Source of the DNA: a virus
Lineage: Duplodnaviria > Heunggongvirae > Uroviricota > Caudoviricetes
Direction: 5' to 3' (one strand)
Length of the DNA: 39,258 nt
IMG/VR virus record: IMGVR_UViG_2519899560_000023
Part shown: one piece after another, positions 1 through 39,258 of the stretch
Layout of the letters: every line of letters starts with the position of its first letter
Position numbering within the stretch: the first letter of the stretch is position 1
Program-made: the position numbers and the translations under genes
The notes under the pieces: model-generated
What the model saw: only the letters and a program-made list of their open reading frames with translations
What the model was told of the DNA's origin: nothing
Databases searched by the model: none

Positions 1-468
1 GTGCGACAAATCAACACCGGGCTTAATACCAGAGAAATTATTCTGGAAATGATTGACGAAGCAGATGCCCCCCCGTTTGCTGAGCAGCGGACCTGGCATC
101 GCAGGCGAATCGCTTTTCTATGTGATTGCATCAGCGTTGCTGTCGACTACGGCTTCTTCTGTTCTGTCTCTCAGCAGTCAATAATGAACATAACCAAGAT
201 GGCTGAAGATGTATGGATAACAGAAAGTAAAACGACCCAACTCATTGATATTTGGCAACAACTTAAACAGCTTTATCCGCCAGAAACTATTCCCTACGCC
301 CAGAAGTTACCCACTAAGGAATTGCTTGAACTGCTACTTTCTAGTCCTGACGATCTTCGAATAATTGAAATTCCTGACATCATCGGTGATGTTTTTGATG
401 ACCAAACCTGGATTCGATTATTCAAAAAACACTTTGCTGATGTTATTCAGCTACGATGTGATGTGTAA
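1..468 (+). CDS. 3' portion of a flanking gene of unknown function (5' end outside window)
   Basis: Open frame from window start to TAA at 466-468; no family recognised; lies outside the recognisable prophage gene set. Confidence 0.35.
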   Translation: MRQINTGLNTREIILEMIDEADAPPFAEQRTWHRRRIAFLCDCISVAVDYGFFCSVSQQSIMNITKMAEDVWITESKTTQLIDIWQQLKQLYPPETIPYAQKLPTKELLELLLSSPDDLRIIEIPDIIGDVFDDQTWIRLFKKHFADVIQLRCDV

Positions 469-869
469 CAATCCAAAATATATCGCCAGACGATAGACCA
501 AAAAGAAAGTATTTAGCAGATACTCAACATTCTGACTTCTGTACAGAAATAGCAGAGCTTAAAAACTTAAAACTTCCGGTACTCATCAGAGAAACATCCA
601 GTTTCTTCTGCAAATTCATTGTAACCAGGTGAATCATTTGATACCAACGAGGGTTTTAGTGAAAGGAGGTGAAATCACCTGTAAGATACTGAAATAAAAC
701 AGGTGATGTCTGGATGAGCGCTTAAAGTCTATTTGATACCGATTGTGCAATAATTAATCGTTTATTCTAAAATCGGCAAAACTTTTGATACTGCGATCTC
801 AACTTTTTAAAGCGTTTAAAACTTCATTAAATCTATATGGCAACTAACATACGGGCCAGCCTCGCCAAA

Positions 870-1400
870 CTAACCCGCTTTAGATTCTACCGGATTTGAT
901 TGCCTACTTGTCTCGGTTTTTTCCAAAATCTCTCTGACGCAATCGTCTGGCATATCTACAATCATCAACGCAGCCAGGCGCTTCCTGCCTTCTAGTTGTA
1001 ATAAATCCTGGTTTTCTTTATCCAGCAGTGTCAGAACCGTCTCTACACCTTTGCGAGCAAGGAGATTGGTTAACTGTTCTCGTTCGTCTTTCGTAAGGAA
1101 TGAAAGCATCTGTGTAAGTTGATCTCCCTTATCACCAGAACAACCAAAATTACCACAAATACCAACATCGTTTGGTGATTCACCCTTGCCCTCTTTAAGC
1201 CACTCAAGACTAACTCCTTCACTTTCAGAAATTCGTATAAGGATACTTTCTCTGGGGGCTGGTTGTGTTTGTCCTCCCTTGAAATAGCTGTTTAATGTGT
1301 TGATATTGATTCCCCACGCTCTGGCAGCTGCACTTCTTGAAGGGTAGCGCTTTGTAAGCATTCCAATACGTTCAATAACAGGTTCTTTTCCCTGCGACAT
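870..1400 (-). CDS. prophage repressor with HTH DNA-binding segment, divergent from ner
   Basis: Track ORF 870-1475 (TTG); likelier ATG at 1398-1400 with AGAGG upstream; HTH-like segment RSAAARAWGININTLNSY; position equivalent to Mu c. Confidence 0.6.
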   Translation of the reverse strand: MSQGKEPVIERIGMLTKRYPSRSAAARAWGININTLNSYFKGGQTQPAPRESILIRISESEGVSLEWLKEGKGESPNDVGICGNFGCSGDKGDQLTQMLSFLTKDEREQLTNLLARKGVETVLTLLDKENQDLLQLEGRKRLAALMIVDMPDDCVREILEKTETSRQSNPVESKAG

Positions 1401-1475
1401 AAAGATACCTCTTGGTGCTTTTCTAAGGAAAGGTTTCTTTCTATTTATCCAATTGAAAAATAAGGATAAAAGCAA

Positions 1476-1590
1476 AAATTAGCCAAAATACCAAAAATAC
1501 CTTGATTTGGTATTTTTGGTGATGCATTATTTACCCGTGCAGATATCCGCACGAATATCCGCGCGGGTAACTTTTTAGAATAGAGGAAGT
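1476..1590. promoter_or_regulatory. divergent early promoter/operator region between repressor and ner
   Basis: Perfect 12-bp inverted repeat ACCAAAAATACC(1490-1501)/GGTATTTTTGGT(1509-1520); direct repeats ATATCCGC at about 1543 and 1555; AT-rich. Confidence 0.55.
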
Positions 1591-1839
1591 ATGAGTAGAA
1601 GAGAAGTTTCAGATCACGATTGGCCGCCTGAAATCATCAAGGCGCGCTTACACATGGCTGGCTTATCACTGCGCTCTTTATCTTTAAAGGCTGGTTACAG
1701 CAGGGATTCGCTGAAAAGCGTATTACGTACTCCTTGCCGACCGTATCAGCAAATAATTGCTGATGCTCTTGGGGTATCGCCTGAAGAAATCTGGCCCAGT
1801 AGATACCAGGTTAAGAGCTATATGAGAAAGGCGTCATGA
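1591..1839 (+). CDS. ner: Ner-like DNA-binding protein
   Basis: 82 aa; C-terminal QQIIADALGVSPEEIWPSRYQ resembles Mu Ner (Nlp family); GAGGAAG SD; immediately precedes transposase. Confidence 0.8.
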   Translation: MSRREVSDHDWPPEIIKARLHMAGLSLRSLSLKAGYSRDSLKSVLRTPCRPYQQIIADALGVSPEEIWPSRYQVKSYMRKAS

Positions 1840-1840
1840 T

Positions 1841-3931
1841 ATGTATGTCATTGCAAAAGAACTGATTGGCGCGCCCGGAATGCCTGCTACAACAAAAGGT
1901 ATTCGCCAGGCATTACAACGTTACGTACAAGGGAAAAGCTGTTGTTCCCGTCGTCGCTCAGGCTCTAAAGCAACTGAATACAGCATCGACTGTTTACCTG
2001 AAGTGACGCAGCAGGCATTACGTGAACGTTATGCCCTGCAACTGATGACGCAAAAAGCCGATGAATCACCGGCTCCGGTGGTGACAAAGGCCAGACGCTC
2101 ATCTGACGTGGTTGATGCGGTGGAGGCATATCGCGGATCACCACAACTGATGGTCGAACGCCTCAATGCCCTGACTGAAAACCAGCGCCAGGTGGCTGAT
2201 GCACGAATCGCGATCGTCAGCGAAGTGATGAAAGTCGCGCAACAACCCGGTTTCAGCTGCGCGAAGGCTATCCGGTTTATCGTTGACAACCTGGCACGTT
2301 CACAGCTGGACGAGCGCATTGTGGCAATGGTTGAGACGGCGAACGCCAAAAAGGGAAACAGCCGTGCGTTGAGTGAAATCACGCTGAAGCGATGGATTGC
2401 GGCCTTTAACAAGGCACAGAACGCCGCTGAACGCCTGCTTTTACTGGCACCGGGTAAACGCCAGGAAATAAAAGCCGAAGATATTAACTGGCTGCCCGAA
2501 TTTCTGGCGCAGTATCGCCAGTCAAACGGCCGACCAATGACCGAGGCTTACGAGGATTTTGTCGCTGAATGGCAGCACCGGCACGCTGATGAGCCTTATA
2601 TGCTCGATATCATGCCGTCTTATGACACCATTCGCCGCGCAATGAAGAAACTGCCGGAAGTGGTGAAACAAAAAGGCCGGGTGACCGGCAGTGAATACCG
2701 CCAGCTTGAGGGATTCACGCGCCGCGACTGGTCCAGAATGCCGGTGAATTATGTCTGGATTGGTGACGGTCACGGCATGAAGCTGAAATGCGCACACCCG
2801 GTTCACGGTCGGCCATTTGCACCGGAAGTGACCTTTGTTATCGACGGTGGCACGCGCTTTGTGGTGGGCTGGAGCCTTGACCTGGCTGAAAATGTTTTCG
2901 CCGTAGCCGGTGCCATACAGCACGGCATTCGCCATCACGGCAAACCGTTTCTGTATTACTCGGATAACGGCTCCGGGGAAACCGCCGACATCCTGGATAA
3001 GGAGGTTGTGGGGATACTGCCGCGACTGGGGATTAATCACCCGACCGGGATTGCCGGTAATCCGCAGGGACGAGGCATTATCGAACGGCTTAACCGCACA
3101 TTACCGATGCGCATAGCCCGTAAATACCGCACCTATTTCGGGAAAGGTGCAGATCGCGAGACGTTACGCAAAACCAACCGCGATTTACGCTCGGCATTTA
3201 CTGCCCTGCAACAGGGCAAACGGCTGAACGCCCGGCAGCAGTCAGCGATGCGTGATTTACCGTCCTGGTCTGAACTGATTGATGCCATTCGTGATGGTGT
3301 TGAGTGGTACAACAACCGGCCGCACGATGAATTACCGGTGAAGCCGAACGGCAAGCATTACAGCCCGGCGGAGTTCAGAAAAAAACGCCTGGCGGAAGAG
3401 GACACGGAAATTGAATGGCTGTCCGATGTGGAATTGCGGGACATGTTCCGGCCGATGGTGGAACGCCCTGTAAGACGCTGTGAAATACGCTGGCTGAATA
3501 ATATTTACTACGCGCCCGAGCTGCGTGATGAGCATGGCCGCAAGGTGCTTATCAGCTATGACATTCATGATGCCGAACGAATTACCGTACGTCGCCTGGA
3601 TGGCAGCGTGATTTGCGAGGCGGTATGGGACGGTAATAAACGCGAAGCCTTCCCGGTTAGCGCGGAATACTACAAACAGCAGCAACGCCTTAAAGGCATG
3701 CGTAAACGCGCAGAGGAAAAAATCCGTGATGCCGAGGATGAGGTTGTCAACGTGCTGGAGCACAAGCCGCAGGAGCCCTGGCTGGAAAACATCTATCGCC
3801 CGGTAGGTAATACGGTGGCCGTTCAGCAACCTGCCATTGATGATGAGCCTGATGAAGAATACGAGCGCAATTTCCAGCGGGGATTGCAGTTGCTCGAAGC
3901 GAAATTAAAAGAAAATGACCCGCTGGCCTGA
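1841..3931 (+). CDS. Mu A-like DDE transposase
   Basis: 696 aa, size and position of MuA; ATG 2 nt after ner stop. Confidence 0.85.
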   Translation: MYVIAKELIGAPGMPATTKGIRQALQRYVQGKSCCSRRRSGSKATEYSIDCLPEVTQQALRERYALQLMTQKADESPAPVVTKARRSSDVVDAVEAYRGSPQLMVERLNALTENQRQVADARIAIVSEVMKVAQQPGFSCAKAIRFIVDNLARSQLDERIVAMVETANAKKGNSRALSEITLKRWIAAFNKAQNAAERLLLLAPGKRQEIKAEDINWLPEFLAQYRQSNGRPMTEAYEDFVAEWQHRHADEPYMLDIMPSYDTIRRAMKKLPEVVKQKGRVTGSEYRQLEGFTRRDWSRMPVNYVWIGDGHGMKLKCAHPVHGRPFAPEVTFVIDGGTRFVVGWSLDLAENVFAVAGAIQHGIRHHGKPFLYYSDNGSGETADILDKEVVGILPRLGINHPTGIAGNPQGRGIIERLNRTLPMRIARKYRTYFGKGADRETLRKTNRDLRSAFTALQQGKRLNARQQSAMRDLPSWSELIDAIRDGVEWYNNRPHDELPVKPNGKHYSPAEFRKKRLAEEDTEIEWLSDVELRDMFRPMVERPVRRCEIRWLNNIYYAPELRDEHGRKVLISYDIHDAERITVRRLDGSVICEAVWDGNKREAFPVSAEYYKQQQRLKGMRKRAEEKIRDAEDEVVNVLEHKPQEPWLENIYRPVGNTVAVQQPAIDDEPDEEYERNFQRGLQLLEAKLKENDPLA

Positions 3932-4001
3932 AATAAAAAATAACCCGAGCGGCGACTCAGGTTATTTGATTAAACAAGGTATCAAATGAGAGGTTAATAA
4001 T

Positions 4002-4934
4002 ATGACTGATATTAACGATGTAATCAAGACCATTGATGAACTTATTGATGGCGGCGTACTGACGCAGTATGCCATCGCCAGAGAGGCGGGAATTTCCGAC
4101 GGCACATTATCGGCTTTCCGCAAGGGGAAATATAAAGGCGATAACGCCGCTGTGGCTGCTTCCCTGCGTTCCTGGTATGAGAACTGGAATAAACAAAGCG
4201 CACTGCCGGAACCGCCGCAGTTTGTGGAAACGCAGACAGTTCAGGAGCTGCGCGCACTGTTTCAGGCGGTTCGCCTGATGGGCTGTATTAACGTCATTGT
4301 GGGCGTGCCGGGGGTAGGTAAAACGGCCACCGCCCGTAATTACTGCCAGGAGCAACCAAACACCTGGATGATCACCCTGTCACCCGCGCACTCCAGCGTC
4401 ACGGAGTGTCTGCTGGAGCTGGCCGATGCGCTGGGGATTGATTACACCCGCGCGAACAAAGGGGCATTATCCCGCGCCATCCGCCGTCGCCTGATGGGAA
4501 CGCGTGGACTGGTGATTGTGGATGAGGCGGATCATCTTGGTATTGACGGTCTGGAGCAACTCCGGGCAATTCAGGACGCCACGGGGATCGGGATGGTGCT
4601 TATTGGTAACCCGCGCGGATTGTTTAAAGGTGGACGCCGCGCCTTTGATGATTTATCGCGCCTGTTCAGCCGTCTTGCCCGTACAAAACAACTTCGCAAG
4701 GCCAAAAAGGCGGATGTGCTGGCCATTGCCAGGGCATGGGGTATCAGTGGTGAGGCCGAGCTGGCCGTCATGCAGGCTATCGCTGAAAAGCCGGGAGCGT
4801 TACGCGTTCTGACACATACGCTTAACCAGGCGTGGCTCACCGCCAGCGGTGAAGGTGCGGCGCTGACAGAAAAACATATTAATGCGGCCTTTAAAGAGGT
4901 TTATACCAACCCTGAATTACTCTCACAGGTGTGA
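4002..4934 (+). CDS. Mu B-like transposition ATPase (AAA+)
   Basis: 310 aa; Walker A GVPGVGKT; N-terminal HTH-like region; follows A. Confidence 0.85.
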   Translation: MTDINDVIKTIDELIDGGVLTQYAIAREAGISDGTLSAFRKGKYKGDNAAVAASLRSWYENWNKQSALPEPPQFVETQTVQELRALFQAVRLMGCINVIVGVPGVGKTATARNYCQEQPNTWMITLSPAHSSVTECLLELADALGIDYTRANKGALSRAIRRRLMGTRGLVIVDEADHLGIDGLEQLRAIQDATGIGMVLIGNPRGLFKGGRRAFDDLSRLFSRLARTKQLRKAKKADVLAIARAWGISGEAELAVMQAIAEKPGALRVLTHTLNQAWLTASGEGAALTEKHINAAFKEVYTNPELLSQV

Positions 4935-4936
4935 TT

Positions 4937-5158
4937 ATGGCGGTATTTTATATTCCTGATATTTACGGACGCTTTTACCTGGTTAATTTCGATAACGTGA
5001 AGGTGATTTCACTGGCCGAAAATAAAGAATGTGGCGATTTACTTTTTGAATTTAATGACCGCACACGAATGGTGATATCTGCCGGACTTGATCGCGAAGG
5101 TGCGACAGACGTTTACAGCGGAATATGCCGTTCTGTTGGTGCGAAACAAGTCAGCTAA
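4937..5158 (+). CDS. small early protein at the position of Mu kil
   Basis: ATG at 4937 preceded by AGGTG; about 73 aa; directly after B as kil is in Mu; homology not verified. Confidence 0.4.
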   Translation: MAVFYIPDIYGRFYLVNFDNVKVISLAENKECGDLLFEFNDRTRMVISAGLDREGATDVYSGICRSVGAKQVS

Positions 5159-5425
5159 ATGAGGTGTTATATGAATATGCAATCCTGCGGTAACAAAATG
5201 AATTTATTCGACTCCCTGAACAGCGCGCGCCGTCTGACCGAACTTGCCGGTGCGGTACTGGAACGCAGTAAGCGCTACCCACAACGTTTTGCACTGAAAA
5301 CCACGCCGCCGGTAGGCAACGTGCAGGGAACCGGTGAAATTGAAATCACCATACAGACCAACGGCCTGCGCCGCCGTGTGAAGGCCACCCGCATCAGCGG
5401 CTGCACGGTTTACTGGGAGGTGTGA
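5159..5425 (+). CDS. hypothetical early protein
   Basis: 88-aa track ORF, tightly packed in early operon. Confidence 0.4.
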   Translation: MRCYMNMQSCGNKMNLFDSLNSARRLTELAGAVLERSKRYPQRFALKTTPPVGNVQGTGEIEITIQTNGLRRRVKATRISGCTVYWEV

Positions 5426-5426
5426 G

Positions 5427-5708
5427 GTGAAAAAAAATCTCATTGCATGGGCGTGGTCGAGTGGTCTTATTGAGTTTGGTTACGTCCTGCCGGAAGGTGC
5501 ATTGCCGATAGTTGCCGGAAAGCCTGCCACGGTACGGCATGTGATTGAGGTTATGGCGCGTCATGGACGTGATGAACAGGAGCAGTTACTGGTTCCGGGG
5601 ATACCGGAAGCGGTGACGGAGGAAGAAGCCTTTAATGCCATGATTCGGTTCTGCCGTGAGGTCAGACGCCGGGTCAGTTATCCAAACAGAACGAGGACCA
5701 GAGGGTGA
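5427..5708 (+). CDS. hypothetical early protein
   Basis: 93-aa track ORF, stop/start overlap with neighbours. Confidence 0.45.
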   Translation: MKKNLIAWAWSSGLIEFGYVLPEGALPIVAGKPATVRHVIEVMARHGRDEQEQLLVPGIPEAVTEEEAFNAMIRFCREVRRRVSYPNRTRTRG

Positions 5709-5977
5709 GTAAAGTCGTACGCATTATTTTCGAATACAAGGAGCACGTTATCCATAAAAACGCTGATGGAACAGTGCGCATGGGGGTAAGTCTGGACATA
5801 CGTTCAACCGGGATAAAGCAGAAAGGTGATGGACCCGCCATGATTTTTGGGGTGGTTATGCTCGCGGAAAGCAGAGACTTTGCTGAACTTGTGGCAATGA
5901 AAGCCAGTGCGCTCATGAAAGATATGAGCATGCGTTCCGGGGTTATTAAAGGTAATGAATTTAATCAGCAGGGGTAA
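5705..5977 (+). CDS. hypothetical early protein, tandem paralog 1
   Basis: GTG start; N-terminus MSKVVRIIFEYKEHV matches the next gene. Confidence 0.5.
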   Translation: MSKVVRIIFEYKEHVIHKNADGTVRMGVSLDIRSTGIKQKGDGPAMIFGVVMLAESRDFAELVAMKASALMKDMSMRSGVIKGNEFNQQG

Positions 5978-5981
5978 TTCC

Positions 5982-6275
5982 ATGAGCAAAGTACGCGTTA
6001 TTTTTGAATTTAAGCATGTTTCGCATGACGAAAAACCGGCAGGCAATGACTGTGTTGAAGTGCATGAAAAGATTGGTGTGGATGTAAAAACAGAACGTGA
6101 TACGAATAACAGGCCGACGTCACTCTGTGACGTTTATGCAAGTATTCTCCAGTATCACAGCCCTGAAATTATTCAGTTTCTCTCAGCGGAATTTCAGGCA
6201 TCTGTACAGGCTTTTGGGGCGGATGCCATCATTAAACGCCACCGCGTGCATAAAGCATCAGGCACACTGCAATAA
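5982..6275 (+). CDS. hypothetical early protein, tandem paralog 2
   Basis: ATG at 5982 in frame within track ORF 5955-6275; N-terminus MSKVRVIFEFKHV. Confidence 0.5.
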   Translation: MSKVRVIFEFKHVSHDEKPAGNDCVEVHEKIGVDVKTERDTNNRPTSLCDVYASILQYHSPEIIQFLSAEFQASVQAFGADAIIKRHRVHKASGTLQ

Positions 6276-6286
6276 GGAAAAACAAA

Positions 6287-6817
6287 ATGGCAAAACGCGT
6301 TACAAAATTAAAGGCCGCAGCAGAGGCGGCACCGCAGACCCGTGAAGAGGTCAGCCGCGATATCCGCACCCTGGGCGATATTCAGCGAGAGGCGCTGCGC
6401 CTGGAAACAGCGATGAATGATGAAGTGGCAGAAATCACCGCCCGTTATACGCCGCAGATTGAAAACCTTAAAAAAGAAATCAAAGTGCTTTTTAAGGGGA
6501 TTCAGGACTGGTGCAAAACCAACCGTGATGAGCTGACGAACGGCGGCAAAACCAAAACTGCCAATCTGACCACCGGAACGGTGTCATGGCGACTGGGGAA
6601 TCCATCATGCAGCGTCAGTCGTGATGTGGAAGGTGTGATTGAAATGCTGCGCCGTATGGGCCTTGAGCGTTTTATCCGCACGAAAGAGGAAGTGAACAAG
6701 GAAGCGGTCCTGGCGGAGCCGGATGCGGTGAAAGGGATTGCCGGTATTAAGGTGAATAAAGGCGCTGAAAGTTTTTATGTCGAGCCTTTTGAACAGGACG
6801 CCGGACTGAATAAATAA
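6287..6817 (+). CDS. gam: Gam-like host-nuclease inhibitor (DNA end-binding protein)
   Basis: 176 aa; position and size of Mu Gam; coiled-coil N-terminal region. Confidence 0.75.
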   Translation: MAKRVTKLKAAAEAAPQTREEVSRDIRTLGDIQREALRLETAMNDEVAEITARYTPQIENLKKEIKVLFKGIQDWCKTNRDELTNGGKTKTANLTTGTVSWRLGNPSCSVSRDVEGVIEMLRRMGLERFIRTKEEVNKEAVLAEPDAVKGIAGIKVNKGAESFYVEPFEQDAGLNK

Positions 6818-6914
6818 CACCGCATTAATCAATTAAATATCACTTCGTTTTAATTATGGCGCTCGCGTCAGGGGACTGCCTGCGCCTGTAAACTGAAAAT
6901 AAGGAACAGGATAT

Positions 6915-7457
6915 ATGGCATATTTTTATTTCAAATTAGACCGTGTGCAGACAAATAAATATTTCACCAAATATCAACAGACTGTTTTACCGCTACGCAA
7001 CAGTATTCTTCGGGCATTACTGAAAAATACAGGCGCTGCCGGATTGCGCTTAAAGCCGTTTGCCATGGACGTAATCAGTGAGTTTTATTTTTCTGGTGCT
7101 CTGCCTGCGGGCTGGCGTAAGCGCGATGATGTGGCTTTTATCGGGGACGGACCGTGCTTTATTGCCAGACCTGATGAGTCATGCCCTGAAGGTCCGGCGA
7201 TTGCCGCAATGATTGAAACCGCTGAACGTGAGTTAAGAAAGCGTCCTGATTTCCTTGTCTGGCTCTGTGAAAAGCTGGGGGTAATGAGAATCCCCTCCAT
7301 GTTTAACACGGACTCCTGGTGGACCCCGTCGCTCTCCCGTGATGCCCTGTGCGTGGTGTTTAAAGTAGGCGCTTATGGCAGGGAAATAAAAGGGTGTATT
7401 CCTGAAGAATGCCAGGAAATTAAACATTCTGAATATGTGGCGCTGACGGAGGAATAA
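6915..7457 (+). CDS. hypothetical early protein
   Basis: 180-aa ORF with AAGGAACAGG SD. Confidence 0.5.
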   Translation: MAYFYFKLDRVQTNKYFTKYQQTVLPLRNSILRALLKNTGAAGLRLKPFAMDVISEFYFSGALPAGWRKRDDVAFIGDGPCFIARPDESCPEGPAIAAMIETAERELRKRPDFLVWLCEKLGVMRIPSMFNTDSWWTPSLSRDALCVVFKVGAYGREIKGCIPEECQEIKHSEYVALTEE

Positions 7458-7460
7458 TTC

Positions 7461-7994
7461 ATGATTGATGCAAAAGTGCTTGAAGGGGTTAAAAACTGGC
7501 TGAGTATTTACGGGCGTCTGACCTGCGGCATTCTGGCTGAAAAAATGAATATGCCGCCATCCTCGATGGTTTATTTTTTGCGTGATGCGGTCGATGCCGG
7601 GGTGCTGACGGAATGTAACGGTTTTTATGATATTCCGCGTCCCCGCCCGGTGCAGCCGGTTCGTCGCAAATGCAGCCAGGAAGGTGCGGCTGATGATGTT
7701 CAGTGGTGCAGCTTCAGAAAATCCCTGCCGTGGATTGAGGGGCATGATATTCCGTCGATGGCGTGGGAATTTGCTCAGGGCGTACTGACCTGCGAAACCG
7801 TTTATGTGGTGGTTGAAGTTGATGAGCAGGCCATGAAAGAAGGCGTGCCCCAGTTTGTGATGGCGTATATCGACATTCGCCTGGGTGTCATTATCTGCGG
7901 TTTAAGCGGCTGGAATATCACCGAACATGTTCTGCGTTACCTGATTGTTGACCGGACGGCTGCACCTGCCGGGATATCTGCGGAGGTGGCGTAA
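7461..7994 (+). CDS. hypothetical early protein
   Basis: 177-aa ORF, 3-nt spacing from previous gene. Confidence 0.5.
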   Translation: MIDAKVLEGVKNWLSIYGRLTCGILAEKMNMPPSSMVYFLRDAVDAGVLTECNGFYDIPRPRPVQPVRRKCSQEGAADDVQWCSFRKSLPWIEGHDIPSMAWEFAQGVLTCETVYVVVEVDEQAMKEGVPQFVMAYIDIRLGVIICGLSGWNITEHVLRYLIVDRTAAPAGISAEVA

Positions 7995-8509
7995 TGTTCT
8001 TTAAAACATCAAACCCTTCCGCGCTGGCCGCGTGGCAAAAATATCAGCAGGACTGCCAGAAAGTTAAGGATGAGGCAAAACGCCTTGAGGCCGTGCTGAA
8101 TGTTGCGTGCCGGTCGGTATTTGTATCCGGTATCAGTGGCTTTTGTTTTAAAGGGCTGCGCTTTATGGATGACAAATATCCTTTTCATCGCGACTTATGG
8201 CGAAAACCGACTGCGTCGAATGGCTGGAGCTGCACACCGCGCACATCACGTATTCCCAAAGCCCTGCGCGTTGCCTCTGACGAACTTAACAGTCTGTGGC
8301 GTGAATATTCGCCCGTCACGTATGCCAGAACCGATGCACTGTTGTTCTGGCTGGGTATTGACTTCTCAGCAATATTGCATGGTCCCGTGAAGTGGTTCTG
8401 CGTTGACGATGTTATTTACCTTCAGTGCGAAGATGATTCCGCAAAACGGAAAATGACCGAAATTCTGTCTGATGAGTTTTATGCTGCCGAAAAGCGAGTC
8501 GGGGGGTGA
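7994..8509 (+). CDS. hypothetical early protein
   Basis: 171-aa ORF, start overlaps previous stop. Confidence 0.5.
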   Translation: MFFKTSNPSALAAWQKYQQDCQKVKDEAKRLEAVLNVACRSVFVSGISGFCFKGLRFMDDKYPFHRDLWRKPTASNGWSCTPRTSRIPKALRVASDELNSLWREYSPVTYARTDALLFWLGIDFSAILHGPVKWFCVDDVIYLQCEDDSAKRKMTEILSDEFYAAEKRVGG

Positions 8510-8512
8510 TGC

Positions 8513-9064
8513 ATGATGAAATTACAACCCATGGGGAGAAAAGGCCGTGCACCCGCTCATGTTCGCGCATGGACACCTGAAGAAGATGCGCTGCTGATTG
8601 CGCTTTATCCATCCACCCCGGTTAAGGATATTGCTGTCAGGATAAAAAGAAGTTTCTGGGGTGTACATAACCGGATTGTTTTATTACGCGGTACTTACCC
8701 GGAGTTGCTCAAATGCAAACGCCTCAGATTTAAACCTGATGAAGATAAATTTATCCGAAAAAATGCCAGGACGATGACCGGTAAGCAAATAGGAGAATAT
8801 CTGGGGCGAGACCGGGATTCTGTCCACAATCGGGCGCGATATATTGGCGTAAGCATGAAAAAATACGGAGAATTACTGCCTTTTACCCGCATACCTGACG
8901 ATGATGTTCATCTTATTCGTGAATTACGGGATGCTGAATCACCACGGCGTCTTACCTTTAGGGAAATCGGCGAGAAATTTGAATTATCCGAGGGCACGGT
9001 GAGTTTTATTTATCACCGTCGTCGGACTGCCGAAGATGTTGTATTACGGGAGTTAACGACATGA
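8513..9064 (+). CDS. putative DNA-binding protein with three internal HTH-like repeats
   Basis: 183 aa; three segments of similar pattern (WTPEEDALLIALY..., FKPDEDKFIRKNARTMTGKQIGEYLGRDRDSVHNRARYIG, LTFREIGEKFELSEGTVSFIY). Confidence 0.45.
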   Translation: MMKLQPMGRKGRAPAHVRAWTPEEDALLIALYPSTPVKDIAVRIKRSFWGVHNRIVLLRGTYPELLKCKRLRFKPDEDKFIRKNARTMTGKQIGEYLGRDRDSVHNRARYIGVSMKKYGELLPFTRIPDDDVHLIRELRDAESPRRLTFREIGEKFELSEGTVSFIYHRRRTAEDVVLRELTT

Positions 9065-9246
9065 TAAGGAGACTTGTTTTTTTCGCAATTATCGTTCCTG
9101 TGTGGGGGGTTGGTTTTATATTTGCGGTTACAGGAAATCTGTCCATGATGCCGGATATATGGTTCTTTATCAGGATGTCGCTCTTCCTGTTTATTATGAA
9201 TCTTCTTATCGACATATATATCCGTATTACTGGAAAACATAAATGA
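9061..9246 (+). CDS. small hydrophobic membrane protein
   Basis: 61 aa, two hydrophobic stretches, AT-rich codons. Confidence 0.4.
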   Translation: MIRRLVFFAIIVPVWGVGFIFAVTGNLSMMPDIWFFIRMSLFLFIMNLLIDIYIRITGKHK

Positions 9247-9617
9247 GAAAAATCACGACCTTGTCAGAGTTACAGGAGATGAATATGAGTATTGAATTAA
9301 GATCGTCTTATGAATATCGTAAAATTCTCATCGCCGGAGGCATGAAACCGGAAGATGCAGAAAAAATCGTTTCTTTTATGGATAAAGAATGTGACAAACG
9401 GGATATGCCAGAAATTATTATGGATGACATGATTCTGGATTCAGCCGTGGCGTTAAGTCCGTTATGGATTGTGCATTCTCTTGCTGAAATTGCCAAAGGC
9501 ACCGATAAACAGGCAGCTGTTGCTGCCCTTCAGACGCTTAATGAAATGCGTATATCTCCACGCCCGACATTAATACATATGATTCTGTCCAGCATGGAGG
9601 ATAAAGCAAATGAATAG
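9243..9617 (+). CDS. hypothetical early protein
   Basis: 124-aa ORF, overlapping stops/starts. Confidence 0.45.
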   Translation: MRKITTLSELQEMNMSIELRSSYEYRKILIAGGMKPEDAEKIVSFMDKECDKRDMPEIIMDDMILDSAVALSPLWIVHSLAEIAKGTDKQAAVAALQTLNEMRISPRPTLIHMILSSMEDKANE

Positions 9618-9807
9618 TCTACCCGCTGGATGGGCGCGGCCACTAATGGCCAGGAAGCATCATTTTTTTAAAACAGGCGAAAATATCAGTATATGTGGAC
9701 GGTGGTTATATCTGGCTCATAATCGCGAGCCGGATACATTTGAAAGCCCTGATGGCTGTGCCGAATGCCGCAGAAGAGTGAATAAGGAGAAAGATAATGG
9801 ACAATAG
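9610..9807 (+). CDS. small hypothetical protein with Cys pairs
   Basis: 65 aa; ICGRW...CAECRRR may be a zinc-binding pair. Confidence 0.35.
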   Translation: MNSLPAGWARPLMARKHHFFKTGENISICGRWLYLAHNREPDTFESPDGCAECRRRVNKEKDNGQ

Positions 9808-19058: not shown

Positions 19059-20183
19059 ATGAAGACGAAAAACACGCCCAAACTTGCTTATGCCATTCTG
19101 AATGCCATCAGCCTGTCCGCAGACGGGGACGGTGACTGGTGTCAGATCATGCCAGCCGGTCGGGTAAAGGCCCGTGACGGTCGCCCGGAAAAACCGGCGG
19201 AAGGCTGGCTGATCAACCATGCAGCCGTTGAGCGCATGGTCTCCCGTGTTGTGGCGCTCAATCAGCCGGTGAAAATTGACTACAACCACCAGACCCTGAT
19301 TGAGGGACATCCGGCACCGGCTGCCGGTTTTGTGATGGCCTCACCGGAGAATTTTCGCTTCAGTGAAGAGCGAGGTTTCGAGGTGCGCCCGAAGTGGAAC
19401 CCTCCGGCCCTTGAACATCTGCGTAATAACGAATTCCCCTGGTTTTCACCGGTGATTGGCTATGACGAGAGCACCGGCGAACCTGTCGAACTTCGGATGC
19501 TGGCTATTACCGGTGACCCCGGTCTGACCGGCATGAATCCTGTCGCCGCACTGTCGGCGGATGACCTTTATAACGCCTTAAACCCTCCTTTAAAGGATAC
19601 CTCCATGAATGAGCAATTACGCCAGTTGCTGACGGCGCTCGGTCTGACCGTGGCTGACGGTGACGAATTTACGCCGGAGCTGGGCACGGCGGCGCTGTCT
19701 GCCCTCACCGGGATCAAAACCCGTGCGGATGCACACGACAACCTGAAAACACAGGTCGCCAGTCTGTCGGCAGAGCTGGAAACCGCAAAAGGCACACCGG
19801 CTGGCGGCATTATTGATCTGACGAAATACGTGCCCGTTGAAACGTATAACGCCCTGCGTACCGAATACGTTGCGCTGTCGGCGCAGCACGGCAGCACCAC
19901 GCTGGAGCAGGTGCTGGACAAGGCTGAATCCGAAGGGCGCATCTTCAAAAGCGAACGCGGCTATCTGGAACAACTGGGCGGGCAGATTGGCGTTGCGGCA
20001 CTTTCTGCACAGCTTGACGCCCGCCAGCCGGTTGCGGCCCTGACCTCTCTTCAGACCGACACCGTGACCGTGCCGGATAAAAAGACTGCCACCGCTGCGC
20101 TGTCGGCTGAAGATATCGCGGCCGCCAAACTGCTGGGTAAAACCGAAGCCGAGTTCCTGAAAATGAAAGAGGAAATGCAATAA
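19059..20183 (+). CDS. head protease/scaffold (Mu I-like)
   Basis: 374 aa; precedes major head gene. Confidence 0.75.
   Translation: MKTKNTPKLAYAILNAISLSADGDGDWCQIMPAGRVKARDGRPEKPAEGWLINHAAVERMVSRVVALNQPVKIDYNHQTLIEGHPAPAAGFVMASPENFRFSEERGFEVRPKWNPPALEHLRNNEFPWFSPVIGYDESTGEPVELRMLAITGDPGLTGMNPVAALSADDLYNALNPPLKDTSMNEQLRQLLTALGLTVADGDEFTPELGTAALSALTGIKTRADAHDNLKTQVASLSAELETAKGTPAGGIIDLTKYVPVETYNALRTEYVALSAQHGSTTLEQVLDKAESEGRIFKSERGYLEQLGGQIGVAALSAQLDARQPVAALTSLQTDTVTVPDKKTATAALSAEDIAAAKLLGKTEAEFLKMKEEMQ
19605..20183 (+). CDS. candidate nested scaffold protein (Mu Z-like) from in-frame internal start
   Basis: In-frame ATG at 19605 preceded by AAGGA; helical Ala/Leu/Glu-rich C-terminal half. 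Confidence 0.35.
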   Translation: MNEQLRQLLTALGLTVADGDEFTPELGTAALSALTGIKTRADAHDNLKTQVASLSAELETAKGTPAGGIIDLTKYVPVETYNALRTEYVALSAQHGSTTLEQVLDKAESEGRIFKSERGYLEQLGGQIGVAALSAQLDARQPVAALTSLQTDTVTVPDKKTATAALSAEDIAAAKLLGKTEAEFLKMKEEMQ

Positions 20184-21130
20184 TGCCTACCCCGATTACA
20201 CCGGCGATGATCACAGCCCTGATGACGGGCTACCGTTCTGATTTTCAGGCCGGGATGTCCATGGCCCCGTCGCAGTATAAAAAAATTGCGATGACCGTGC
20301 CCTCCACATCGAAATCCAACACCTACGGCTGGCTGGGGCAGTTCCCGCAGTTCCGTGAGTGGATCGGCTCCCGCGTCATCGAGAAGATGAAAGCCTATGG
20401 CTATGCCATCGTGAACAAAACTTTTGAAGGCACTGTCGCCATTAGCCGCGATGACTTCGAAGACGACAACCTCGGTATTTATTCCCCGTTGTTCCAGGAG
20501 ATGGGGCGCGCTGCGGCGGTACAACCGGATGAGCTGGTCTTTGCTGCCCTGCGTGACGGGATCAGTGCGGCCTGCTATGACGGTCAGAACTTCTTTGATA
20601 CCGAACATCCGGTTTACCCCAAAGTGGATGGCTCCGGGGATGCGCAGATGGTCAGCAATATGTTTGTGGCAAAAACCGGCTCTGTCGGCGCACAGGCTGA
20701 TTACAGCGGTCCGGCCTGGTATCTGCTTGACTGCTCCCGCGCGGTAAAACCGCTGATTTATCAGGATCGCCGTAAGGCTGAACTGGTTGCCCAGACCAAA
20801 GTCGATGAAGGTCGCGCATTCACCGATAACGAATTTGTGTTTGGTGCATCCGCCCGTCGCAATGTGGGCTACGGCTTCTGGCAGATGGCCTACATGATGC
20901 AGTCACCGCTGACGCTGGATGCACTGTGGCACGGCTGGTCAGCCATGCGCGAATTTACCGCTGACGGTGGCCGCAAACTCGGCATTAAACCCACCCATAT
21001 TGTTGTCCCCACCTCGCTGGAAAAACAGGCGGTGCAGCTGCTGGAGCGTGAACTGTTCGCAGACGGAAACGCAACCGTCTCTAACGAGATGAAGGGTAAG
21101 CTGGAGCTGGTTGTCGCGGATTATCTGTAA
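20183..21130 (+). CDS. major head subunit (Mu T-like)
   Basis: 315 aa; start overlaps I stop. Confidence 0.8.
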   Translation: MPTPITPAMITALMTGYRSDFQAGMSMAPSQYKKIAMTVPSTSKSNTYGWLGQFPQFREWIGSRVIEKMKAYGYAIVNKTFEGTVAISRDDFEDDNLGIYSPLFQEMGRAAAVQPDELVFAALRDGISAACYDGQNFFDTEHPVYPKVDGSGDAQMVSNMFVAKTGSVGAQADYSGPAWYLLDCSRAVKPLIYQDRRKAELVAQTKVDEGRAFTDNEFVFGASARRNVGYGFWQMAYMMQSPLTLDALWHGWSAMREFTADGGRKLGIKPTHIVVPTSLEKQAVQLLERELFADGNATVSNEMKGKLELVVADYL

Positions 21131-21173
21131 ACGGTGAGCCGGGCTTACGGCCCGGCCCCTGCGGAGGGCAAAT

Positions 21174-21572
21174 ATGAATGAACATCACACTGTGGCAGCA
21201 ACAGATGATTCAGGTCTTCAGGTCAGTGGTGACAATTCTGTCACGGTGCTGGCAGAAGTGCGTTGCAGTCGTTCGGCGTTTCGTCGTGCGGGGTTCCTGT
21301 TCACGCGTGGACGTCAGCAGGTTGAGGTCACCCCGGAGCAGCTTGCCCGACTGGAGGAGGAGCCATGCCTCACTGTGCGAATACTACAGACGTCTGCTGA
21401 TGATGCGGGGAGCGTGGCGGGTGTGGTTCATGCAGTGGCCGGTACAGATTTAGCCGAAGCCGAAGCCGAAGCCGAAGCCGAAGCCGAAGCCGAAGCCGAA
21501 GCCGAAGCCGAAGCCGGACAGGATGCTCCCCGGAAAAAGACCGGTAACAAAGCGGAACAGGCCCGTGCATGA
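21174..21572 (+). CDS. head-region protein (Mu gp35 position) with (Ala-Glu)10 repeat
   Basis: 132 aa; GGAGGG SD; stop overlaps next start (ATGA). Confidence 0.6.
   Translation: MNEHHTVAATDDSGLQVSGDNSVTVLAEVRCSRSAFRRAGFLFTRGRQQVEVTPEQLARLEEEPCLTVRILQTSADDAGSVAGVVHAVAGTDLAEAEAEAEAEAEAEAEAEAEAGQDAPRKKTGNKAEQARA
21453..21518 (+). repeat. perfect tandem hexanucleotide (GCCGAA)x10 plus one GCCGGA, in frame
   Basis: Counted directly; frame anchored to the downstream stop at 21570-21572. Confidence 0.95.
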
Positions 21573-21988
21573 ATTACGCCACTGAAACCGATATGCGGGC
21601 GCGTTACCGCGAGGATTTGCTCAGGCCGTTACTGGCTGTGCCCCGTTCGGATGAGCCGGACACGCGCAAGCTGAACCGGGCGCTGACAGATGCGTCAGCC
21701 CTTATCGACAGCTATCTGTCCGCCCGTTACACGTTGCCGCTGGAGGTTATTCCGGCCGTTCTTGTTCAGCACTGTTGCGCGATTGCCTTTTATTACCTGT
21801 GCGATCAGCGAGCCTCCGATCAGGCGCGTGACCGTTACCGTGAAGCGCTGGCCTGGCTGAAAGATGTCATGAACGGCAATGTGCCGGTCGGTGTGGATAC
21901 GAACGGTGCGGCCCCTGAATCCGGGGATTTACCACAGGTTCAGTCTGATGCAGCGGTATTCGGGCGCAACCAGAAGGGCTTCATATGA
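21569..21988 (+). CDS. Mu gp36-like head-tail connector protein
   Basis: 139 aa; conserved position. Confidence 0.6.
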   Translation: MNYATETDMRARYREDLLRPLLAVPRSDEPDTRKLNRALTDASALIDSYLSARYTLPLEVIPAVLVQHCCAIAFYYLCDQRASDQARDRYREALAWLKDVMNGNVPVGVDTNGAAPESGDLPQVQSDAAVFGRNQKGFI

Positions 21989-22545
21989 TTACGGAAACCG
22001 AACAGGCATACATCGCCCGTATCCGTGAGTATTTCGGGAATGAACTGGTGTCTGTTGACACGCATCCCGGCGACTGGAGCGACAGCGTACTGCGCACCAT
22101 GCTGATTAACGCCCCGGCGATCTACGTTGCCTGGCTGGGTGCCGGTGAAGGCCGTACCCGTGGTCGCCTGGTCAGTCACTGGGTGTTCTACGTCATCGGC
22201 GACATGCTCAACGGGCGTGAGGCCAGCCGTCCCGGACTGTATCAGATTGTGGCCCGGCTGATTGCCGTGCTTAACGGCTTCAGAACAGAAAAAACCTCAC
22301 CGCTTTACTTTGAAAAGGCGGTCAACGGTTACACCGAAACCCAGGCGGACAGTGGTGCGGTGATGTATGCGCTTTATTTCTCCTGCGAGGAAATGATCGC
22401 ACCGCTGACCGATACCAGCTCGCTGGACGACTTCCTGCGTCATTACGAAACCTTTGTGGAGCCGCCCGGTACGCCGCCGTTTGAGGCACATATTGATTTG
22501 CCGGGGAACACGACAACGGCGGTCGAACCGCCGGAGGAACTGTAA
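21985..22545 (+). CDS. Mu gp37-like virion protein
   Basis: 186 aa; overlapping start. Confidence 0.6.
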   Translation: MITETEQAYIARIREYFGNELVSVDTHPGDWSDSVLRTMLINAPAIYVAWLGAGEGRTRGRLVSHWVFYVIGDMLNGREASRPGLYQIVARLIAVLNGFRTEKTSPLYFEKAVNGYTETQADSGAVMYALYFSCEEMIAPLTDTSSLDDFLRHYETFVEPPGTPPFEAHIDLPGNTTTAVEPPEEL

Positions 22546-22791
22546 ATGAAAACCATCTTTATCAAACCCGCGCCGGGACGCCTGATTCGTGATCCCGACA
22601 CAATGCGCCCGCTGGCACAGGAGGGGGAGGAAAAGCCCTTTACGCCGTTCTGGTGTCGGCGTCTTGATGACGGCGATGTCATTCAGGCTGAAAAAGCCGC
22701 TGAAGAGGCTCCGGCTGTATCTGCGGATGCAACGACTGCGACAGAAAAACCGGTCGCCCAACCGGCATCCGATAAGGAGAAACCGCAATGA
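22546..22791 (+). CDS. small Mu gp38-like protein
   Basis: 81 aa; directly before sheath. Confidence 0.5.
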   Translation: MKTIFIKPAPGRLIRDPDTMRPLAQEGEEKPFTPFWCRRLDDGDVIQAEKAAEEAPAVSADATTATEKPVAQPASDKEKPQ

Positions 22792-24290
22792 TTAATTTTG
22801 ACGGGATCGGTAATGACCGCCGTATACCGCTGATTGAGGTTGAGTTTAATAACTCCATGGCTGTCACCGGCACTCCGGCACAGCGTCAGTGTGTGCTGCT
22901 GTTTGGTCAGGCGAGAATGAAAGAGAATGCCGTGGACGGTGCCGGTGTTCTGGATGTTCCGGTCAGGATCACCCGTGCGTCTCAGGCAACAGAACTCTGG
23001 GGGCGCGGCTCCATGATTGCCCTGATGGTGGCGGAATTTATCGCCATCAATCCTGATGCTGAACTGTATGCCATTGCTCAGGGGAACGGCACCGGACAGG
23101 CAACGGCTGCGGCCATGAATCTGACCGGAACGGTCACCCGTGACGGGATTGTTTATGCCTGCGTGGGGGGGCGGCGTTATACACTCCCGGCACCAAAAGG
23201 TAAGAAAGGCAAAGAACTGACCGACGAGCTGGCCGCGCTGATCAATGCCGATCCTGACGCGCCCTTCACGGCCTCCTCTGGTGCAGGAAGTGGTGATAAT
23301 GGCGCAGGTCTGAAAGGGTCTCTGGGGATCACCGCCCGCTTTACCGGTGAATGCTCCGTTCATGATGTGCGCCTGAACTATCACGACGGGGAAGCAACCC
23401 CGGAAGGAATACAGGTCGCTATAGCCTATCCGAAACAAAAAGCGGCTAACCCGGATATCACCCGAAGCGTGGCGGGTATGGGCGATCGCCAGTACAACTA
23501 TGTCGTCATGCCCTATAAGGATGATGCAAACCTGAAAATCATCAGTGATGAGCTTCTGAAACGCTGGGGACCGGCCAAAATGTCTGACGGCGTGCTGTGG
23601 CTGGCACATACCGGCACGTTTGGTGAGGTGCAGGCATTCGGGGCAAAACGCAATGATTTTCTGGCGACCTGCACATCCATTCCCAAAGCCCCTGAACCGG
23701 ATTACCTCTGGGCAGCGGCGGTCTGTGCCACCTGTGCACCCTCTCTGGGAGCAGATCCTGCGCGTCCGCTTCAGACGCTGGCGCTTCCGTCACGCATGGC
23801 CCCGGCTCCGGCCGATCGTCTGACGCGTGAAGAGCGTAACAGTCTGCTGTGGGGAGGGATTGCCACGGTCAGTGTGGCTGCCGGTGATGTGGTTCAGATC
23901 GAACGTCAGGTGACCATGTATCGCCAGAACGTGTACGGCGAAAGTGATCCCAGCTATCTGGATGTGGAAACCATCTACACCCTCTCCTGGCTGCGTTATT
24001 CCCTGCGTACTTTTATCACACAACGTTTTCCGCGCCATAAACTGGCTGATGACGGGACGCCCGTTCGTGCCGGTCAGAATATCGTGACGCCGGAGATCAT
24101 GAAGCTTCAGTTAATTTCGCTGGGTGAAGAGTGGGTGGAACTCGGGCTGGTCGAAAATCTGGACACCTTTAAAAAGAATCTGCTTGTGGAGCGTAATGCG
24201 TCAGATCGAAACCGTCTTGACGTGTTATGCACGCCGGATCTGGTTAACCAGTTCCGCTTCCTGGCAGCACAGATCCGTTTCATTTTGTGA
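22788..24290 (+). CDS. tail sheath protein (Mu L-like)
   Basis: 500 aa; precedes tube gene. Confidence 0.8.
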   Translation: MINFDGIGNDRRIPLIEVEFNNSMAVTGTPAQRQCVLLFGQARMKENAVDGAGVLDVPVRITRASQATELWGRGSMIALMVAEFIAINPDAELYAIAQGNGTGQATAAAMNLTGTVTRDGIVYACVGGRRYTLPAPKGKKGKELTDELAALINADPDAPFTASSGAGSGDNGAGLKGSLGITARFTGECSVHDVRLNYHDGEATPEGIQVAIAYPKQKAANPDITRSVAGMGDRQYNYVVMPYKDDANLKIISDELLKRWGPAKMSDGVLWLAHTGTFGEVQAFGAKRNDFLATCTSIPKAPEPDYLWAAAVCATCAPSLGADPARPLQTLALPSRMAPAPADRLTREERNSLLWGGIATVSVAAGDVVQIERQVTMYRQNVYGESDPSYLDVETIYTLSWLRYSLRTFITQRFPRHKLADDGTPVRAGQNIVTPEIMKLQLISLGEEWVELGLVENLDTFKKNLLVERNASDRNRLDVLCTPDLVNQFRFLAAQIRFIL

Positions 24291-24298
24291 GGTAAGGC

Positions 24299-24664
24299 AT
24301 GAGCGGAAAACAGTATCAGGGTACGGCCACTATCCGTGTGAACGGTCAGGAATACGAGACGCTTGAGGGGGCTACATTTTCTCCGTCTGGTTTTGAACGT
24401 GAAGTGGTGAAAGGCGCGAAAGTCTATGGTTACCGCCAGAAACCACGTGAAGCGACGCTGGACTGCAAATTTCCGGCAGGCGGAGAAGGTTCACCAGCCG
24501 CCGATGAAATCAACAACTGGACTGCGGTCACTATCGAGTTTGTGGCGGATACCGGCGAAGTCCACATGATGACGAAGGCCTGGAGCAGTGAACCGGCCTC
24601 GCTTGACGGTGGCGGGGAGATCTCCGTGAAGTTCGCCAGCGCCTCCAGTACCCGTGTTCAGTGA
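24299..24664 (+). CDS. tail tube protein (Mu M-like)
   Basis: 121 aa; between sheath and chaperone. Confidence 0.75.
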   Translation: MSGKQYQGTATIRVNGQEYETLEGATFSPSGFEREVVKGAKVYGYRQKPREATLDCKFPAGGEGSPAADEINNWTAVTIEFVADTGEVHMMTKAWSSEPASLDGGGEISVKFASASSTRVQ

Positions 24665-25155
24665 TCAGGAAAAATAAAATGACCACACGTAAGAAAAAAA
24701 CGGCAGTTTCCGAGGCAGCCGTGATGGAGGCAATCCGGGAAGCACTTGAGGGGGCTGATCCACGCACTGCCGGGCTGACAGAGCAACTGGCAAAGGGATA
24801 TGTGGATCTGCTTGATGGTCTGCCGTTTGGTGAGACCCGTGAATATCGTGTCACGTTCCGGGAACTGACAGCGAAAGACAGTATTGACGCAGAAGCAGAA
24901 GCCGAGCGCGTGGTGGAGACAAACAATGGCCCGATGCTGATAGCGTCTCCGTCGTTACGCGGTGTTGCACTGCTGCGCCGTCAGATTGCCGCAGTGGGAG
25001 ACATTGAAGGTCCGTTGTCACCCCGTCAGATTGGACAGTTAAGCGAGCGCGATCTCTCCCGCCTGATGGCAGCGGTCAGCCTGCTGGATACCGCGCTTGC
25101 CGGAAAGCTGGCAGCTGACCGGGGGCGATCAGGCGCAGTGTCGGGATCAGATTGA
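24661..25155 (+). CDS. tail assembly chaperone (Mu gp41-like)
   Basis: 164 aa; immediately upstream of tape measure. Confidence 0.65.
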   Translation: MIRKNKMTTRKKKTAVSEAAVMEAIREALEGADPRTAGLTEQLAKGYVDLLDGLPFGETREYRVTFRELTAKDSIDAEAEAERVVETNNGPMLIASPSLRGVALLRRQIAAVGDIEGPLSPRQIGQLSERDLSRLMAAVSLLDTALAGKLAADRGRSGAVSGSD

Positions 25156-25279
25156 AGAAGCGGCAATTATCCTGGGGATGGTGACAAAAAGCGGTCCGGA
25201 ATGGGCGCTTAACCTCCCCCTGTCGCAACTTTACCGGCACTGCCGACAGACAGAAAAAATCATCAGAACGAAGCAGTAA
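25067..25279 (+). CDS. candidate frameshift extension of the tail chaperone (alternate frame)
   Basis: Alternate frame open from 25067 to TAA 25277-25279, exactly filling the gap between chaperone stop and tape-measure start. Confidence 0.4.
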   Translation, partial: WQRSACWIPRLPESWQLTGGDQAQCRDQIEEAAIILGMVTKSGPEWALNLPLSQLYRHCRQTEKIIRTKQ

Positions 25280-25281
25280 GT

Positions 25282-27357
25282 ATGGCCCGAAATCTCAGAG
25301 CATCTCTGATAGTTGATTTGCTCGGCAATATCTCAGCCAAATCCCGCCAGTGGTCACAGGAGCTGGGGGCATTCTCACGCTCCGGCCAGGCGGGGCTGGG
25401 TGGCCTGGGAAATGCTGCCCGCCGTGCCGGGCAGGAAACAGATGTACTCGGAAGCAGGATGCAGCGCACGCTGGCCGGGGTGCGGGGCAGTATCCGCCAT
25501 GTCACTTCTGATTTTGACCGTCTTCAGGGCAGTATTACCGGCACCATCGGGCGGATCAGCAATCTTTACGGAATGCTGGCCGGTGGTGCTGCTGTATATG
25601 GCTTTAACCGGGGATTTATTCGCCCGGCAGCGGAGATGGAAACCTATATGATTCGCCTGAACTCCCTTTACAAAGGGGATCGGGCGAAAACTGATGATGT
25701 CCGCAGGTGGGCAATACAGAATGCGAAGGAAACCACCTGGGGGCTGGCTGGCGTCATGCAGGAATATACGTCCAGTCTGGGCTTTGGTATGAGTGACAGG
25801 GAGGCCCGAAATTTTGTCACCATGCTTCAGGATCAGGGTGCCGTGGGCGGCTGGTCACTGTCCGATGCACAGGGGGCATCCCTGCAACTGAAACAGATGT
25901 ATGCAAGAGGCAGTATTCAGGCGGCGGATGCAAATATTCTTGCCACCTACGGCATTAATGCCTACCGCGTGCTGGCTGATCGTCTGGGTGTGGACCAGAA
26001 AGTGGTCAGAAAACTTGGTGAAAAAGGGCTGCTTGGGCCGGACAGTATTCGCCTGTTATTTCAGACGCTGGCGGAACAGGCCAGGGGAGCACAAAAGGAC
26101 GCAATGAATTCCTGGAGTGGCCTGACGGCCATGATGGGTGACGTCTGGGACCAGTTTGCCCGGGATGTGATGGACAGTGGGCCATTTGAAAAACTGAAGG
26201 GTAATCTCAGGGGATTTCTTTCATGGGTTGACAGTGCCAAATCTGATGGCAGTTACCATTCCCTGGCGGAAAGCACGGCATCAGCCATGAACCAGGGCTT
26301 TGAGTATGCCCGTGATGCAGTGACTGGGTTTTATCAGGCGATCAGAAAGGTACGCGACACGCTTCAGGCTCTGCGGGATGCGGGCTATGGTGATGCGCTG
26401 GATCGCATTGGTCAGGGGGCACAGACCGCCGCGAAATACCTGCTGTACATGTATCTCGCCACCCGTGCCCTGAAAATGGCGCGGGCTGTCGGAACGGGGA
26501 TTATACGTCCGGGTGCTGCATTGCTGGGATACGGATTATCAGCGGCGGCCTTCCTGACCTCACCTTTCCGGCGCTCTCCTCCGGCCGGAACACCACCAGG
26601 CACATCTCAGGGACGAGGGCAACGTTTTATAAACTTTCTTACCGGGGTAAATCCGGCAGCCGTTCAGCCAGTACTTGTAACAAACTGGCCCACAGGAGGA
26701 CTGTCCGGCACCGGCGCGACCGATACATCCTCAGGCGGACGTCAGGGGCGGGGCCGCAGGAAACGCGGACCGGGGCGCGGAAGACCGGTCACGCCTCCCC
26801 TGCCACCGTCCCCAGTGCCACCGTCTCCCTCTTCTGGTGGGGCAGGGTTCTGGGGGCGCATGATGGGGCGCGCCGGTGGGTTACTTTCGTCTGTCGGTAG
26901 CCGCATGGGGCTGGGGCGTTTCTCCGGCTTTTTCCGCAGTGCCGGTGGACTGGCCGGCCGGCTGGGTGGAGGTGCCCTGTGGGCTGGCGCGATGGCAGCC
27001 CCGGTTCTGCTGGATGGCAGCGCCAGTGCCACAGACAAGGGAGAAGCGGTCGGCTCTCTTGCAGGCAGTATTGCCGGTGGTGCGCTGGGGGCGGCAGCCG
27101 GACCTGTGGGGATTGCCATTGGTTCTACGGTGGGCAGCTATCTCGGTAACTATCTGGGGGGATGGCTGACTGAAGCCTGGCAGAAATTACGGGGCAGTGA
27201 TGATGAAAGCAGTGGACAGGCGGTACAAAAAGCCTCTGCCCGTGTGGAGCTGGTTGCCCCGGAAGGGTGGCAGGCTCGCAGTATTGATATTGATGACACG
27301 TCCGGTCACGGACTGGATGTGAATGTCTGGAACGGAGGGAATTATGGCCTCTGGTGA
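25282..27357 (+). CDS. tail tape measure protein (Mu N-like)
   Basis: 691 aa; Gly-rich C-terminal region. Confidence 0.8.
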   Translation: MARNLRASLIVDLLGNISAKSRQWSQELGAFSRSGQAGLGGLGNAARRAGQETDVLGSRMQRTLAGVRGSIRHVTSDFDRLQGSITGTIGRISNLYGMLAGGAAVYGFNRGFIRPAAEMETYMIRLNSLYKGDRAKTDDVRRWAIQNAKETTWGLAGVMQEYTSSLGFGMSDREARNFVTMLQDQGAVGGWSLSDAQGASLQLKQMYARGSIQAADANILATYGINAYRVLADRLGVDQKVVRKLGEKGLLGPDSIRLLFQTLAEQARGAQKDAMNSWSGLTAMMGDVWDQFARDVMDSGPFEKLKGNLRGFLSWVDSAKSDGSYHSLAESTASAMNQGFEYARDAVTGFYQAIRKVRDTLQALRDAGYGDALDRIGQGAQTAAKYLLYMYLATRALKMARAVGTGIIRPGAALLGYGLSAAAFLTSPFRRSPPAGTPPGTSQGRGQRFINFLTGVNPAAVQPVLVTNWPTGGLSGTGATDTSSGGRQGRGRRKRGPGRGRPVTPPLPPSPVPPSPSSGGAGFWGRMMGRAGGLLSSVGSRMGLGRFSGFFRSAGGLAGRLGGGALWAGAMAAPVLLDGSASATDKGEAVGSLAGSIAGGALGAAAGPVGIAIGSTVGSYLGNYLGGWLTEAWQKLRGSDDESSGQAVQKASARVELVAPEGWQARSIDIDDTSGHGLDVNVWNGGNYGLW

Positions 27358-28693
27358 CGGTCGTGGTGCGTTCCGTGGTGTGCCGTTCCTCGTCTGGCGT
27401 GAGCAGCGCGAACGTGGCGGGCGAAACATTGTCCGTCGGGAATATCCGTTACGGGAAACCGGTGGTGCAGACGATCTGGGACCTAAACTGGCTGAATTTA
27501 CGTTCAGTGTACTTGTGATGGGGGATGATGTTCAGACACAGCGAAATCGTCTGCGTGATGCCCTTCGTGCTCCCGGTGCCGGGGAGCTGCTTCACCCGGA
27601 TTACGGCACGTTAAATGTGCTGATAAACAGCTTTGAAAGTCGTTATAACGCTGCTGAACAGGGCGTGGTTGAGTTCACCATTAATGTCACGCCGGTAAGT
27701 GATGATACCGCACCTGCTGTCACACAGGACACGGCCGCCATTCTGGAGCAGAAGAGTACCACCGCGCTCGGGAAGGTTTTTGAAACCCTGGAAGCGGGCT
27801 GGACGGTGATTTCTGACGGAATGCACGATGTCCAGGCAATGACCGAAACCATCAGCGATAAGGTGTCCGCCCTGGAAAATGCCGTTTCCGGCATGGGGAT
27901 TGTACAGGATATCAGTGCCTTTACTGCCACGTTCACGGCGCTGAAAGGGAATGCCACGGCATTACTGACAGCACCTTCCCGCATGGCCTCATCTTTTGCG
28001 GGGCTTTTCAGTGCCCTGATCACCCTGCCATCGCTGCCGTCACTGTCTTCAGGAGGCCTGAATACCCGGCCCGGTGGCAGTATCGGCCGGACGACATCCG
28101 CCTTCTCTCAGGGAATGCCGCAACTGTACAGGACATTATCTTCCCTGCGTTACGTGCTGGATGAGCAGGATAATCCGCAGACTCTCATCGGTCTGACACC
28201 GGCAGCACAAAAGAATATTCGTCTGATACGGGCGGTAATGCAGAGTGCTGCCGTGGTGGCCCAGGCACAGACCGTGGGAAAACTGCTGGATCAGGTTCTC
28301 AGTCAGGAAACCCTGCCGGACAGTGACGCAGCCCACCGTACCTGGCCTGTCTGGCTGGAAAGTTCAGTTGATCTTCAGCGCATTAACCGTGACTTAAGCG
28401 AAGCGCTCGAACGGCAGGTGATGACACTGTCCGGGCAGGGGTATACCGCCACGGCGCTGACGCTTCGTGATGCCAGACTGGCACTGACAGAGGATCTGAA
28501 TACACGGGGAGTTCAGCTACCCGGTGCAACAGTAGTGACTGTACGTACCACCGAGCCTGCACTGGTGACCCTGTACCGTGCCACCGGGAACAGTACCGGC
28601 TGGCAACGTTTTGTGCGCCGTAACGGTATTGTTGATCCGCTGTTCATTCCCGGAGGCCATTCAGTGGAGGTGATTAGTGAGCAGCAGGGTTGA
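27323..28693 (+). CDS. DNA circularization protein (Mu P-like)
   Basis: 456 aa; overlaps tape-measure end. Confidence 0.75.
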   Translation: MSGTEGIMASGDGRGAFRGVPFLVWREQRERGGRNIVRREYPLRETGGADDLGPKLAEFTFSVLVMGDDVQTQRNRLRDALRAPGAGELLHPDYGTLNVLINSFESRYNAAEQGVVEFTINVTPVSDDTAPAVTQDTAAILEQKSTTALGKVFETLEAGWTVISDGMHDVQAMTETISDKVSALENAVSGMGIVQDISAFTATFTALKGNATALLTAPSRMASSFAGLFSALITLPSLPSLSSGGLNTRPGGSIGRTTSAFSQGMPQLYRTLSSLRYVLDEQDNPQTLIGLTPAAQKNIRLIRAVMQSAAVVAQAQTVGKLLDQVLSQETLPDSDAAHRTWPVWLESSVDLQRINRDLSEALERQVMTLSGQGYTATALTLRDARLALTEDLNTRGVQLPGATVVTVRTTEPALVTLYRATGNSTGWQRFVRRNGIVDPLFIPGGHSVEVISEQQG

Positions 28694-29801
28694 ACTGTAT
28701 CTGGGCGGTGAGATTTTTTCCGGCTGGCTGACGGTGAGTGTTCGTCGCTCTCTTGAACATCTGGCGGGCTCCTTTGAACTGGGGGTAATGATGCCCGGTG
28801 TACGCCTTCCGTCATCCGTCCGTGCCGGTCAGTCTCTGGAATTGCGCATTGACGGTCAGCCTGTGATCACTGGCTGGCTGGATCAGGTCCGGCAGCGCAT
28901 CAGCGCCACGCGTTTTCAGATCACGCTCAGCGGACGGGATAAAACCGGTGACCTGGTGGACTGTTCAGCCATTCATCCGGGCAGCCAGTGGAGGAACCGC
29001 ACGCTGGAGCACATTGCTTCAGATTTGTGTGCTCCGTTCGGGGTCACGGTGCGCTGGCAGGTAAATGATGCAACGGCAGCCCGGCCCTTTTCCACCTTCA
29101 CACTGGAAAACTCAGAAACCGTGGCAGATGCGCTGACACGGGCCGCGAGACACAGAGGCGTCCTGGTAACCAGTAATGCCGCCGGTGAACTGGTTTTCAC
29201 TCAGGCCGGCAGTCAGCGTGGCGACACGCTGACGCTGGGCGAAAATCTGCTGGATTTGGATCACAACGTGGATCACCGTCTGCGCCACAGTGAATACCGT
29301 GTACGGGGGCACGGGCGTGGTGGTGGTCATGCCGGGGATGCACTGACAGCCGGAACGCTGGCCGCACCCGTTGGTACGGTGACAGACAGTGCCATCCACC
29401 GTTACAGACCGAAAATTGTGCTGGCGGATCATGCTGTTGATGCAGACGGTGCACGCCAGAGGGCTGTCCGGGAAATGCGCCGGGCGGTTGCCCGCTCTGT
29501 GCGCCTGACAGCCACCGTGCGGCACTGGTTTCGGGAGAACGGCCAGTTGTGGGATATCAACCTGCTGACGGCTGTCACGGCTCCCCGCACCGGAGTGGAA
29601 GAGCGTGATCTTCTTGTCTGTCAGGTGGAGTTTTCGCTGGATGCAAATCACGGCGAAACCACCCGTCTGATTCTGGCACCCCGTGACGGCTTTATTGTTC
29701 CGGCAGAGCCGGGAAACAGCGGAAGCGGAAATGCGGGTGACGTGGACGCCTTCGTGCGGGCACAGATGAAAAAACAGGGGATTAAATTCAATGATGAATG
29801 A
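28677..29801 (+). CDS. baseplate hub protein (Mu Q-like)
   Basis: 374 aa; gene order. Confidence 0.75.
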   Translation: MSSRVELYLGGEIFSGWLTVSVRRSLEHLAGSFELGVMMPGVRLPSSVRAGQSLELRIDGQPVITGWLDQVRQRISATRFQITLSGRDKTGDLVDCSAIHPGSQWRNRTLEHIASDLCAPFGVTVRWQVNDATAARPFSTFTLENSETVADALTRAARHRGVLVTSNAAGELVFTQAGSQRGDTLTLGENLLDLDHNVDHRLRHSEYRVRGHGRGGGHAGDALTAGTLAAPVGTVTDSAIHRYRPKIVLADHAVDADGARQRAVREMRRAVARSVRLTATVRHWFRENGQLWDINLLTAVTAPRTGVEERDLLVCQVEFSLDANHGETTRLILAPRDGFIVPAEPGNSGSGNAGDVDAFVRAQMKKQGIKFNDE

Positions 29802-30405
29802 CGAAGTCATCAGCCGCCTTCTGGCCCCCGTGATGCGGGGTGTTCGTCTGCTGTTCGGGCGTGGTGTACTGACCGGCACAACGGACACGCTGAAAATCCA
29901 GAATGTGCAAATCACCGGTATGGATGGTGAAACCTTTGATGACGTTGAACGCCCCCAGCAGTACGGGCAAATCAGCGTCCCCCTGCCTGGTGCGGAAGTT
30001 TTTCTGGCCTGTGCTGGCGGACAACGGGATCAGGCCGTGGTGCTTGTGGTGGAAGACCGCCGCAGTCGCCCGACCGGACTTACCGCCGGAGATACCGGCG
30101 TGTATCACCATGAGGGGCACCGTATACGTCTGACAAAGAACGGCCGGATCATTGTGACCTGTAAGACGCTGGAGATTTACGCCGATGAAGGTGTTCAGGT
30201 GGATACACCGGAGGCTCACTTTACCGGTAATGTCACAGTGGATAAGAACCTGCATGTCAAAGGCAATGTGTCCATTGACGGCACCGGAAGATCACAGGGG
30301 ACGTTCACGATGTCCGAAGCGGTTATTGCCGGGATCACCTATTCAGGTCATGTGCATCACGATAACGGTGAAGGCAGCAAAACGGGAGGACCAGAGAATG
30401 GCTGA
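29791..30405 (+). CDS. baseplate spike protein (gpV-like, Mu gp45)
   Basis: 204 aa; gene order. Confidence 0.75.
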   Translation: MMNDEVISRLLAPVMRGVRLLFGRGVLTGTTDTLKIQNVQITGMDGETFDDVERPQQYGQISVPLPGAEVFLACAGGQRDQAVVLVVEDRRSRPTGLTAGDTGVYHHEGHRIRLTKNGRIIVTCKTLEIYADEGVQVDTPEAHFTGNVTVDKNLHVKGNVSIDGTGRSQGTFTMSEAVIAGITYSGHVHHDNGEGSKTGGPENG

Positions 30406-30835
30406 TATTGCTGTCGTCTGGGATCAGGGTTGCGGTTCCCTGCAACTGAACGGCGCAGATCTTCTGACGGATAACAGCCTGCTGACTGCGGTCATTATTT
30501 CACTGTTTACGGACAGGCGGGCGCTGGATTCCGATGAAATCCCTGACGGCACCCGTGACCGTCGGGGATGGTGGGGAGACAGTTTCCGGGAGCGCCCCGT
30601 TGGCTCCCGTCTCTGGCTGTTAAGCCGTGAAAAGACGCTGTCCTCCGTGGTCAGCCGTGCACAGGCCTATGCTGATGAAGCGCTGGCGTGGCTGCATAAA
30701 AGCGGTGCTGCCACATCCGTGGTATGTCATGCCATGCGTGTGGGGCATGCTCGCCTTTCGCTTTCCGTGAAAATCACCCTGCCGGACGGAAGCAGACATC
30801 CGATGATTTTTTATGCTGATATGAAGGGGGAATGA
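30398..30835 (+). CDS. baseplate protein (Mu gp46-like)
   Basis: ATG at 30398 overlapping gp45 stop; about 145 aa. Confidence 0.7.
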   Translation: MADIAVVWDQGCGSLQLNGADLLTDNSLLTAVIISLFTDRRALDSDEIPDGTRDRRGWWGDSFRERPVGSRLWLLSREKTLSSVVSRAQAYADEALAWLHKSGAATSVVCHAMRVGHARLSLSVKITLPDGSRHPMIFYADMKGE

Positions 30836-31917
30836 TGCCTTATCAGCCCTTACCACTGGCGCAACTGATCACACAGACACAACAGGATATCAGCCAGCGC
30901 CTGCCCGGTTCGCAGCCGGGCGTGAATGAAACCACCCTGAATGCCATTGCGTATGCACTGGCGGGTCTGTCAGCACAGGAGCATGAACATCTGGCCTGGA
31001 TCTCCCGGCAGATAATTCCGACAGAAGCTGATGAAGCCGAACTCCTGAAACACTGCGCATTCTGGGGTGTCATCCGTAAACCGGCTTCCCGCGCTGACGG
31101 ACCGGTACAACTGATGCTGACCACGGATGCAGGGATCACGGAAGGCGTACTCCTTCAGCGAAGCGATGGGGTTGTGTACCGCATCACCGGCTCTGCGACC
31201 GGAAAAGCCGGAACACTGAATGTTAATGTGGAGGCGGAAAGTGCGGGGCGCGCTGGAAATACCCCGACCGGAACCCGCCTGTCCTTTATCACGCCACAGG
31301 CGGGCATCAACCAGACAGCCACGGTCACCGGCACGGGACTCACCGGTGGTGCGGATGTGGAAACGGTGCCGGAGTTGCTGTCCAGGCTGGTATTCCGGGT
31401 ACAGAACCCGCCATCAGGGGGAACACAGTATGATTTTGAACGCTGGGCACGGGAAGTACCGGGCGTGACGCGGGCATGGTGTAAGCCTGAATGGCCTGAG
31501 GCGGGTAGTGTTGGTGTGACTTTTGTTCAGGATAATAACCCTGACATTTTCCCCGGAGAAGGTGATGTGAAGCGGGTGGCGGATTATATCCGCAGTCATG
31601 ATGATCCGGCGACGGGCCAGCCCGTTGGTCAGCCACTTGGGCCGACAATCAGCGTGTTTAAGCTGACCAATAAGCCGGTGGCGTTTGAGATCAGGATTGT
31701 ACCCAAAACGCCGGAAAATCAGGCTGCCGTAAAACAGGCATTAACAGACCTGCTTTATAACGAATCGCGGCCGGGTGGACTTGTATTGCCTTCATCATTC
31801 TGGCGGGCTGTTGCAGGGGTGAAAGGACTGGAGGATTTTGAAGTTCGCAGCCCGCTGAAGTCCGTGATGGCCGGAGATACAGAGTTGCTGACCGTGGGGG
31901 AAATCACATGGCTGTAA
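30832..31917 (+). CDS. baseplate J-like protein (Mu gp47-like)
   Basis: 361 aa; gene order. Confidence 0.75.
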   Translation: MMPYQPLPLAQLITQTQQDISQRLPGSQPGVNETTLNAIAYALAGLSAQEHEHLAWISRQIIPTEADEAELLKHCAFWGVIRKPASRADGPVQLMLTTDAGITEGVLLQRSDGVVYRITGSATGKAGTLNVNVEAESAGRAGNTPTGTRLSFITPQAGINQTATVTGTGLTGGADVETVPELLSRLVFRVQNPPSGGTQYDFERWAREVPGVTRAWCKPEWPEAGSVGVTFVQDNNPDIFPGEGDVKRVADYIRSHDDPATGQPVGQPLGPTISVFKLTNKPVAFEIRIVPKTPENQAAVKQALTDLLYNESRPGGLVLPSSFWRAVAGVKGLEDFEVRSPLKSVMAGDTELLTVGEITWL

Positions 31918-32468
31918 CCCTGACCCCGCATCAGCGCGCCCTGTTGCAGTTGCTGCCTGACGGGCTGGCATGGGATAAGCGGCCGTCATCCGTTCTTGCG
32001 GCTTTGTGCCTGGGCCTCAGTCATTCCACGGAGCGTGTTTCCTGGACCGGTAACCAGATGCTGGCAGAACGTTTTCCTGATTCATCCCGTCTGCTGCTGG
32101 AAGACTGGGAGCGTTATCTGGGGTTACCGGAATGTGATATGACCGGCGCAACCATTCAGGAGCGTCAGCGTTATGCCGGGAATAAATACCGGATGAAACC
32201 CTCTCTTAACCGTGAATTTTATATCCGGTTTGCGGCAGAGTTTGGTTATGAAATAGATATTCAGCCATCACCGGATTCACAGTGGGTCAGTATTGTCACG
32301 ATTAACAGTGAAACCGGCTACCGGAATATGAATGTGCTGGATGATATTCTCACGCCGCTGCGTATTTATGAAGGCGGTGCGCTGGAATGTATTCTGAACC
32401 GTTATAAGCCTGCATGGCAGACGTTTATTTACGTATATGCAAACAGTCACGAAGAGGAGAATATTTAA
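31908..32468 (+). CDS. tail protein (Mu gp48-like)
   Basis: 186 aa; precedes tail fibre gene. Confidence 0.7.
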   Translation: MAVTLTPHQRALLQLLPDGLAWDKRPSSVLAALCLGLSHSTERVSWTGNQMLAERFPDSSRLLLEDWERYLGLPECDMTGATIQERQRYAGNKYRMKPSLNREFYIRFAAEFGYEIDIQPSPDSQWVSIVTINSETGYRNMNVLDDILTPLRIYEGGALECILNRYKPAWQTFIYVYANSHEEENI

Positions 32469-33379
32469 TGTTCCATGTTGATAATAATTCCGGCGTGGCG
32501 AATATGCCTGCGCTGGCACCGGCGCAGAGTAATACCACCACCTGGTTTACCGAAGGTGACGGACAAAAAGGTATCAGCTGGATTGGTCAGGACTGGCTGA
32601 ATATTCTCCAGGCCGAACTGCTGAATATTCTGGCTGAAGCCAGTATTCAGCCGGATAAGGCGCAGTTAAACCAGCTTACGCTGTCCATTAAAGCCATTAT
32701 CGCTGCGAATGCCTTTTCCCGGAAAAACAACCTGAAAGAAATTGCTGATGCCGGTGCGGAAGCCCAGCGTCTTGCCCGTGGTTATCTTGGTCTTGGGGCG
32801 CTTGCCACAAAAAACAGTCTTGGTCCCGGTGACGTTAATGCTCTGGCGAAGGATCAGAACCTTGCCGACCTGGAGAATGCGGGAACCGCCCGTAATAATC
32901 TGGATGTTTACAGCAAAAGCGAAGGTGATAACCGTTACCTGCGCAGGGAGCAGAACGGCGCAGACATTCCGGATAAAGGCGCTTTTATCGATAACGTCGG
33001 TTTACGGGAAACGGTAAATAAGGCTGCTGATGCCCTGCCATCGGGTGGAACCGCCGTGGCAGCAAACAGACTCGCCACCCCAAGAAATATTAATGGTGTT
33101 CCTTTTGACGGAACGCTGGATATCAACATCACGTCAGGAATGACGCAGTCAACCGCAGATGGCCGGTATGTACAGAATGTTCAGCTTGGAGCACAGAGCT
33201 ATCATTCACCCGGAGGCAATGAAATGTCATGGAATTACAGCGCACCTTCCGGTTGTATGCTTTCCGGAATTAACGTGCAGGAAACCGGCTCCCGGTCTGC
33301 GGACAATATCGGTGGGGTCTATTATCGCCCGGTTCAGATTTATATTAATAATGCCTGGAGAACGGTAAGTTCAGTGTAA
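32468..33379 (+). CDS. tail fibre protein S (constant part fused to the currently expressed variable C-terminus)
   Basis: ATG overlapping gp48 stop (TAATG); N-terminus MFHVDNNSGV; C-terminal tip homologous to the inverted cassette at 34015-34377. Confidence 0.8.
   Translation: MFHVDNNSGVANMPALAPAQSNTTTWFTEGDGQKGISWIGQDWLNILQAELLNILAEASIQPDKAQLNQLTLSIKAIIAANAFSRKNNLKEIADAGAEAQRLARGYLGLGALATKNSLGPGDVNALAKDQNLADLENAGTARNNLDVYSKSEGDNRYLRREQNGADIPDKGAFIDNVGLRETVNKAADALPSGGTAVAANRLATPRNINGVPFDGTLDINITSGMTQSTADGRYVQNVQLGAQSYHSPGGNEMSWNYSAPSGCMLSGINVQETGSRSADNIGGVYYRPVQIYINNAWRTVSSV
32985..33010. other. gix/hix-like recombination site (left), inside S
   Basis: TTATCGATAACGTCGGTTTACGGGAA, close to the remembered Mu gix; inverted homology with the right end begins at GGTTTACGGGA. 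Confidence 0.65.
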
Positions 33380-34372
33380 ACCACAGAAAAGGGTGCTGAA
33401 TGCACCCTCTGAATTATTCCGGTTTTTCCGGCCAGGGAATCGCCTGGTAATGCCCCTCACTGGCAATATCATTAAAGTGCATTTCTTTAAGCTGTCGGAT
33501 ATACGCCATCCAGCGCGTCAGCTGTAATTTATTTTCATCGCTAATCATGTCCAGTTTTAATTCCGTTTTCCAGTCATCCACAGTTTCGTTGGCTTCCTGG
33601 AGCAGCGATGAGCGGCGCTTTTCAGCAACCGTCTTCCAGTTTACCGGCACCTTTGATATCAGGCCATCAGAAAACTGCCAGTTACCGTCAATATTCACAC
33701 CTTCCGGCAGTTCGTCCACTTCAACAACAGTAAAACCTGCCGGATATAAAGCAGAGACATCTTCAGCAACAGAGCAGATAATACCCGTTACAGGCGAAAT
33801 ACAGAGTTTGTATTTCTTTGTGAAAAGCGGGATAGATTCATAAAAATCCCTTCCGTCCTCACTCTGGAAATACTGAACATCCTCACCATAGGGTTTGTGT
33901 TCCGGGTAATATCGTTTTACGTTAATAAGCTCCATTATTTCACCTTGTTTTTGTTGAAAAGACAAAATCATCATATATTTATTCAGATAATCTGTTTTTT
34001 GAACTACTGCACTTTTATGCGCTGGAAGCTGTTTTCCACGAACCATCTATCAGAAACTGAACAGGTCGATAATATGCGGTTACCGTTGCATTACCATCAC
34101 CAGCGACATCAAGCCCTGTAAGTACGCATCCGTCAGGAACCTCAAAAATATTATATTGCATTCCAATCGTTGACCTTGAACCTCTTCGAATGCTTTGAAC
34201 ATAACGTGAGTCAGCCACAGACTGCGTCATCCCCGATGTAATATTTATATCCTGCGTTCCGTCAAATGGGACACCATTAATATTTCTTGGAGTGGCGAGT
34301 TTATTCGCTGCAACAGCCGCTCCGTTCGATGGCAGGGCATTCGCGGCCCTGTTTACAGTATCCCGTAAACCA
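32999..34372. other. invertible tail-fibre segment (G-segment analogue, about 1.4 kb)
   Basis: Bounded by inverted gix-like sites; contains Sv (+), one tail fibre assembly gene (-) and a promoterless alternative S' tip (-); gin adjacent. Confidence 0.7.
33414..33935 (-). CDS. tail fibre assembly protein (U'-like chaperone)
   Basis: ATG at 33933-33935 preceded by AAGGTG; track ORF extends to 34046; about 174 aa. Confidence 0.7.
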   Translation of the reverse strand: MELINVKRYYPEHKPYGEDVQYFQSEDGRDFYESIPLFTKKYKLCISPVTGIICSVAEDVSALYPAGFTVVEVDELPEGVNIDGNWQFSDGLISKVPVNWKTVAEKRRSSLLQEANETVDDWKTELKLDMISDENKLQLTRWMAYIRQLKEMHFNDIASEGHYQAIPWPEKPE

Positions 34373-34377
34373 AGGTT
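34015..34377 (-). CDS. promoterless alternative tail fibre C-terminal cassette (S'v)
   Basis: Minus frame open from stop at 34378-34380 to 34015; translation NLGLRDTVNRAANALPS...GVPFDGTQDINITSGMTQSVADSRYVQ... parallels the S C-terminus. Confidence 0.7.
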   Translation of the reverse strand, partial: NLGLRDTVNRAANALPSNGAAVAANKLATPRNINGVPFDGTQDINITSGMTQSVADSRYVQSIRRGSRSTIGMQYNIFEVPDGCVLTGLDVAGDGNATVTAYYRPVQFLIDGSWKTASSA

Positions 34378-34385
34378 TCAGGGAT
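34360..34385. other. gix/hix-like recombination site (right)
   Basis: ATCCCGTAAACCAAGGTTTCAGGGAT, near-palindromic 26-mer about 55 bp upstream of gin. Confidence 0.65.
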
Positions 34386-34439
34386 GCCGTATATCTGCTT
34401 TAAAAGGCCTTTCCACCTCTTTTTAAGGAAGGTAAATAC

Positions 34440-35000
34440 ATGCTGATTGGCTATATACGCGTATCAACAAATGACCAGAACACAGGTTTACAAAGAAATG
34501 CGCTGGAATGTGCAGGATGTGAGCAGATTTTTGAAGATAAAATGAGTGGTAAAACGACACAGCGGCCGGGACTGAAGCGGGCACTGAAGAAACTAAAACC
34601 CGGTGACACACTGATGGTCTGGAAACTGGACAGGCTGGGGCGCAGTATGCGCCACCTTGTTGCGCTGACAGATGAATTACAGCAACAGGGGATAAATTTT
34701 CGTAGTCTTACTGACAACATTGATACGTCAACCCCCATGGGGCGCTTCTTTTTTCACATAATGGGTGCGCTGGCAGAAATGGAGCGTGAATTAATTGTCG
34801 AACGGACACGGGCTGGTCTTGCAGCTGCCCGTGAAAGGGGACGAACCGGCGGCAGACCCCGTCGTCTCACGCAGGAACAATACGAGCAGGTCGGGCGTTT
34901 ACTGGCCGGGGGTGTCAGTCGAAGACAGGTGGCACTTATTTTTGATATCGGCCTTTCAACCCTTTATCGTTATTATCCTGCGAGCGTTTCGGAAAAATAA
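34440..35000 (+). CDS. gin: serine DNA invertase (Gin/Hin/Cin family)
   Basis: 186 aa; N-terminus MLIGYIRVSTNDQNT with catalytic-Ser context; C-terminal HTH; adjacent to invertible segment. Confidence 0.9.
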   Translation: MLIGYIRVSTNDQNTGLQRNALECAGCEQIFEDKMSGKTTQRPGLKRALKKLKPGDTLMVWKLDRLGRSMRHLVALTDELQQQGINFRSLTDNIDTSTPMGRFFFHIMGALAEMERELIVERTRAGLAAARERGRTGGRPRRLTQEQYEQVGRLLAGGVSRRQVALIFDIGLSTLYRYYPASVSEK

Positions 35001-35099
35001 GACGCTCTCTTTGTTGGGCCTTTACTGAATTAACGCAAAATGGCGTTTATCGGTCTGTGGATATGATAATTCAGTTTATTCAGGAACAGGCTGATTATT

Positions 35100-37139
35100 A
35101 TGACGTCCAAATGGGTTCAACTATCATCAATGCCCGGAAACTTTACTGTTAAAGTTTCCGGTGGTACAGCGGCATTTCTTGAGGCTCCCTTTCCTCCGGC
35201 CGAAACAAAAGGAGGAATGACATTTGCTGACTGTCTCATCAGTTTTAATACACGGGATTGCCTGTGGGTAAGGCCAGTATCCGGTGATCCGAGTGTGGAA
35301 ATTACCGGAGCGGGTATTGGTGCGGTCATTCCGTTAAGTGCTGATGTTGCCGGTACTGCTGAACCGTCAGACTGGGATAATGCTGAAACACATACCCGTC
35401 CGTCAGGAAATGAAACTGCTTCCAGCTCCCCTTCCTGGTATTACGTGGTGGTTCTTGCTGGTCAGTCAAACGGTATGGCTTACGGTGAAGGTCTGCCACT
35501 GCCGGAGACATATGACCGCCCCGAACCGCGTATTATGCAGTTAGCCCGTCGCAGTACAGTCACGCCGGGAGGTAAAGCCTGTCAGTATAACGACATCATT
35601 CTGGCCGACCACTGTCTGCATGATGTGCAGGATATGAGTGGAAAAAATCACCCGAAAGCGGATGTGGCTAAAGGGCAATATGGCACCGTGGGTCAGGGGC
35701 TTCACATTGCCAAAAAACTGCTGCCGTTTATTCCGGCAGATGCGGGGATTCTGCTGGTTCCCTGCTGCCGTGGTGGTTCTGCATTCACGGCGGGTGCTGA
35801 CGGCACGTACAGTGACAGCACGGGTGCTTCAGAGGACTCAGCCCGCTGGGGTGTGGATAAGCCGCTGTATAAGGACTTAATCAGCCGGACAAAAGCGGCA
35901 CTGGCGAAGAACCCGAAAAACCGCCTGCTTGCTGTGGTGTGGATGCAGGGCGAGTTTGATATTGATGCGAAGCCGACGGAGCATTCCGCGCTGTTTCTGG
36001 CGATGGTGGAAAAATTCCGCGCAGACCTGGCTGAACAGGCGGAACAGTGTACCGGTGGCAGTGCTGCTGGCGTTCCGTGGATTTGTGGCGATACCACGTA
36101 TTTCTGGAAACAGAAAAATGAACCGGCATACCAGGCAATCTATGGCGGCTACAAAAACAAAACAGATAAAAACATTCATTTCGTTCCATTAATGACAGAT
36201 GAAAATGACGCGAATGTACCCACCAACAATCCGGCAGAAGACCCGGATATTGAATCCATTGGTTATTACGGCTCAACGTGGCGTAACAGTGCCGCCACCT
36301 GGACATCTGCGGACCGGGCCAGCCATTTCAGTTCATGGGCACGTCGTGGGATTATTTCCGACCGTCTGGCCACGGCAGTTCTGACTCATGCGGGGCGAAC
36401 CACAGTAAAAGCCGATGTTCCATCTTCTGAAACTGAAGCACCAGTGCCGTCACCTTCAGAAACTGAAGCAGTAACCACAACACTGCTGTCTTATCGTGTC
36501 AGTGAGTCAGAAGGAAATCTGAAAGCCCAGGGCTGGGAGCCGGCTGGCGGTAAAGCTGAAATTATCAGTGATGCAGGAGGCACAGGTGGTAAGGCAATGA
36601 AACTGACCAAGGAAACAGGTAAATCATCCTGGTATCTGGATCATGATGCCGGTACTGGTGCTGAACTGCTGAAAAATGGTGGTTTAATCAGTTGTCGTTT
36701 TAAAGTACCTGGCGACCTGGTGGCAAACCAGTATGTCATGGGGCTTTACTGGCCGGTTTCCTCTCTGCCGCAGGGTGTCACCCTGACAGGGGATGCAGGG
36801 AATAATCTGCTGGCATCGTTCTACATCCAGACAGACGCAAAAGACCTGAATGTGATGTACCACAATGCAAAAGTGGCAACAAATAACCAGAAACTGGGAA
36901 CCTTTGGTGCATTTGATAATGAATGGCATACGCTGGCCTTCCGTTTTGCAGGAAATAACAGCCTTCAGGTTATTCCGGTTATTGATGGTCAGGATGGTGC
37001 CGCGTTTACCCTGACGCAGTCACCAGTAGGAACTTTCCCGGTGGACAAACTCCGCGTAACGGATATCACAAAAAATGCAACTTACCCGGTGCTGATTGAC
37101 AGCATTGTGGTGGAAGTGAAAAAAGCGGTAACAGAATAA
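35100..37139 (+). CDS. SGNH/SASA-family carbohydrate O-acetylesterase-like protein (NanS-p-like) with N- and C-terminal extra domains
   Basis: 679 aa; VVLAGQSNGMAYGEG block, then LLVPCCRGGSAF and VVWMQGEFD blocks and DRASHFS; C-terminal about 230 aa beta-rich. Confidence 0.6.
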   Translation: MTSKWVQLSSMPGNFTVKVSGGTAAFLEAPFPPAETKGGMTFADCLISFNTRDCLWVRPVSGDPSVEITGAGIGAVIPLSADVAGTAEPSDWDNAETHTRPSGNETASSSPSWYYVVVLAGQSNGMAYGEGLPLPETYDRPEPRIMQLARRSTVTPGGKACQYNDIILADHCLHDVQDMSGKNHPKADVAKGQYGTVGQGLHIAKKLLPFIPADAGILLVPCCRGGSAFTAGADGTYSDSTGASEDSARWGVDKPLYKDLISRTKAALAKNPKNRLLAVVWMQGEFDIDAKPTEHSALFLAMVEKFRADLAEQAEQCTGGSAAGVPWICGDTTYFWKQKNEPAYQAIYGGYKNKTDKNIHFVPLMTDENDANVPTNNPAEDPDIESIGYYGSTWRNSAATWTSADRASHFSSWARRGIISDRLATAVLTHAGRTTVKADVPSSETEAPVPSPSETEAVTTTLLSYRVSESEGNLKAQGWEPAGGKAEIISDAGGTGGKAMKLTKETGKSSWYLDHDAGTGAELLKNGGLISCRFKVPGDLVANQYVMGLYWPVSSLPQGVTLTGDAGNNLLASFYIQTDAKDLNVMYHNAKVATNNQKLGTFGAFDNEWHTLAFRFAGNNSLQVIPVIDGQDGAAFTLTQSPVGTFPVDKLRVTDITKNATYPVLIDSIVVEVKKAVTE

Positions 37140-37144
37140 AAAAA

Positions 37145-37173
37145 TCCCGCCGGTCATGATATGGCTGGCGGGA
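37145..37173 (-). terminator. hairpin followed by T-run on minus strand
   Basis: Stem TCCCGCC/GGCGGGA with about 15-nt loop; minus strand continues ATTTTTTTATT. Confidence 0.4.
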
Positions 37174-37188
37174 GCTACCTAACCCATA

Positions 37189-37218
37189 AAGGAAAATAAA
37201 AATACTCCCGAAGGAGTG
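37189..37218 (-). terminator. hairpin with tetraloop and T-run on minus strand
   Basis: Minus strand ACTCC-TTCG-GGAGT followed by ATTTTTATTTTCC. Confidence 0.45.
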
Positions 37219-37285
37219 GTTATCAGTCGCTTCGATGTTTTTACCCGATAACGAATTATGTAGTCAATATCAAAGGTAAGGTTAT

Positions 37286-37468
37286 ATGACATTCGTTCAT
37301 ACAATGCTGCTTTATTTCTGCGCTGTGGTCAGTGCGTTATATCTGGTGAGCGGTGGTTATAAGGTCATCAGAAATTATATTCGCCGTAAAATTGATGATG
37401 CGGCAGCTGAAAAACTCAGTAAAACAGCACAGGCACCGTCATCCCCAAACGACCCGACCCCGCTCTGA
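37286..37468 (+). CDS. small membrane protein (one N-terminal TM helix, hydrophilic tail)
   Basis: 60 aa; MLLYFCAVVSALYLVSGG hydrophobic core; AAGGTAAGG upstream. Confidence 0.5.
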   Translation: MTFVHTMLLYFCAVVSALYLVSGGYKVIRNYIRRKIDDAAAEKLSKTAQAPSSPNDPTPL

Positions 37469-37503
37469 TAACGGGGCAATATACCTGCAAAAGGAGAATA
37501 TTC

Positions 37504-37749
37504 ATGCCAGAGATTAAAGGCACGGTTACTGAAGAGCTTGTCAAACAGGCACTTTATTCTGAAGAAGTGAACCGCGTGCTGAAGGCGCAGGTTCGCAAGG
37601 ATTTTGAGGCACAAATCGACGCATATGTTGATGAAGTGCTGGCCCGAATGGTTGGCCGTTCTCCGGCTGAAAACAGCACGGAAAATGATCCTCAACCCGT
37701 AGAGCAACCAGAGCCGGTTCAGCCCGGAACTGACGGTACTATGATGTAA
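37504..37749 (+). CDS. small acidic helical protein
   Basis: 81 aa; strong SD AAAGGAG 7 nt upstream; followed by terminator. Confidence 0.55.
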   Translation: MPEIKGTVTEELVKQALYSEEVNRVLKAQVRKDFEAQIDAYVDEVLARMVGRSPAENSTENDPQPVEQPEPVQPGTDGTMM

Positions 37750-37758
37750 CAATACCGA

Positions 37759-37790
37759 CCGGCAGGTTTCCCTGCCGGGTGAGTTTGTTA
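37759..37790 (+). terminator. rho-independent terminator after small-protein cassette
   Basis: Stem CCGGCAGG/CCTGCCGG, loop TTTC, then GTGAGTTTGTT. Confidence 0.55.
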
Positions 37791-38066
37791 ATGCACGTTT
37801 TGTGTATTTTCCCTCCTGGGAGAACAGGCAGGACATATCAGCATCCTGAAACAGGAAGCATTTTTGGGTTTGTATGTCTTGCCATTTTGAGATCGAGAAC
37901 GGCGATAGATGAGCTGTAAGGGAGTCTTACAGGCAGGGCAAACAGGCTCTTTCATCCATGATAAAGATCTCCTTTTTATGCATCTCTGCTTTACAGGAGA
38001 CCGGGGAATATCATAGGATACGCCACGAGCTCGAAGTAAAGCATTGATGCAAGTTTTTACAGATTG

Positions 38067-38105
38067 ACCCAGCATAGTTCCAGCTATGCTGGGTTTCACT
38101 TTTAT
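38067..38105 (+). terminator. rho-independent terminator upstream of com/mom control region
   Basis: Perfect 10-bp stem CCCAGCATAG/CTATGCTGGG, 6-nt loop, then TTTCACTTTTATG. Confidence 0.65.
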
Positions 38106-38169
38106 GTAGTATCCTGTTGATTTGAAACATACTACATATACGCGTGATCCTACCTTCACTGTATAAAAA

Positions 38170-39258: not shown

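Follow-up and report, generated by a model that had tools for sequence, protein, structure and literature searches.

The typing marker EHC-5 of enterohaemorrhagic Escherichia coli is an in-frame (GCCGAA)n microsatellite in a Mu gp35/HI1506-type gene of a Mu-like prophage, with a probably near-neutral length polymorphism

The stretch of DNA analysed here (39,258 nucleotides, hereafter the window) comprises an entire Mu-like prophage from enterohaemorrhagic E. coli. Genes for the transposase, Gam and Mor are followed by those for the head and the contractile tail, and an invertible tail-fibre segment and com/mom close the series. In the head region, the gene for the protease gpI (19059–20183) lies upstream of that for the Mu-type major capsid protein gpT (20183–21130, + strand; PF10124, E 7e-119), which shares 53% identity with gp38, the major capsid protein of phage JBD30. 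Downstream of gpT are an open reading frame (ORF) of 132 amino acids (21174–21572, +), annotated in RefSeq as ‘HI1506-related protein’ (WP_001002056.1), and a gp36-type head-tail adaptor gene (21569–21988, +; PF07030) whose start overlaps the stop of the 132-residue frame (ATGA); gp37, DUF2635 and sheath genes follow. The 132-residue frame carries the repeat that is the subject of this report, and its place between the gpT and gp36 adaptor genes agrees with an initial annotation, which had assigned the repeat to a head-region gene. In E. coli O157:H7 FRIK804 the locus is identical over a 551-nt query around the repeat, and the prophage there adjoins prpE.

Between gpT and the repeat ORF lies a G+C-rich hairpin (21138–21168) with a 7-bp stem and a folding energy of -12.7 kcal/mol, including a small second hairpin. 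Mu has a predicted terminator at the equivalent position. The hairpin of the window is not followed by a T-run and was not flagged in a terminator scan.

The repeat is a perfect (GCCGAA)10 microsatellite at 21453–21512 (+), read in codons 94–113 as (Ala-Glu)10. A degenerate eleventh unit, GCCGGA (Ala-Gly), ends the array at 21513–21518, and the frame then continues into a short C-terminal tail, QDAPRKKTGNKAEQARA (21519–21569, +). The initial annotation had claimed ten perfect units at 21453–21518; the ten units are confirmed, and that span consists of them together with the GCCGGA unit. The tail had been described there as short and basic, and basic it is. At the DNA level the array is pure, with GCCGAA as its only unit and one codon pair used throughout without synonymous codons. 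Tandem Repeats Finder reports it at 21452–21516 with a period of 6, 10.8 copies, 100% matches and a score of 130, the next-best array in the window scoring 44. A regular-expression scan of the 39,258 nt found no second perfect hexamer array of at least three copies, and the chance expectation for the perfect GCCGAA array is about 2e-28. On neither strand does the repeat fold as well as its dinucleotide shuffles (z of +2.5 and +2.9). Reverse-strand ORFs that cross the repeat, encoding (RL)n and (AS)n, were dismissed as mechanical by-products, as RefSeq places no gene there.

The N-terminal part of the repeat-bearing protein belongs to a recognised family. Pfam FluMu_N (PF17891) matches residues 36–72 (35.1 bits; cut-off 25.8), and PHROGs assigns the protein to phrog_3622 (E 2e-78), a group in the unknown function category. 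The closest solved structure is that of HI1506, the gp35 of FluMu (PDB 2OUT), found with an E of 1.6e-4 from the single sequence and of 2e-12 from the family profile. AlphaFold2 predicts, at low confidence (mean pLDDT 50.5), a beta-alpha-beta-alpha-beta arrangement at residues 23–70 (strands 23–29, 46–52 and 66–70, helices 34–38 and 54–61), and a Foldseek search with this low-confidence model returned 2OUT as the top and only credible match (probability 0.98). Together these results place a folded FluMu_N domain at about residues 23–72 (21240–21389, +), in keeping with the folded N-terminal part proposed in the initial annotation. From residue 74 to the end the model has no secondary structure and pLDDT falls below 50, so that (Ala-Glu)n and the basic tail are predicted to lie in a disordered C-terminal extension that follows the FluMu_N domain.

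The gene also keeps the family’s position, between the Mu-type major capsid and gp36 genes, in the order of Mu_34, Mu_35 and Mu_36. Mu gp35 (Mu_35, AAF01113; L003, 1456–1866) is the homologue at the same gene position. HI1506 and Mu gp35 share with the window protein the FluMu_N domain, the place between T and gp36 and a flexible segment after the N-domain. They differ from it beyond that segment. Most relatives have the N-domain, a variable linker of about 20–30 residues and a conserved C-terminal helical domain, LNxRIRDAxAxLDKxNPxHFTxxGxPKVxAVSxxLG, which HI1506 and Mu gp35 also carry. In the alignment this C-terminal domain is absent from the window protein, which instead ends after (AE)n and a tail of about 18 amino acids, with no room for more before gp36. 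By this alignment the window protein is an N-domain-only variant of the FluMu_N/HI1506 family. The earlier description of the repeat as a linker of changing length is supported: the spacer ahead of the basic tail does vary, as set out below. With the C-domain absent, it lies in a predicted disordered C-terminal extension rather than in a true inter-domain linker.

Among the proteins collected, four multi-stretch matches (P0087, P0090, P0098 and P0099) are repetitive proteins and were discounted as spurious after inspection of P0090, P0098 and P0099. A scan of genome contigs with a short peptide pattern returned at least one distant locus. In P0084 (154 aa) the first 41 residues of the repeat protein are fused to an unrelated PF10076 sequence, suggesting that this copy of the prophage has undergone a large internal deletion.

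The repeat proved to be a published typing marker. The primers for EHC-5, listed in the S5 Table of PMC10062581 for the Japanese 17-locus MLVA system, flank it exactly: the forward primer ATACTACAGACGTCTGCTGATGA matches at 21381–21403 (+) and the reverse primer CCGCTTTGTTACCGGTCTTTTTC at 21533–21555 (-), each with 0 mismatches and once in the window, giving an amplicon of 175 bp here. The GCCGAA repeat is thus EHC-5, already known as a tandem repeat and in routine typing use; locus and 6-bp unit are the same, and at the DNA level there is no difference. EHC-5 is part of the system of Izumiya et al. 2010 for EHEC O157/O26/O111 and is used by Japanese public-health laboratories (PMC10062581). 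In that data set most O157 isolates yield no product at EHC-5 (score 0) and the remainder score 2–14 (PMC10062581); its copy number differs among EHEC strains, with a null allele where the locus is absent. The null alleles are explained by the locus riding on a transposable prophage.

Other variable-number loci of O157 (O157-3, -9, -10, -17, -19, -25 and -37) are likewise short-unit, slippage-prone and different between close isolates (PMC10062581). EHC-5 is set apart from them by its location on a transposable Mu-like prophage, its absence from most strains and a chromosomal position that is not fixed. The primers of EHC-6 have no match in the window; that locus therefore lies elsewhere, probably on a different mobile element. 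EHC-6 too is mostly null in O157 and sometimes co-occurs with EHC-5, as in CEC18001 (10/10) and CEC18157 (14/18) (PMC10062581, S2 Table).

A literature search with all 12 rotations of the hexamer on both strands returned unrelated papers only, and one for tandem repeats or MLVA of Mu-like prophages in O157 or E. coli returned nothing relevant. In the literature searched, which did not extend to the original Izumiya 2010 paper, no discussion of the gene product or coding context of EHC-5 was found. What is added here is the tie between EHC-5 and the Mu gp35/FluMu_N family and, through it, the decoration protein of JBD30.

The initial annotation had predicted that units would be gained and lost without breaking the frame and had proposed a comparison of copy number across relatives. 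That comparison was made, and the number is clearly not constant. Of 5,426 complete E. coli genomes searched with the 551-nt query, 227 carry the locus. Unit counts were taken from the span of the best match per record in a spread sample of 57 records of complete genomes. Fifteen different unit counts between 1 and 16 follow from these spans, whose deviation from 551 nt is always a multiple of 6, with or without a further 9 nt. Alleles of a single unit are the most frequent (9 of the 57), and the ORFs that hold them are intact. Perfect units counted directly in fetched sequences number 1, 7, 10, 13, 14, 15 and 16. Among IMG/VR contigs, some of them from prophage lineages whose N-terminal parts share only about 86% identity, the range is 1 to 17 units, 17 being reached with interrupted units and perfect units numbering at most 16.

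The closest comparison is that of the window with cattle strains 140, 139 and 118, which carry 10, 13, 14 and 15 copies, respectively, between flanks that align without a mismatch over 653 + 438 nt. The field isolates CEC18128 and CEC18136 likewise agree at the 16 other MLVA loci and score 5 and 9 at EHC-5 (PMC10062581). Throughout, the length of the repeat changes in steps of 6 nt and all full-length alleles are in frame, as had been predicted. The spans that differ by odd multiples of 3 are due to a second in-frame polymorphism, in the basic tail at 21546–21566, where the window has KAEQARA and many alleles have KAKQAKKARA (+9 nt). Point-mutated units also occur in protein variants (AG, EV, ES, AK and ET), and the GCCGGA unit has itself been expanded to (AG)3-4 in four alleles (P0001, P0002, P0005 and P0011).

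The chromosomes of strains 118 and 139 (NZ_CP028665.1 and NZ_CP028620.1; L004 and L005) are both 5,453,897 bp long, yet EHC-5 has 15 and 14 units in them, and the capsid gene of strain 139 starts 6 nt later than that of strain 118. A compensating 6-nt difference must exist upstream, probably in another VNTR. Over the complete E. coli genomes the locus occupies 266 places: some genomes have 2–4 copies of it, for example NZ_AP042574.1 with four and several records with two, as is expected for a transposable prophage. Draft proteins and contigs often end in or at the repeat, among them P0055 (82 member sequences), P0062, P0063 and P0068 and contigs L012 and L015. Short-read assemblies seem to fail across long EHC-5 alleles, and copy numbers from drafts are likely biased to short alleles.

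The purity of the DNA, the change by whole units and the separate expansion of GCCGGA argue for a process driven by mutation and not for selection of a peptide motif. Slipped-strand mispairing during replication of the lysogen chromosome or of the phage would account for these features. Hairpin-driven instability was considered and rejected on the folding results given above, and with no hairpin potential a simple misalignment is the likely route. Such events would change only the length of the acidic (Ala-Glu)n stretch, after the FluMu_N domain and before the basic tail; a unit of 6 nt leaves both the reading frame and the gp36 start overlap undisturbed. That intact ORFs span so wide a range of lengths, and that one-unit alleles are common, argues for a length that is tolerated rather than tuned, and the polymorphism is most likely near-neutral, a view drawn from the breadth of lengths in intact ORFs.

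A possible location for this protein in the virion comes from phage JBD30. In cryo-EM its gp39 was resolved on about five in 12 particles as a Soc-like minor capsid protein that forms trimers, with some 420 copies per head and a beta-tadpole fold (PDB 8RKC/8RQE; PMC11445458). The PDB names chain 8RKC_B a ‘Mu-like prophage FluMu N-terminal domain-containing protein’. A FluMu_N family profile built here aligns with gp39 in hhalign (probability 92.7%, E 4e-7; residues 27–72 of the window protein with 57–105 of gp39), and in a search of the whole PDB the family profile matched only 2OUT and 8RKC_B (the latter with an hmmsearch E of 1e-3). By BLASTP the window protein and gp39 are 37% identical over 49 amino acids (E 4e-4), and Pfam FluMu_N scores 22.5 bits on gp39, just under the cut-off of 25.8. 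With the low-confidence AlphaFold2 model as query, Foldseek did not recover 8RKC. As judged from these profile and pairwise alignments, the FluMu_N domain of the Mu gp35/HI1506 family is homologous to the resolved domain of gp39.

The conserved motif L-x-x-[DE]-P-x-L-x-V aligns in hhalign to residues 93–101 of gp39. The gp39 residues in contact with the capsid protein are Glu91, Ser95, Asp96 and Lys100 (PMC11445458), so the motif would cover the last three, with Glu91 just before it. The gp39 gene (L039, 2591–2932) lies directly after the JBD30 major capsid gene. The two proteins thus have in common a homologous domain, a gene directly after a Mu-type major capsid gene and a disordered extension flanking the fold. 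They differ in that the disordered part of gp39 is N-terminal (residues 1–52) and without a microsatellite, in that JBD30 is a siphophage, and in that capsid binding is known for gp39 and putative for the E. coli protein and Mu gp35. A role of the window protein in capsid decoration is plausible but unproven; if it holds, (Ala-Glu)n and the basic tail may project from the capsid surface.

Published work on Mu itself gives another picture. The 2025 cryo-EM study of this myophage saw no decoration proteins and did not locate gp35 (PMC11915804). Mu gp35 is entered in GenBank as a head-to-tail connector complex protein, and the cryo-EM paper treats it as unlocated and possibly connector-related (PMC11915804). 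The JBD30 paper (PMC11445458) makes no mention of HI1506 or FluMu, and the SuMu virion proteomics paper none of a gp35 homologue.

If the protein does sit on the capsid, the repeat could be more than tolerated. It could be an adaptive contingency tract, a surface acidic brush whose hypermutable length is favoured differently by surface charge, adhesion, antibody pressure or recognition by host defences. A pure expandable array is kept in prophage lineages about 14% divergent in the N-terminal part, and selection may be what preserves such a tract; alleles are very diverse, and the folded domain is homologous to a decoration protein present in about 420 copies per head. We nonetheless think this reading improbable. 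One-unit alleles are the commonest and leave the ORF intact, and the tract is thus dispensable for keeping the gene; most changes arise in the resident prophage, where a virion phenotype is hidden from selection; and the location of the repeat protein in the virion of this phage is inference only. Other O157 VNTR loci are, moreover, comparably diverse without a known function (PMC10062581). An on/off phase-variation switch was considered as well and rejected, as the 6-nt unit lies inside the ORF and every full-length allele is in frame. In the contingency loci of Haemophilus and Neisseria, repeat units that are not multiples of three, or that lie in promoters, switch genes on and off. Those loci and EHC-5 are alike as hypermutable tandem repeats in coding sequence that change by slipped-strand mispairing, and unlike in that EHC-5 varies in length without an on/off switch, the frame being always kept.

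Less probable still is selection for a given spacer length, in which a helical Ala-Glu rod, for instance, would fix the distance between FluMu_N and a basic tail bound to DNA or another partner. Most family members do have a linker of about 20–30 residues between the N-domain and the C-terminal domain, and two distal nucleic-acid binding sites have reportedly been proposed for HI1506. Against this, the family C-domain is absent from the window protein, AlphaFold2 predicts no helix in the repeat, and otherwise near-identical proteins have 1–17 units, a range of 32 residues, which argues that no particular distance is required. There is very little to recommend a signal at the level of the nucleic acid, be it mRNA structure for translational coupling to gp36 or a protein-binding array, with coding incidental. 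The ORF stop does overlap the gp36 start, and the repeat is about 55 nt upstream of that junction. But both strands fold worse than their shuffled controls, copy number varies freely, the array matches no repeated binding-site architecture, and the opposite strand has no annotated gene. Because several partial proteins (P0055, P0062 and P0068) and draft contigs (L012 and L015) are cut off within the repeat, an assembly or sequencing artefact might be suspected. The array is, however, present in hundreds of independent complete genomes and is routinely sized by PCR in MLVA (PMC10062581), and these PCR typing data refute an artefact, to which we give practically no weight.

We therefore favour, as the likely account of the locus as a whole, an in-frame EHC-5 microsatellite that changes by slippage and produces a near-neutral length polymorphism in an acidic stretch, predicted disordered, of a decoration-protein homologue. 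EHC-5 is used in fingerprinting outbreak strains of enterohaemorrhagic E. coli, and its high diversity is accounted for by the present data, since a pure 6-nt array slips freely and leaves the gene undamaged. The biological gain is modest, in that the marker is placed in a Mu gp35/HI1506-type protein of unsettled function, in a family linked by sequence to the capsid decoration protein of JBD30. If the link to JBD30 holds, the natural EHC-5 alleles would be a ready-made series of tail lengths for tests of function. It is a long shot that EHC-5 encodes a hypermutable acidic brush, borne in hundreds of copies on a Mu-like head, through which a population samples capsid charges and spacer lengths. 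Were it so, the locus would be a structural contingency locus on the virion, and the Mu gp35 family, unlocated in Mu, would gain a function.

What the first reader, a model, noticed from the sequence alone, without database searches (positions are those of the whole stretch)
24661..25279. Probable programmed frameshift extending the tail assembly chaperone
The 127-bp gap between chaperone stop and tape-measure start is fully open in another frame (25067-25279), as in frameshifted tail chaperones of other tailed phages. The shift would be +1/-2, not the usual -1. A GGGGG run (25121-25125) followed by rare CGA is a plausible site, where tRNA-Gly could re-pair GGG to GGG two bases back.
Basis: partly seen in the sequence, partly recalled or inferred. 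Interest (0 to 1): 0.45.

Follow-up and report, generated by a model that had tools for sequence, protein, structure and literature searches.

The report
Mu-type minus-two tail chaperone frameshift
This is an E. coli Mu-like prophage's copy of a trick already demonstrated in phage Mu: a small share of ribosomes slip back two bases at GG-GGG-CGA and make a longer form of the tail assembly chaperone, so it is real but an ordinary member of a known kind.

Summary
The window carries a Mu-like tail module: sheath, tube, gp41-like chaperone (24679-25155) and tape measure (25282-). The slip site CGG GGG CGA (25120-25128) is identical, in register, to the phage Mu site. GenBank AF083977 annotates the Mu site as a verified -2 frameshift, and its product is UniProt P0DJY4 (FS-gp41).

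The 51-codon extension (25124-25279) is 53% identical to Mu's extension. In close relatives, substitutions move from frame-0 third positions upstream of the site to extension-frame third positions downstream. Of 171 gp41-family loci, 166 carry in-frame GGG CGA followed by a 46-52-codon extension that ends at the tape measure gene. Thirty-seven of 99 distinct sequences, Mu included, have no start codon that could express the extension separately.

One addition: a conserved RNA helix (25135-25144 with 25234-25243) begins 6 nt after CGA. It pairs in 99.7% of cells across 36 distinct relatives, and its 3' arm holds every invariant free synonymous site of the extension. A marine clade has an analogous hairpin at the same spacing that co-varies.

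RefSeq leaves this prophage's gap unannotated. Verdict: a new member of a known kind, of low interest. No experiment exists for this prophage.

The parts
24299..24664 (+). Tail tube gene, the upstream neighbour that fixes the G/GT-type position
   Evidence: PF10618 Tail_tube, E=3.3e-31. RefSeq calls it 'phage tail tube protein'.
24679..25155 (+). Frame-0 tail assembly chaperone, Mu gp41 homologue: 158 aa, 16.8 kDa, stop TGA 25153-25155
   Evidence: PF23746 Gp41_Mu, E=7e-32. Exact match to E. coli 'phage tail assembly protein' WP_000213225.1. 49% identical to Mu gp41. Mass.
25120..25128 (+). Slip site CGG GGG CGA (motif GG_GGG_CGA = 25121-25128). Gly149 codon GGG is 25123-25125 and the rare Arg codon CGA is 25126-25128.
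   Evidence: Identical nonamer in Mu. In-frame GGG CGA is present in 166 of 171 family loci, and the base before GGG is G in all of them.
25124..25279 (+). Extension reading frame entered after the -2 shift: GGC GAT CAG ... TAA, 51 codons. The fused product 24679-25125 + 25124-25279 is 200 aa, 21.8 kDa.
   Evidence: 53% identity to the Mu FS-gp41 C-terminus, E=1e-21. PHROG 12783, E=4e-38. The codon phase of substitutions switches to this frame downstream of the site. Product built.
25129..25134 (+). 6-nt spacer between the A-site codon and the downstream helix
25135..25144 (+). 5' arm (GCAGUGUCGG) of the conserved closing helix, the proposed frameshift stimulator
   Evidence: MFE folds. RNAalifold consensus. 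99.7% of cells paired in 36 distinct relatives.
25234..25243 (+). 3' arm (CCGGCACUGC) of the closing helix, lying inside the Y-R-H-C codons of the extension
   Evidence: The pair 25141/25237 takes U-G, C-G and U-A across relatives. Three of the only four invariant third positions of the extension lie in this arm, and the fourth is a Trp codon.
25174..25219 (+). Inner helices of the enclosed domain: GGGGA 25174-25178 with UCCCC 25215-25219, and GUCC 25194-25197 with GGGC 25203-25206
   Evidence: RNAalifold consensus with some two-sided changes. This support is weaker than for the closing helix.
25282..27357 (+). Tape measure protein gene. Its ATG lies 2 nt after the extension stop.
   Evidence: PF20155 TMP_3, E=1.9e-18. 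RefSeq calls it 'tape measure protein'.

Best explanation
This is a programmed -2 ribosomal frameshift of the phage Mu type. Most ribosomes translating the gp41-like chaperone gene read CGG GGG CGA ... and stop at TGA 25153-25155, making the 158-aa chaperone. A small fraction pause with GGG (25123-25125) in the P site and the rare CGA in the A site. The reported figure for Mu is about 2%; it is unknown here. The mRNA then slips so that tRNA-Gly re-pairs with GGG at 25121-25123, and reading resumes at GGC 25124. This yields a 200-aa protein: the chaperone body plus a 51-residue C-terminal module ending at TAA 25277-25279, 2 nt before the tape measure start. A 10-bp helix whose 5' arm starts 6 nt after CGA (25135-25144 with 25234-25243) probably acts as the downstream stimulator. 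By analogy with lambda gpG/gpGT, the short form coats the tape measure protein and the rare long form uses its extra module to recruit the tube subunit. Shown here: homology, the identical site, coding constraint on the extension, family-wide conservation and helix conservation. Inferred: that slippage occurs in this prophage, its direction and rate, the role of the helix, and the protein functions.
For: - **Position and homology.** The locus sits between tube and tape measure genes, and the upstream ORF is Gp41_Mu.
- **Slip site.** The nonamer is identical and in register with Mu. The Mu record says 'verified -2 translational frameshift'. The Mu -2 product equals P0DJY4 'FS-gp41' and UIW09302.1, while the +1 product is absent from the databases. 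Reviews confirm -2 in Mu, at about 2.2%.
- **Extension is coding.** It is 53% identical to Mu's, E=1e-21. In 14 distinct close relatives, variable sites lie at frame-0 third positions upstream (43/50, against 12/50 and 7/50). Downstream of the frame-0 stop they lie at extension-frame third positions (15/19, against 6/19 and 2/19).
- **Family-wide conservation.** 166 of 171 loci (99 distinct sequences; Enterobacterales, Pasteurellaceae, Vibrio, Shewanella, Aeromonas, Marinomonas) have in-frame GGG CGA 3-24 codons before the frame-0 stop, followed by a 46-52-codon extension.
- **No independent start.** 37 of 99 distinct sequences have no ATG/GTG/TTG at or before the site. Only 3 of the other 62 have an SD-like motif. 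The window's TTG 25097 has none.
- **RNA structure.** The 120 nt after CGA fold better than shuffles in all 23 lineages tested (mean z=-2.13), against 0.06, -0.32, -0.99 and -0.16 for control segments. The closing helix is 99.7% paired, with U-G/C-G/U-A at one pair. The only invariant free synonymous sites of the extension lie in its 3' arm. The first helix of at least 5 bp starts 4-7 nt after CGA in 61% of distinct sequences, against 20% for random anchors. The marine clade's analogous hairpin has 5 of 8 pairs changed on both sides.
Against: - There are no experimental data for this prophage.
- Within the window alone, neither the open frame (21% of shuffles) nor the motif (1 found, 2 expected) exceeds chance.
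- Sequence cannot separate -2 from +1, since both reach the same frame.
- The window's own fold is only modestly better than shuffles (z about -2.0).
- 8 of the 10 closing-helix pairs never vary, so direct covariation in this clade rests on one pair plus synonymous-site invariance.
- The 99 sequences are phylogenetically related, so counts overstate independence.
- I could not read the primary Mu paper. I therefore know neither its exact junction evidence nor whether it already described a stimulator.
Confidence: 0.85

Rival explanations
1. A +1 ribosomal frameshift at GGG_CGA. The P-site tRNA-Gly moves forward from GGG to GGC while the rare CGA waits, giving a 199-aa product with junction ...DRGDQAQ... 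(one Gly fewer).
For: It reaches the same frame. The rare A-site codon is a classic +1 signal; CGA is 8 of 205 Arg codons here. Relatives with only four G's would re-pair only 2 of 3 bases after a -2 slip: AAG GGG CGA in 8 and TCG GGG CGA in 3 of the 99 distinct sequences.
Against: The identical nonamer in Mu is annotated as a verified -2 shift, and only the -2 product is deposited. Reviews describe it as -2. 88 of 99 distinct sequences keep a fifth G, which a +1 shift does not need. A 3' helix at a 6-nt spacing is the typical stimulator of backward slippage.
Confidence: 0.07
2. The downstream frame is a separate small gene with its own start (TTG 25097 or ATG 25178), as some phage annotations treat it (D108 gene 41.5; PHROG 12783).
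For: D108 annotates a 48-aa 'gp41.5'. PHROG 12783 is a family of such stand-alone calls. The window has TTG at 25097 and ATG at 25178 in that frame.
Against: No SD precedes TTG 25097. 37 of 99 distinct relatives, Mu included, have no canonical start at or before the site; the start positions of the others scatter from -44 to +2 codons, and only 3 have an SD. Residues conserved with Mu (C-R-x-x-I-E-x-A-A) lie upstream of ATG 25178.
Confidence: 0.02
3. Transcriptional slippage on the G5 run. RNA polymerase adds two G's or drops one, so that a subset of mRNAs encodes the fusion in frame.
For: A +2-G transcript would encode exactly the same protein as a -2 ribosomal shift. Assemblies with G4 that fuse the frames exist (L052, L116, Logan proteins).
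Against: Five G's is a short run for polymerase slippage (established knowledge, not tested here). Slippage would not require the invariant CGA or a helix at a fixed 3' spacing. Lineages with only four G's keep the arrangement. L116 carries a second G-run contraction that breaks the extension, which points to sequencing error.
Confidence: 0.03
4. There is no recoding. The 126-nt gap is non-coding spacer or a regulatory RNA structure that tunes tape measure expression, and the open frame is accidental.
For: The open frame and the motif are not significant within the window alone. The region is highly structured, which could serve mRNA stability or control of tape measure translation.
Against: The extension is conserved as protein at 53% identity to Mu, with third-position periodicity in its own frame. 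It stays open for 46-52 codons in 166 loci. No promoter, terminator or Rfam family is found in the gap.
Confidence: 0.01

Closest known systems
Phage Mu gp41 / FS-gp41 (UniProt P0DJY4; GenBank AF083977 Mu_41 / Mu_56), -2 programmed frameshift, Xu, Hendrix & Duda 2004 (PMID 15469818)
   Same: Same gene position. The chaperone is homologous (49% identity, PF23746). The nonamer CGG GGG CGA is identical and in the same register. The extension has the same length (51 codons) and is homologous (53% identity). The closing helix is the same: 3' arm CCGGCACUGC identical, 5' arm differing by two pair-preserving transitions.
   Different: It is a different phage lineage, a Mu-like prophage of Shiga-toxin-producing and other E. 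coli found in 227 of 5426 complete genomes. The N-terminus is longer. The frame-0 tail is 9 rather than 7 residues after Gly. In Mu the helix is extended by 3 more pairs, leaving a 3-nt spacer. There is no experimental verification and no database annotation of the long product.
Lambda gpG / gpGT tail assembly chaperone frameshift
   Same: The position between the major tail/tube gene and the tape measure gene is the same. It also yields two products sharing an N-terminus in a skewed ratio. This is the presumed functional logic: the short form binds the tape measure protein, and the extension of the long form recruits the tube subunit.
   Different: Lambda uses a -1 shift on a heptamer. I detected no sequence similarity. 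From memory, lambda is reported to need no downstream structure; this was not checked here.
P2 E / E+E' and the Phage_TAC_7 family (PF10109)
   Same: It is a contractile-tail phage chaperone pair at the same position. The window protein gives a weak PF10109 hit (E=1.1e-5).
   Different: P2 uses a -1 shift (established knowledge). The slip site is different.
E. coli dnaX -1 frameshift cassette (upstream SD, slippery heptamer, 3' stem-loop)
   Same: The architecture is a slip site followed by a 3' stem at a spacing of a few nucleotides. Many non-Mu-clade gp41 relatives also carry GGAG exactly 10 nt upstream of the slip site, as dnaX does (for the dnaX elements).
   Different: The direction is -1. 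The window and the Mu clade lack the upstream GGAG. The helix here is long-range, enclosing about 90 nt.
Arterivirus nsp2TF -2 frameshift (PRRSV)
   Same: It is a -2 shift.
   Different: It is eukaryotic, uses a protein trans-activator rather than an RNA structure (established knowledge), and is unrelated in sequence.

Membership tests
Mu-type gp41/FS-gp41 -2 frameshift cassette | Located between the tail tube gene and the tape measure gene of a contractile-tail (Mu-like) module | tested here: met
   Sheath 22788-24290, tube 24299-24664, chaperone 24679-25155, tape measure 25282-27357, each with its Pfam hit.
Mu-type gp41/FS-gp41 -2 frameshift cassette | Upstream ORF homologous to Mu gp41 | tested here: met
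   PF23746 Gp41_Mu, E=7e-32, 110 bits against a cut-off of 27. tblastn gives 49% identity to Mu.
Mu-type gp41/FS-gp41 -2 frameshift cassette | [quoted passage not shown] | tested here: met
   Window 25120-25128 CGG GGG CGA equals Mu L001 1858-1866.
Mu-type gp41/FS-gp41 -2 frameshift cassette | Overlapping ORF in the +1/-2 frame, open from the site to the tape measure start, with no conserved start of its own | tested here: met
   Open 25067-25279. No SD before TTG 25097, and starts are absent or unconserved across the family.
Mu-type gp41/FS-gp41 -2 frameshift cassette | Extension homologous to the C-terminal part of Mu FS-gp41 and under coding selection | tested here: met
   53% identity and 81% positives over 47 aa, E=1e-21. 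Codon-phase switch.
Mu-type gp41/FS-gp41 -2 frameshift cassette | A fusion protein is actually produced, at a few percent, by a -2 (not +1) shift | not testable with these tools
   Known for Mu only, from the record note and reviews. This needs mass spectrometry or a reporter assay for this prophage.
Mu-type gp41/FS-gp41 -2 frameshift cassette | Both products are needed for tail assembly and are absent from virions | not testable with these tools
   Inferred from lambda gpG/gpGT.
Lambda G/GT-type -1 frameshift | -1 shift on an X_XXY_YYZ heptamer | tested here: not met
   The -1 frame is closed (25119-25184 only). The open frame is +1/-2. The locus works like G/GT but is not a member of the -1 class.

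The most novel reading that the evidence does not exclude
The gp41 family carries a defined, conserved cis-stimulator for the only known bacterial/phage -2 frameshift: a helix whose 5' arm starts about 6 nt after the CGA codon. In the window and Mu clade it is a long-range 10-bp helix (25135-25144 with 25234-25243) that constrains synonymous sites in the Y-R-H-C codons. In marine clades it is a 64-nt-span hairpin of unrelated sequence with compensatory changes, there combined with a dnaX-like GGAG 10 nt upstream. If this is not already in the primary literature, which I could not read, it would give a mutationally testable model for how helix spacing and tension select -2 over -1 in bacteria.
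Probability: 0.4. Interest if true: 0.45.

Novelty: new member of a known kind. Interest (0 to 1): 0.2.

Why it matters
For annotation: RefSeq leaves the 126-nt gap of this common E. coli prophage empty (227 of 5426 complete genomes), and phage databases file the extension as a stand-alone ORF of unknown function (PHROG 12783). Both should be replaced by a joined CDS for a 200-aa long-form chaperone.

For recoding biology: the family-wide invariance of G_GGG_CGA across at least six bacterial families shows that the Mu -2 signal is an old, widely conserved cassette rather than a peculiarity of Mu. The helix placed 6 nt downstream offers concrete mutations to test.

As a discovery it adds little, because the mechanism has been known for Mu since 2004.

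Tried and rejected
- **Primary paper.** PMID 15469818 is not held. I relied on the GenBank note and three secondary papers.
- **Literature search for the literal motif GGGGGCGA.** It returned only unrelated papers.
- **First attempt to scan genomes with a 9-sequence alignment.** It failed for lack of a conserved stretch; a 5-sequence alignment worked.
- **RNAalifold on the marine clade.** It did not recover the hairpin because registers differ by a codon between sub-lineages. A hand-specified helix on the sub-set sharing one register did show covariation.
- **60-nt folds after CGA.** They show no excess structure in the window/Mu clade (z about 0); the signal appears only when the 3' arm about 100 nt away is included.
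- **Database searches on the region.** Rfam found no family. The promoter/terminator scan found nothing in the gap. NCBIfam had no model for the fused protein. The PDB sequence search found no relative.
- **In-frame G4 'fusions' (L052, L116, P0002, P0008).** I considered them natural single-product variants. I rejected them as evidence because L116 has a second G-run contraction that breaks the extension.
- **Structure prediction of the long form.** Not run, because it would not bear on the frameshift question.

Full report
**What is in the window.** The region 22788-27357 is a Mu-like contractile-tail module on the + strand. It holds the sheath gene (22788-24290; Phage_sheath domains), the tube gene (24299-24664; PF10618), a 158-aa ORF (24679-25155; PF23746 'Gp41_Mu', E=7e-32) and the tape measure gene (25282-27357; PF20155). 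The same 1.1 kb is 100% identical in many complete E. coli chromosomes, mostly O26/O103-type strains, and is present in 227 of 5426 genomes. RefSeq annotates the 158-aa 'phage tail assembly protein' and the tape measure protein, and nothing in between.

**Checking the observation.**
- The chaperone frame reads ... GAC CGG GGG CGA TCA ... TGA, with the stop at 25153-25155.
- The frame displaced by +1/-2 is open from 25067 to TAA 25277-25279, 2 nt before the tape measure ATG.
- The -1 frame is closed: it is open only over 25119-25184.
- GGGGG is at 25121-25125 and CGA at 25126-25128.
- CGA is the rarest Arg codon in the window's tail genes, at 8 of 205, and is rare in E. coli generally.
- The gap is 126 nt, and the better start is ATG 24679.

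On its own the window is not statistically remarkable. 21% of dinucleotide shuffles keep that 51-codon frame open. GGGGGCGA occurs once where two are expected.

**Link to phage Mu.**
- tblastn finds Mu, D108, SfMu and a range of Mu-like phages.
- In Mu (AF083977) the homologous gene ends ... GAA CGG GGG CGA GTG ... TGA. This is the same nonamer in the same register.
- I built the -2 and +1 products of Mu. The -2 product (…ERGGEW…, 188 aa) is exactly UniProt P0DJY4 'Probable tail assembly protein FS-gp41' and GenBank UIW09302.1. The +1 product is not in the 15-billion-protein collection.
- Reviews state that Mu uses -2 frameshifting, that it was the only known natural case in 2012, with about 2.2% efficiency, and that it is tandem -2 slippage on GG GGG CGA with the A-site tRNA-Arg (anticodon ICG) re-pairing better in the -2 than in the -1 frame.
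- I could not obtain the primary paper.

**Is the extension translated?**
- The window's extension (GGDQAQCRDQIEEAAIILGMVTKSGPEWALNLPLSQLYRHCRQTEKIIRTKQ) aligns with Mu's at 53% identity and 81% positives, E=1e-21. That is at least as conserved as the chaperone body.
- It matches PHROG 12783, a family of stand-alone 'unknown function' ORF calls. D108 likewise annotates a 'gene 41.5'.
- In 14 distinct close relatives (80-100% protein identity), variable sites upstream of the slip site sit at frame-0 third positions: 43/50, against 12/50 and 7/50 for the other two phases.
- Downstream of the frame-0 stop they sit at third positions of the extension frame: 15/19, against 6/19 and 2/19.

**Family-wide survey.** I collected 171 loci with a gp41 homologue from phage records, IMG/VR, GTDB genomes and metagenomes.
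- 166 have in-frame GGG CGA within the last 3-24 codons of the ORF, followed by a 46-52-codon extension in the +1/-2 frame; 99 of these sequences are distinct.
- Hosts seen in the named genomes and phages include Escherichia, Klebsiella, Raoultella, Pantoea, Brenneria, Pasteurellaceae, Aeromonas, Vibrio, Shewanella and Marinomonas, down to 33% protein identity.
- The preceding codon is CGG in 83, AGG in 5, AAG in 8 and TCG in 3. The invariant core is therefore G_GGG_CGA, with a fifth G in 88 of 99.
- GGGCGA was my search criterion, so its invariance among the 166 is by construction. What carries the evidence is that only 5 loci failed it. Two of these are contig ends (L051, L077) and one is a broken copy (L040). 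The other two (L052, L116) have G4 instead of G5, which fuses the two frames. L116 also has a second contracted G run that breaks the extension, so these look like homopolymer sequencing errors.

**Independent initiation is not the conserved mode of expression.**
- 37 of 99 distinct sequences, Mu included, have no ATG/GTG/TTG at or before the site.
- In the other 62 the first start lies anywhere from -44 to +2 codons, and only 3 have an SD-like motif.
- The window's TTG 25097 has none.

**Downstream RNA structure.**
- Folding the extension region shows a 10-bp helix closing an enclosed domain of about 90 nt: 25135-25144 GCAGUGUCGG with 25234-25243 CCGGCACUGC. It starts 6 nt after CGA.
- Mu has the same helix, with the 3' arm identical and the 5' arm GCGGUGCCGG, extended by three pairs. 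Its z-score against shuffles is -4.3 to -4.8. The window's is about -2.0.
- Across 23 lineages the 120 nt after CGA always fold better than shuffles (mean z=-2.13, with 12 below -2). Four control segments in the same loci average 0.06, -0.32, -0.99 and -0.16.
- In 36 distinct sequences of the window-Mu-Pantoea supergroup the helix is paired in 99.7% of cells. One pair takes U-G (16), C-G (15) and U-A (4), and another takes A-U (19) or G-U (17).
- Of 39 third-codon positions of the extension, only four are invariant. One is a Trp codon. The other three are the three non-covarying third positions inside the 3' arm.
- If 3 invariant sites fell at random among the 38 free third positions, all three would land in the arm's four sites with probability about 5e-4 (4/8436; my own arithmetic on the counts).
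- In lineages with unrelated extension sequences a helix again starts 4-7 nt after CGA: 61% of the 99 distinct sequences, against 20% for random anchors.
- For nine marine-clade sequences a hand-specified 8-bp helix at that position has 5 pairs changed on both sides. It is 90% paired against 35-54% when the partner is slid, and no shuffle of 500 reaches the observed score.
- A 5-9-nt spacing is what known 3' stimulators of backward frameshifting show, and spacing influences the choice between -1 and -2.
- No Rfam family, promoter or terminator lies in the gap.

**Mechanism, with shown and inferred steps marked.**
- Shown: homology to a verified -2 cassette with an identical slip site; coding constraint on the extension; family-wide conservation of the site; no conserved start; a conserved helix 6 nt downstream.
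- Inferred: in this prophage a few percent of ribosomes shift -2 at 25123-25125 and make a 200-aa (21.8 kDa) long form alongside the 158-aa (16.8 kDa) short form.
- Inferred: the helix and the poorly decoded CGA promote the pause and the backward pull.
- Inferred from lambda gpG/gpGT: the short form covers the tape measure protein, and the long form's extra module recruits the tube protein.
The two have the same length and differ at one residue.

**Rivals.**
- A +1 shift reaches the same frame and cannot be excluded by sequence. It is more plausible in the four-G variants, but the Mu annotation and the conserved fifth G count against it here.
- Transcriptional slippage would give the same protein as a -2 shift. 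It does not explain the invariant CGA or the positioned helix.
- A separate small gene is excluded by the start-codon survey.
- A non-coding gap is excluded by protein-level conservation.

**Verdict.** It is an unannotated orthologue of the phage Mu gp41/FS-gp41 -2 frameshift: a new member of a known kind, of low surprise to a specialist. The modest added value is the family-wide picture (G_GGG_CGA plus a helix about 6 nt downstream, plus an upstream GGAG in non-Mu clades). The practical consequence is that RefSeq and PHROG annotations of this locus should be a joined CDS.

Noticed in passing
L018-L023 (e.g. L018 1945-1953), L031 1576-1584, and L099-L106, L122, L126: Close relatives of the window's prophage have only four G's at the slip site (AAG GGG CGA, or TCG GGG CGA in Pantoea-type loci). 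After a -2 slip tRNA-Gly could re-pair only 2 of 3 bases. These lineages might shift +1 or shift less efficiently.
   Followed up: partly
L052 1510-1525 (Marinomonas rhodophyticola); L116 1340-1420; proteins P0002, P0008: Some copies have G4 instead of G5, which fuses chaperone and extension in one frame (junction ...RGD/E..., the '+1-type' sequence). L116 has a second contracted G run that breaks the extension, so these are probably homopolymer sequencing errors rather than natural single-product variants.
   Followed up: partly
Positions -16 to -13 relative to the GGG codon in 37 of 99 distinct family sequences (e.g. L026, L027, L028, L029, L050); absent at window 25107-25110: GGAG sits exactly 10 nt upstream of GG_GGG_CGA in all the non-Mu-type lineages that have it, and in none of the window/Mu supergroup. 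The control rate is 6% of random 22-nt windows. This resembles the upstream Shine-Dalgarno stimulator of dnaX. It may partly reflect a conserved Glu codon.
   Followed up: partly
window 25156-25281; L054 1458-1583 (E. coli E2865): RefSeq/PGAP leaves the gap unannotated. Locus tags jump from RS12980 to RS12990. Neither the -2 nor the +1 fused product of this prophage exists in the protein collection. Elsewhere the extension is filed as a separate ORF (D108 gp41.5, PHROG 12783).
   Followed up: yes
window 25277-25284: The tape measure ATG (25282) lies 2 nt after the extension-frame stop and has only a weak SD. Frame-0 ribosomes terminate 126 nt upstream, in front of the structured region. The structure might therefore also limit tape measure translation, or couple it to the frameshifted ribosomes.
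   Followed up: no
L054 1-592 (E. coli E2865 chromosome): In this otherwise identical prophage copy RefSeq marks the sheath gene as a frameshifted pseudogene, whereas the window's sheath ORF (22788-24290) is intact.
   Followed up: no

Follow-up and report, generated by a model that had tools for sequence, protein, structure and literature searches.

Invertible tail-fibre cassettes are a textbook case of programmed host-range variation, and to our knowledge every cassette described so far pairs each of its tips with a chaperone of its own. The 39,258-nt stretch of DNA analysed here (the window) holds a cassette with two alternative tips and one minus-strand tail-fibre assembly gene (Tfa), which raises the question of how the tip expressed at present, having no co-directional chaperone, comes to be folded. 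The preliminary description implies that a chaperone would become available to the fibre only after inversion of the segment.

The locus is an invertible host-range switch of the Gin/gix type, carried by a Mu-like prophage of the Sp18 type, with two tips and a single Tfa, and every element of the segment first outlined at 32999-34372, i.e., two tips and one minus-strand assembly gene, is confirmed. The window corresponds to the Mu-like prophage Sp18 of Escherichia coli O157:H7 Sakai (99.95% identity) at another insertion site. It comes from a strain other than Sakai, because the left flank differs and a 12-nt indel is present; on the same grounds, the explanation of a C/T difference at 32998 as a version difference of the Sakai record was rejected. 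Between two gix-like sites, a 1,375-bp segment adjoining a Gin-type invertase contains Sv on the plus strand and Tfa and S'v on the minus strand, laid out as follows:

32468-33379, plus strand: S gene, 303 aa
32468..32996, plus strand: Sc, the constant N-terminal part of S, outside the segment (ORF)
32985..33010, no strand: gixL, TTATCGATAACG-TC-GGTTTACGGGAA, core 32997-32998
32999..33379, plus strand: Sv, the variable tip expressed in the present orientation, ~last 126 residues of S
33388..33410, minus strand: terminator-like GC-rich hairpin between the convergent stop codons (terminator scan)
33414..33935, minus strand: Tfa chaperone gene, 173 aa (Caudo_TAP PF02413, E 1.9e-18)
33936..34014, minus strand: AT-rich spacer of 79 nt from the S'v stop to the Tfa start, with its own Shine-Dalgarno AAGGTG
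34015..34372, minus strand: S'v, the promoterless alternative tip, ~118 residues
34360..34385, no strand: gixR, ATCCCGTAAACC-AA-GGTTTCAGGGAT, core 34372-34373
34440..35000, plus strand: Gin-type serine DNA invertase, 186 aa

All ORFs of the switch are intact. Residues 1-198 of Sc match residues 1-191 of the Mu tail fibre S (E 3e-43), and the S gene is annotated in Sakai as ECs_4989, tail fiber. Sv shares 47-64% identity with the C-terminal ends of the SfMu S', P2-like H and Rac-SA53 fibres; S'v is ~51% identical to the fibre tip of Hafnia phage yong1 and, when the segment is inverted in silico, joins Sc in frame to give a 295-aa S'. Folding energies of the hairpin between the convergent genes are -17.5 kcal/mol (z -3.0) for the minus (Tfa) strand, which also has the better U-tract, and -15.1 kcal/mol (z -2.3) for the plus strand. 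A search of 32300-35200 against Rfam returned nothing meaningful.

The segment is framed by an inverted repeat of 182 nt (32993-33174 and 34196-34377, with 78% complementarity; within 7 kb the runner-up in length measures 24 nt), the outer ends of which are the 26-bp gix-like sites. Both gixL and gixR are identical to SfMu gix at 20 of 26 positions, with no further matches in the window, and the reverse complement of gixL, TTCCCGTAAACC GA CGTTATCGATAA, aligns with SfMu gix TTCCTGTAAACC GA GGTTTTAGATAA. The invertase shows the architecture of its class, with an N-terminal catalytic domain (PF00239, E 1.4e-51; Ser9 nucleophile, N-terminus MLIGYIRVSTNDQ) and a C-terminal HTH (HTH_7, PF02796, E 1.7e-14), and its residues 1-182 match the Gin structures 3uj3 and 4m6f (E ~2e-91; 2.3e-91 for 3uj3). 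A loose Fis-motif scan of 34440-34700 for the Fis-bound recombinational enhancer expected in the 5' part of the invertase gene gave many weak candidates and no clear pair.

That the segment inverts, as had been proposed, is borne out by complete E. coli genomes: the present orientation is found in 181 and the flipped one in 16-23, at up to 99.9% identity (coverage of the flipped query reaches 80% or more in 23 genomes and is complete, in a single piece, in 16 of these). Both orientations are also represented among IMG/VR loci. In the flipped complete genomes, the inner half-sites of gixL and gixR are exchanged and an intact 295-aa S' (WP_032213164.1) is followed by the Tfa gene, the very order of Sc-S'v and chaperone anticipated for the inverted state.

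The crossover cores of the window copy are unequal, GA in gixL and AA in gixR, a mismatch absent from the preliminary description and at variance with the identical cores of invertase systems. Among relatives, the cores are matched as GA/GA in the flipped genomes and in 2010C-3347 and as AA/AA in Sakai; the GA/AA combination is also found in strain 150, and marginal counts require non-matching cores in at least about 57 complete genomes. In the case of Hin, the 2-bp cores must be identical, and a single mismatch between them is enough to stop ligation in the inverted configuration (PMC4817059). By analogy with Hin, inversion of the window copy would be blocked or much reduced because of its GA and AA cores, and this copy probably stays in the Sv orientation or leaves it only rarely.

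A second assembly gene, co-directional with S, was sought by tblastn of the entire 39,258-nt window with seven diverse Tfa proteins; nothing was found beyond 33414-33935, and the expressed S tip indeed lacks a co-directional chaperone. The one Tfa scores 67.3 bits in PF02413 (cut-off 22.1), matches Mu U (5yvq_B, E 2.3e-15) and is 52.6% identical to the Rac-SA53 Tfa. It belongs, with Mu U, P2 G and lambda Tfa, to the two-domain Caudo_TAP proteins, in which the N-terminal half is a variable, fibre-binding domain and the C-terminal domain is conserved (North 2019, summarised in PMC9608196, from which the domain roles are taken). Its N-terminal half shares 67-71% identity with Tfas whose genes follow Sv-like tips at a distance of 8-17 nt, and 69% with the Rac-SA53 Tfa; at the level of sequence, this suggests a Tfa of the kind that partners Sv-like tips. 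A one-genome-per-species contig scan with the Tfa protein found no relatives.

Outside the Sp18 family, Sv-like tips are followed by a co-directional Tfa no more than 150 nt downstream in 64 of 64 cases, and Sv-type tips appear for this reason to depend on Tfa. In contrast, Tfa is convergent in 16 of 16 Sp18-family loci, and the one-chaperone layout is found in every locus of the family examined, across three classes of Tfa and tip alleles and in both orientations. Locus L022 keeps the Sp18 Tfa and Sv together with a different co-directional tip. The tip types managed with one chaperone gene amount to two per segment and at least five across the family, the Sv-type tips being intact and diverse.

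A number of relatives have neither invertase nor second tip (IMG/VR loci L024-L029 and L033, E. coli CI5, and seven complete genomes), leaving S and Tfa permanently convergent. Their Tfa is intact at 173 aa and occurs in four alleles, with dN/dS of 0.10-0.23, values that point to purifying selection; part of this signal would predate the deletion if the alleles entered these fixed derivatives by recombination, as they may have done. The 313-nt region upstream of Tfa is 98% conserved in them and contains a promoter-like ATGATA-17-TATAAT.

Expression data bear on the same point. In Mu, the S'/U' set that is silent in G(+) is not known to be expressed there. Strain Sakai, which has the present orientation, behaves differently in a published time course: ECs4990 (Tfa) and ECs4991 (S'v fragment) go up jointly by log2 ~2.1 at entry into stationary phase, as read in a lysogen at growth transition with one 70-mer probe per gene, while ECs4989 (S) and ECs4993 stay nearly flat (PMC2241611). 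On these array data the silent set is transcribed, Tfa and S'v being co-regulated independently of S, which would be a departure from the Mu paradigm. Independent expression of Tfa is further supported by its own Shine-Dalgarno, the terminator-like hairpin, and the spacer that separates it from the S'v stop, which measures 51-121 nt in all invertible relatives, as opposed to 2-17 nt in ordinary fibre-Tfa pairs.

In the window itself, a sigma-70 consensus scan gave no convincing promoter in the 79-nt spacer or the gixR-gin interval, and alignment of the latter across family variants revealed no conserved promoter-like element. The RNA fold of the spacer is not unusual (z -0.5), and the region upstream of Tfa is only slightly more conserved than third codon positions, in a comparison confounded by indels. 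A Mu C-protein-type dyad (TTAT-N4-6-ATAA) matches three times in the window, once in the spacer at 33979-33990; it was dropped as evidence for a late promoter, there being no match upstream of com, where Pmom is expected, and at least three matches arising in 5 of 100 trials with shuffled sequence.

From the fixed derivatives, the Sakai co-induction and the matches of the fibre-binding half of Tfa to normal partners of Sv-like tips, it follows that a chaperone shortage for Sv is probably wrong, and the earlier implication that the chaperone is available only after inversion finds no support. We consider it on balance probable, with moderate confidence, that one Tfa serves both tips, coming in the present state from a separate minus-strand transcript. 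The invertase swaps the last ~126 (Sv) or ~118 (S'v) residues of S by flipping the 1,375-bp segment. In the flipped state, Tfa lies downstream of Sc-S'v and would be readable from the late transcript; at present, its source would be a distinct minus-strand transcript extending over the silent S'v fragment as well, so that the Sv fibre would receive its chaperone in trans. The same Tfa may fold both tips via their common C-terminal YYRPVQ..W motif, and we infer both the position of the promoter and the presence of a Tfa transcript in lytic growth.

More tentatively, the single chaperone gene may always stand downstream of a promoter: the late promoter if flipped and, at present, a separate leftward promoter, this one growth-phase-responsive, in line with the Sakai co-induction, and situated either on the side of gin or within the right arm of the repeat. 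If true, the supply of chaperone to Sv would be tied to host physiology and not to the phage late programme, a single Tfa would act as a generalist across several families of tips, and in the invertase-less derivatives a newly created TATAAT element would stand in for the promoter that they lost.

It is unlikely that the layout is instead the relic of a deletion in a decaying prophage, whereby an ancestral tip-U / U'-tip arrangement lost one chaperone, leaving a layout without designed function, and mismatched cores froze the window copy. Relatives with the same Tfa family (L076 and L092) do carry the classical two-chaperone arrangement beside an invertase, and such a history accords with the GA and AA cores of the window, the at least about 57 complete genomes with non-matching cores and the failure of Hin to ligate in the inverted configuration at a single core mismatch (PMC4817059). 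However, the one-chaperone layout is kept in all Sp18-family loci examined and in both orientations, the ORFs are all intact, and Asadulghani et al. predict an intact Sp18, the DNA of which is packaged efficiently. A deletion relic, moreover, concerns origin and can be compatible with present function.

Somewhat less likely still is an on/off switch, in which folded fibres would arise only from flipped Sc-S'v with Tfa and particles of the present state would be fibre-defective. Such a switch would fit the absence of a co-directional chaperone for Sv, a silent set that is not known to be expressed in Mu, and the constant company of Tfa with Sv-like tips elsewhere. Against it, Sv-type tips have stayed intact and vary within the family (46-100% identity), and lysogens are found in the Sv orientation more often than in the other (181 versus 16-23). 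It is also the very orientation in which relatives without an invertase are fixed, with Tfa conserved, and the Sakai Tfa is transcribed independently of S.

Folding of Sv by the Tfas of other resident prophages, which would make the phage dependent on a polylysogenic host in its present orientation, is very improbable. O157 Sakai has 18 prophages, inter-prophage complementation is documented for other functions and the C-terminal domains of Tfa are conserved across phages; yet variability and specificity reside in the fibre-binding N-domain, a Tfa of cognate type is encoded 35 nt away, and the non-STEC strain CI5, with a fixed derivative, keeps its own Tfa under selection. Equally improbable is that the short Sv tip folds chaperone-free and Tfa is needed for S'v only, as the unusually short fibre (303 aa against 504 aa in Mu) and the co-directionality of Tfa with S'v alone might suggest, since homologous tips elsewhere are followed by Tfa in 64/64 and the fixed derivatives, without an S'v-type tip, still have an intact Tfa.

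If one Tfa indeed serves both tips, the specificity of Tfa would be broader than the one-tip-one-chaperone picture and chaperone expression would be separable from the fibre operon. At 1.4 kb, the segment is a minimal host-range module with possible reuse in phage or tailocin engineering. The family also provides a natural series of matched cores, mismatched cores and deleted invertase, and its crossover-core polymorphism records, at the level of populations, how the invertase has acted in a major lineage of pathogens. The invertible region has already been published as atypical; no description of a single shared chaperone was found.

Among known systems, the locus resembles the G segment of Mu (also D108 and SfMu) in the Gin-type serine invertase beside the segment, the 26-bp gix sites within the fibre gene at homologous codons (...FI.N.GL.ETVN...), the constant Sc outside and two convergent alternative tips inside, and the flanks, gp48-like upstream and com/mom downstream. 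It differs in having one Tfa where Mu has U and U' (S-U / U'-S' in SfMu), so that there is no assembly gene after each tip and the sole Tfa is co-directional with S'v. The segment is as compact as first described (1.4 kb, against about 3 kb in Mu), the fibre has 303 aa instead of 504, a 79-nt spacer precedes Tfa in place of the 1-3-nt junction of Mu, transcription of Tfa and the silent tip does not depend on S (in Sakai), and extra genes lie between gin and com.

The P1 C segment with Cin and the e14 P segment with Pin likewise swap the C-termini of tail fibres by means of Fis-dependent serine invertases; each has two tfa genes, while the present switch, of the same class, has one. Localized conversion by Cin at mismatched sites was reportedly described by Iida and Hiestand-Nauer in 1986, and the Sp18-type polymorphism, confined to the crossover cores, is reminiscent of it. 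Rac-SA53 tail1/tail2 is similar in its fibre end (57-64% identical to Sv) and in its Tfa (52.6%), but in this pair, as in P2 H/G and 186 K/orf, Tfa is co-directional, 2-17 nt downstream, and there is no invertase, phage 186 having an annotated relic crossover site only. Finally, the invertase-less Sp18-type prophages share the same Sc, an Sv-type tip, the convergent Tfa and the downstream DUF6645 gene, and differ in the deletion of the second tip, gixR and gin, with a remnant ...ITAYYRLII* in place.

The region carries two tail-fibre tips and one minus-strand assembly gene, as claimed in the preliminary description and borne out by gene calls, the PF02413 match and inversion in silico. Its features are as follows:

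32468-33379, plus strand: fibre gene S (303 aa), with constant N-terminal part Sc
32985-33010: gixL, 26-bp gix-like site at the outer end of the inverted repeat, TTATCGATAACG-TC-GGTTTACGGGAA
32993-33174 and 34196-34377: inverted repeat arms, 182 nt, 78% complementary
Ending at 33379, plus strand: Sv tip, first element between the gix sites
33388-33410: GC-rich hairpin between the Sv end and the Caudo_TAP gene
33414-33935, minus strand: single Caudo_TAP gene, for the assembly chaperone Tfa (PF02413, E 1.9e-18)
79 nt: spacer between the Tfa gene and the promoterless tip
34015-34372, minus strand: promoterless tip S'v
34360-34385: gixR, 26-bp gix-like site at the outer end of the inverted repeat, ATCCCGTAAACC-AA-GGTTTCAGGGAT

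All other inverted pairs within 7 kb are at most 24 nt long, and gixL and gixR, identical to the SfMu gix site at 20 of 26 positions, are the sole gix-like sites within the window. A Gin-type serine invertase of 186 aa (E 2.3e-91 against the Gin structure) is encoded alongside, and inversion in silico joins the promoterless tip to Sc in frame, yielding a 295-aa protein. No second Tfa gene, co-directional with S or otherwise, was found by tblastn, seven diverse Tfa queries matching nothing else in the whole 39 kb. A 61-aa RefSeq hypothetical protein (WP_071526725.1; 34241-34426, plus strand), lying over the right repeat arm antisense to the 5' part of S'v and frameshifted in strains with a GAA core, is probably a spurious call.

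From 32400 to 35100 the sequence differs by one mismatch from Sp18, a Mu-like prophage of E. coli O157:H7 Sakai, where the genes are annotated as gp48-like (ECs_4988), tail fiber (ECs_4989), tail fiber assembly protein (ECs_4990), tail fiber protein (ECs_4991) and DNA invertase (ECs_4992). Identity to Sakai Sp18 over 614-39258 is 99.95%, with 8 mismatches and one 12-nt gap, placed somewhere before ~21.5 kb of the window. The first 613 nt are unrelated, this left flank being unlike sorM, where Sp18 is inserted in Sakai; a different strain thus carries the same phage elsewhere in its chromosome, as is expected for a transposing Mu-like phage.

When the present orientation is used as query, 181 complete E. 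coli genomes cover at least 80% of it at one place; for an artificially flipped query, 23 genomes reach 80%. Of these 23, 16 match the flipped query over its full length as a single piece (identity up to 99.9%), O157:H7 strains among them. Where the segment is flipped, both gix sites have their inner half-sites swapped, exactly as crossover at the core predicts, and the annotation gives a 295-aa S' with the Tfa gene behind it, in agreement with the order that had been proposed after inversion. Both orientations are also present among the IMG/VR contigs of the Sp18 family. The possibility that the segment never inverts is thus contradicted by a flipped form in 16-23 complete genomes and in IMG/VR contigs; comparison across separate genomes indicates that inversion has happened repeatedly in nature.

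The crossover cores of the window are unequal, GA at gixL (read in the gixR orientation) versus AA at gixR. In the Hin system, changing one core base at one of the two sites is enough to block ligation in the inverted configuration (PMC4817059), and by this analogy the window copy should be locked, or should invert only on rare occasions. In six near-identical prophage copies the first core base (cores 32997-32998 and 34372-34373) is the sole polymorphic position in 2.7 kb: over 2,701 nt, the window differs from Sakai, 7409, FRIK2455, E2865 and 2010C-3347 only there, at one or both sites. All four combinations (GA/GA, AA/AA, GA/AA and AA/GA) occur in the unflipped orientation, and a 3-nt GAA variant is also found at gixR. 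Marginal counts in complete genomes give 74 exact matches and ~80 with one mismatch at the gixL junction, and 23 AA, ~83 GA and ~36 GAA at the gixR junction, hence at least ~57 copies with non-matching cores. Localized conversion has been described for recombination by P1 Cin over mismatched cores. A polymorphism limited to the crossover dinucleotide is what such recombination would leave, and looks like a footprint of invertase activity.

The invertase-bearing loci of the Sp18 family (L016-L023, L030-L045, L075 and L081) have a common order: Sc with an Sv-like tip B (46-100% identity), an opposite-strand Tfa and tip A (the S'v position), and gin. Each has one Tfa, preceded by a spacer of 51-121 nt, with three different tip A types across the loci. 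In L022 the Tfa and Sv of Sp18 are paired with a different tip A, so Tfa is not tied to its co-directional tip. Prophages whose Tfa belongs to this family show a classical two-chaperone arrangement beside an invertase in L076 and L092, which makes the loss of one chaperone gene a likely origin of the layout. The order there (L092 347-3190; L076 4001-4981) is tip, Tfa and a convergent second Tfa, L092 also carrying a 71%-identical invertase, and possibly represents the ancestral state. That the layout is merely a deletion relic may be right about its origin; as an account of the present segment it is less well supported than a chaperone serving both tips.

Gin, gixR and tip A are missing from seven IMG/VR loci (L024-L029 and L033), E. 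coli CI5 and six further complete genomes, leaving S and Tfa permanently convergent (L024 3688-4522; NZ_CP011018 4271725-4275542 in CI5). All have the same junction, with tip A reduced to a remnant (...ITAYYRLII*), and the start of a DUF6645 gene lies on the other strand 313 nt from the Tfa start. This 313-nt region is 98% conserved, and its best promoter-like match, ATGATA-17-TATAAT, precedes the Tfa start by 124 nt. Tfa remains an intact 173-aa ORF with four alleles at a dN/dS of 0.10-0.23; the diversity of alleles may derive from recombination, so that part of the selection signal may predate the deletion. In this convergent arrangement, a Tfa that depended on co-transcription with a fibre gene would have no use; that the gene has been kept argues for its serving the Sv-type tip from a transcript of its own.

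Directly 3' of the invertase, a 679-aa protein (35100-37139, plus strand) combines a SASA domain (sialate O-acetylesterase-type, E 6.5e-12) with DUF6645 (E 2.4e-69). It is conserved across the whole family, invertase-less members included, at 60-100% identity, and could be a tail-associated or surface-modifying esterase.

Residues 1-198 of S match residues 1-191 of Mu S, and on this alignment the Sp18 fibre looks like Mu S minus its middle. The Sv tip shares 47-64% identity with the very C-terminal ends of SfMu S', a P2-like H protein and the fibre of Rac-SA53, all three of which have a Tfa gene 2-4 nt downstream. In an unbiased sample of 80 IMG/VR loci retrieved with the Sv tip, a co-directional Tfa within 150 nt is present in 64 of 64 loci outside the Sp18 family, and Tfa is convergent in all 16 within it. 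The closest relative of Sp18 Tfa is that of Rac-SA53 (52.6% identity overall, 69% over the N-terminal 90 residues). PMC9608196, which summarises North et al. 2019, gives the N-terminal domain as the variable one that binds the fibre. Among 48 non-invertible loci, the identity of this domain to that of Sp18 is 67-71% where the upstream tip is Sv-like and 61-66% where it is not; judged by these relatives, the single Sp18 chaperone belongs to the type paired with Sv-like tips, though not co-directional with Sv. A C-terminal motif, [YF][YF]R[PQ].Q......W, is common to Sv, S'v and other tip types of the family, and is plausibly a common docking element. Phage 186 has no invertase, yet in its record tail-fibre gene K bears an annotated relic of a Mu-like crossover site for inversion (L015 1909-1934), at the same fibre position as gixL.

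A TTAT-N4-ATAA dyad at 33979-33990, within the spacer that precedes the Tfa gene, resembles the Mu C-protein site; it is one of only three in the window (~1 expected), none of this type lying upstream of com. A consensus scan finds no promoter in the 79-nt spacer or between gixR and gin, an interval not conserved across family variants. In Sakai, where the segment lies in the present orientation, ECs4990 and ECs4991 rise by 2.13 and 2.12 log2 units on entering stationary phase, both in cluster 2, and no other Sp18 gene is listed there (PMC2241611). In the supplementary profiles these two track each other from ~-1.0 to ~+1.2, while the shift of ECs4989 (S) stays below 1 log2 unit and ECs4993 has a flat profile (PMC2241611). 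Thus, in these data from a lysogen rather than lytic growth, the S'v fragment and the Tfa gene act as one transcription unit that does not depend on S.

The most likely mechanism is that the Gin-type invertase flips a minimal cassette in which one generalist Tfa would serve both tips. With the segment flipped, Tfa would be read after Sc-S'v from the late transcript; in the orientation seen here, a separate minus-strand transcript, ending at the hairpin between the convergent genes, would supply it in trans. A chaperone-less off state for Sv is less well supported: the preliminary description was right about the anatomy, a real and correctly described observation, but the chaperone deficit that it implied is probably wrong, given the convergent Tfa kept in invertase-less relatives and the S-independent Tfa expression in Sakai. 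Also less well supported are a chaperone supplied by other prophages and an Sv tip that needs none.

The switch itself is already known and annotated from the account of Asadulghani et al., where Sp18 DNA is efficiently packaged and host specificity is scored atypical (PMC2669165). We found no paper that mentions the lone chaperone or its convergent placement, the derivatives without invertase or the polymorphism of the cores, in a literature search of incomplete coverage that leaves such absence unproven. Small DUF1378 and DUF826 genes and a 154-aa minus-strand ORF without family match (37286-37749, plus strand, and 37788-38252, minus strand) lie between the esterase-like gene and com/mom, where Mu has nothing. 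Compared with Gin/gix systems, the window copy has the same type of protein and sites but not matched cores. For the Fis-bound enhancer of such systems, a loose motif scan of 34440-34700 yields numerous weak candidates but no clear pair. The Sp18-type segment works like the G segment of Mu, yet with one assembly gene instead of two it is a distinct architectural variant.

Follow-up and report, generated by a model that had tools for sequence, protein, structure and literature searches.

Described Inversion Systems

DNA invertases of the Gin/Hin/Cin/Pin family are small serine recombinases, with an N-terminal resolvase catalytic domain and a C-terminal HTH, that recombine two 26-bp sites in inverted orientation. 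Each site has a 2-bp core flanked by 12-bp half-sites whose symmetry is imperfect, and religation after a single 180-degree turn requires the same asymmetric dinucleotide in both cores. The reaction depends on a cis-acting enhancer with two Fis sites, which lies within the invertase gene about 100 bp from one crossover site. In phage Mu, Gin inverts the 3-kb G segment between gixL and gixR—identical 26-mers that both carry the core TC—and the inversion swaps the C-terminus of the tail fiber. The Mu G segment contains two chaperone (assembly) genes, and one assembly gene per C-terminus is a feature that it shares with the C segment of P1 and the P segment of e14. For P1 Cin/cix, which was studied with laboratory mutants and quasi-sites, Iida and Hiestand-Nauer (writing in Cell in 1986 and in Mol Gen Genet in 1987) reportedly found that sites with unequal central dinucleotides recombine rarely, and the rare products are said to carry the same dinucleotide at both sites, an outcome termed "localized conversion."

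Hin governs flagellar phase and has AA as its wild-type core. In vitro, one base change in one hix core abolishes ligation in the inverted configuration, and the mutated core forces a second rotation, 360 degrees in all, that returns the DNA to the parental order (PMC4817059, PMC4513852). In e14 Pin and in the Phi1, Phi2, and Phi4 segments of EC958, 26-bp sites with TC or TT cores lie at the ends of imperfect inverted repeats in fiber genes; both orientations have been seen in cultures, and the outer halves of a pair may differ (PMC4134206, PMC4272514).

The region considered here is a known tail-fiber switch, the invertible segment for host range in a Mu-like prophage of the Sp18 type, found in Shiga-toxin Escherichia coli (STEC). 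Sp18 has been described as intact, with an invertible host-specificity region and with fiber ends distinct from those of Mu (PMC2669165). In the window, that is, the whole stretch of 39,258 nucleotides that was analyzed, the two crossover sites of this switch have different cores. The mismatch is one state of a polymorphic series of cores, and we consider it likely that it leaves this copy of a Gin-type switch naturally locked, or able to invert only very slowly.

Organization of the Fiber Switch

The features of the switch are as follows, in window coordinates.

32468..32996, + strand: constant N-terminal part (Sc) of the tail-fiber gene, ending at the left crossover core
32985..33010, + strand: left crossover site, a gix-like 26-mer inside the fiber reading frame, with core TC at 32997-32998
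32993..33174, no strand: left arm of inverted homology, 182 nt at 78% identity, encoding the conserved start of both alternative C-termini
32999..33379, + strand: variable C-terminus (Sv) expressed in the forward orientation, from translation and annotation
33388..33410, − strand: terminator-like hairpin between the convergent reading frames, from a consensus scan only
33414..33935, − strand: tail-fiber assembly (chaperone) gene, the only one in the segment
34015..34371, − strand: silent alternative fiber C-terminus (Sv'), in frame with Sc once the segment flips
34196..34377, no strand: right arm of inverted homology, 182 nt at 78% identity
34360..34385, + strand: right crossover site, a 26-mer with core AA at 34372-34373 (TT in left-site orientation)
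34440..35000, + strand: intact gene for a Gin-family serine DNA invertase, with Resolvase and HTH_7 domains
34461..34524, no strand: probable enhancer of recombination, with Fis-like sites, in the 5'-terminal part of the invertase gene

The open reading frame at 32468-33379 is annotated as ECs_4989, "phage tail fiber," and encodes a forward fiber of 303 aa. When the segment is flipped in silico, the fiber is translated without a stop to 295 aa; in genomes that carry the flipped segment, the same fiber N-terminus is joined to the other C-terminus, and an 888-nt CDS is annotated at the flipped fiber. The segment measures 1.37 kb and contains two in-frame C-termini but, unlike that of Mu, only one assembly gene (ECs_4990; Pfam Caudo_TAP, E = 1.9e-18). 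This sole assembly gene is co-oriented with the silent C-terminus, and the forward fiber gene has no co-oriented chaperone gene. A consensus scan for an independent promoter serving the chaperone gene in the forward orientation gave nothing above shuffled expectation.

The adjacent invertase (PF00239, Resolvase, E = 1.4e-51; PF02796, HTH_7, E = 1.7e-14) is 75% identical to Mu Gin over Gin residues 1-182 (E = 2e-91) and, in the alignment with Mu Gin, retains the catalytic-serine motif RVSTNDQ. An identical protein, WP_000904930.1, is annotated in every fetched E. coli copy except the divergent JNE141411. The invertase ATG is as far from the right site as it is in Mu, and the first 110 nt of the gene, a stretch that in Mu contains the enhancer, differ little from Mu gin in DNA sequence. 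Two Fis-like 15-mers, at 34461-34475 and 34510-34524, lie at offsets of +95.5 and +144.5 from the site center in the window and in Mu alike, and from this conservation we infer the probable enhancer. The first-pass annotation had taken the two sites for gix-like sites of a serine invertase, and the identity of the neighboring invertase, its ATG spacing, and the match of the left site to Mu gix (22/26) all bear this out.

The Two Crossover Sites

The left site (32985-33010) reads TTATCGATAACG TC GGTTTACGGGAA and the right site (34360-34385) reads ATCCCGTAAACC AA GGTTTCAGGGAT, the reverse complement of the latter being ATCCCTGAAACC TT GGTTTACGGGAT. The pattern AACSNNGGTTTACGGGA has exactly two matches in the window—the two sites, on opposite strands—against an expectation of 0.00 from 100 shuffles, and the sites are therefore not chance matches. 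Identity to Mu gix is 18/26 for the right site. The sites are in inverted orientation, and each has the two imperfectly symmetric 12-bp halves and the 2-bp core of the family.

The first-pass annotation had read the cores as TC on the left and AA (TT) on the right, and alignment of the sites gives the same reading: the cores differ by one base, 32998 C against the complement of 34372. It had also proposed a careful realignment of both sites as a check. No alignment makes the cores equal, because the dyad center is set by the AAC(C/G)-NN-GGTTT symmetry that is common to both sites and to Mu gix. GG, the only common dinucleotide nearby, was considered as a shared core and rejected, as it lies off this dyad axis. 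The outer halves share 5 of 12 bases, in agreement with the earlier estimate, whereas the inner halves, previously described as identical, match at 11 of 12 positions, with the last base being A in one and T in the other. The inverted homology does extend inside the segment, although it amounts to 182 nt at 78% identity instead of about 150 bp.

Non-identical outer halves are normal for this site family, as for example in EC958 Phi2 (PMC4134206), and are not a defect. Unequal cores, in contrast, set the window apart both from Mu, in which the two 26-mers are identical, and from the e14 Pin and EC958 segments, in which the cores are equal within each pair (Table 3, PMC4134206). The element in the window is a member of the Gin/Hin/Cin/Pin family, yet this copy lacks the equal cores of a working switch, with TC facing TT. 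The single-base difference between its cores resembles that of the Hin/hix pRJ862 substrates. In the fiber frame, the core change at 32998 (GTC to GTT) is synonymous, encoding Val in both cases.

Orientation and Core Alleles in E. coli Genomes

Among complete E. coli genomes, the segment is oriented as in the window in 181 cases and flipped in 23, at 99-100% identity. As a type, this segment inverts freely in nature. The window differs from Sp18 of strain Sakai by six SNPs in 38.6 kb, one of which is the core base 32998 (C in the window, T in Sakai). Nor is the window Sakai itself: its left 613 nt are host flank other than that of Sakai, and this junction is matched in no complete genome. The insertion sites in FORC_044, 2-6-2, 2014C-3050, and M7638 are all different and none is at sorM; as every examined copy sits at a different site, the phage is mobile. 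Many genomes hold two to nine related places, and STEC carry several related systems.

A census of cores was made over 5,426 complete genomes from exact or one-mismatch 61-63-mer matches to the forward junctions. It gave TC in 75 records and TT in 89 at the left core, and GA in 89, AA in 23, and GAA in 36 at the right core. Six left/right states occur in forward copies, namely TC/TC (the Mu gix-like state, as in M7638), TT/TT (that of Sakai), TC/TT, TT/TC, TT/TTC, and TC/TTC; joint counts are lower bounds or estimates from the records listed, with representatives read base by base. TC/TT is found in the window and in at least two complete genomes (13E0780 and strain 150). The reciprocal TT/TC, carried for example by FRIK804 and 95NR1, accounts for at least 29 records; these come from several serotypes and laboratories, and 22 of them are sister isolates. 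TT/TTC accounts for 33 and TC/TTC for 3 of the records listed, and the right site is in these cases a 27-bp site with the 3-bp spacer TTC; E2865 and RM10386 are among the strains with this spacer. By the census, non-matching pairs make up about 45% of forward copies, a frequency inflated by clonal sampling. Of 31 site pairs from more distant relatives, all but one have matched cores.

Because the mismatch amounts to only one base, and because none of the complete genomes matches positions 32400-35100 of the window perfectly (the top score, 4983 bits, corresponds to one mismatch), a sequencing or assembly error over truly matched sites might be suspected. We regard such an error as very improbable, given that the same TC/TT state occurs in 13E0780 and strain 150, two independent complete genomes with a diverged backbone (28 differences in 2.6 kb), that the reciprocal state is well represented, and that both alleles are common at each site.

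In a 2.6-kb alignment of 18 near-identical copies, variation recurs at the two core positions, whose alleles occur in all four combinations. The other variable positions are singletons, save for 32473, where three of the 18 copies have the minor allele, and two positions at the truncated right end of the alignment. The crossover core is a mutational hot spot in Sp18-type prophages. A search of open-access papers found no report of core polymorphism in Sp18, and its population-wide occurrence appears to be unreported.

Cores were also compared between orientations. All 13 flipped copies that were read have matched cores, as against 11 of 21 forward copies, the remaining 10 being mismatched or carrying the 3-bp spacer; every non-matching copy among those read is therefore forward (Fisher p = 0.005, for genomes that are not independent and among which forward is the majority orientation in any case, 181 to 23). 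This association could partly reflect where the mutations arose. TC/TC and TT/TT are both found in forward and in flipped copies, and thus either core works when both sites agree.

Proposed Mechanism of a Probable Lock and Possible Origins of the Alleles

In the mechanism that we propose, the Gin-family invertase would pair the two 26-bp sites, presumably helped by Fis at the enhancer within the invertase gene. Cleavage of both sites at the central dinucleotide would leave 3' overhangs of 2 nt, and one pair of half-sites would rotate by 180 degrees. Completed inversion would replace the fiber C-terminus at 32999-33379 with the silent one at 34371-34015 on the other strand, and would bring the only chaperone gene into the fiber operon. 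In the window copy, the overhangs are expected to be unequal, with TC/GA on the left and TT/AA on the right, and one rotation would produce joints with C·A and T·G mispairs. Religation at such mispaired joints would be disfavored, and a further rotation, after which the DNA is resealed in the parental order, is expected. The switch would then stay in the forward orientation, either locked or inverting more slowly by orders of magnitude, although all of its protein parts are intact. The first-pass annotation had suggested inefficient or locked inversion from the unequal cores, and both the Hin data (PMC4817059, PMC4513852) and the genomes, with 13 of 13 flipped copies matched and 10 of 10 non-matching copies forward, favor that suggestion.

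The lock is probably leaky over evolutionary time, because some copies have come to carry TT at both sites. The existence of all four combinations means that exchange across unequal cores, or some other route, does happen, and the lock is not absolute. One might go further and suppose that the mismatch has little effect, a useful rate of inversion being maintained either by ligation over the T·G wobble at one joint, which might be easier than assumed, or by RecA acting on the 182-nt arms. The spread of TT to both sites and the 78% identity of the arms speak for this supposition, which we nevertheless consider quite unlikely. Hin in vitro cannot ligate over one mismatched core base (PMC4817059), and unequal cores occur in 0 of 13 flipped copies against 10 of 21 forward copies. 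In E. coli, RecA usually requires roughly 23-27 nt of identity for exchange to be efficient. The longest exact run common to both arms is just 20 nt, and RecA-mediated inversion through the arms was accordingly judged unlikely.

As for how alleles move between the sites, localized conversion, in which mispaired joints are occasionally ligated and then replicated or repaired, and/or recombination with a co-infecting phage would be the most likely routes, and either would restore matched, freely inverting TC/TC and TT/TT pairs. The Sp18 population shows the pattern that the P1 Cin/cix model predicts, with unequal pairs beside TC/TC and TT/TT. Unlike the P1 alleles, those of Sp18 segregate in natural prophages, where conversion would be the inferred step.

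A different account of the unequal pairs, which concerns the origin of the alleles and not their effect, leaves the invertase aside and invokes either ordinary homologous recombination, when a TC/TC and a TT/TT phage reside in or infect one cell together, or repeated C-to-T mutation. A crossover is possible in the 1.4 kb between the sites, genomes with two to nine related places offer partners, the different insertion site of each examined copy indicates a mobile and mixing phage, and neither TC/TT nor TT/TC is confined to a single backbone. However, this account leaves unexplained both the first move of TT between the sites and the TTC allele, and the near-identical copies, with mostly singleton variants, hold little background diversity to recombine. 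We consider this origin possible but less likely than not.

Selection for forward-locked alleles is a further, rather doubtful explanation, according to which bet-hedging is lost where one host type is always present and a site mutation would be the only lock proof against cross-reacting invertases of other prophages. Forward copies frequently carry one of at least three non-matching states (again about 45%, with the same inflation by clonal sampling, which weakens the point), the invertase protein is 100% conserved in non-matching copies, and STEC genomes have several related systems. However, neutral drift at a synonymous, mutable position fits equally well, and the locked orientation leaves the fiber gene without a co-oriented chaperone gene, an odd state to fix.

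A more speculative idea, to which we give no greater weight, combines these elements. The core would be a natural, heritable, and reversible "fuse" on tail-fiber switching, rare exchange by the invertase itself across unequal cores would create the alleles and spread them between the sites, TTC would be the footprint of an aborted exchange (the union of TT and TC), and forward locks would be favored in Shiga-toxin E. coli because a site mutation is the only lock immune to cross-reacting invertases of other prophages.

Concluding Remarks

The switch itself is textbook biology, and what seems to have gone unreported is that the cores are a polymorphic hot spot in the STEC prophages now in circulation. 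In nearly half of the forward copies, recombination between the paired sites is not to be expected. For annotation, an intact invertase with recognizable sites does not equal an invertible segment, and tools for annotation and inversion calling should compare the cores. In addition, these prophages provide a natural test set for two long-standing laboratory results, namely localized conversion and the requirement that the cores of a pair agree. Finally, core alleles of the kind carried by the window, if locked as we think likely, would offer a simple route by which the host-range bet-hedging of a phage goes off and on during evolution.

Crossover Sites and Genes of the Switch

The two 26-mer crossover sites of the invertible segment differ by one base in their cores. 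Their positions and cores were confirmed on reading, as was the name gix-like given to them in the first-pass annotation, the left site being 22/26 identical to Mu gix. The inner halves, described there as identical, agree at 11 of 12 positions, and the outer halves at 5 of 12, as had been claimed. Inverted homology inside the segment is likewise present, but it extends over 182 nt at 78% identity rather than about 150 bp, and both sites are the tips of this repeat. The pattern of inner half plus centre occurs twice in 39 kb, both times at these sites, with a chance expectation of none. The features of the region are as follows.

32985-33010, left crossover site: TTATCGATAACG TC GGTTTACGGGAA
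34360-34385, right crossover site, in the sense of the left site: ATCCCTGAAACC TT GGTTTACGGGAT
32468-33379, plus strand, tail-fibre gene
33414-33935, minus strand, tail-fibre assembly gene (Caudo_TAP), within the invertible segment 32999-34371
34371-34015, minus strand, promoterless alternative fibre C-terminus
34440-35000, recombinase gene (186 aa), after the right site
35100-37139, plus strand, 679-aa ORF with sialate O-acetylesterase (SASA) and DUF6645 domains, between the invertase and com/mom

The recombinase has a resolvase catalytic domain and HTH_7, and is 75% identical to Mu Gin across 182 residues, with the catalytic-serine motif kept. When the segment is flipped in silico, the alternative C-terminus is fused in frame to the constant fibre portion as a fibre of 295 aa, and the assembly gene then stands behind the fused fibre gene. 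This single assembly gene is co-oriented with the silent fibre end, and in the window orientation, which is the majority in genomes, the expressed fibre is without a downstream chaperone gene; a consensus scan gave no convincing independent promoter for the assembly gene. The 679-aa ORF may be cargo or a host-surface-modifying gene.

Inversion and Mobility in Nature

By alignment, the window holds an Sp18-type Mu-like prophage, a type first described from E. coli O157:H7 Sakai, and window nucleotides 614-39258 are 99.95% identical to Sakai Sp18. Only six substitutions separate the two in 38.6 kb, one of them being the left core base (TC in the window, TT in RefSeq Sakai), and the only indel lies in a perfect AGCCGA hexanucleotide array (10.8 copies, 21452-21516, within a head-region gene) that is two units (12 nt) longer in the window. 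The window is not the Sakai copy itself, as the first 613 nt, outside the prophage left end at about 614-619, are a different host flank. This flank adjoins a ccdA-like antitoxin locus of the sort typically found in O111/O26-type strains, and the host-prophage junction had no match among the complete E. coli genomes of the collection. Four other copies are inserted in or beside ndh, an MFS transporter gene, a secretin gene and another prophage, and the insertion site is different in every Sp18-type copy checked. Because each checked copy has its own site, the phage is clearly mobile, and it seems to be active in transposition or infection. A weak gix-like match just inside the left end (638-663, TTGATACCAACG AG GGTTTTAGTGAA) is probably due to chance, as its core differs and no partner site accompanies it.

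When the flipped sequence was built in silico and 5,426 complete E. coli genomes were searched, the window orientation was found in 181 (at least 80% of the 2.7-kb query) and the flipped orientation in 23, several at 99.9% identity; the latter are annotated with a fused 888-nt fibre gene and then the assembly gene. Because both orientations occur among complete genomes, the Sp18-type segment inverts in nature. This agrees with a previous study that called Sp18 intact, with an invertible host-specificity region (PMC2669165). RecA is an unlikely driver of inversion by way of the 182-nt arms, given that their longest exact run is only 20 nt.

Core Polymorphism and Orientation

Core states were read base by base in 35 copies, and junction alleles were counted in complete E. 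coli genomes with 61-63-nt queries, separating exact matches from one-base differences. The forward left junction is TC in 75 records and TT in 89, and the forward right junction, on the plus strand, is GA in 89, AA in 23 and GAA in 36. In the TTC (GAA) allele, the spacer of the right site, at 34372, is 3 bp long and the site 27 bp in total (for example, copies L009, L010 and L011); its 36 carriers include serotypes O157:H7, O26, O103 and O145, and every copy found is forward. A 61-aa "hypothetical protein" of the NCBI pipeline (about 34241-34426, plus strand), which crosses the right site on the strand opposite to the silent fibre end, is flagged "frameshifted" in GAA-allele genomes and is probably spurious.

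Core pairs of forward copies read (left/right, in the sense of the left site). Counts are from left and right junctions joined by coordinates among the matches listed, and are lower bounds or estimates.
TC/TC: at least 28
TT/TT: about 21
TC/TT: 2 complete genomes; copies read, the window, 13E0780 and strain 150
TT/TC: at least 29 records, 22 being sister isolates of one cattle study; copies read, strains 113, 95NR1, FRIK804 and 2000-3039
TT/TTC: 33
TC/TTC: 3

That the core difference is a sequencing error is highly improbable, as the mismatch recurs in independent genomes. Among 18 near-identical copies (each with at most 12 differences from the window over about 2,570 positions), frequent minor alleles occur at the two core positions only, in all four combinations; site 32473 has a minor allele in 3/18, and the other variable sites are singletons, apart from 35008 and 35011, where the alignment is truncated at its right end. 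In the fibre frame, replacing TC by TT at the left core is a synonymous change (GTC to GTT), and the core base is therefore unconstrained by the fibre protein. In distant relatives (73-81% invertase identity), cores matched in 30 of 31 pairs, as TC/GA or TT/AA. The one exception is a candidate pair in an IMG/VR relative of 76% invertase identity (L066:1700-1725 and L066:3404-3429, TT vs TC), whose cores may be unequal.

The flipped copies read held TC/TC or TT/TT and no other pair, so that cores were equal in 13/13 (11 and 2, respectively), and the forward copies read had unequal cores or the 3-bp spacer in 10/21 (Fisher p = 0.005, similar once obvious sister isolates in the census were collapsed); the genomes compared are phylogenetically non-independent, and forward is the majority orientation anyway. 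This pattern is what the earlier suggestion of inefficient or locked inversion predicts. The core mismatch may be harmless to switching, but such a reading fits neither the orientation pattern nor the Hin data, in which one changed base in the core of one hix site gave no ligation in the inverted configuration and the parental order was restored by a further rotation (PMC4817059, PMC4513852). TC/TC and TT/TT are each present in both orientations, and therefore either dinucleotide works if the sites agree. By a rough estimate from the junction counts, some 45% of forward copies have site pairs for which no recombination is expected. Three flipped TC/TC copies (L005, L007 and L021) have the A-run GAAAACC instead of GAAACC in the right outer half, which restores AAAACC of the Mu consensus.

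Relation to Known Switches

The element belongs to the Gin/Hin/Cin/Pin class, in which the Mu G segment is closest to it. In addition to the resemblance of the left site to gix, the right site lies as far from the invertase start codon as in Mu, and at its 5' end the invertase gene has almost the same DNA sequence as Mu gin, with two Fis-like 15-mers at equal offsets in both, pointing to a putative enhancer there. However, there are also differences: the window segment is shorter, its outer half-sites differ from each other, it has one assembly gene where Mu has two, one per orientation, and Mu has nothing at the position of the 679-aa ORF. Both gix sites of Mu have the core TC, whereas the window has TC on the left and TT on the right, and the window copy thus lacks one thing that a working member needs, equal cores. 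The switch and the rule of equal cores are already known; in the searchable open-access literature, no description of polymorphic cores in Sp18-type prophages was found.

Mechanism and Meaning of the Core Alleles

Serine invertases cut both sites at the core, leaving 2-nt 3' overhangs, and half of the tetramer rotates by 180 degrees; religation requires pairing of the exchanged overhangs. In the window, the exchanged joints would contain a C·A and a T·G mispair. Because of this expected mispairing, we read the window copy as a natural allele in which the switch, otherwise intact, is locked or very slow, so that expression stays with the 303-aa fibre. With the TTC spacer, the cuts would lie 3 nt from each other, and recombination is therefore expected to be abolished; speculatively, this spacer could have come from TC through a slip that added one T, or from an aborted TC x TT exchange that was misrepaired.

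Over evolutionary time, the lock probably leaks, because TT occupies both sites in some copies. Such copies are to be expected from "localized conversion", reportedly described by Iida and Hiestand-Nauer (1986), in which rare ligation across mispairs and subsequent replication would here produce one TC/TC and one TT/TT daughter. In addition, recombination between co-infecting phages could shuffle both sites. Locked alleles may merely drift, or they may be selected, in favour of which a site mutation is not complementable by the other Gin-family invertases of the same genomes.

Follow-up and report, generated by a model that had tools for sequence, protein, structure and literature searches.

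ECs4993 lies between gin and com/mom in a Mu-like prophage

The window, a stretch of 39,258 nucleotides, matches the Mu-like prophage Sp18 of E. coli O157:H7 Sakai with 100% identity; it contains MuA, MuB, gin, com and mom. Sp18 has been predicted to be intact, and is spontaneously inducible with efficient packaging of its DNA (PMC2669165). The complete gene under study occupies positions 35100..37139 on the + strand, starts with ATG and encodes 679 amino acids followed by a stop codon, exactly the reading frame given in an earlier note made from the sequence alone. It is identical (100%) to Sakai ECs4993 (NC_002695.2 5075438-5077477). No paper naming ECs4993 was found in a literature search.

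A Gin-type DNA invertase with Resolvase and HTH_7 domains (34440..35000, +) forms the left border of an inserted block, and com and mom (38322..39258, +; PF10122 Com and PF25680 Mom, in line with the Sakai annotation) form the right border. The block between them, which carries ECs4993, is about 3.3 kb long and is missing from phage Mu, where com follows gin after 95 bp. The order gin, ECs4993, com/mom was present in all 34 of the 34 viral-contig loci checked. Downstream of ECs4993 are two genes for small proteins: a DUF1378 protein of 60 amino acids with a hydrophobic N-terminus (37286..37468, +; PF07125, E 1.2e-38) and a DUF826 protein of 81 amino acids (37504..37749, +; PF05696, E 2.8e-15), which is assigned to the same cassette by this match and by synteny. 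The DUF1378 gene is syntenic in all Mu-type loci and likewise follows nanS-p of Stx phage 1717. DUF1378 and DUF826 genes are frequent, though not universal, after nanS-p in Stx phages (PMC10462455). PADLOC gave no anti-phage defence match for the esterase, DUF1378, DUF826 or ORF154.

In a scan for sigma-70-like promoters, matches were no more frequent than in shuffled sequence and none upstream of ECs4993 was convincing; a pattern scan detected nothing resembling a terminator on the + strand in the interval separating gin from ECs4993. The alignment of the region upstream of ECs4993 contains a conserved motif, tgaatt..cgcaaaa. Among 5426 complete E. coli genomes, 166 have the gene at a coverage of at least 80%, and carriers of the Mu-like lineage with the ECs4993-type allele include O157, O26, O103 and O145 strains.

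RefSeq labels such proteins "sialate O-acetylesterase" or "DUF6645 domain-containing protein", and no NCBIfam model was found for the ECs4993 protein. Many RefSeq entries are annotated as starting at Met11, which gives a product of 669 amino acids. As judged by conservation, Met1 is more likely than Met11 to be the start, because residues 1-10 are kept in a 61%-identical allele and the relative P0007 (30% identical) lacks a Met equivalent to Met11.

ECs4993 combines a NanS-like esterase domain with a lectin-like C-terminal domain

The earlier note had proposed an SGNH/SASA-type esterase, to be checked by profile search. The Pfam SASA profile (PF03629) matched amino acids 116-312, scoring 46.0 bits (cut-off 24.8), and E. 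coli NanS (YjhS; PDB 3PT5) matched amino acids 104-428 with chain residues 11-331 at E 1.9e-118, the core being about 65% identical. We therefore place a catalytic SGNH type II/SASA domain at 35433..36389 (+; amino acids 112-430). All three sequence blocks named in the note are present. Block I, GQSN (35460..35471, +; amino acids 121-124), contains the predicted oxyanion-hole residue Gln122 and nucleophile Ser123; the Gly-rich block, CCRGGSAF, spans amino acids 222-229, and WMQGE lies at amino acids 281-285. The His block, DRASHFS (36312..36332, +; amino acids 405-411), contains the predicted catalytic base His409 (codon at nt 36324-36326). Gln122, Ser123 and His409 align with Gln18, Ser19 and His301 of NanS, whose catalytic roles are as given in PMC9063846, and the 'RASH' version of the His block has been reported for NanS-p (PMC10462455). 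GQSN and RxSHFS are both retained in 26 of 29 full-length Mu-type ORFs, and the esterase region is 82% identical to that of the NanS-p of Stx2 phage 1717. At the sequence level, the conserved blocks and profile matches are far beyond chance, and the enzyme part of ECs4993 is of an already known kind.

The PHROG 143 match extends over amino acids 62-677. C-terminal to the esterase is a lectin-like jelly-roll domain (DUF6645; 36474..37136, +), presumably a carbohydrate-binding module, which matched the NanS-p C-domain (PDB 6YP6; amino acids 459-674, E 1e-111) and PF20350 (E 2.4e-69), the latter above its Pfam cut-off. It is 78% identical to the domain of Stx2 phage 1717 NanS-p and about 80% identical to the NanS-p C-domain, and the sugar-binding site defined in PMC10462455 keeps its four aromatic residues (Y545, Y550, Y575 and F646). 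The comparison with prophage NanS-p made in the note thus holds for the esterase core, its intact catalytic residues and the lectin-like domain; the host phage is Mu-like (MuA, MuB, gin, com, mom), not lambdoid, and ECs4993 does not occupy the lambdoid late-region position downstream of Q/stx and upstream of lysis gene S.

Two linkers separate the domains. Linker 1 (35334..35432, +; amino acids 79-111) is acidic and predicted to be disordered (pLDDT<50 over amino acids 81-115), ends in an SSP motif (amino acids 109-111) and gave a weak match to phrog_9498 that is common to other NanS-p linkers. Linker 2 (36390..36473, +; amino acids 431-458) is rich in Ser, Thr, Glu and Pro, has PSPS instead of SSP and is only 11-39% identical among alleles. 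One homologue (P0044) has natural in-frame deletions in both linkers.

ECs4993 directly follows the tail-fibre/host-range inversion module and shows a weak match to PHROG 25867 'tail protein' (amino acids 210-311, E 4.4e-5), features that would fit an esterase that de-O-acetylates bacterial surface polysaccharides, such as O-antigen or capsules (for example, O-acetylated polysialic acid). Such receptor modification has already been suggested for NanS-p (PMC8065619). However, NanS, to which the catalytic domain is 65% identical, is specific for sialic acids and belongs to the nan regulon, the substrates of characterized NanS-p enzymes are sialic acids, both free and bound to mucin, and ECs4993 lies outside the invertible segment and has no tail-fibre or tailspike attachment domain. 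We consider this reading, in which the benefit would be aided adsorption, avoidance of re-adsorption to lysed cells or exclusion of competing phages rather than feeding of the host, improbable.

An all-beta head takes the place of DUF1737

The note had also announced extra N- and C-terminal domains, with DUF1737 as a profile to search for. Both extra domains exist, the C-terminal one being the lectin-like DUF6645, but the N-terminal one is not DUF1737: PF08410 gave no match to the full protein at E<=1 or to amino acids 1-112 at E<=10, the predicted fold is all-beta, and the head and its counterpart in Stx phage 1717 NanS-p do not align. DUF1737 was accordingly excluded at the ECs4993 N-terminus. 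In precomputed Pfam domains, PF08410 occurred only in lambdoid-type homologues. The head itself (35100..35333, +; amino acids 1-78) is predicted to fold into a compact cupin-like barrel made only of beta strands. The head lacks His and a signal peptide, and inspection of the translation by eye found no hydrophobic stretch in amino acids 1-30. AF2 prediction from the single sequence was uninformative (pLDDT 44), and we used an alignment-based run instead, which gave a confident fold. The closest structural matches in BFVD were small stand-alone phage proteins.

The head was seen only in Mu-like contexts, comprising 51 loci and one divergent locus (L004), and was absent from all other GenBank phage records. 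An exhaustive HMMER search for relatives yielded 4 matches, and word-indexed searches returned fragments only; two genome-contig scans found nothing, and a metagenome scan yielded no allele groups beyond the two already seen in E. coli. A head HMM matched nothing further among the proteins of the window and of L004, and kinship with another protein of the same phage was set aside. A distant Mu-like phage retains the head, 30% identical and still fused to a GQSN esterase.

Selection and module exchange among alleles

Esterase and lectin domains showed dN/dS values of 0.09-0.25, and dN/dS of the head was also low, indicating purifying selection. These values bear on whether ECs4993 is a decaying passenger, that is, a leftover of recombination, its N-terminal extension being meaningless read-through and its product having no present function. 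Some copies are truncated (523 amino acids in L008, 499 in L020 and 318 in L035), two others are frameshifted fragments (P0004 and P0006), and start-codon annotation is inconsistent, as decay would predict. Most Mu-type copies, however, are intact at 679-693 amino acids, low dN/dS extends over head, esterase and lectin domains, the head is confidently predicted to fold, and its fusion to the esterase persists in the distant phage. Selection and conservation data thus largely refute decay, which we regard as very improbable. The head is a separate, rare and selectively constrained domain.

In four loci (L012 and L014-L016), the head is 98-99% identical, yet the esterase is only 67-69% and the lectin domain 38-45% identical. 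Esterase and lectin modules are exchanged between lambdoid and Mu-type genes, and the head stays specific to the phage type. One sequence (P0073, from GCA_012426925.1), a candidate DUF1737/Mu hybrid considered as proof of head exchange, was set aside, as its junction sits where a contig of a draft assembly ends and may be chimeric.

A possible role of the head in virion display

In phi24B, the NanS-p protein gp84 is part of the virion: its DUF1737 domain attaches, as a hexamer, to the hexons of the capsid, and its enzyme part is released by cleavage at linkers that contain SSP (2026 preprint, bioRxiv 10.64898/2026.04.10.717836). Virion association, which the note had left open, becomes more plausible for the NanS-p family because gp84 is a DUF1737-anchored capsid-decoration protein. 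By analogy, amino acids 1-78 might anchor ECs4993 to the Mu-type particle, at capsid hexons or the tail; we regard this as a tentative reading with less than even odds. The head occupies the same position as DUF1737 in gp84, ahead of a disordered linker containing SSP, and its detection only in Mu-like contexts, the purifying selection on it and its nearest folds in BFVD, small stand-alone phage proteins, point in the same direction. The occurrence of one head with very different cargo is the pattern of a phage-specific adaptor with exchangeable cargo. On the other hand, two phage groups with baseplate proteins about 93% identical have heads that differ by 39%, so that the head does not simply track the structural genes, and a small beta-barrel might just as well serve as an additional carbohydrate-binding or oligomerization module. 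Also counting against display, Mu is not known to have a decoration protein.

If the head does bind the particle, the virion would bear, at least for a time, a module that binds mucin and removes O-acetyl groups, helping the phage to hold on to mucus or move through it. The 78-amino-acid barrel might then be a previously unrecognized anchoring domain of Mu-type (contractile-tailed, transposable) particles and a counterpart of DUF1737, a proposal we hold with the same reserve. Virion display is compatible with the sialate esterase function proposed below and supplies a mechanism for the head.

Proposed function of ECs4993

The homology observed here, together with the conserved residues for catalysis and binding, the arrangement of domains, the synteny and the purifying selection, leads us to conclude with a probability of roughly 0.8 that ECs4993 is a working carbohydrate (sialate) O-acetylesterase of the NanS-p type, carried by a prophage. 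Its substrate, release route and benefit to the host are proposed by analogy with characterized NanS and NanS-p. NanS-p enzymes are active esterases, which remove O-acetyl groups from mucin glycans and make growth on Neu5,9Ac2 possible (review PMC8065619). In ECs4993, the SGNH type II domain would act through a Ser123-His409 dyad, with an oxyanion hole formed by Gln122 and a backbone Gly, and would remove O-acetyl groups from 9-O-acetylated and probably also multiply O-acetylated sialic acids. The jelly-roll lectin domain would bring the enzyme to sialoglycans such as mucin. Because ECs4993 has no signal peptide, release would probably occur through lysis of a fraction of the population by Sp18, possibly also with the enzyme as a passenger on virions. 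De-O-acetylation would then make Neu5,9Ac2 usable by surviving lysogens via the nan pathway. Its contribution could be redundant, since the Sakai genome has four other nanS-p-like places, and its specificity could be for something other than Neu5,9Ac2, such as O-acetylated bacterial polysaccharides.

As to origin, the esterase-DUF1378-DUF826 cassette, which lambdoid prophages have as well, is fixed between gin and com/mom in a Mu-like lineage of E. coli and Shigella, with a lineage-specific beta-barrel taking the place of the DUF1737 of lambdoid NanS-p.

NanS-p esterases enable Shiga-toxin-producing E. coli to use the O-acetylated sialic acids in gut mucus as a nutrient, and the copy number of these genes therefore matters for colonization. 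The family is not confined to lambdoid/Stx prophages: a Mu-like transposable lineage has its own allele and is spread over at least 166 of the 5426 complete genomes. If the head is an anchor, NanS-p-type esterases would be modular, with a phage-specific head and exchangeable enzyme and lectin cargo. The phi24B finding would be generalized, 'metabolic' enzymes being in reality displayed on virions, with a second, unrelated anchoring module, and display of mucus-active enzymes would have arisen independently in unrelated phage morphotypes. If the head is no anchor, ECs4993 would simply be one more redundant nanS-p copy.

Comparison with known systems

NanS, the chromosomal 9-O-acetyl-N-acetylneuraminate esterase, shares with amino acids 104-428 of ECs4993 the SGNH type II fold, the GQSN and RxSH blocks, and a Ser-His dyad without a catalytic Asp. 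NanS is a single domain encoded in the nanCMS operon, whereas ECs4993 is phage-borne and adds the head, two linkers and the lectin-like domain.

The lambdoid/Stx NanS-p proteins compared were 933Wp42/z1466, gp44 of Stx2 phage 1717, and vb_24B_21, which is phi24B gp84 (C-domain 6YP6). They share with ECs4993 a three-part plan, the esterase (82%) and lectin (78-80%) domains, downstream DUF1378 and DUF826 genes, and a prophage location in STEC. Their head is DUF1737, a capsid-binding domain of an alpha helix plus three strands, whereas that of ECs4993 is predicted to be an unrelated all-beta barrel of about 78 amino acids. The lambdoid gene lies between stx/Q and the lysis genes; ECs4993 belongs to a Mu-like transposable myophage, where gin and com/mom flank it.

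A further comparison is with phi24B gp84, which has the same domain order as ECs4993 and likewise flexible linkers; SSP, found in the linkers of gp84, is present in linker 1 of ECs4993. The two differ in binding domain, capsid geometry and phage family, phi24B being a T=9 podovirus; the analogy suggests that its head may be the particle-binding part.

ECs4993 encodes a probable NanS-p-type esterase

The window is 100% identical to prophage Sp18 ('Mu-like phage') of E. coli O157:H7 Sakai and encodes MuA, MuB, Mu-type tail and baseplate proteins, an invertible tail-fibre segment, a Gin-type invertase, Com and Mom. According to a published report, Sp18 is intact and undergoes spontaneous induction, and its DNA is packaged efficiently (PMC2669165). 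In Sakai, ECs4993 is annotated as 'hypothetical protein' (NP_313020.1); the PGAP name 'DUF6645 domain-containing protein' appears in 25 other RefSeq genomes among the matches listed, and 'sialate O-acetylesterase' is also used for such proteins in protein databases. Among 5426 complete E. coli genomes, the gene region reached ≥80% coverage in 166, and identity was ≥99% in 151 of these; carrier strains include O157:H7, O26, O103 and O145. Two Stx-converting phage genomes of ~93 kb, LC727895.1 (locus L001) and LC727881.1, each hold a whole transposed Sp18-like Mu phage with an annotated 4-bp target duplication; this composite element carries both lambdoid-type and Mu-type esterase contexts.

The earlier note described a 679-aa SGNH/SASA-type esterase-like protein, and the ORF (35100-37139, plus strand, ATG start) proved exact. 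Pfam detected SASA (PF03629) at aa 116-312 (46 bits; cut-off, 24.8) and DUF6645 (PF20350) at aa 524-642 (E = 2.4e-69), and a PHROG 143 match spanned aa 62-677. [quoted passage not shown] The GQSN (aa 121-124), Gly-rich (CCRGGSAF, aa 222-229) and His (DRASHFS, aa 405-411) blocks were all present in the NanS/NanS-p pattern, as the note had read them, together with WMQGE (aa 281-285). The esterase-like ORF is real, well past chance level. In NanS, catalysis relies on a Ser19-His301 dyad that lacks an Asp, and Gln18 belongs to the oxyanion hole (PMC9063846, which cites Rangarajan 2011); alignment with 3PT5 placed these residues at Ser123, His409 and Gln122 of ECs4993. In its 'RASH' form, the His block agrees with the description of NanS-p (PMC10462455). 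Four aromatics proposed as carbohydrate-binding in vb_24B_21, the NanS-p of phi24B (Y510, Y515, Y540 and F611; PMC10462455), are kept as Y545, Y550, Y575 and F646.

Protein homology to the NanS-p of Stx2 phage 1717 began only near aa 112, in line with DNA similarity to Stx phages, which began at about position 35445. On the basis of these boundaries, we divided ECs4993 into five parts: a head (aa 1-78); an acidic, predicted disordered linker 1 (aa 79-111) with SSP at aa 109-111; the esterase (aa 112-430; 82% identity to the phage 1717 protein); linker 2 (aa 431-458); and a lectin-like domain (aa 459-679; 78% identity).

The start codon is ambiguous (35100-35132): many RefSeq entries begin at Met11 (669 aa), and some alleles (loci L012, L014-L016) have an in-frame upstream extension (MNI-MTSKW). 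We favour Met1, because residues 1-10 are conserved and P0007, a distant relative in a Mu-like prophage, lacks a Met11 equivalent. A further relative, P0044, has lost in-frame segments of both linkers through natural deletions between the short repeats GAG...AG (linker 1) and SETEA...SETEA (linker 2), and the alleles at L008, L020 and L035 are truncated to 523, 499 and 318 aa. Both linkers accommodate changes in length, and some gene copies are decaying.

The head is a constrained domain distinct from DUF1737

The head occupies the place of DUF1737 in NanS-p. DUF1737, which the earlier note had raised as a possible match, was not borne out: PF08410 gave no match in full-length ECs4993 (E ≤ 1) or in aa 1-112 (E ≤ 10). 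In precomputed Pfam assignments, PF08410 split 1555 homologues cleanly, being present in lambdoid-type proteins (~640-650 aa) and absent from Mu-type ones (669-692 aa). When aa 1-76 were searched exhaustively with HMMER against 1.84 billion representative proteins, only four matches came back: one fragment of this protein, a 63%-identical allele in two frames, and P0007, in which a 30%-identical head is joined by a Pro/Thr-rich linker to a GQSN esterase start. Over 50,697 GenBank phage records, tblastn found the head in only two Stx phages, both with an inserted Mu-like phage.

AlphaFold2, given a seven-sequence alignment, predicted a compact all-beta fold for aa 1-78 (pLDDT 80-88) followed by a disordered linker; a single-sequence run was uninformative. 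As DUF1737 is described as one helix and three strands (bioRxiv 10.64898/2026.04.10.717836), the predicted fold differs from it. The head sequence contains no histidine, indicating that it is not a metal-binding cupin. Its fold matches in BFVD were small uncharacterised phage proteins of ~85-95 aa (probability 1.0, TM ~0.6, E ≥ 4.8e-3). Among close alleles dN/dS was 0.05-0.10; between the two allele groups of Mu-type loci, which share 61% head identity, dN was 0.27 and dS was saturated. The head is a real domain. The existence of a few truncated copies might suggest that ECs4993 is a decaying relic, a reading that the selection and conservation data contradict and that we consider highly improbable.

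The BFVD matches (head model m86f6c9628751) comprised dozens of stand-alone, unannotated proteins from cyanophages and from Rhizobium, Pantoea and Pseudomonas phages, and aa 3-68 gave a weak match to PHROG 4772, a 79-aa family (E = 0.006). Small beta-barrel proteins of this kind may form a broader phage family that has gone unrecognised.

The head is tied to a Mu-type locus with exchangeable enzyme modules

Scans with the head alignment recovered 34 viral and 17 metagenome contigs. Every viral-contig locus with long enough flanks had the order baseplate J, gp48, fibre, tail-fibre assembly, gin, head-esterase-lectin, DUF1378, DUF826, ORF154 (minus strand), com and mom; a few group 2 loci had lost most of gin and kept the esterase gene. 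The P0007 prophage is Mu-like and far more distant (baseplate J 30%, gin 67% identical), and its gene follows closely after the invertase. At all loci examined, the head is confined to Mu-like phages. Since gin and com lie only 95 bp apart in phage Mu, the ~3.3-kb block is an insertion characteristic of the Sp18-like lineage. DUF1378 and DUF826 genes also follow nanS-p in lambdoid prophages (synteny here; PMC10462455), indicating a cassette common to both phage types. At group 1 loci L012 and L014-L016, the head is 97-99% identical to that of the window, with only 67-69% identity in the esterase and 38-46% in the lectin, and the window esterase shares more identity with Stx-phage NanS-p (82%) than with its group 2 Mu-type counterpart (69%). 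These identities indicate that enzyme and lectin parts recombine across phage types.

The inserted block also has three further ORFs (37286-38252), each kept in most Mu-type loci: DUF1378 (60 aa, hydrophobic N-terminus, phrog_494), DUF826 (81 aa, phrog_311) and the minus-strand ORF154 (154 aa, Cys-rich, two CPAC motifs, phrog_26524), which had no Pfam or PADLOC match. The relative P0073 (L057; GCA_012426925.1 contig AASMET010000054.1, gene 608-2539) combines a DUF1737 head, a lambdoid-type 5' esterase and lambdoid upstream DNA with a 3' part that matches the window gene exactly; downstream are the Mu right end (DUF1378, DUF826, ORF154, com, mom) as well as host fliF. Only 607 bp of the contig precede the gene, and P0073 is either a true lambdoid/Mu recombinant or a short-read assembly chimera.

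The tail-fibre assembly gene is on the minus strand in the window (33414-34230), and several related contigs have it on the plus strand (orientation listed for L012, L013, L016, L025, L030 and L033), indicating that both orientations of the Gin-invertible host-range segment have been sampled in nature. At 55-100% identity, the fibre and assembly proteins rank among the parts that vary most.

Transcription signals

A pattern scan found no excess of sigma-70-like promoter matches over shuffled sequence, and no plus-strand terminator-like site was found between gin and ECs4993. Directly 3' of the stop codon (37140-37233) lie two GC-rich hairpins, cccgcc..ggcggg (about 37148-37172) and ACTCCCGAAGGAGT (37204-37217). 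Both have their T-runs on the minus strand and thus resemble terminators for transcription arriving from the right; the next genes after them are both on the plus strand. Five GATC sites cluster upstream of com (38143-38325), resembling the regulatory region of the Mu mom operon, which is controlled by Dam methylation. mom (38521-39258) begins within com (38322-38567).

Proposed activity and role of the head

Esterase activity is established for NanS and for several NanS-p alleles; these enzymes support growth on Neu5,9Ac2 and remove O-acetyl groups from mucin glycans (PMC8065619; PMC9063846). Because its catalytic domain is 65-82% identical to these relatives and the catalytic and binding residues are intact, ECs4993 probably has the same activity (probability about 0.8). 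No signal peptide was seen in its translation, so release would occur through phage lysis or via the virion.

In phi24B, the NanS-p gp84 is a virion protein whose DUF1737 binds capsid hexons as a hexamer, and whose enzyme part is removed through cleavage at SSP-containing linkers (bioRxiv 10.64898/2026.04.10.717836). By analogy, the Mu-type head is a tentative candidate for a particle anchor. Its position, the linker architecture of ECs4993, its strict tie to one phage type and its constrained evolution fit such a role; however, its fold matches are weak, its identity between the two groups is 61% versus ~93% for baseplate proteins, and a small beta-barrel could as well be a carbohydrate-binding or oligomerisation module. 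That ECs4993 modifies receptors for the phage seems unlikely; both this and the relic reading are less likely than particle anchoring.

Comparison with NanS-p

Our literature search found no paper mentioning ECs4993 or linking a Mu-like phage to NanS-p, and the 2023 survey of NanS-p diversity was limited to Stx phages (PMC10462455). The protein is already known in RefSeq as a sialate O-acetylesterase, and its enzyme is ordinary. ECs4993 resembles NanS-p in its probable function and in two of three domains, but lacks the usual DUF1737 head and lambdoid late-region location. Its swapped head and its Mu context make a modest, testable addition to the NanS-p proteins.

Follow-up and report, generated by a model that had tools for sequence, protein, structure and literature searches.

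A probable Hfq-binding small RNA encoded opposite the end of a NanS-p-like esterase gene in a Mu-like prophage

Introduction

In this work, we are asking what is encoded by a short spacer in which two hairpins, each followed by a T-run, point leftward between the stop codon of an esterase gene and a pair of small-protein genes. The spacer lies in a virus sequence of 39,258 nucleotides (IMG/VR record IMGVR_UViG_2519899560_000023), the whole of which is referred to below as the window. Elements of this kind may belong to a toxin-antitoxin pair, insulate neighbouring transcription units or shape the mRNA on which they lie. In our analysis a fourth explanation is judged probable, namely that the two "terminators" are the stem-loops of a single prophage small RNA (sRNA) of ~90 nt that binds Hfq, located in an ordinary mobile phage module.

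Results and discussion

Gene neighbourhood

Across 5,400 bases the window is 100% identical to Sp18, a Mu-like prophage of E. coli O157:H7 Sakai, the annotation of which gives the genes in Mu-like order as gin, esterase, DUF1378, DUF826, com and mom. The region makes up the distal end of a mobile accessory phage block ("moron"), the usual home of which is the lambdoid Stx-type late operon. Its first gene encodes a NanS-p-like esterase (35100..37139, + strand, stop TAA at 37137-37139) with SASA and DUF6645 domains (Pfam E-values 6.5e-12 and 2.4e-69, respectively; PHROG 143), homologues of which are found downstream of stxAB in Stx phages. In lambdoid Stx-type phages the block is usually placed in the late operon, immediately upstream of the holin gene; phage ArgO145 has the esterase-DUF1378-DUF826 trio between stxAB and the holin gene, and PhiR5_2 has it before the holin gene. 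The RNA locus described below, DUF1378, DUF826 and holin occur together in 65 of 90 esterase loci, and nine of the 90 are Mu-like loci, with com and/or the minus-strand reading frame that follows DUF826 here. The order of esterase, DUF1378 and DUF826 is common to the window and to the nanS-p to S region of Stx phages, for which the literature mentions only "proteins of unknown function containing DUF826 or DUF1378". In contrast to that region, the block of the window sits in a Mu-like phage, with gin on one side and com/mom on the other, has no lysis genes after it and is not downstream of Q/PR'. A blastn search of phages with the 751-bp region matched two records with the same Mu-like insert and no lambdoid relative at the DNA level.

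The small-protein genes of the preliminary description, a 60-aa frame with a single transmembrane segment and an 81-aa acidic frame, each with a Shine-Dalgarno (SD) sequence, were both confirmed at their places, and they are genuine conserved genes. DUF1378 (37286..37468, + strand; pI 9.3) is preceded by the SD AAAGGTAAGG (37272-37281; ATG at 37286) and encodes 60 residues with one N-terminal hydrophobic segment (residues 3-21, Kyte-Doolittle 19-residue mean 2.0) and a basic C-terminal part. It matches Pfam PF07125 (E 1.2e-38, 131.5 bits vs the cut-off of 25) and PHROG 494, and its 54 relatives in a large protein database, from Escherichia, Shigella and Citrobacter, are all named only DUF1378. 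Its dN/dS is 0.12-0.25 and the cytoplasmic tail is conserved under purifying selection. DUF826 (37504..37749, + strand; SD AAGGAG at 37491-37496) encodes an acidic protein of 81 residues (pI 4.3, 16 D+E) with no hydrophobic segment, matches Pfam PF05696 (E 2.8e-15, 56.7 bits vs 25) and PHROG 311 (6.6e-30), has a dN/dS of 0.16-0.33 and accompanies DUF1378 in all loci sampled. Sequence searches of NCBIfam, PADLOC and PDB with both proteins returned nothing meaningful, including no match to a defence or toxin family.

DUF1378 would consist of a membrane anchor and a basic cytoplasmic tail, and DUF826 would be acidic and soluble. Conservation of the tail together with the constant company of DUF826 suggests a protein-protein role, and the two probably act jointly, as a pair accessory to the esterase/lysis region. 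A promoter scan of 37140-37285 found no + strand promoter-like site for DUF1378, the homologues of which in lambdoid phages lie inside the late operon; we infer that both genes are transcribed by read-through from the esterase gene, with no promoter of their own.

Beyond DUF826, and outside the cassette, a convergent reading frame of 154 aa (37788..38252, minus strand; PHROG 26524) carries a C-terminal CPAC...CPAC motif. Its counterpart is frameshifted in locus L003 and has only 86 aa in variant M3; NCBIfam, PADLOC and PDB sequence searches with it gave nothing meaningful.

Promoter and stem-loops of the predicted leftward RNA

The preliminary description looked for a minus-strand promoter around 37290-37350, which is inside the DUF1378 reading frame. 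We located it at 37267-37238 instead, entirely within the esterase/DUF1378 spacer. The -35 hexamer TTGACT (37262..37267, minus strand) contains a TTGAC that is invariant in 9/9 and 15/15 aligned family members, and 18 nt downstream follows a -10-like hexamer TAAAAA (37238..37243), part of a conserved A-rich block with fixed spacing. A consensus promoter scan did not call TTGACT-18-TAAAAA, the -10 of which is without the usual T at position 6. A start rule, which places the first nucleotide at the 36th-37th base from the -35, matched the published 5' ends of the sRNAs PasA and PasC to 1 nt, and on a locus like that of the sRNA EcOnc33 it gave 72 nt vs about 71 nt by northern blot. This sigma-70-type promoter would direct a leftward RNA of about 90 nt; the start rule, covariance models and an Hfq peak, the latter two described below, place the predicted ~90-95-nt sRNA at 37138..37232 on the minus strand.

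Both leftward hairpin-plus-T elements of the preliminary description (37145-37218) were placed correctly; the best reading is that they are not two terminators but a 5' stem-loop followed by the terminator of a single small RNA. In the predicted transcript a stem-loop capped by UUCG would come first, then a single-stranded linker rich in U, and last an intrinsic terminator, rich in GC, the U-tract of which ends on the esterase stop codon. Stem-loop 1, ACUCC-UUCG-GGAGU (37204..37217, minus strand), was called by the terminator scan; at this position relatives have a different small tetraloop hairpin, and the U-run after it is not constant. The U-rich linker AUUUUUAUUUU (37193..37203, minus strand), which continues into CCUUUAUGGG, is, judged from its sequence, a candidate Hfq-binding or seed region, and a U-rich/CCAU motif is conserved in M3 and in lambdoid variants. 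The stretch UUUUCCUUUAUGGG of the linker may be noted as a candidate seed.

The terminator hairpin UCCCGCC...GGCGGGA (37145..37173, minus strand) has a 7-bp GC stem, an A.C mismatch and then further pairs, and was missed by the terminator scan because its loop exceeds 8 nt. It is followed by a U7 tract (37138..37144), the last two bases of which lie opposite the AA of the esterase stop codon. The corresponding A7-8 run immediately 3' of the esterase stop is conserved across loci, and the second hairpin with its A/T run directly after this stop is kept in 89 of 90 related loci. In an alignment fitted to the model, 100% of the cells of the terminator helix are paired and both sides have changed in four of its seven pairs. 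Terminator-like sites number 12 in the 3.7-kb region vs 3.6 +/- 2.1 in shuffled sequences, and the minus-strand RNA as a whole folds little better than shuffles (z -1.8).

The scan also called a weak + strand terminator-like site at 37213-37233, which depends on G.T pairs and is outside the + strand minimum-energy fold; we rejected it on these grounds and because its T-run is simply the complement of the minus-strand -10 box.

Published Hfq peak

An Hfq-CRAC study reported a peak, EcOnc37, on the minus strand of Sp18 (5077340-5077410), which passes in 5/5 experiments and has a predicted Rho-independent terminator. It maps to about 37130-37200 of the window after an inferred offset of about +128 between genome versions. 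From the old version to NC_002695.2 an offset of 102-140 is required at 1.557 Mb, where the EcOnc33 probe lies, and +128 fits EcOnc51 exactly at 2.237 Mb. The placement of EcOnc37 in the window depends on this inferred coordinate offset, and the peak is a CRAC signal. By the published peak, mapped in this way, an RNA at this site of the window would be expressed and bound to Hfq. With the minus-strand promoter and EcOnc37, the leftward RNA of the preliminary description, with an end at 37138-37218, is very likely real. A literature search for EcOnc37/51/52 and ECs4993-4995 returned nothing, target data for EcOnc37 included.

Relatives of the RNA

PasA, PasC, EcOnc52 and EcOnc33 come from the same place as the RNA of the window, directly 3' of an esterase gene and on the opposite strand. 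In every variant the TTGAC of the -35 is unchanged and an A-rich -10 follows at 17-18 nt; the RNA measures 65-110 nt, and its GC-rich terminator has a U7-8 tract adjoining the esterase stop codon. Published coordinates put PasA on the minus strand at 743499 to 743415, in a "> < >" layout between esterase and holin, and PasC at 1290909 to 1290832, adjoining the esterase stop. Both are Hfq-dependent with many trans partners, and RIL-seq has revealed target pairing in trans for PasA, PasC and PasD only; RNAs from this esterase-linked position are reported as abundant and Hfq-stabilised.

PasA and PasC of EPEC E2348/69 (EHEC homologues EcOnc51/EcOnc52) resemble the RNA of the window in several ways: they lie directly 3' of a SASA-family esterase gene but on the other strand, their TTGAC -35 and A-rich -10 have the same spacing, and their terminator is GC-rich, carries GCCAG in its 5' arm and ends in U7-8. 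The PasC-type unit, like that of the window, abuts the esterase stop codon. Their RNAs are 79-85 nt long and, unlike the shared scaffold, the RNA body is unrelated in sequence. Their prophages are lambdoid, without DUF1378 and DUF826, and the next element is a holin gene or an IS element, whereas the RNA of the window is hosted by a Mu-like transposable phage. EcOnc33 (about 71 nt by northern blot) is closer in its setting: its northern probe falls between the esterase and DUF1378 genes of Sakai Sp6, it lies on the minus strand with the same promoter-terminator layout, and its neighbours DUF1378, DUF826 and holin are those of most loci. It differs in its RNA body, in its terminator arm (GCCGCCGG) and in its lambdoid prophage.

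Covariance models, which were built without a window-type sequence and include promoter DNA, scored the minus strand at 37133/37134-37267 with 20.2 bits (E 0.11) and then 26.6 bits (E 0.017), E-values that are marginal and roughly calibrated. This was the top match in the window and covered exactly the span expected, the next ones reaching 10-15 bits. A 15-variant alignment had misaligned the long-loop terminators, so the models were made from a better-behaved subset and iterated. An EcOnc33-like locus (L090) gave 21.3 bits (E 0.15-0.18), PasA-type loci 13-18 bits and the PasA-type locus of Sakai Sp12 13 bits. Sequence similarity to PasA/PasC thus appears weak. The Rfam gathering search of the whole window, with models that reportedly include AgvB and AsxR, gave no match; an E-value search of 36900-38400 gave only chance-level matches, with nse_sRNA and Spot_42 shapes over 37139-37253 (E 7.5-10).

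The anti-sRNAs AsxR/AgvB are likewise short, bind Hfq and occupy fixed positions in prophages, where they are oriented convergently to the late operon; their terminator part is conserved and their 5' part varies. They differ from the RNA of the window in being 51-60 nt long and in lying upstream of the esterase, as convergent pairs at the PR' moron site, AsxR 282 bp 3' of stx2AB.

From the relatives PasA, PasC and EcOnc33 we infer that the RNA of the window would bind Hfq and work mainly in trans on other mRNAs; its terminator, again by comparison with the relatives, may also halt antisense transcription before the esterase gene. EcOnc37, EcOnc33, PasA and PasC would form one positional class, in which a promoter-terminator scaffold tied to the NanS-p esterase gene carries differing RNA bodies. 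The block itself would run from the NanS-p-type esterase gene through a convergent small-RNA gene to DUF1378 and DUF826, an RNA-plus-gene unit carried from lambdoid phages to a transposable phage.

Alternative explanations

A pure insulator, in which the hairpins do no more than block antisense or read-through transcription at the edge of the module and any short RNA made is functionless, had been suggested in the preliminary description and seems unlikely to us. Its appeal is that two tandem leftward hairpin-plus-U elements sit at the block end facing a minus-strand gene with a promoter-like site (38174-38147), and convergent terminators at moron sites are a described prophage feature. An insulator needs no promoter, yet a dedicated, invariant one lies directly upstream of the hairpins in every variant; moreover, the equivalent position yields abundant RNAs, stabilised by Hfq and with many partners, and EcOnc37 maps onto the hairpins themselves. 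What stands is a plausible side role as an antisense barrier, and what the dedicated promoter and the Hfq peak speak against is insulation as the sole role.

The sRNA explanation could be extended by a second role of the Hfq-binding RNA, exerted in cis: a duplex with the esterase-DUF1378 intercistronic RNA would lead to cleavage or to the block of a standby site, which is control of a type I-like kind. We consider this improbable. If it were true, the small membrane protein and its acidic partner would be uncoupled from esterase expression, and the block would be a self-contained RNA-plus-protein module that moved from a lambdoid to a Mu-like phage.

Very unlikely, in our view, is the type I toxin-antitoxin arrangement put forward in the preliminary description, in which DUF1378 would be a small membrane toxin and the leftward RNA its cis antitoxin, blocking translation of the esterase-DUF1378 intercistronic RNA or triggering its cleavage. 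Like hok/sok, tisB/istR-1 and ibs/sib, the locus has a gene for a small single-transmembrane protein beside an oppositely oriented sRNA gene; DUF1378, at 60 aa with one such segment, is a small hydrophobic protein as type I toxins are, its toxicity being putative, and it occurs together with the RNA locus in most sampled loci. The RNA is also a perfect complement of the + strand transcript over the stretch that lies 55-148 nt before the DUF1378 start codon, and some type I antitoxins do act far upstream of the ribosome-binding site, for example IstR-1 at the tisB standby site.

Against this, the RNA (37138-37232), because its promoter sits in the intergenic spacer, overlaps neither the DUF1378 reading frame (ATG at 37286) nor its SD (37272-37281), unlike the RNAs of type I loci, and complementarity between the RNA and the translation-initiation regions of DUF1378 and DUF826 is no better than in shuffled sequences. 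Duplex prediction with the initiation regions of the minus-strand reading frame and com and with the esterase 3' end likewise gave nothing beyond shuffles. The partners are separable: the RNA locus stands without DUF1378/DUF826 in four prophages (Sakai Sp4 and Sp12; E2348/69 PP2 and PP5), and DUF1378/DUF826 stand without the RNA locus in L003. DUF1378, again unlike genes of type I loci, has no + strand promoter of its own, being a late-operon gene in lambdoid phages, and is always followed by a second conserved protein gene, DUF826, a company that together with the conserved tail suggests the protein-protein role already mentioned. The absence of toxin or defence family matches and the Hfq-dependent action of PasA and PasC, with their many trans partners, at the equivalent position point the same way. 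The toxin-antitoxin call, being unsupported, gives way to a concrete annotation of EcOnc37, with predicted promoter, ends and strand, in a Mu-like prophage of O157:H7.

Least probable of all is that the main hairpin works above all in the + strand transcript, stabilising the 3' end of the esterase mRNA or serving as a processing site in it, its look of a minus-strand terminator being secondary: on the + strand it forms 13 continuous pairs with G.U wobbles (93-nt stretch, -32.6 kcal/mol, z -4.4, equalled by 0/200 shuffles), wobbles that become A.C mismatches on the minus strand (z -1.8), with the same asymmetry in M3, but the + strand hairpin is without a U-tract, the stem of most lambdoid variants is perfectly Watson-Crick and so the same on either strand, and the A7-8 run is always on the side that gives a minus-strand terminator. 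Given its greater stability on the + strand, the hairpin may in part be under selection in the esterase mRNA; such a role would be compatible with the sRNA explanation and not exclusive of it.

Hairpin downstream of DUF826

According to the preliminary description the cassette ends at a + strand terminator. The hairpin is indeed strong: its 8-bp GC-rich stem-loop (37759..37778) folds equally on the two strands (-22.1 and -22.5 kcal/mol, z about -3.6). The terminator half of the claim is less secure, as the T-run GTGAGTTTGTT is weak (at most 4 T per 8-base window), neither strand has a strong U-tract and the site went uncalled in the terminator scan. Since it sits between two convergent stop codons, those of DUF826 (37749) and of the minus-strand reading frame (37788), the term bidirectional hairpin suits the element better than that of a clean + strand terminator. 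Its lambdoid counterparts have a canonical T6 run.

A probable convergent small-RNA gene downstream of the esterase

The 146-bp spacer 5' of the DUF1378 open reading frame (ORF) contains, as the preliminary description had stated, two hairpins which are followed by a U-run only in the leftward reading. Stem-loop 1, ACUCC-UUCG-GGAGU (37217-37204, minus strand), precedes AUUUUUAUUUU, while the terminator hairpin, UCCCGCC...GGCGGGA (37173-37145, minus strand), is followed by U7 at 37144-37138. The final two U7 bases are complementary to the AA in the stop codon that closes the gene upstream, a 679-aa SASA-family esterase with a DUF6645 domain. On the same strand a -35 box, TTGACT (37267-37262), and a -10 hexamer, TAAAAA (37243-37238), match the layout of the related loci, spacing from the -35 box puts the RNA start at ~37232/37231, and the predicted 3' end lies in the terminator U-tract (37138-37144).

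DNA located 3' of the esterase stop codon was taken from 90 related loci, which gave 46 distinct sequences. Nearly all of them carry an A7-8 run immediately past the stop codon, a GC-rich hairpin with CCGCCAG or a close variant, a 40-80 nt variable stretch and, right before the DUF1378 Shine-Dalgarno sequence (SD), GTCAA, the complement of the TTGAC -35 box. In the minus-strand reading all variants consist of TTGAC(A/T), 17-18 nt, an A-rich hexamer, a 65-110-nt RNA and a strong terminator with U7-8. Obtained results show a conserved minus-strand RNA gene with a promoter of its own and a terminator.

In the relatives, stem-loop 1 is swapped for a different small tetraloop hairpin, not always with a U-run after it, which is why we take stem-loop 1 to be the 5' hairpin of the RNA, followed by an Hfq-type U-rich linker. 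It is at most a partial terminator, since the EcOnc37 peak (see below) lies downstream of it. The terminator hairpin is more stable on the plus strand (an unbroken run of 13 pairs, G.U wobbles included; z -4.4) than on the minus strand, where the wobbles turn into A.C mismatches (z -1.8); this asymmetry is repeated in the diverged copy of strain M3, so the 3' end of the esterase mRNA may also use this structure. The small-RNA terminator would also protect the esterase gene from antisense transcription.

Two single copies deserve mention. In one lambdoid copy (L017, ~2290-2323) the elsewhere invariant TTGAC is TTAAC, and the promoter may be inactivated. In phage ArgO145 (L004, 4863-4988) a 41-aa plus-strand 'hypothetical protein' of RefSeq, which spans the terminator and body of the RNA, is probably a spurious call over the RNA gene.

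Covariance model searches

Eight lambdoid sequences, and no others, went into the first covariance model. Its best window match, at full length, was 37133-37267 (minus strand; 20.2 bits, E 0.11, 187 kb searched). After one iteration, with three significant non-window hits added, the window site scored 26.6 bits (E 0.017) and the next window hits at most 15 bits. The same model also recovers the PasC-type, EcOnc52 and EcOnc33-like loci, each with its exact boundaries, at scores that are marginal (13-23 bits), and the class is thus held together by position and scaffold more than by sequence. The terminator helix is 100% paired and both sides are changed in four of seven pairs, in a model-fitted alignment which leans towards the model. 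No family matching the region was found in Rfam, and blastn gave no link from the region to the lambdoid versions.

Probable correspondence to EcOnc37 and position shared with PasA and PasC

The stretch at window positions 33801-39200 is identical in every base (100%) to the Mu-like prophage Sp18 of E. coli O157:H7 Sakai (NC_002695.2 position = window position + 5,040,338). On the minus strand of Sp18, at 5077340-5077410, Tree et al. 2014 placed EcOnc37, an orphan Hfq-binding site and predicted sRNA that passed in 5/5 experiments, with a predicted Rho-independent terminator and no northern blot. Because that study is older than the current Sakai record, its coordinates require an offset. This is ~0 at 1.18 Mb and, by the EcOnc33 probe, 102-140 at 1.557 Mb, while +128 brings the 3' edge of EcOnc51 exactly to a U-tract end at 2.237 Mb. 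The chromosome of the older record falls 128 bp short of the current 5,498,578 bp. With the inferred +128 offset EcOnc37 becomes window 37130-37200 (minus strand), that is the terminator hairpin and U-rich linker, and it overlaps the terminator at any offset of 102-140. The window RNA is thus most likely the one already catalogued as EcOnc37. As the shift is about +128 from 1.56 Mb on, reuse of the published table on NC_002695.2 would misplace most peaks.

Published sRNAs occupy exactly the same position, 3' of the esterase. PasA of EPEC E2348/69 (minus strand, 743499 to 743415) is drawn '> < >' between the esterase and the next gene and has many RIL-seq partners; PasC (1290909 to 1290832) abuts the esterase stop. 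Both depend on Hfq and have been verified by northern blot. In Sakai Sp6 the northern probe of EcOnc33, an RNA of ~71 nt, falls between the esterase and DUF1378. If the start is set at the 37th base counted from the -35 box, PasA would begin at 743498 and PasC at 1290908, in both cases 1 nt off the published 5' end, and an EcOnc33-like locus would yield 72 nt. The window RNA belongs with the already known convergent prophage sRNAs that bind Hfq and are encoded at moron sites; what is new, modestly, is that it can be assigned to the PasA/PasC/EcOnc33 positional class, that the promoter-and-terminator scaffold is held in common and that a Mu-like phage carries the block. By analogy with PasA, it would bind Hfq and act mainly in trans.

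In E2348/69 PP2 (L006, 2764-3035) and Sakai Sp12 (L010, 2417-2688) the esterase is followed by a tandem of two sRNA units. Beside PasA there is a PasC-like one that adjoins the stop codon and has a TTGACA box to itself; its terminator coincides with the published 'minor' 236-nt 3' end of PasA (743264).

The two small genes and the toxin-antitoxin reading

Both small ORFs are as first described. The 60-aa protein (37286-37468, plus strand, SD AAAGGTAAGG upstream) has a single hydrophobic segment at residues 3-21 (Kyte-Doolittle 19-residue mean 2.0) and pI 9.3, and the 81-aa protein (37504-37749, plus strand, SD AAGGAG upstream) has pI 4.3 with 16 acidic residues. In Pfam they are DUF1378 (E 1.2e-38) and DUF826 (E 2.8e-15), respectively. 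With dN/dS of 0.12-0.33 against three diverged homologues, both ORFs are under purifying selection. Searches of NCBIfam, PADLOC and PDB gave no match for either, all 54 database relatives of the 60-aa protein are named merely "DUF1378", and the literature on the nanS-p to S stretch mentions only proteins of unknown role there. The cassette does end at a GC hairpin (8 bp, 37759-37778), although not a clean plus-strand terminator: with a weak T-run, equal folding on both strands and convergent stop codons on either side, it is better taken as a hairpin shared between the strands.

The preliminary description suggested for the leftward RNA either a type I toxin-antitoxin-like arrangement or an insulator. 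The antisense-strand RNA itself stands; the toxin-antitoxin reading is very improbable. One observation speaks for an effect in cis, as the whole RNA is the complement of the stretch between the two genes in a transcript that reads through from the esterase into DUF1378. But the RNA (37138-37232) reaches neither SD nor ATG, being ~40 nt away from the former and 54 nt from the latter, with its own promoter in that gap. Moreover, the parts are separable: Sakai Sp4 and Sp12, like E2348/69 PP2 and PP5, have the RNA unit but lack DUF1378/DUF826, while in one Mu-like variant (L003) both genes lie directly 3' of a different esterase, over a 57-bp spacer with no RNA unit. No plus-strand promoter was found ahead of DUF1378, which lambdoid phages carry within their late operon, and predicted pairing of the RNA with the DUF1378 and DUF826 translation-initiation regions was no better than with shuffles.

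DUF1378 and DUF826 would be translated from the esterase transcript and probably act as a pair, the former as a membrane anchor with a basic tail and the latter as an acidic, soluble partner. They remain beside the esterase even where the block lies away from the lysis genes, which speaks for a tie with the esterase block and against one with the holin gene.

Distribution and neighbourhood of the block

The 751-bp region is present at at least 80% coverage in 172 of 5,426 complete E. coli genomes, mainly of cattle and STEC strains. In Sp18 the order is invertible tail-fibre segment, invertase, esterase, DUF1378, DUF826, a minus-strand ORF and, on the right of the block, com and mom; in lambdoid Stx phages the esterase-DUF1378-DUF826 trio sits between stxAB and the holin gene, as in ArgO145, and it precedes the holin gene in PhiR5_2. 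The whole block is shown to be common to lambdoid and Mu-like prophages, with mosaic joints.

One such joint falls between DUF1378 and DUF826, at window ~37490 (L003, 6001-6361). Right of it DNA identity is 98-99% in several genomes; left of it these have another esterase and a DUF1378 allele that differs (56% aa identity), the spacer is 57 bp long and the sRNA unit is absent.

The annotated 154-aa ORF (37788-38252, minus strand) has a CPAC...CPAC zinc-ribbon-like motif at its C-terminal end, is frameshifted in one genome and, in strain M3, has a length of just 86 aa. A strong terminator-like hairpin of the plus strand (38066-38095, 13 pairs) overlaps the N-terminal half of the ORF, as do promoter-like sites, and the true gene may be shorter than annotated. 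Upstream of com/mom, GATC sites cluster at 38146, 38181 and 38192, then at 38303 and 38316 (window 38146-38195 and 38303-38319), an arrangement reminiscent of phage Mu, where the mom promoter region is under the control of Dam methylation.
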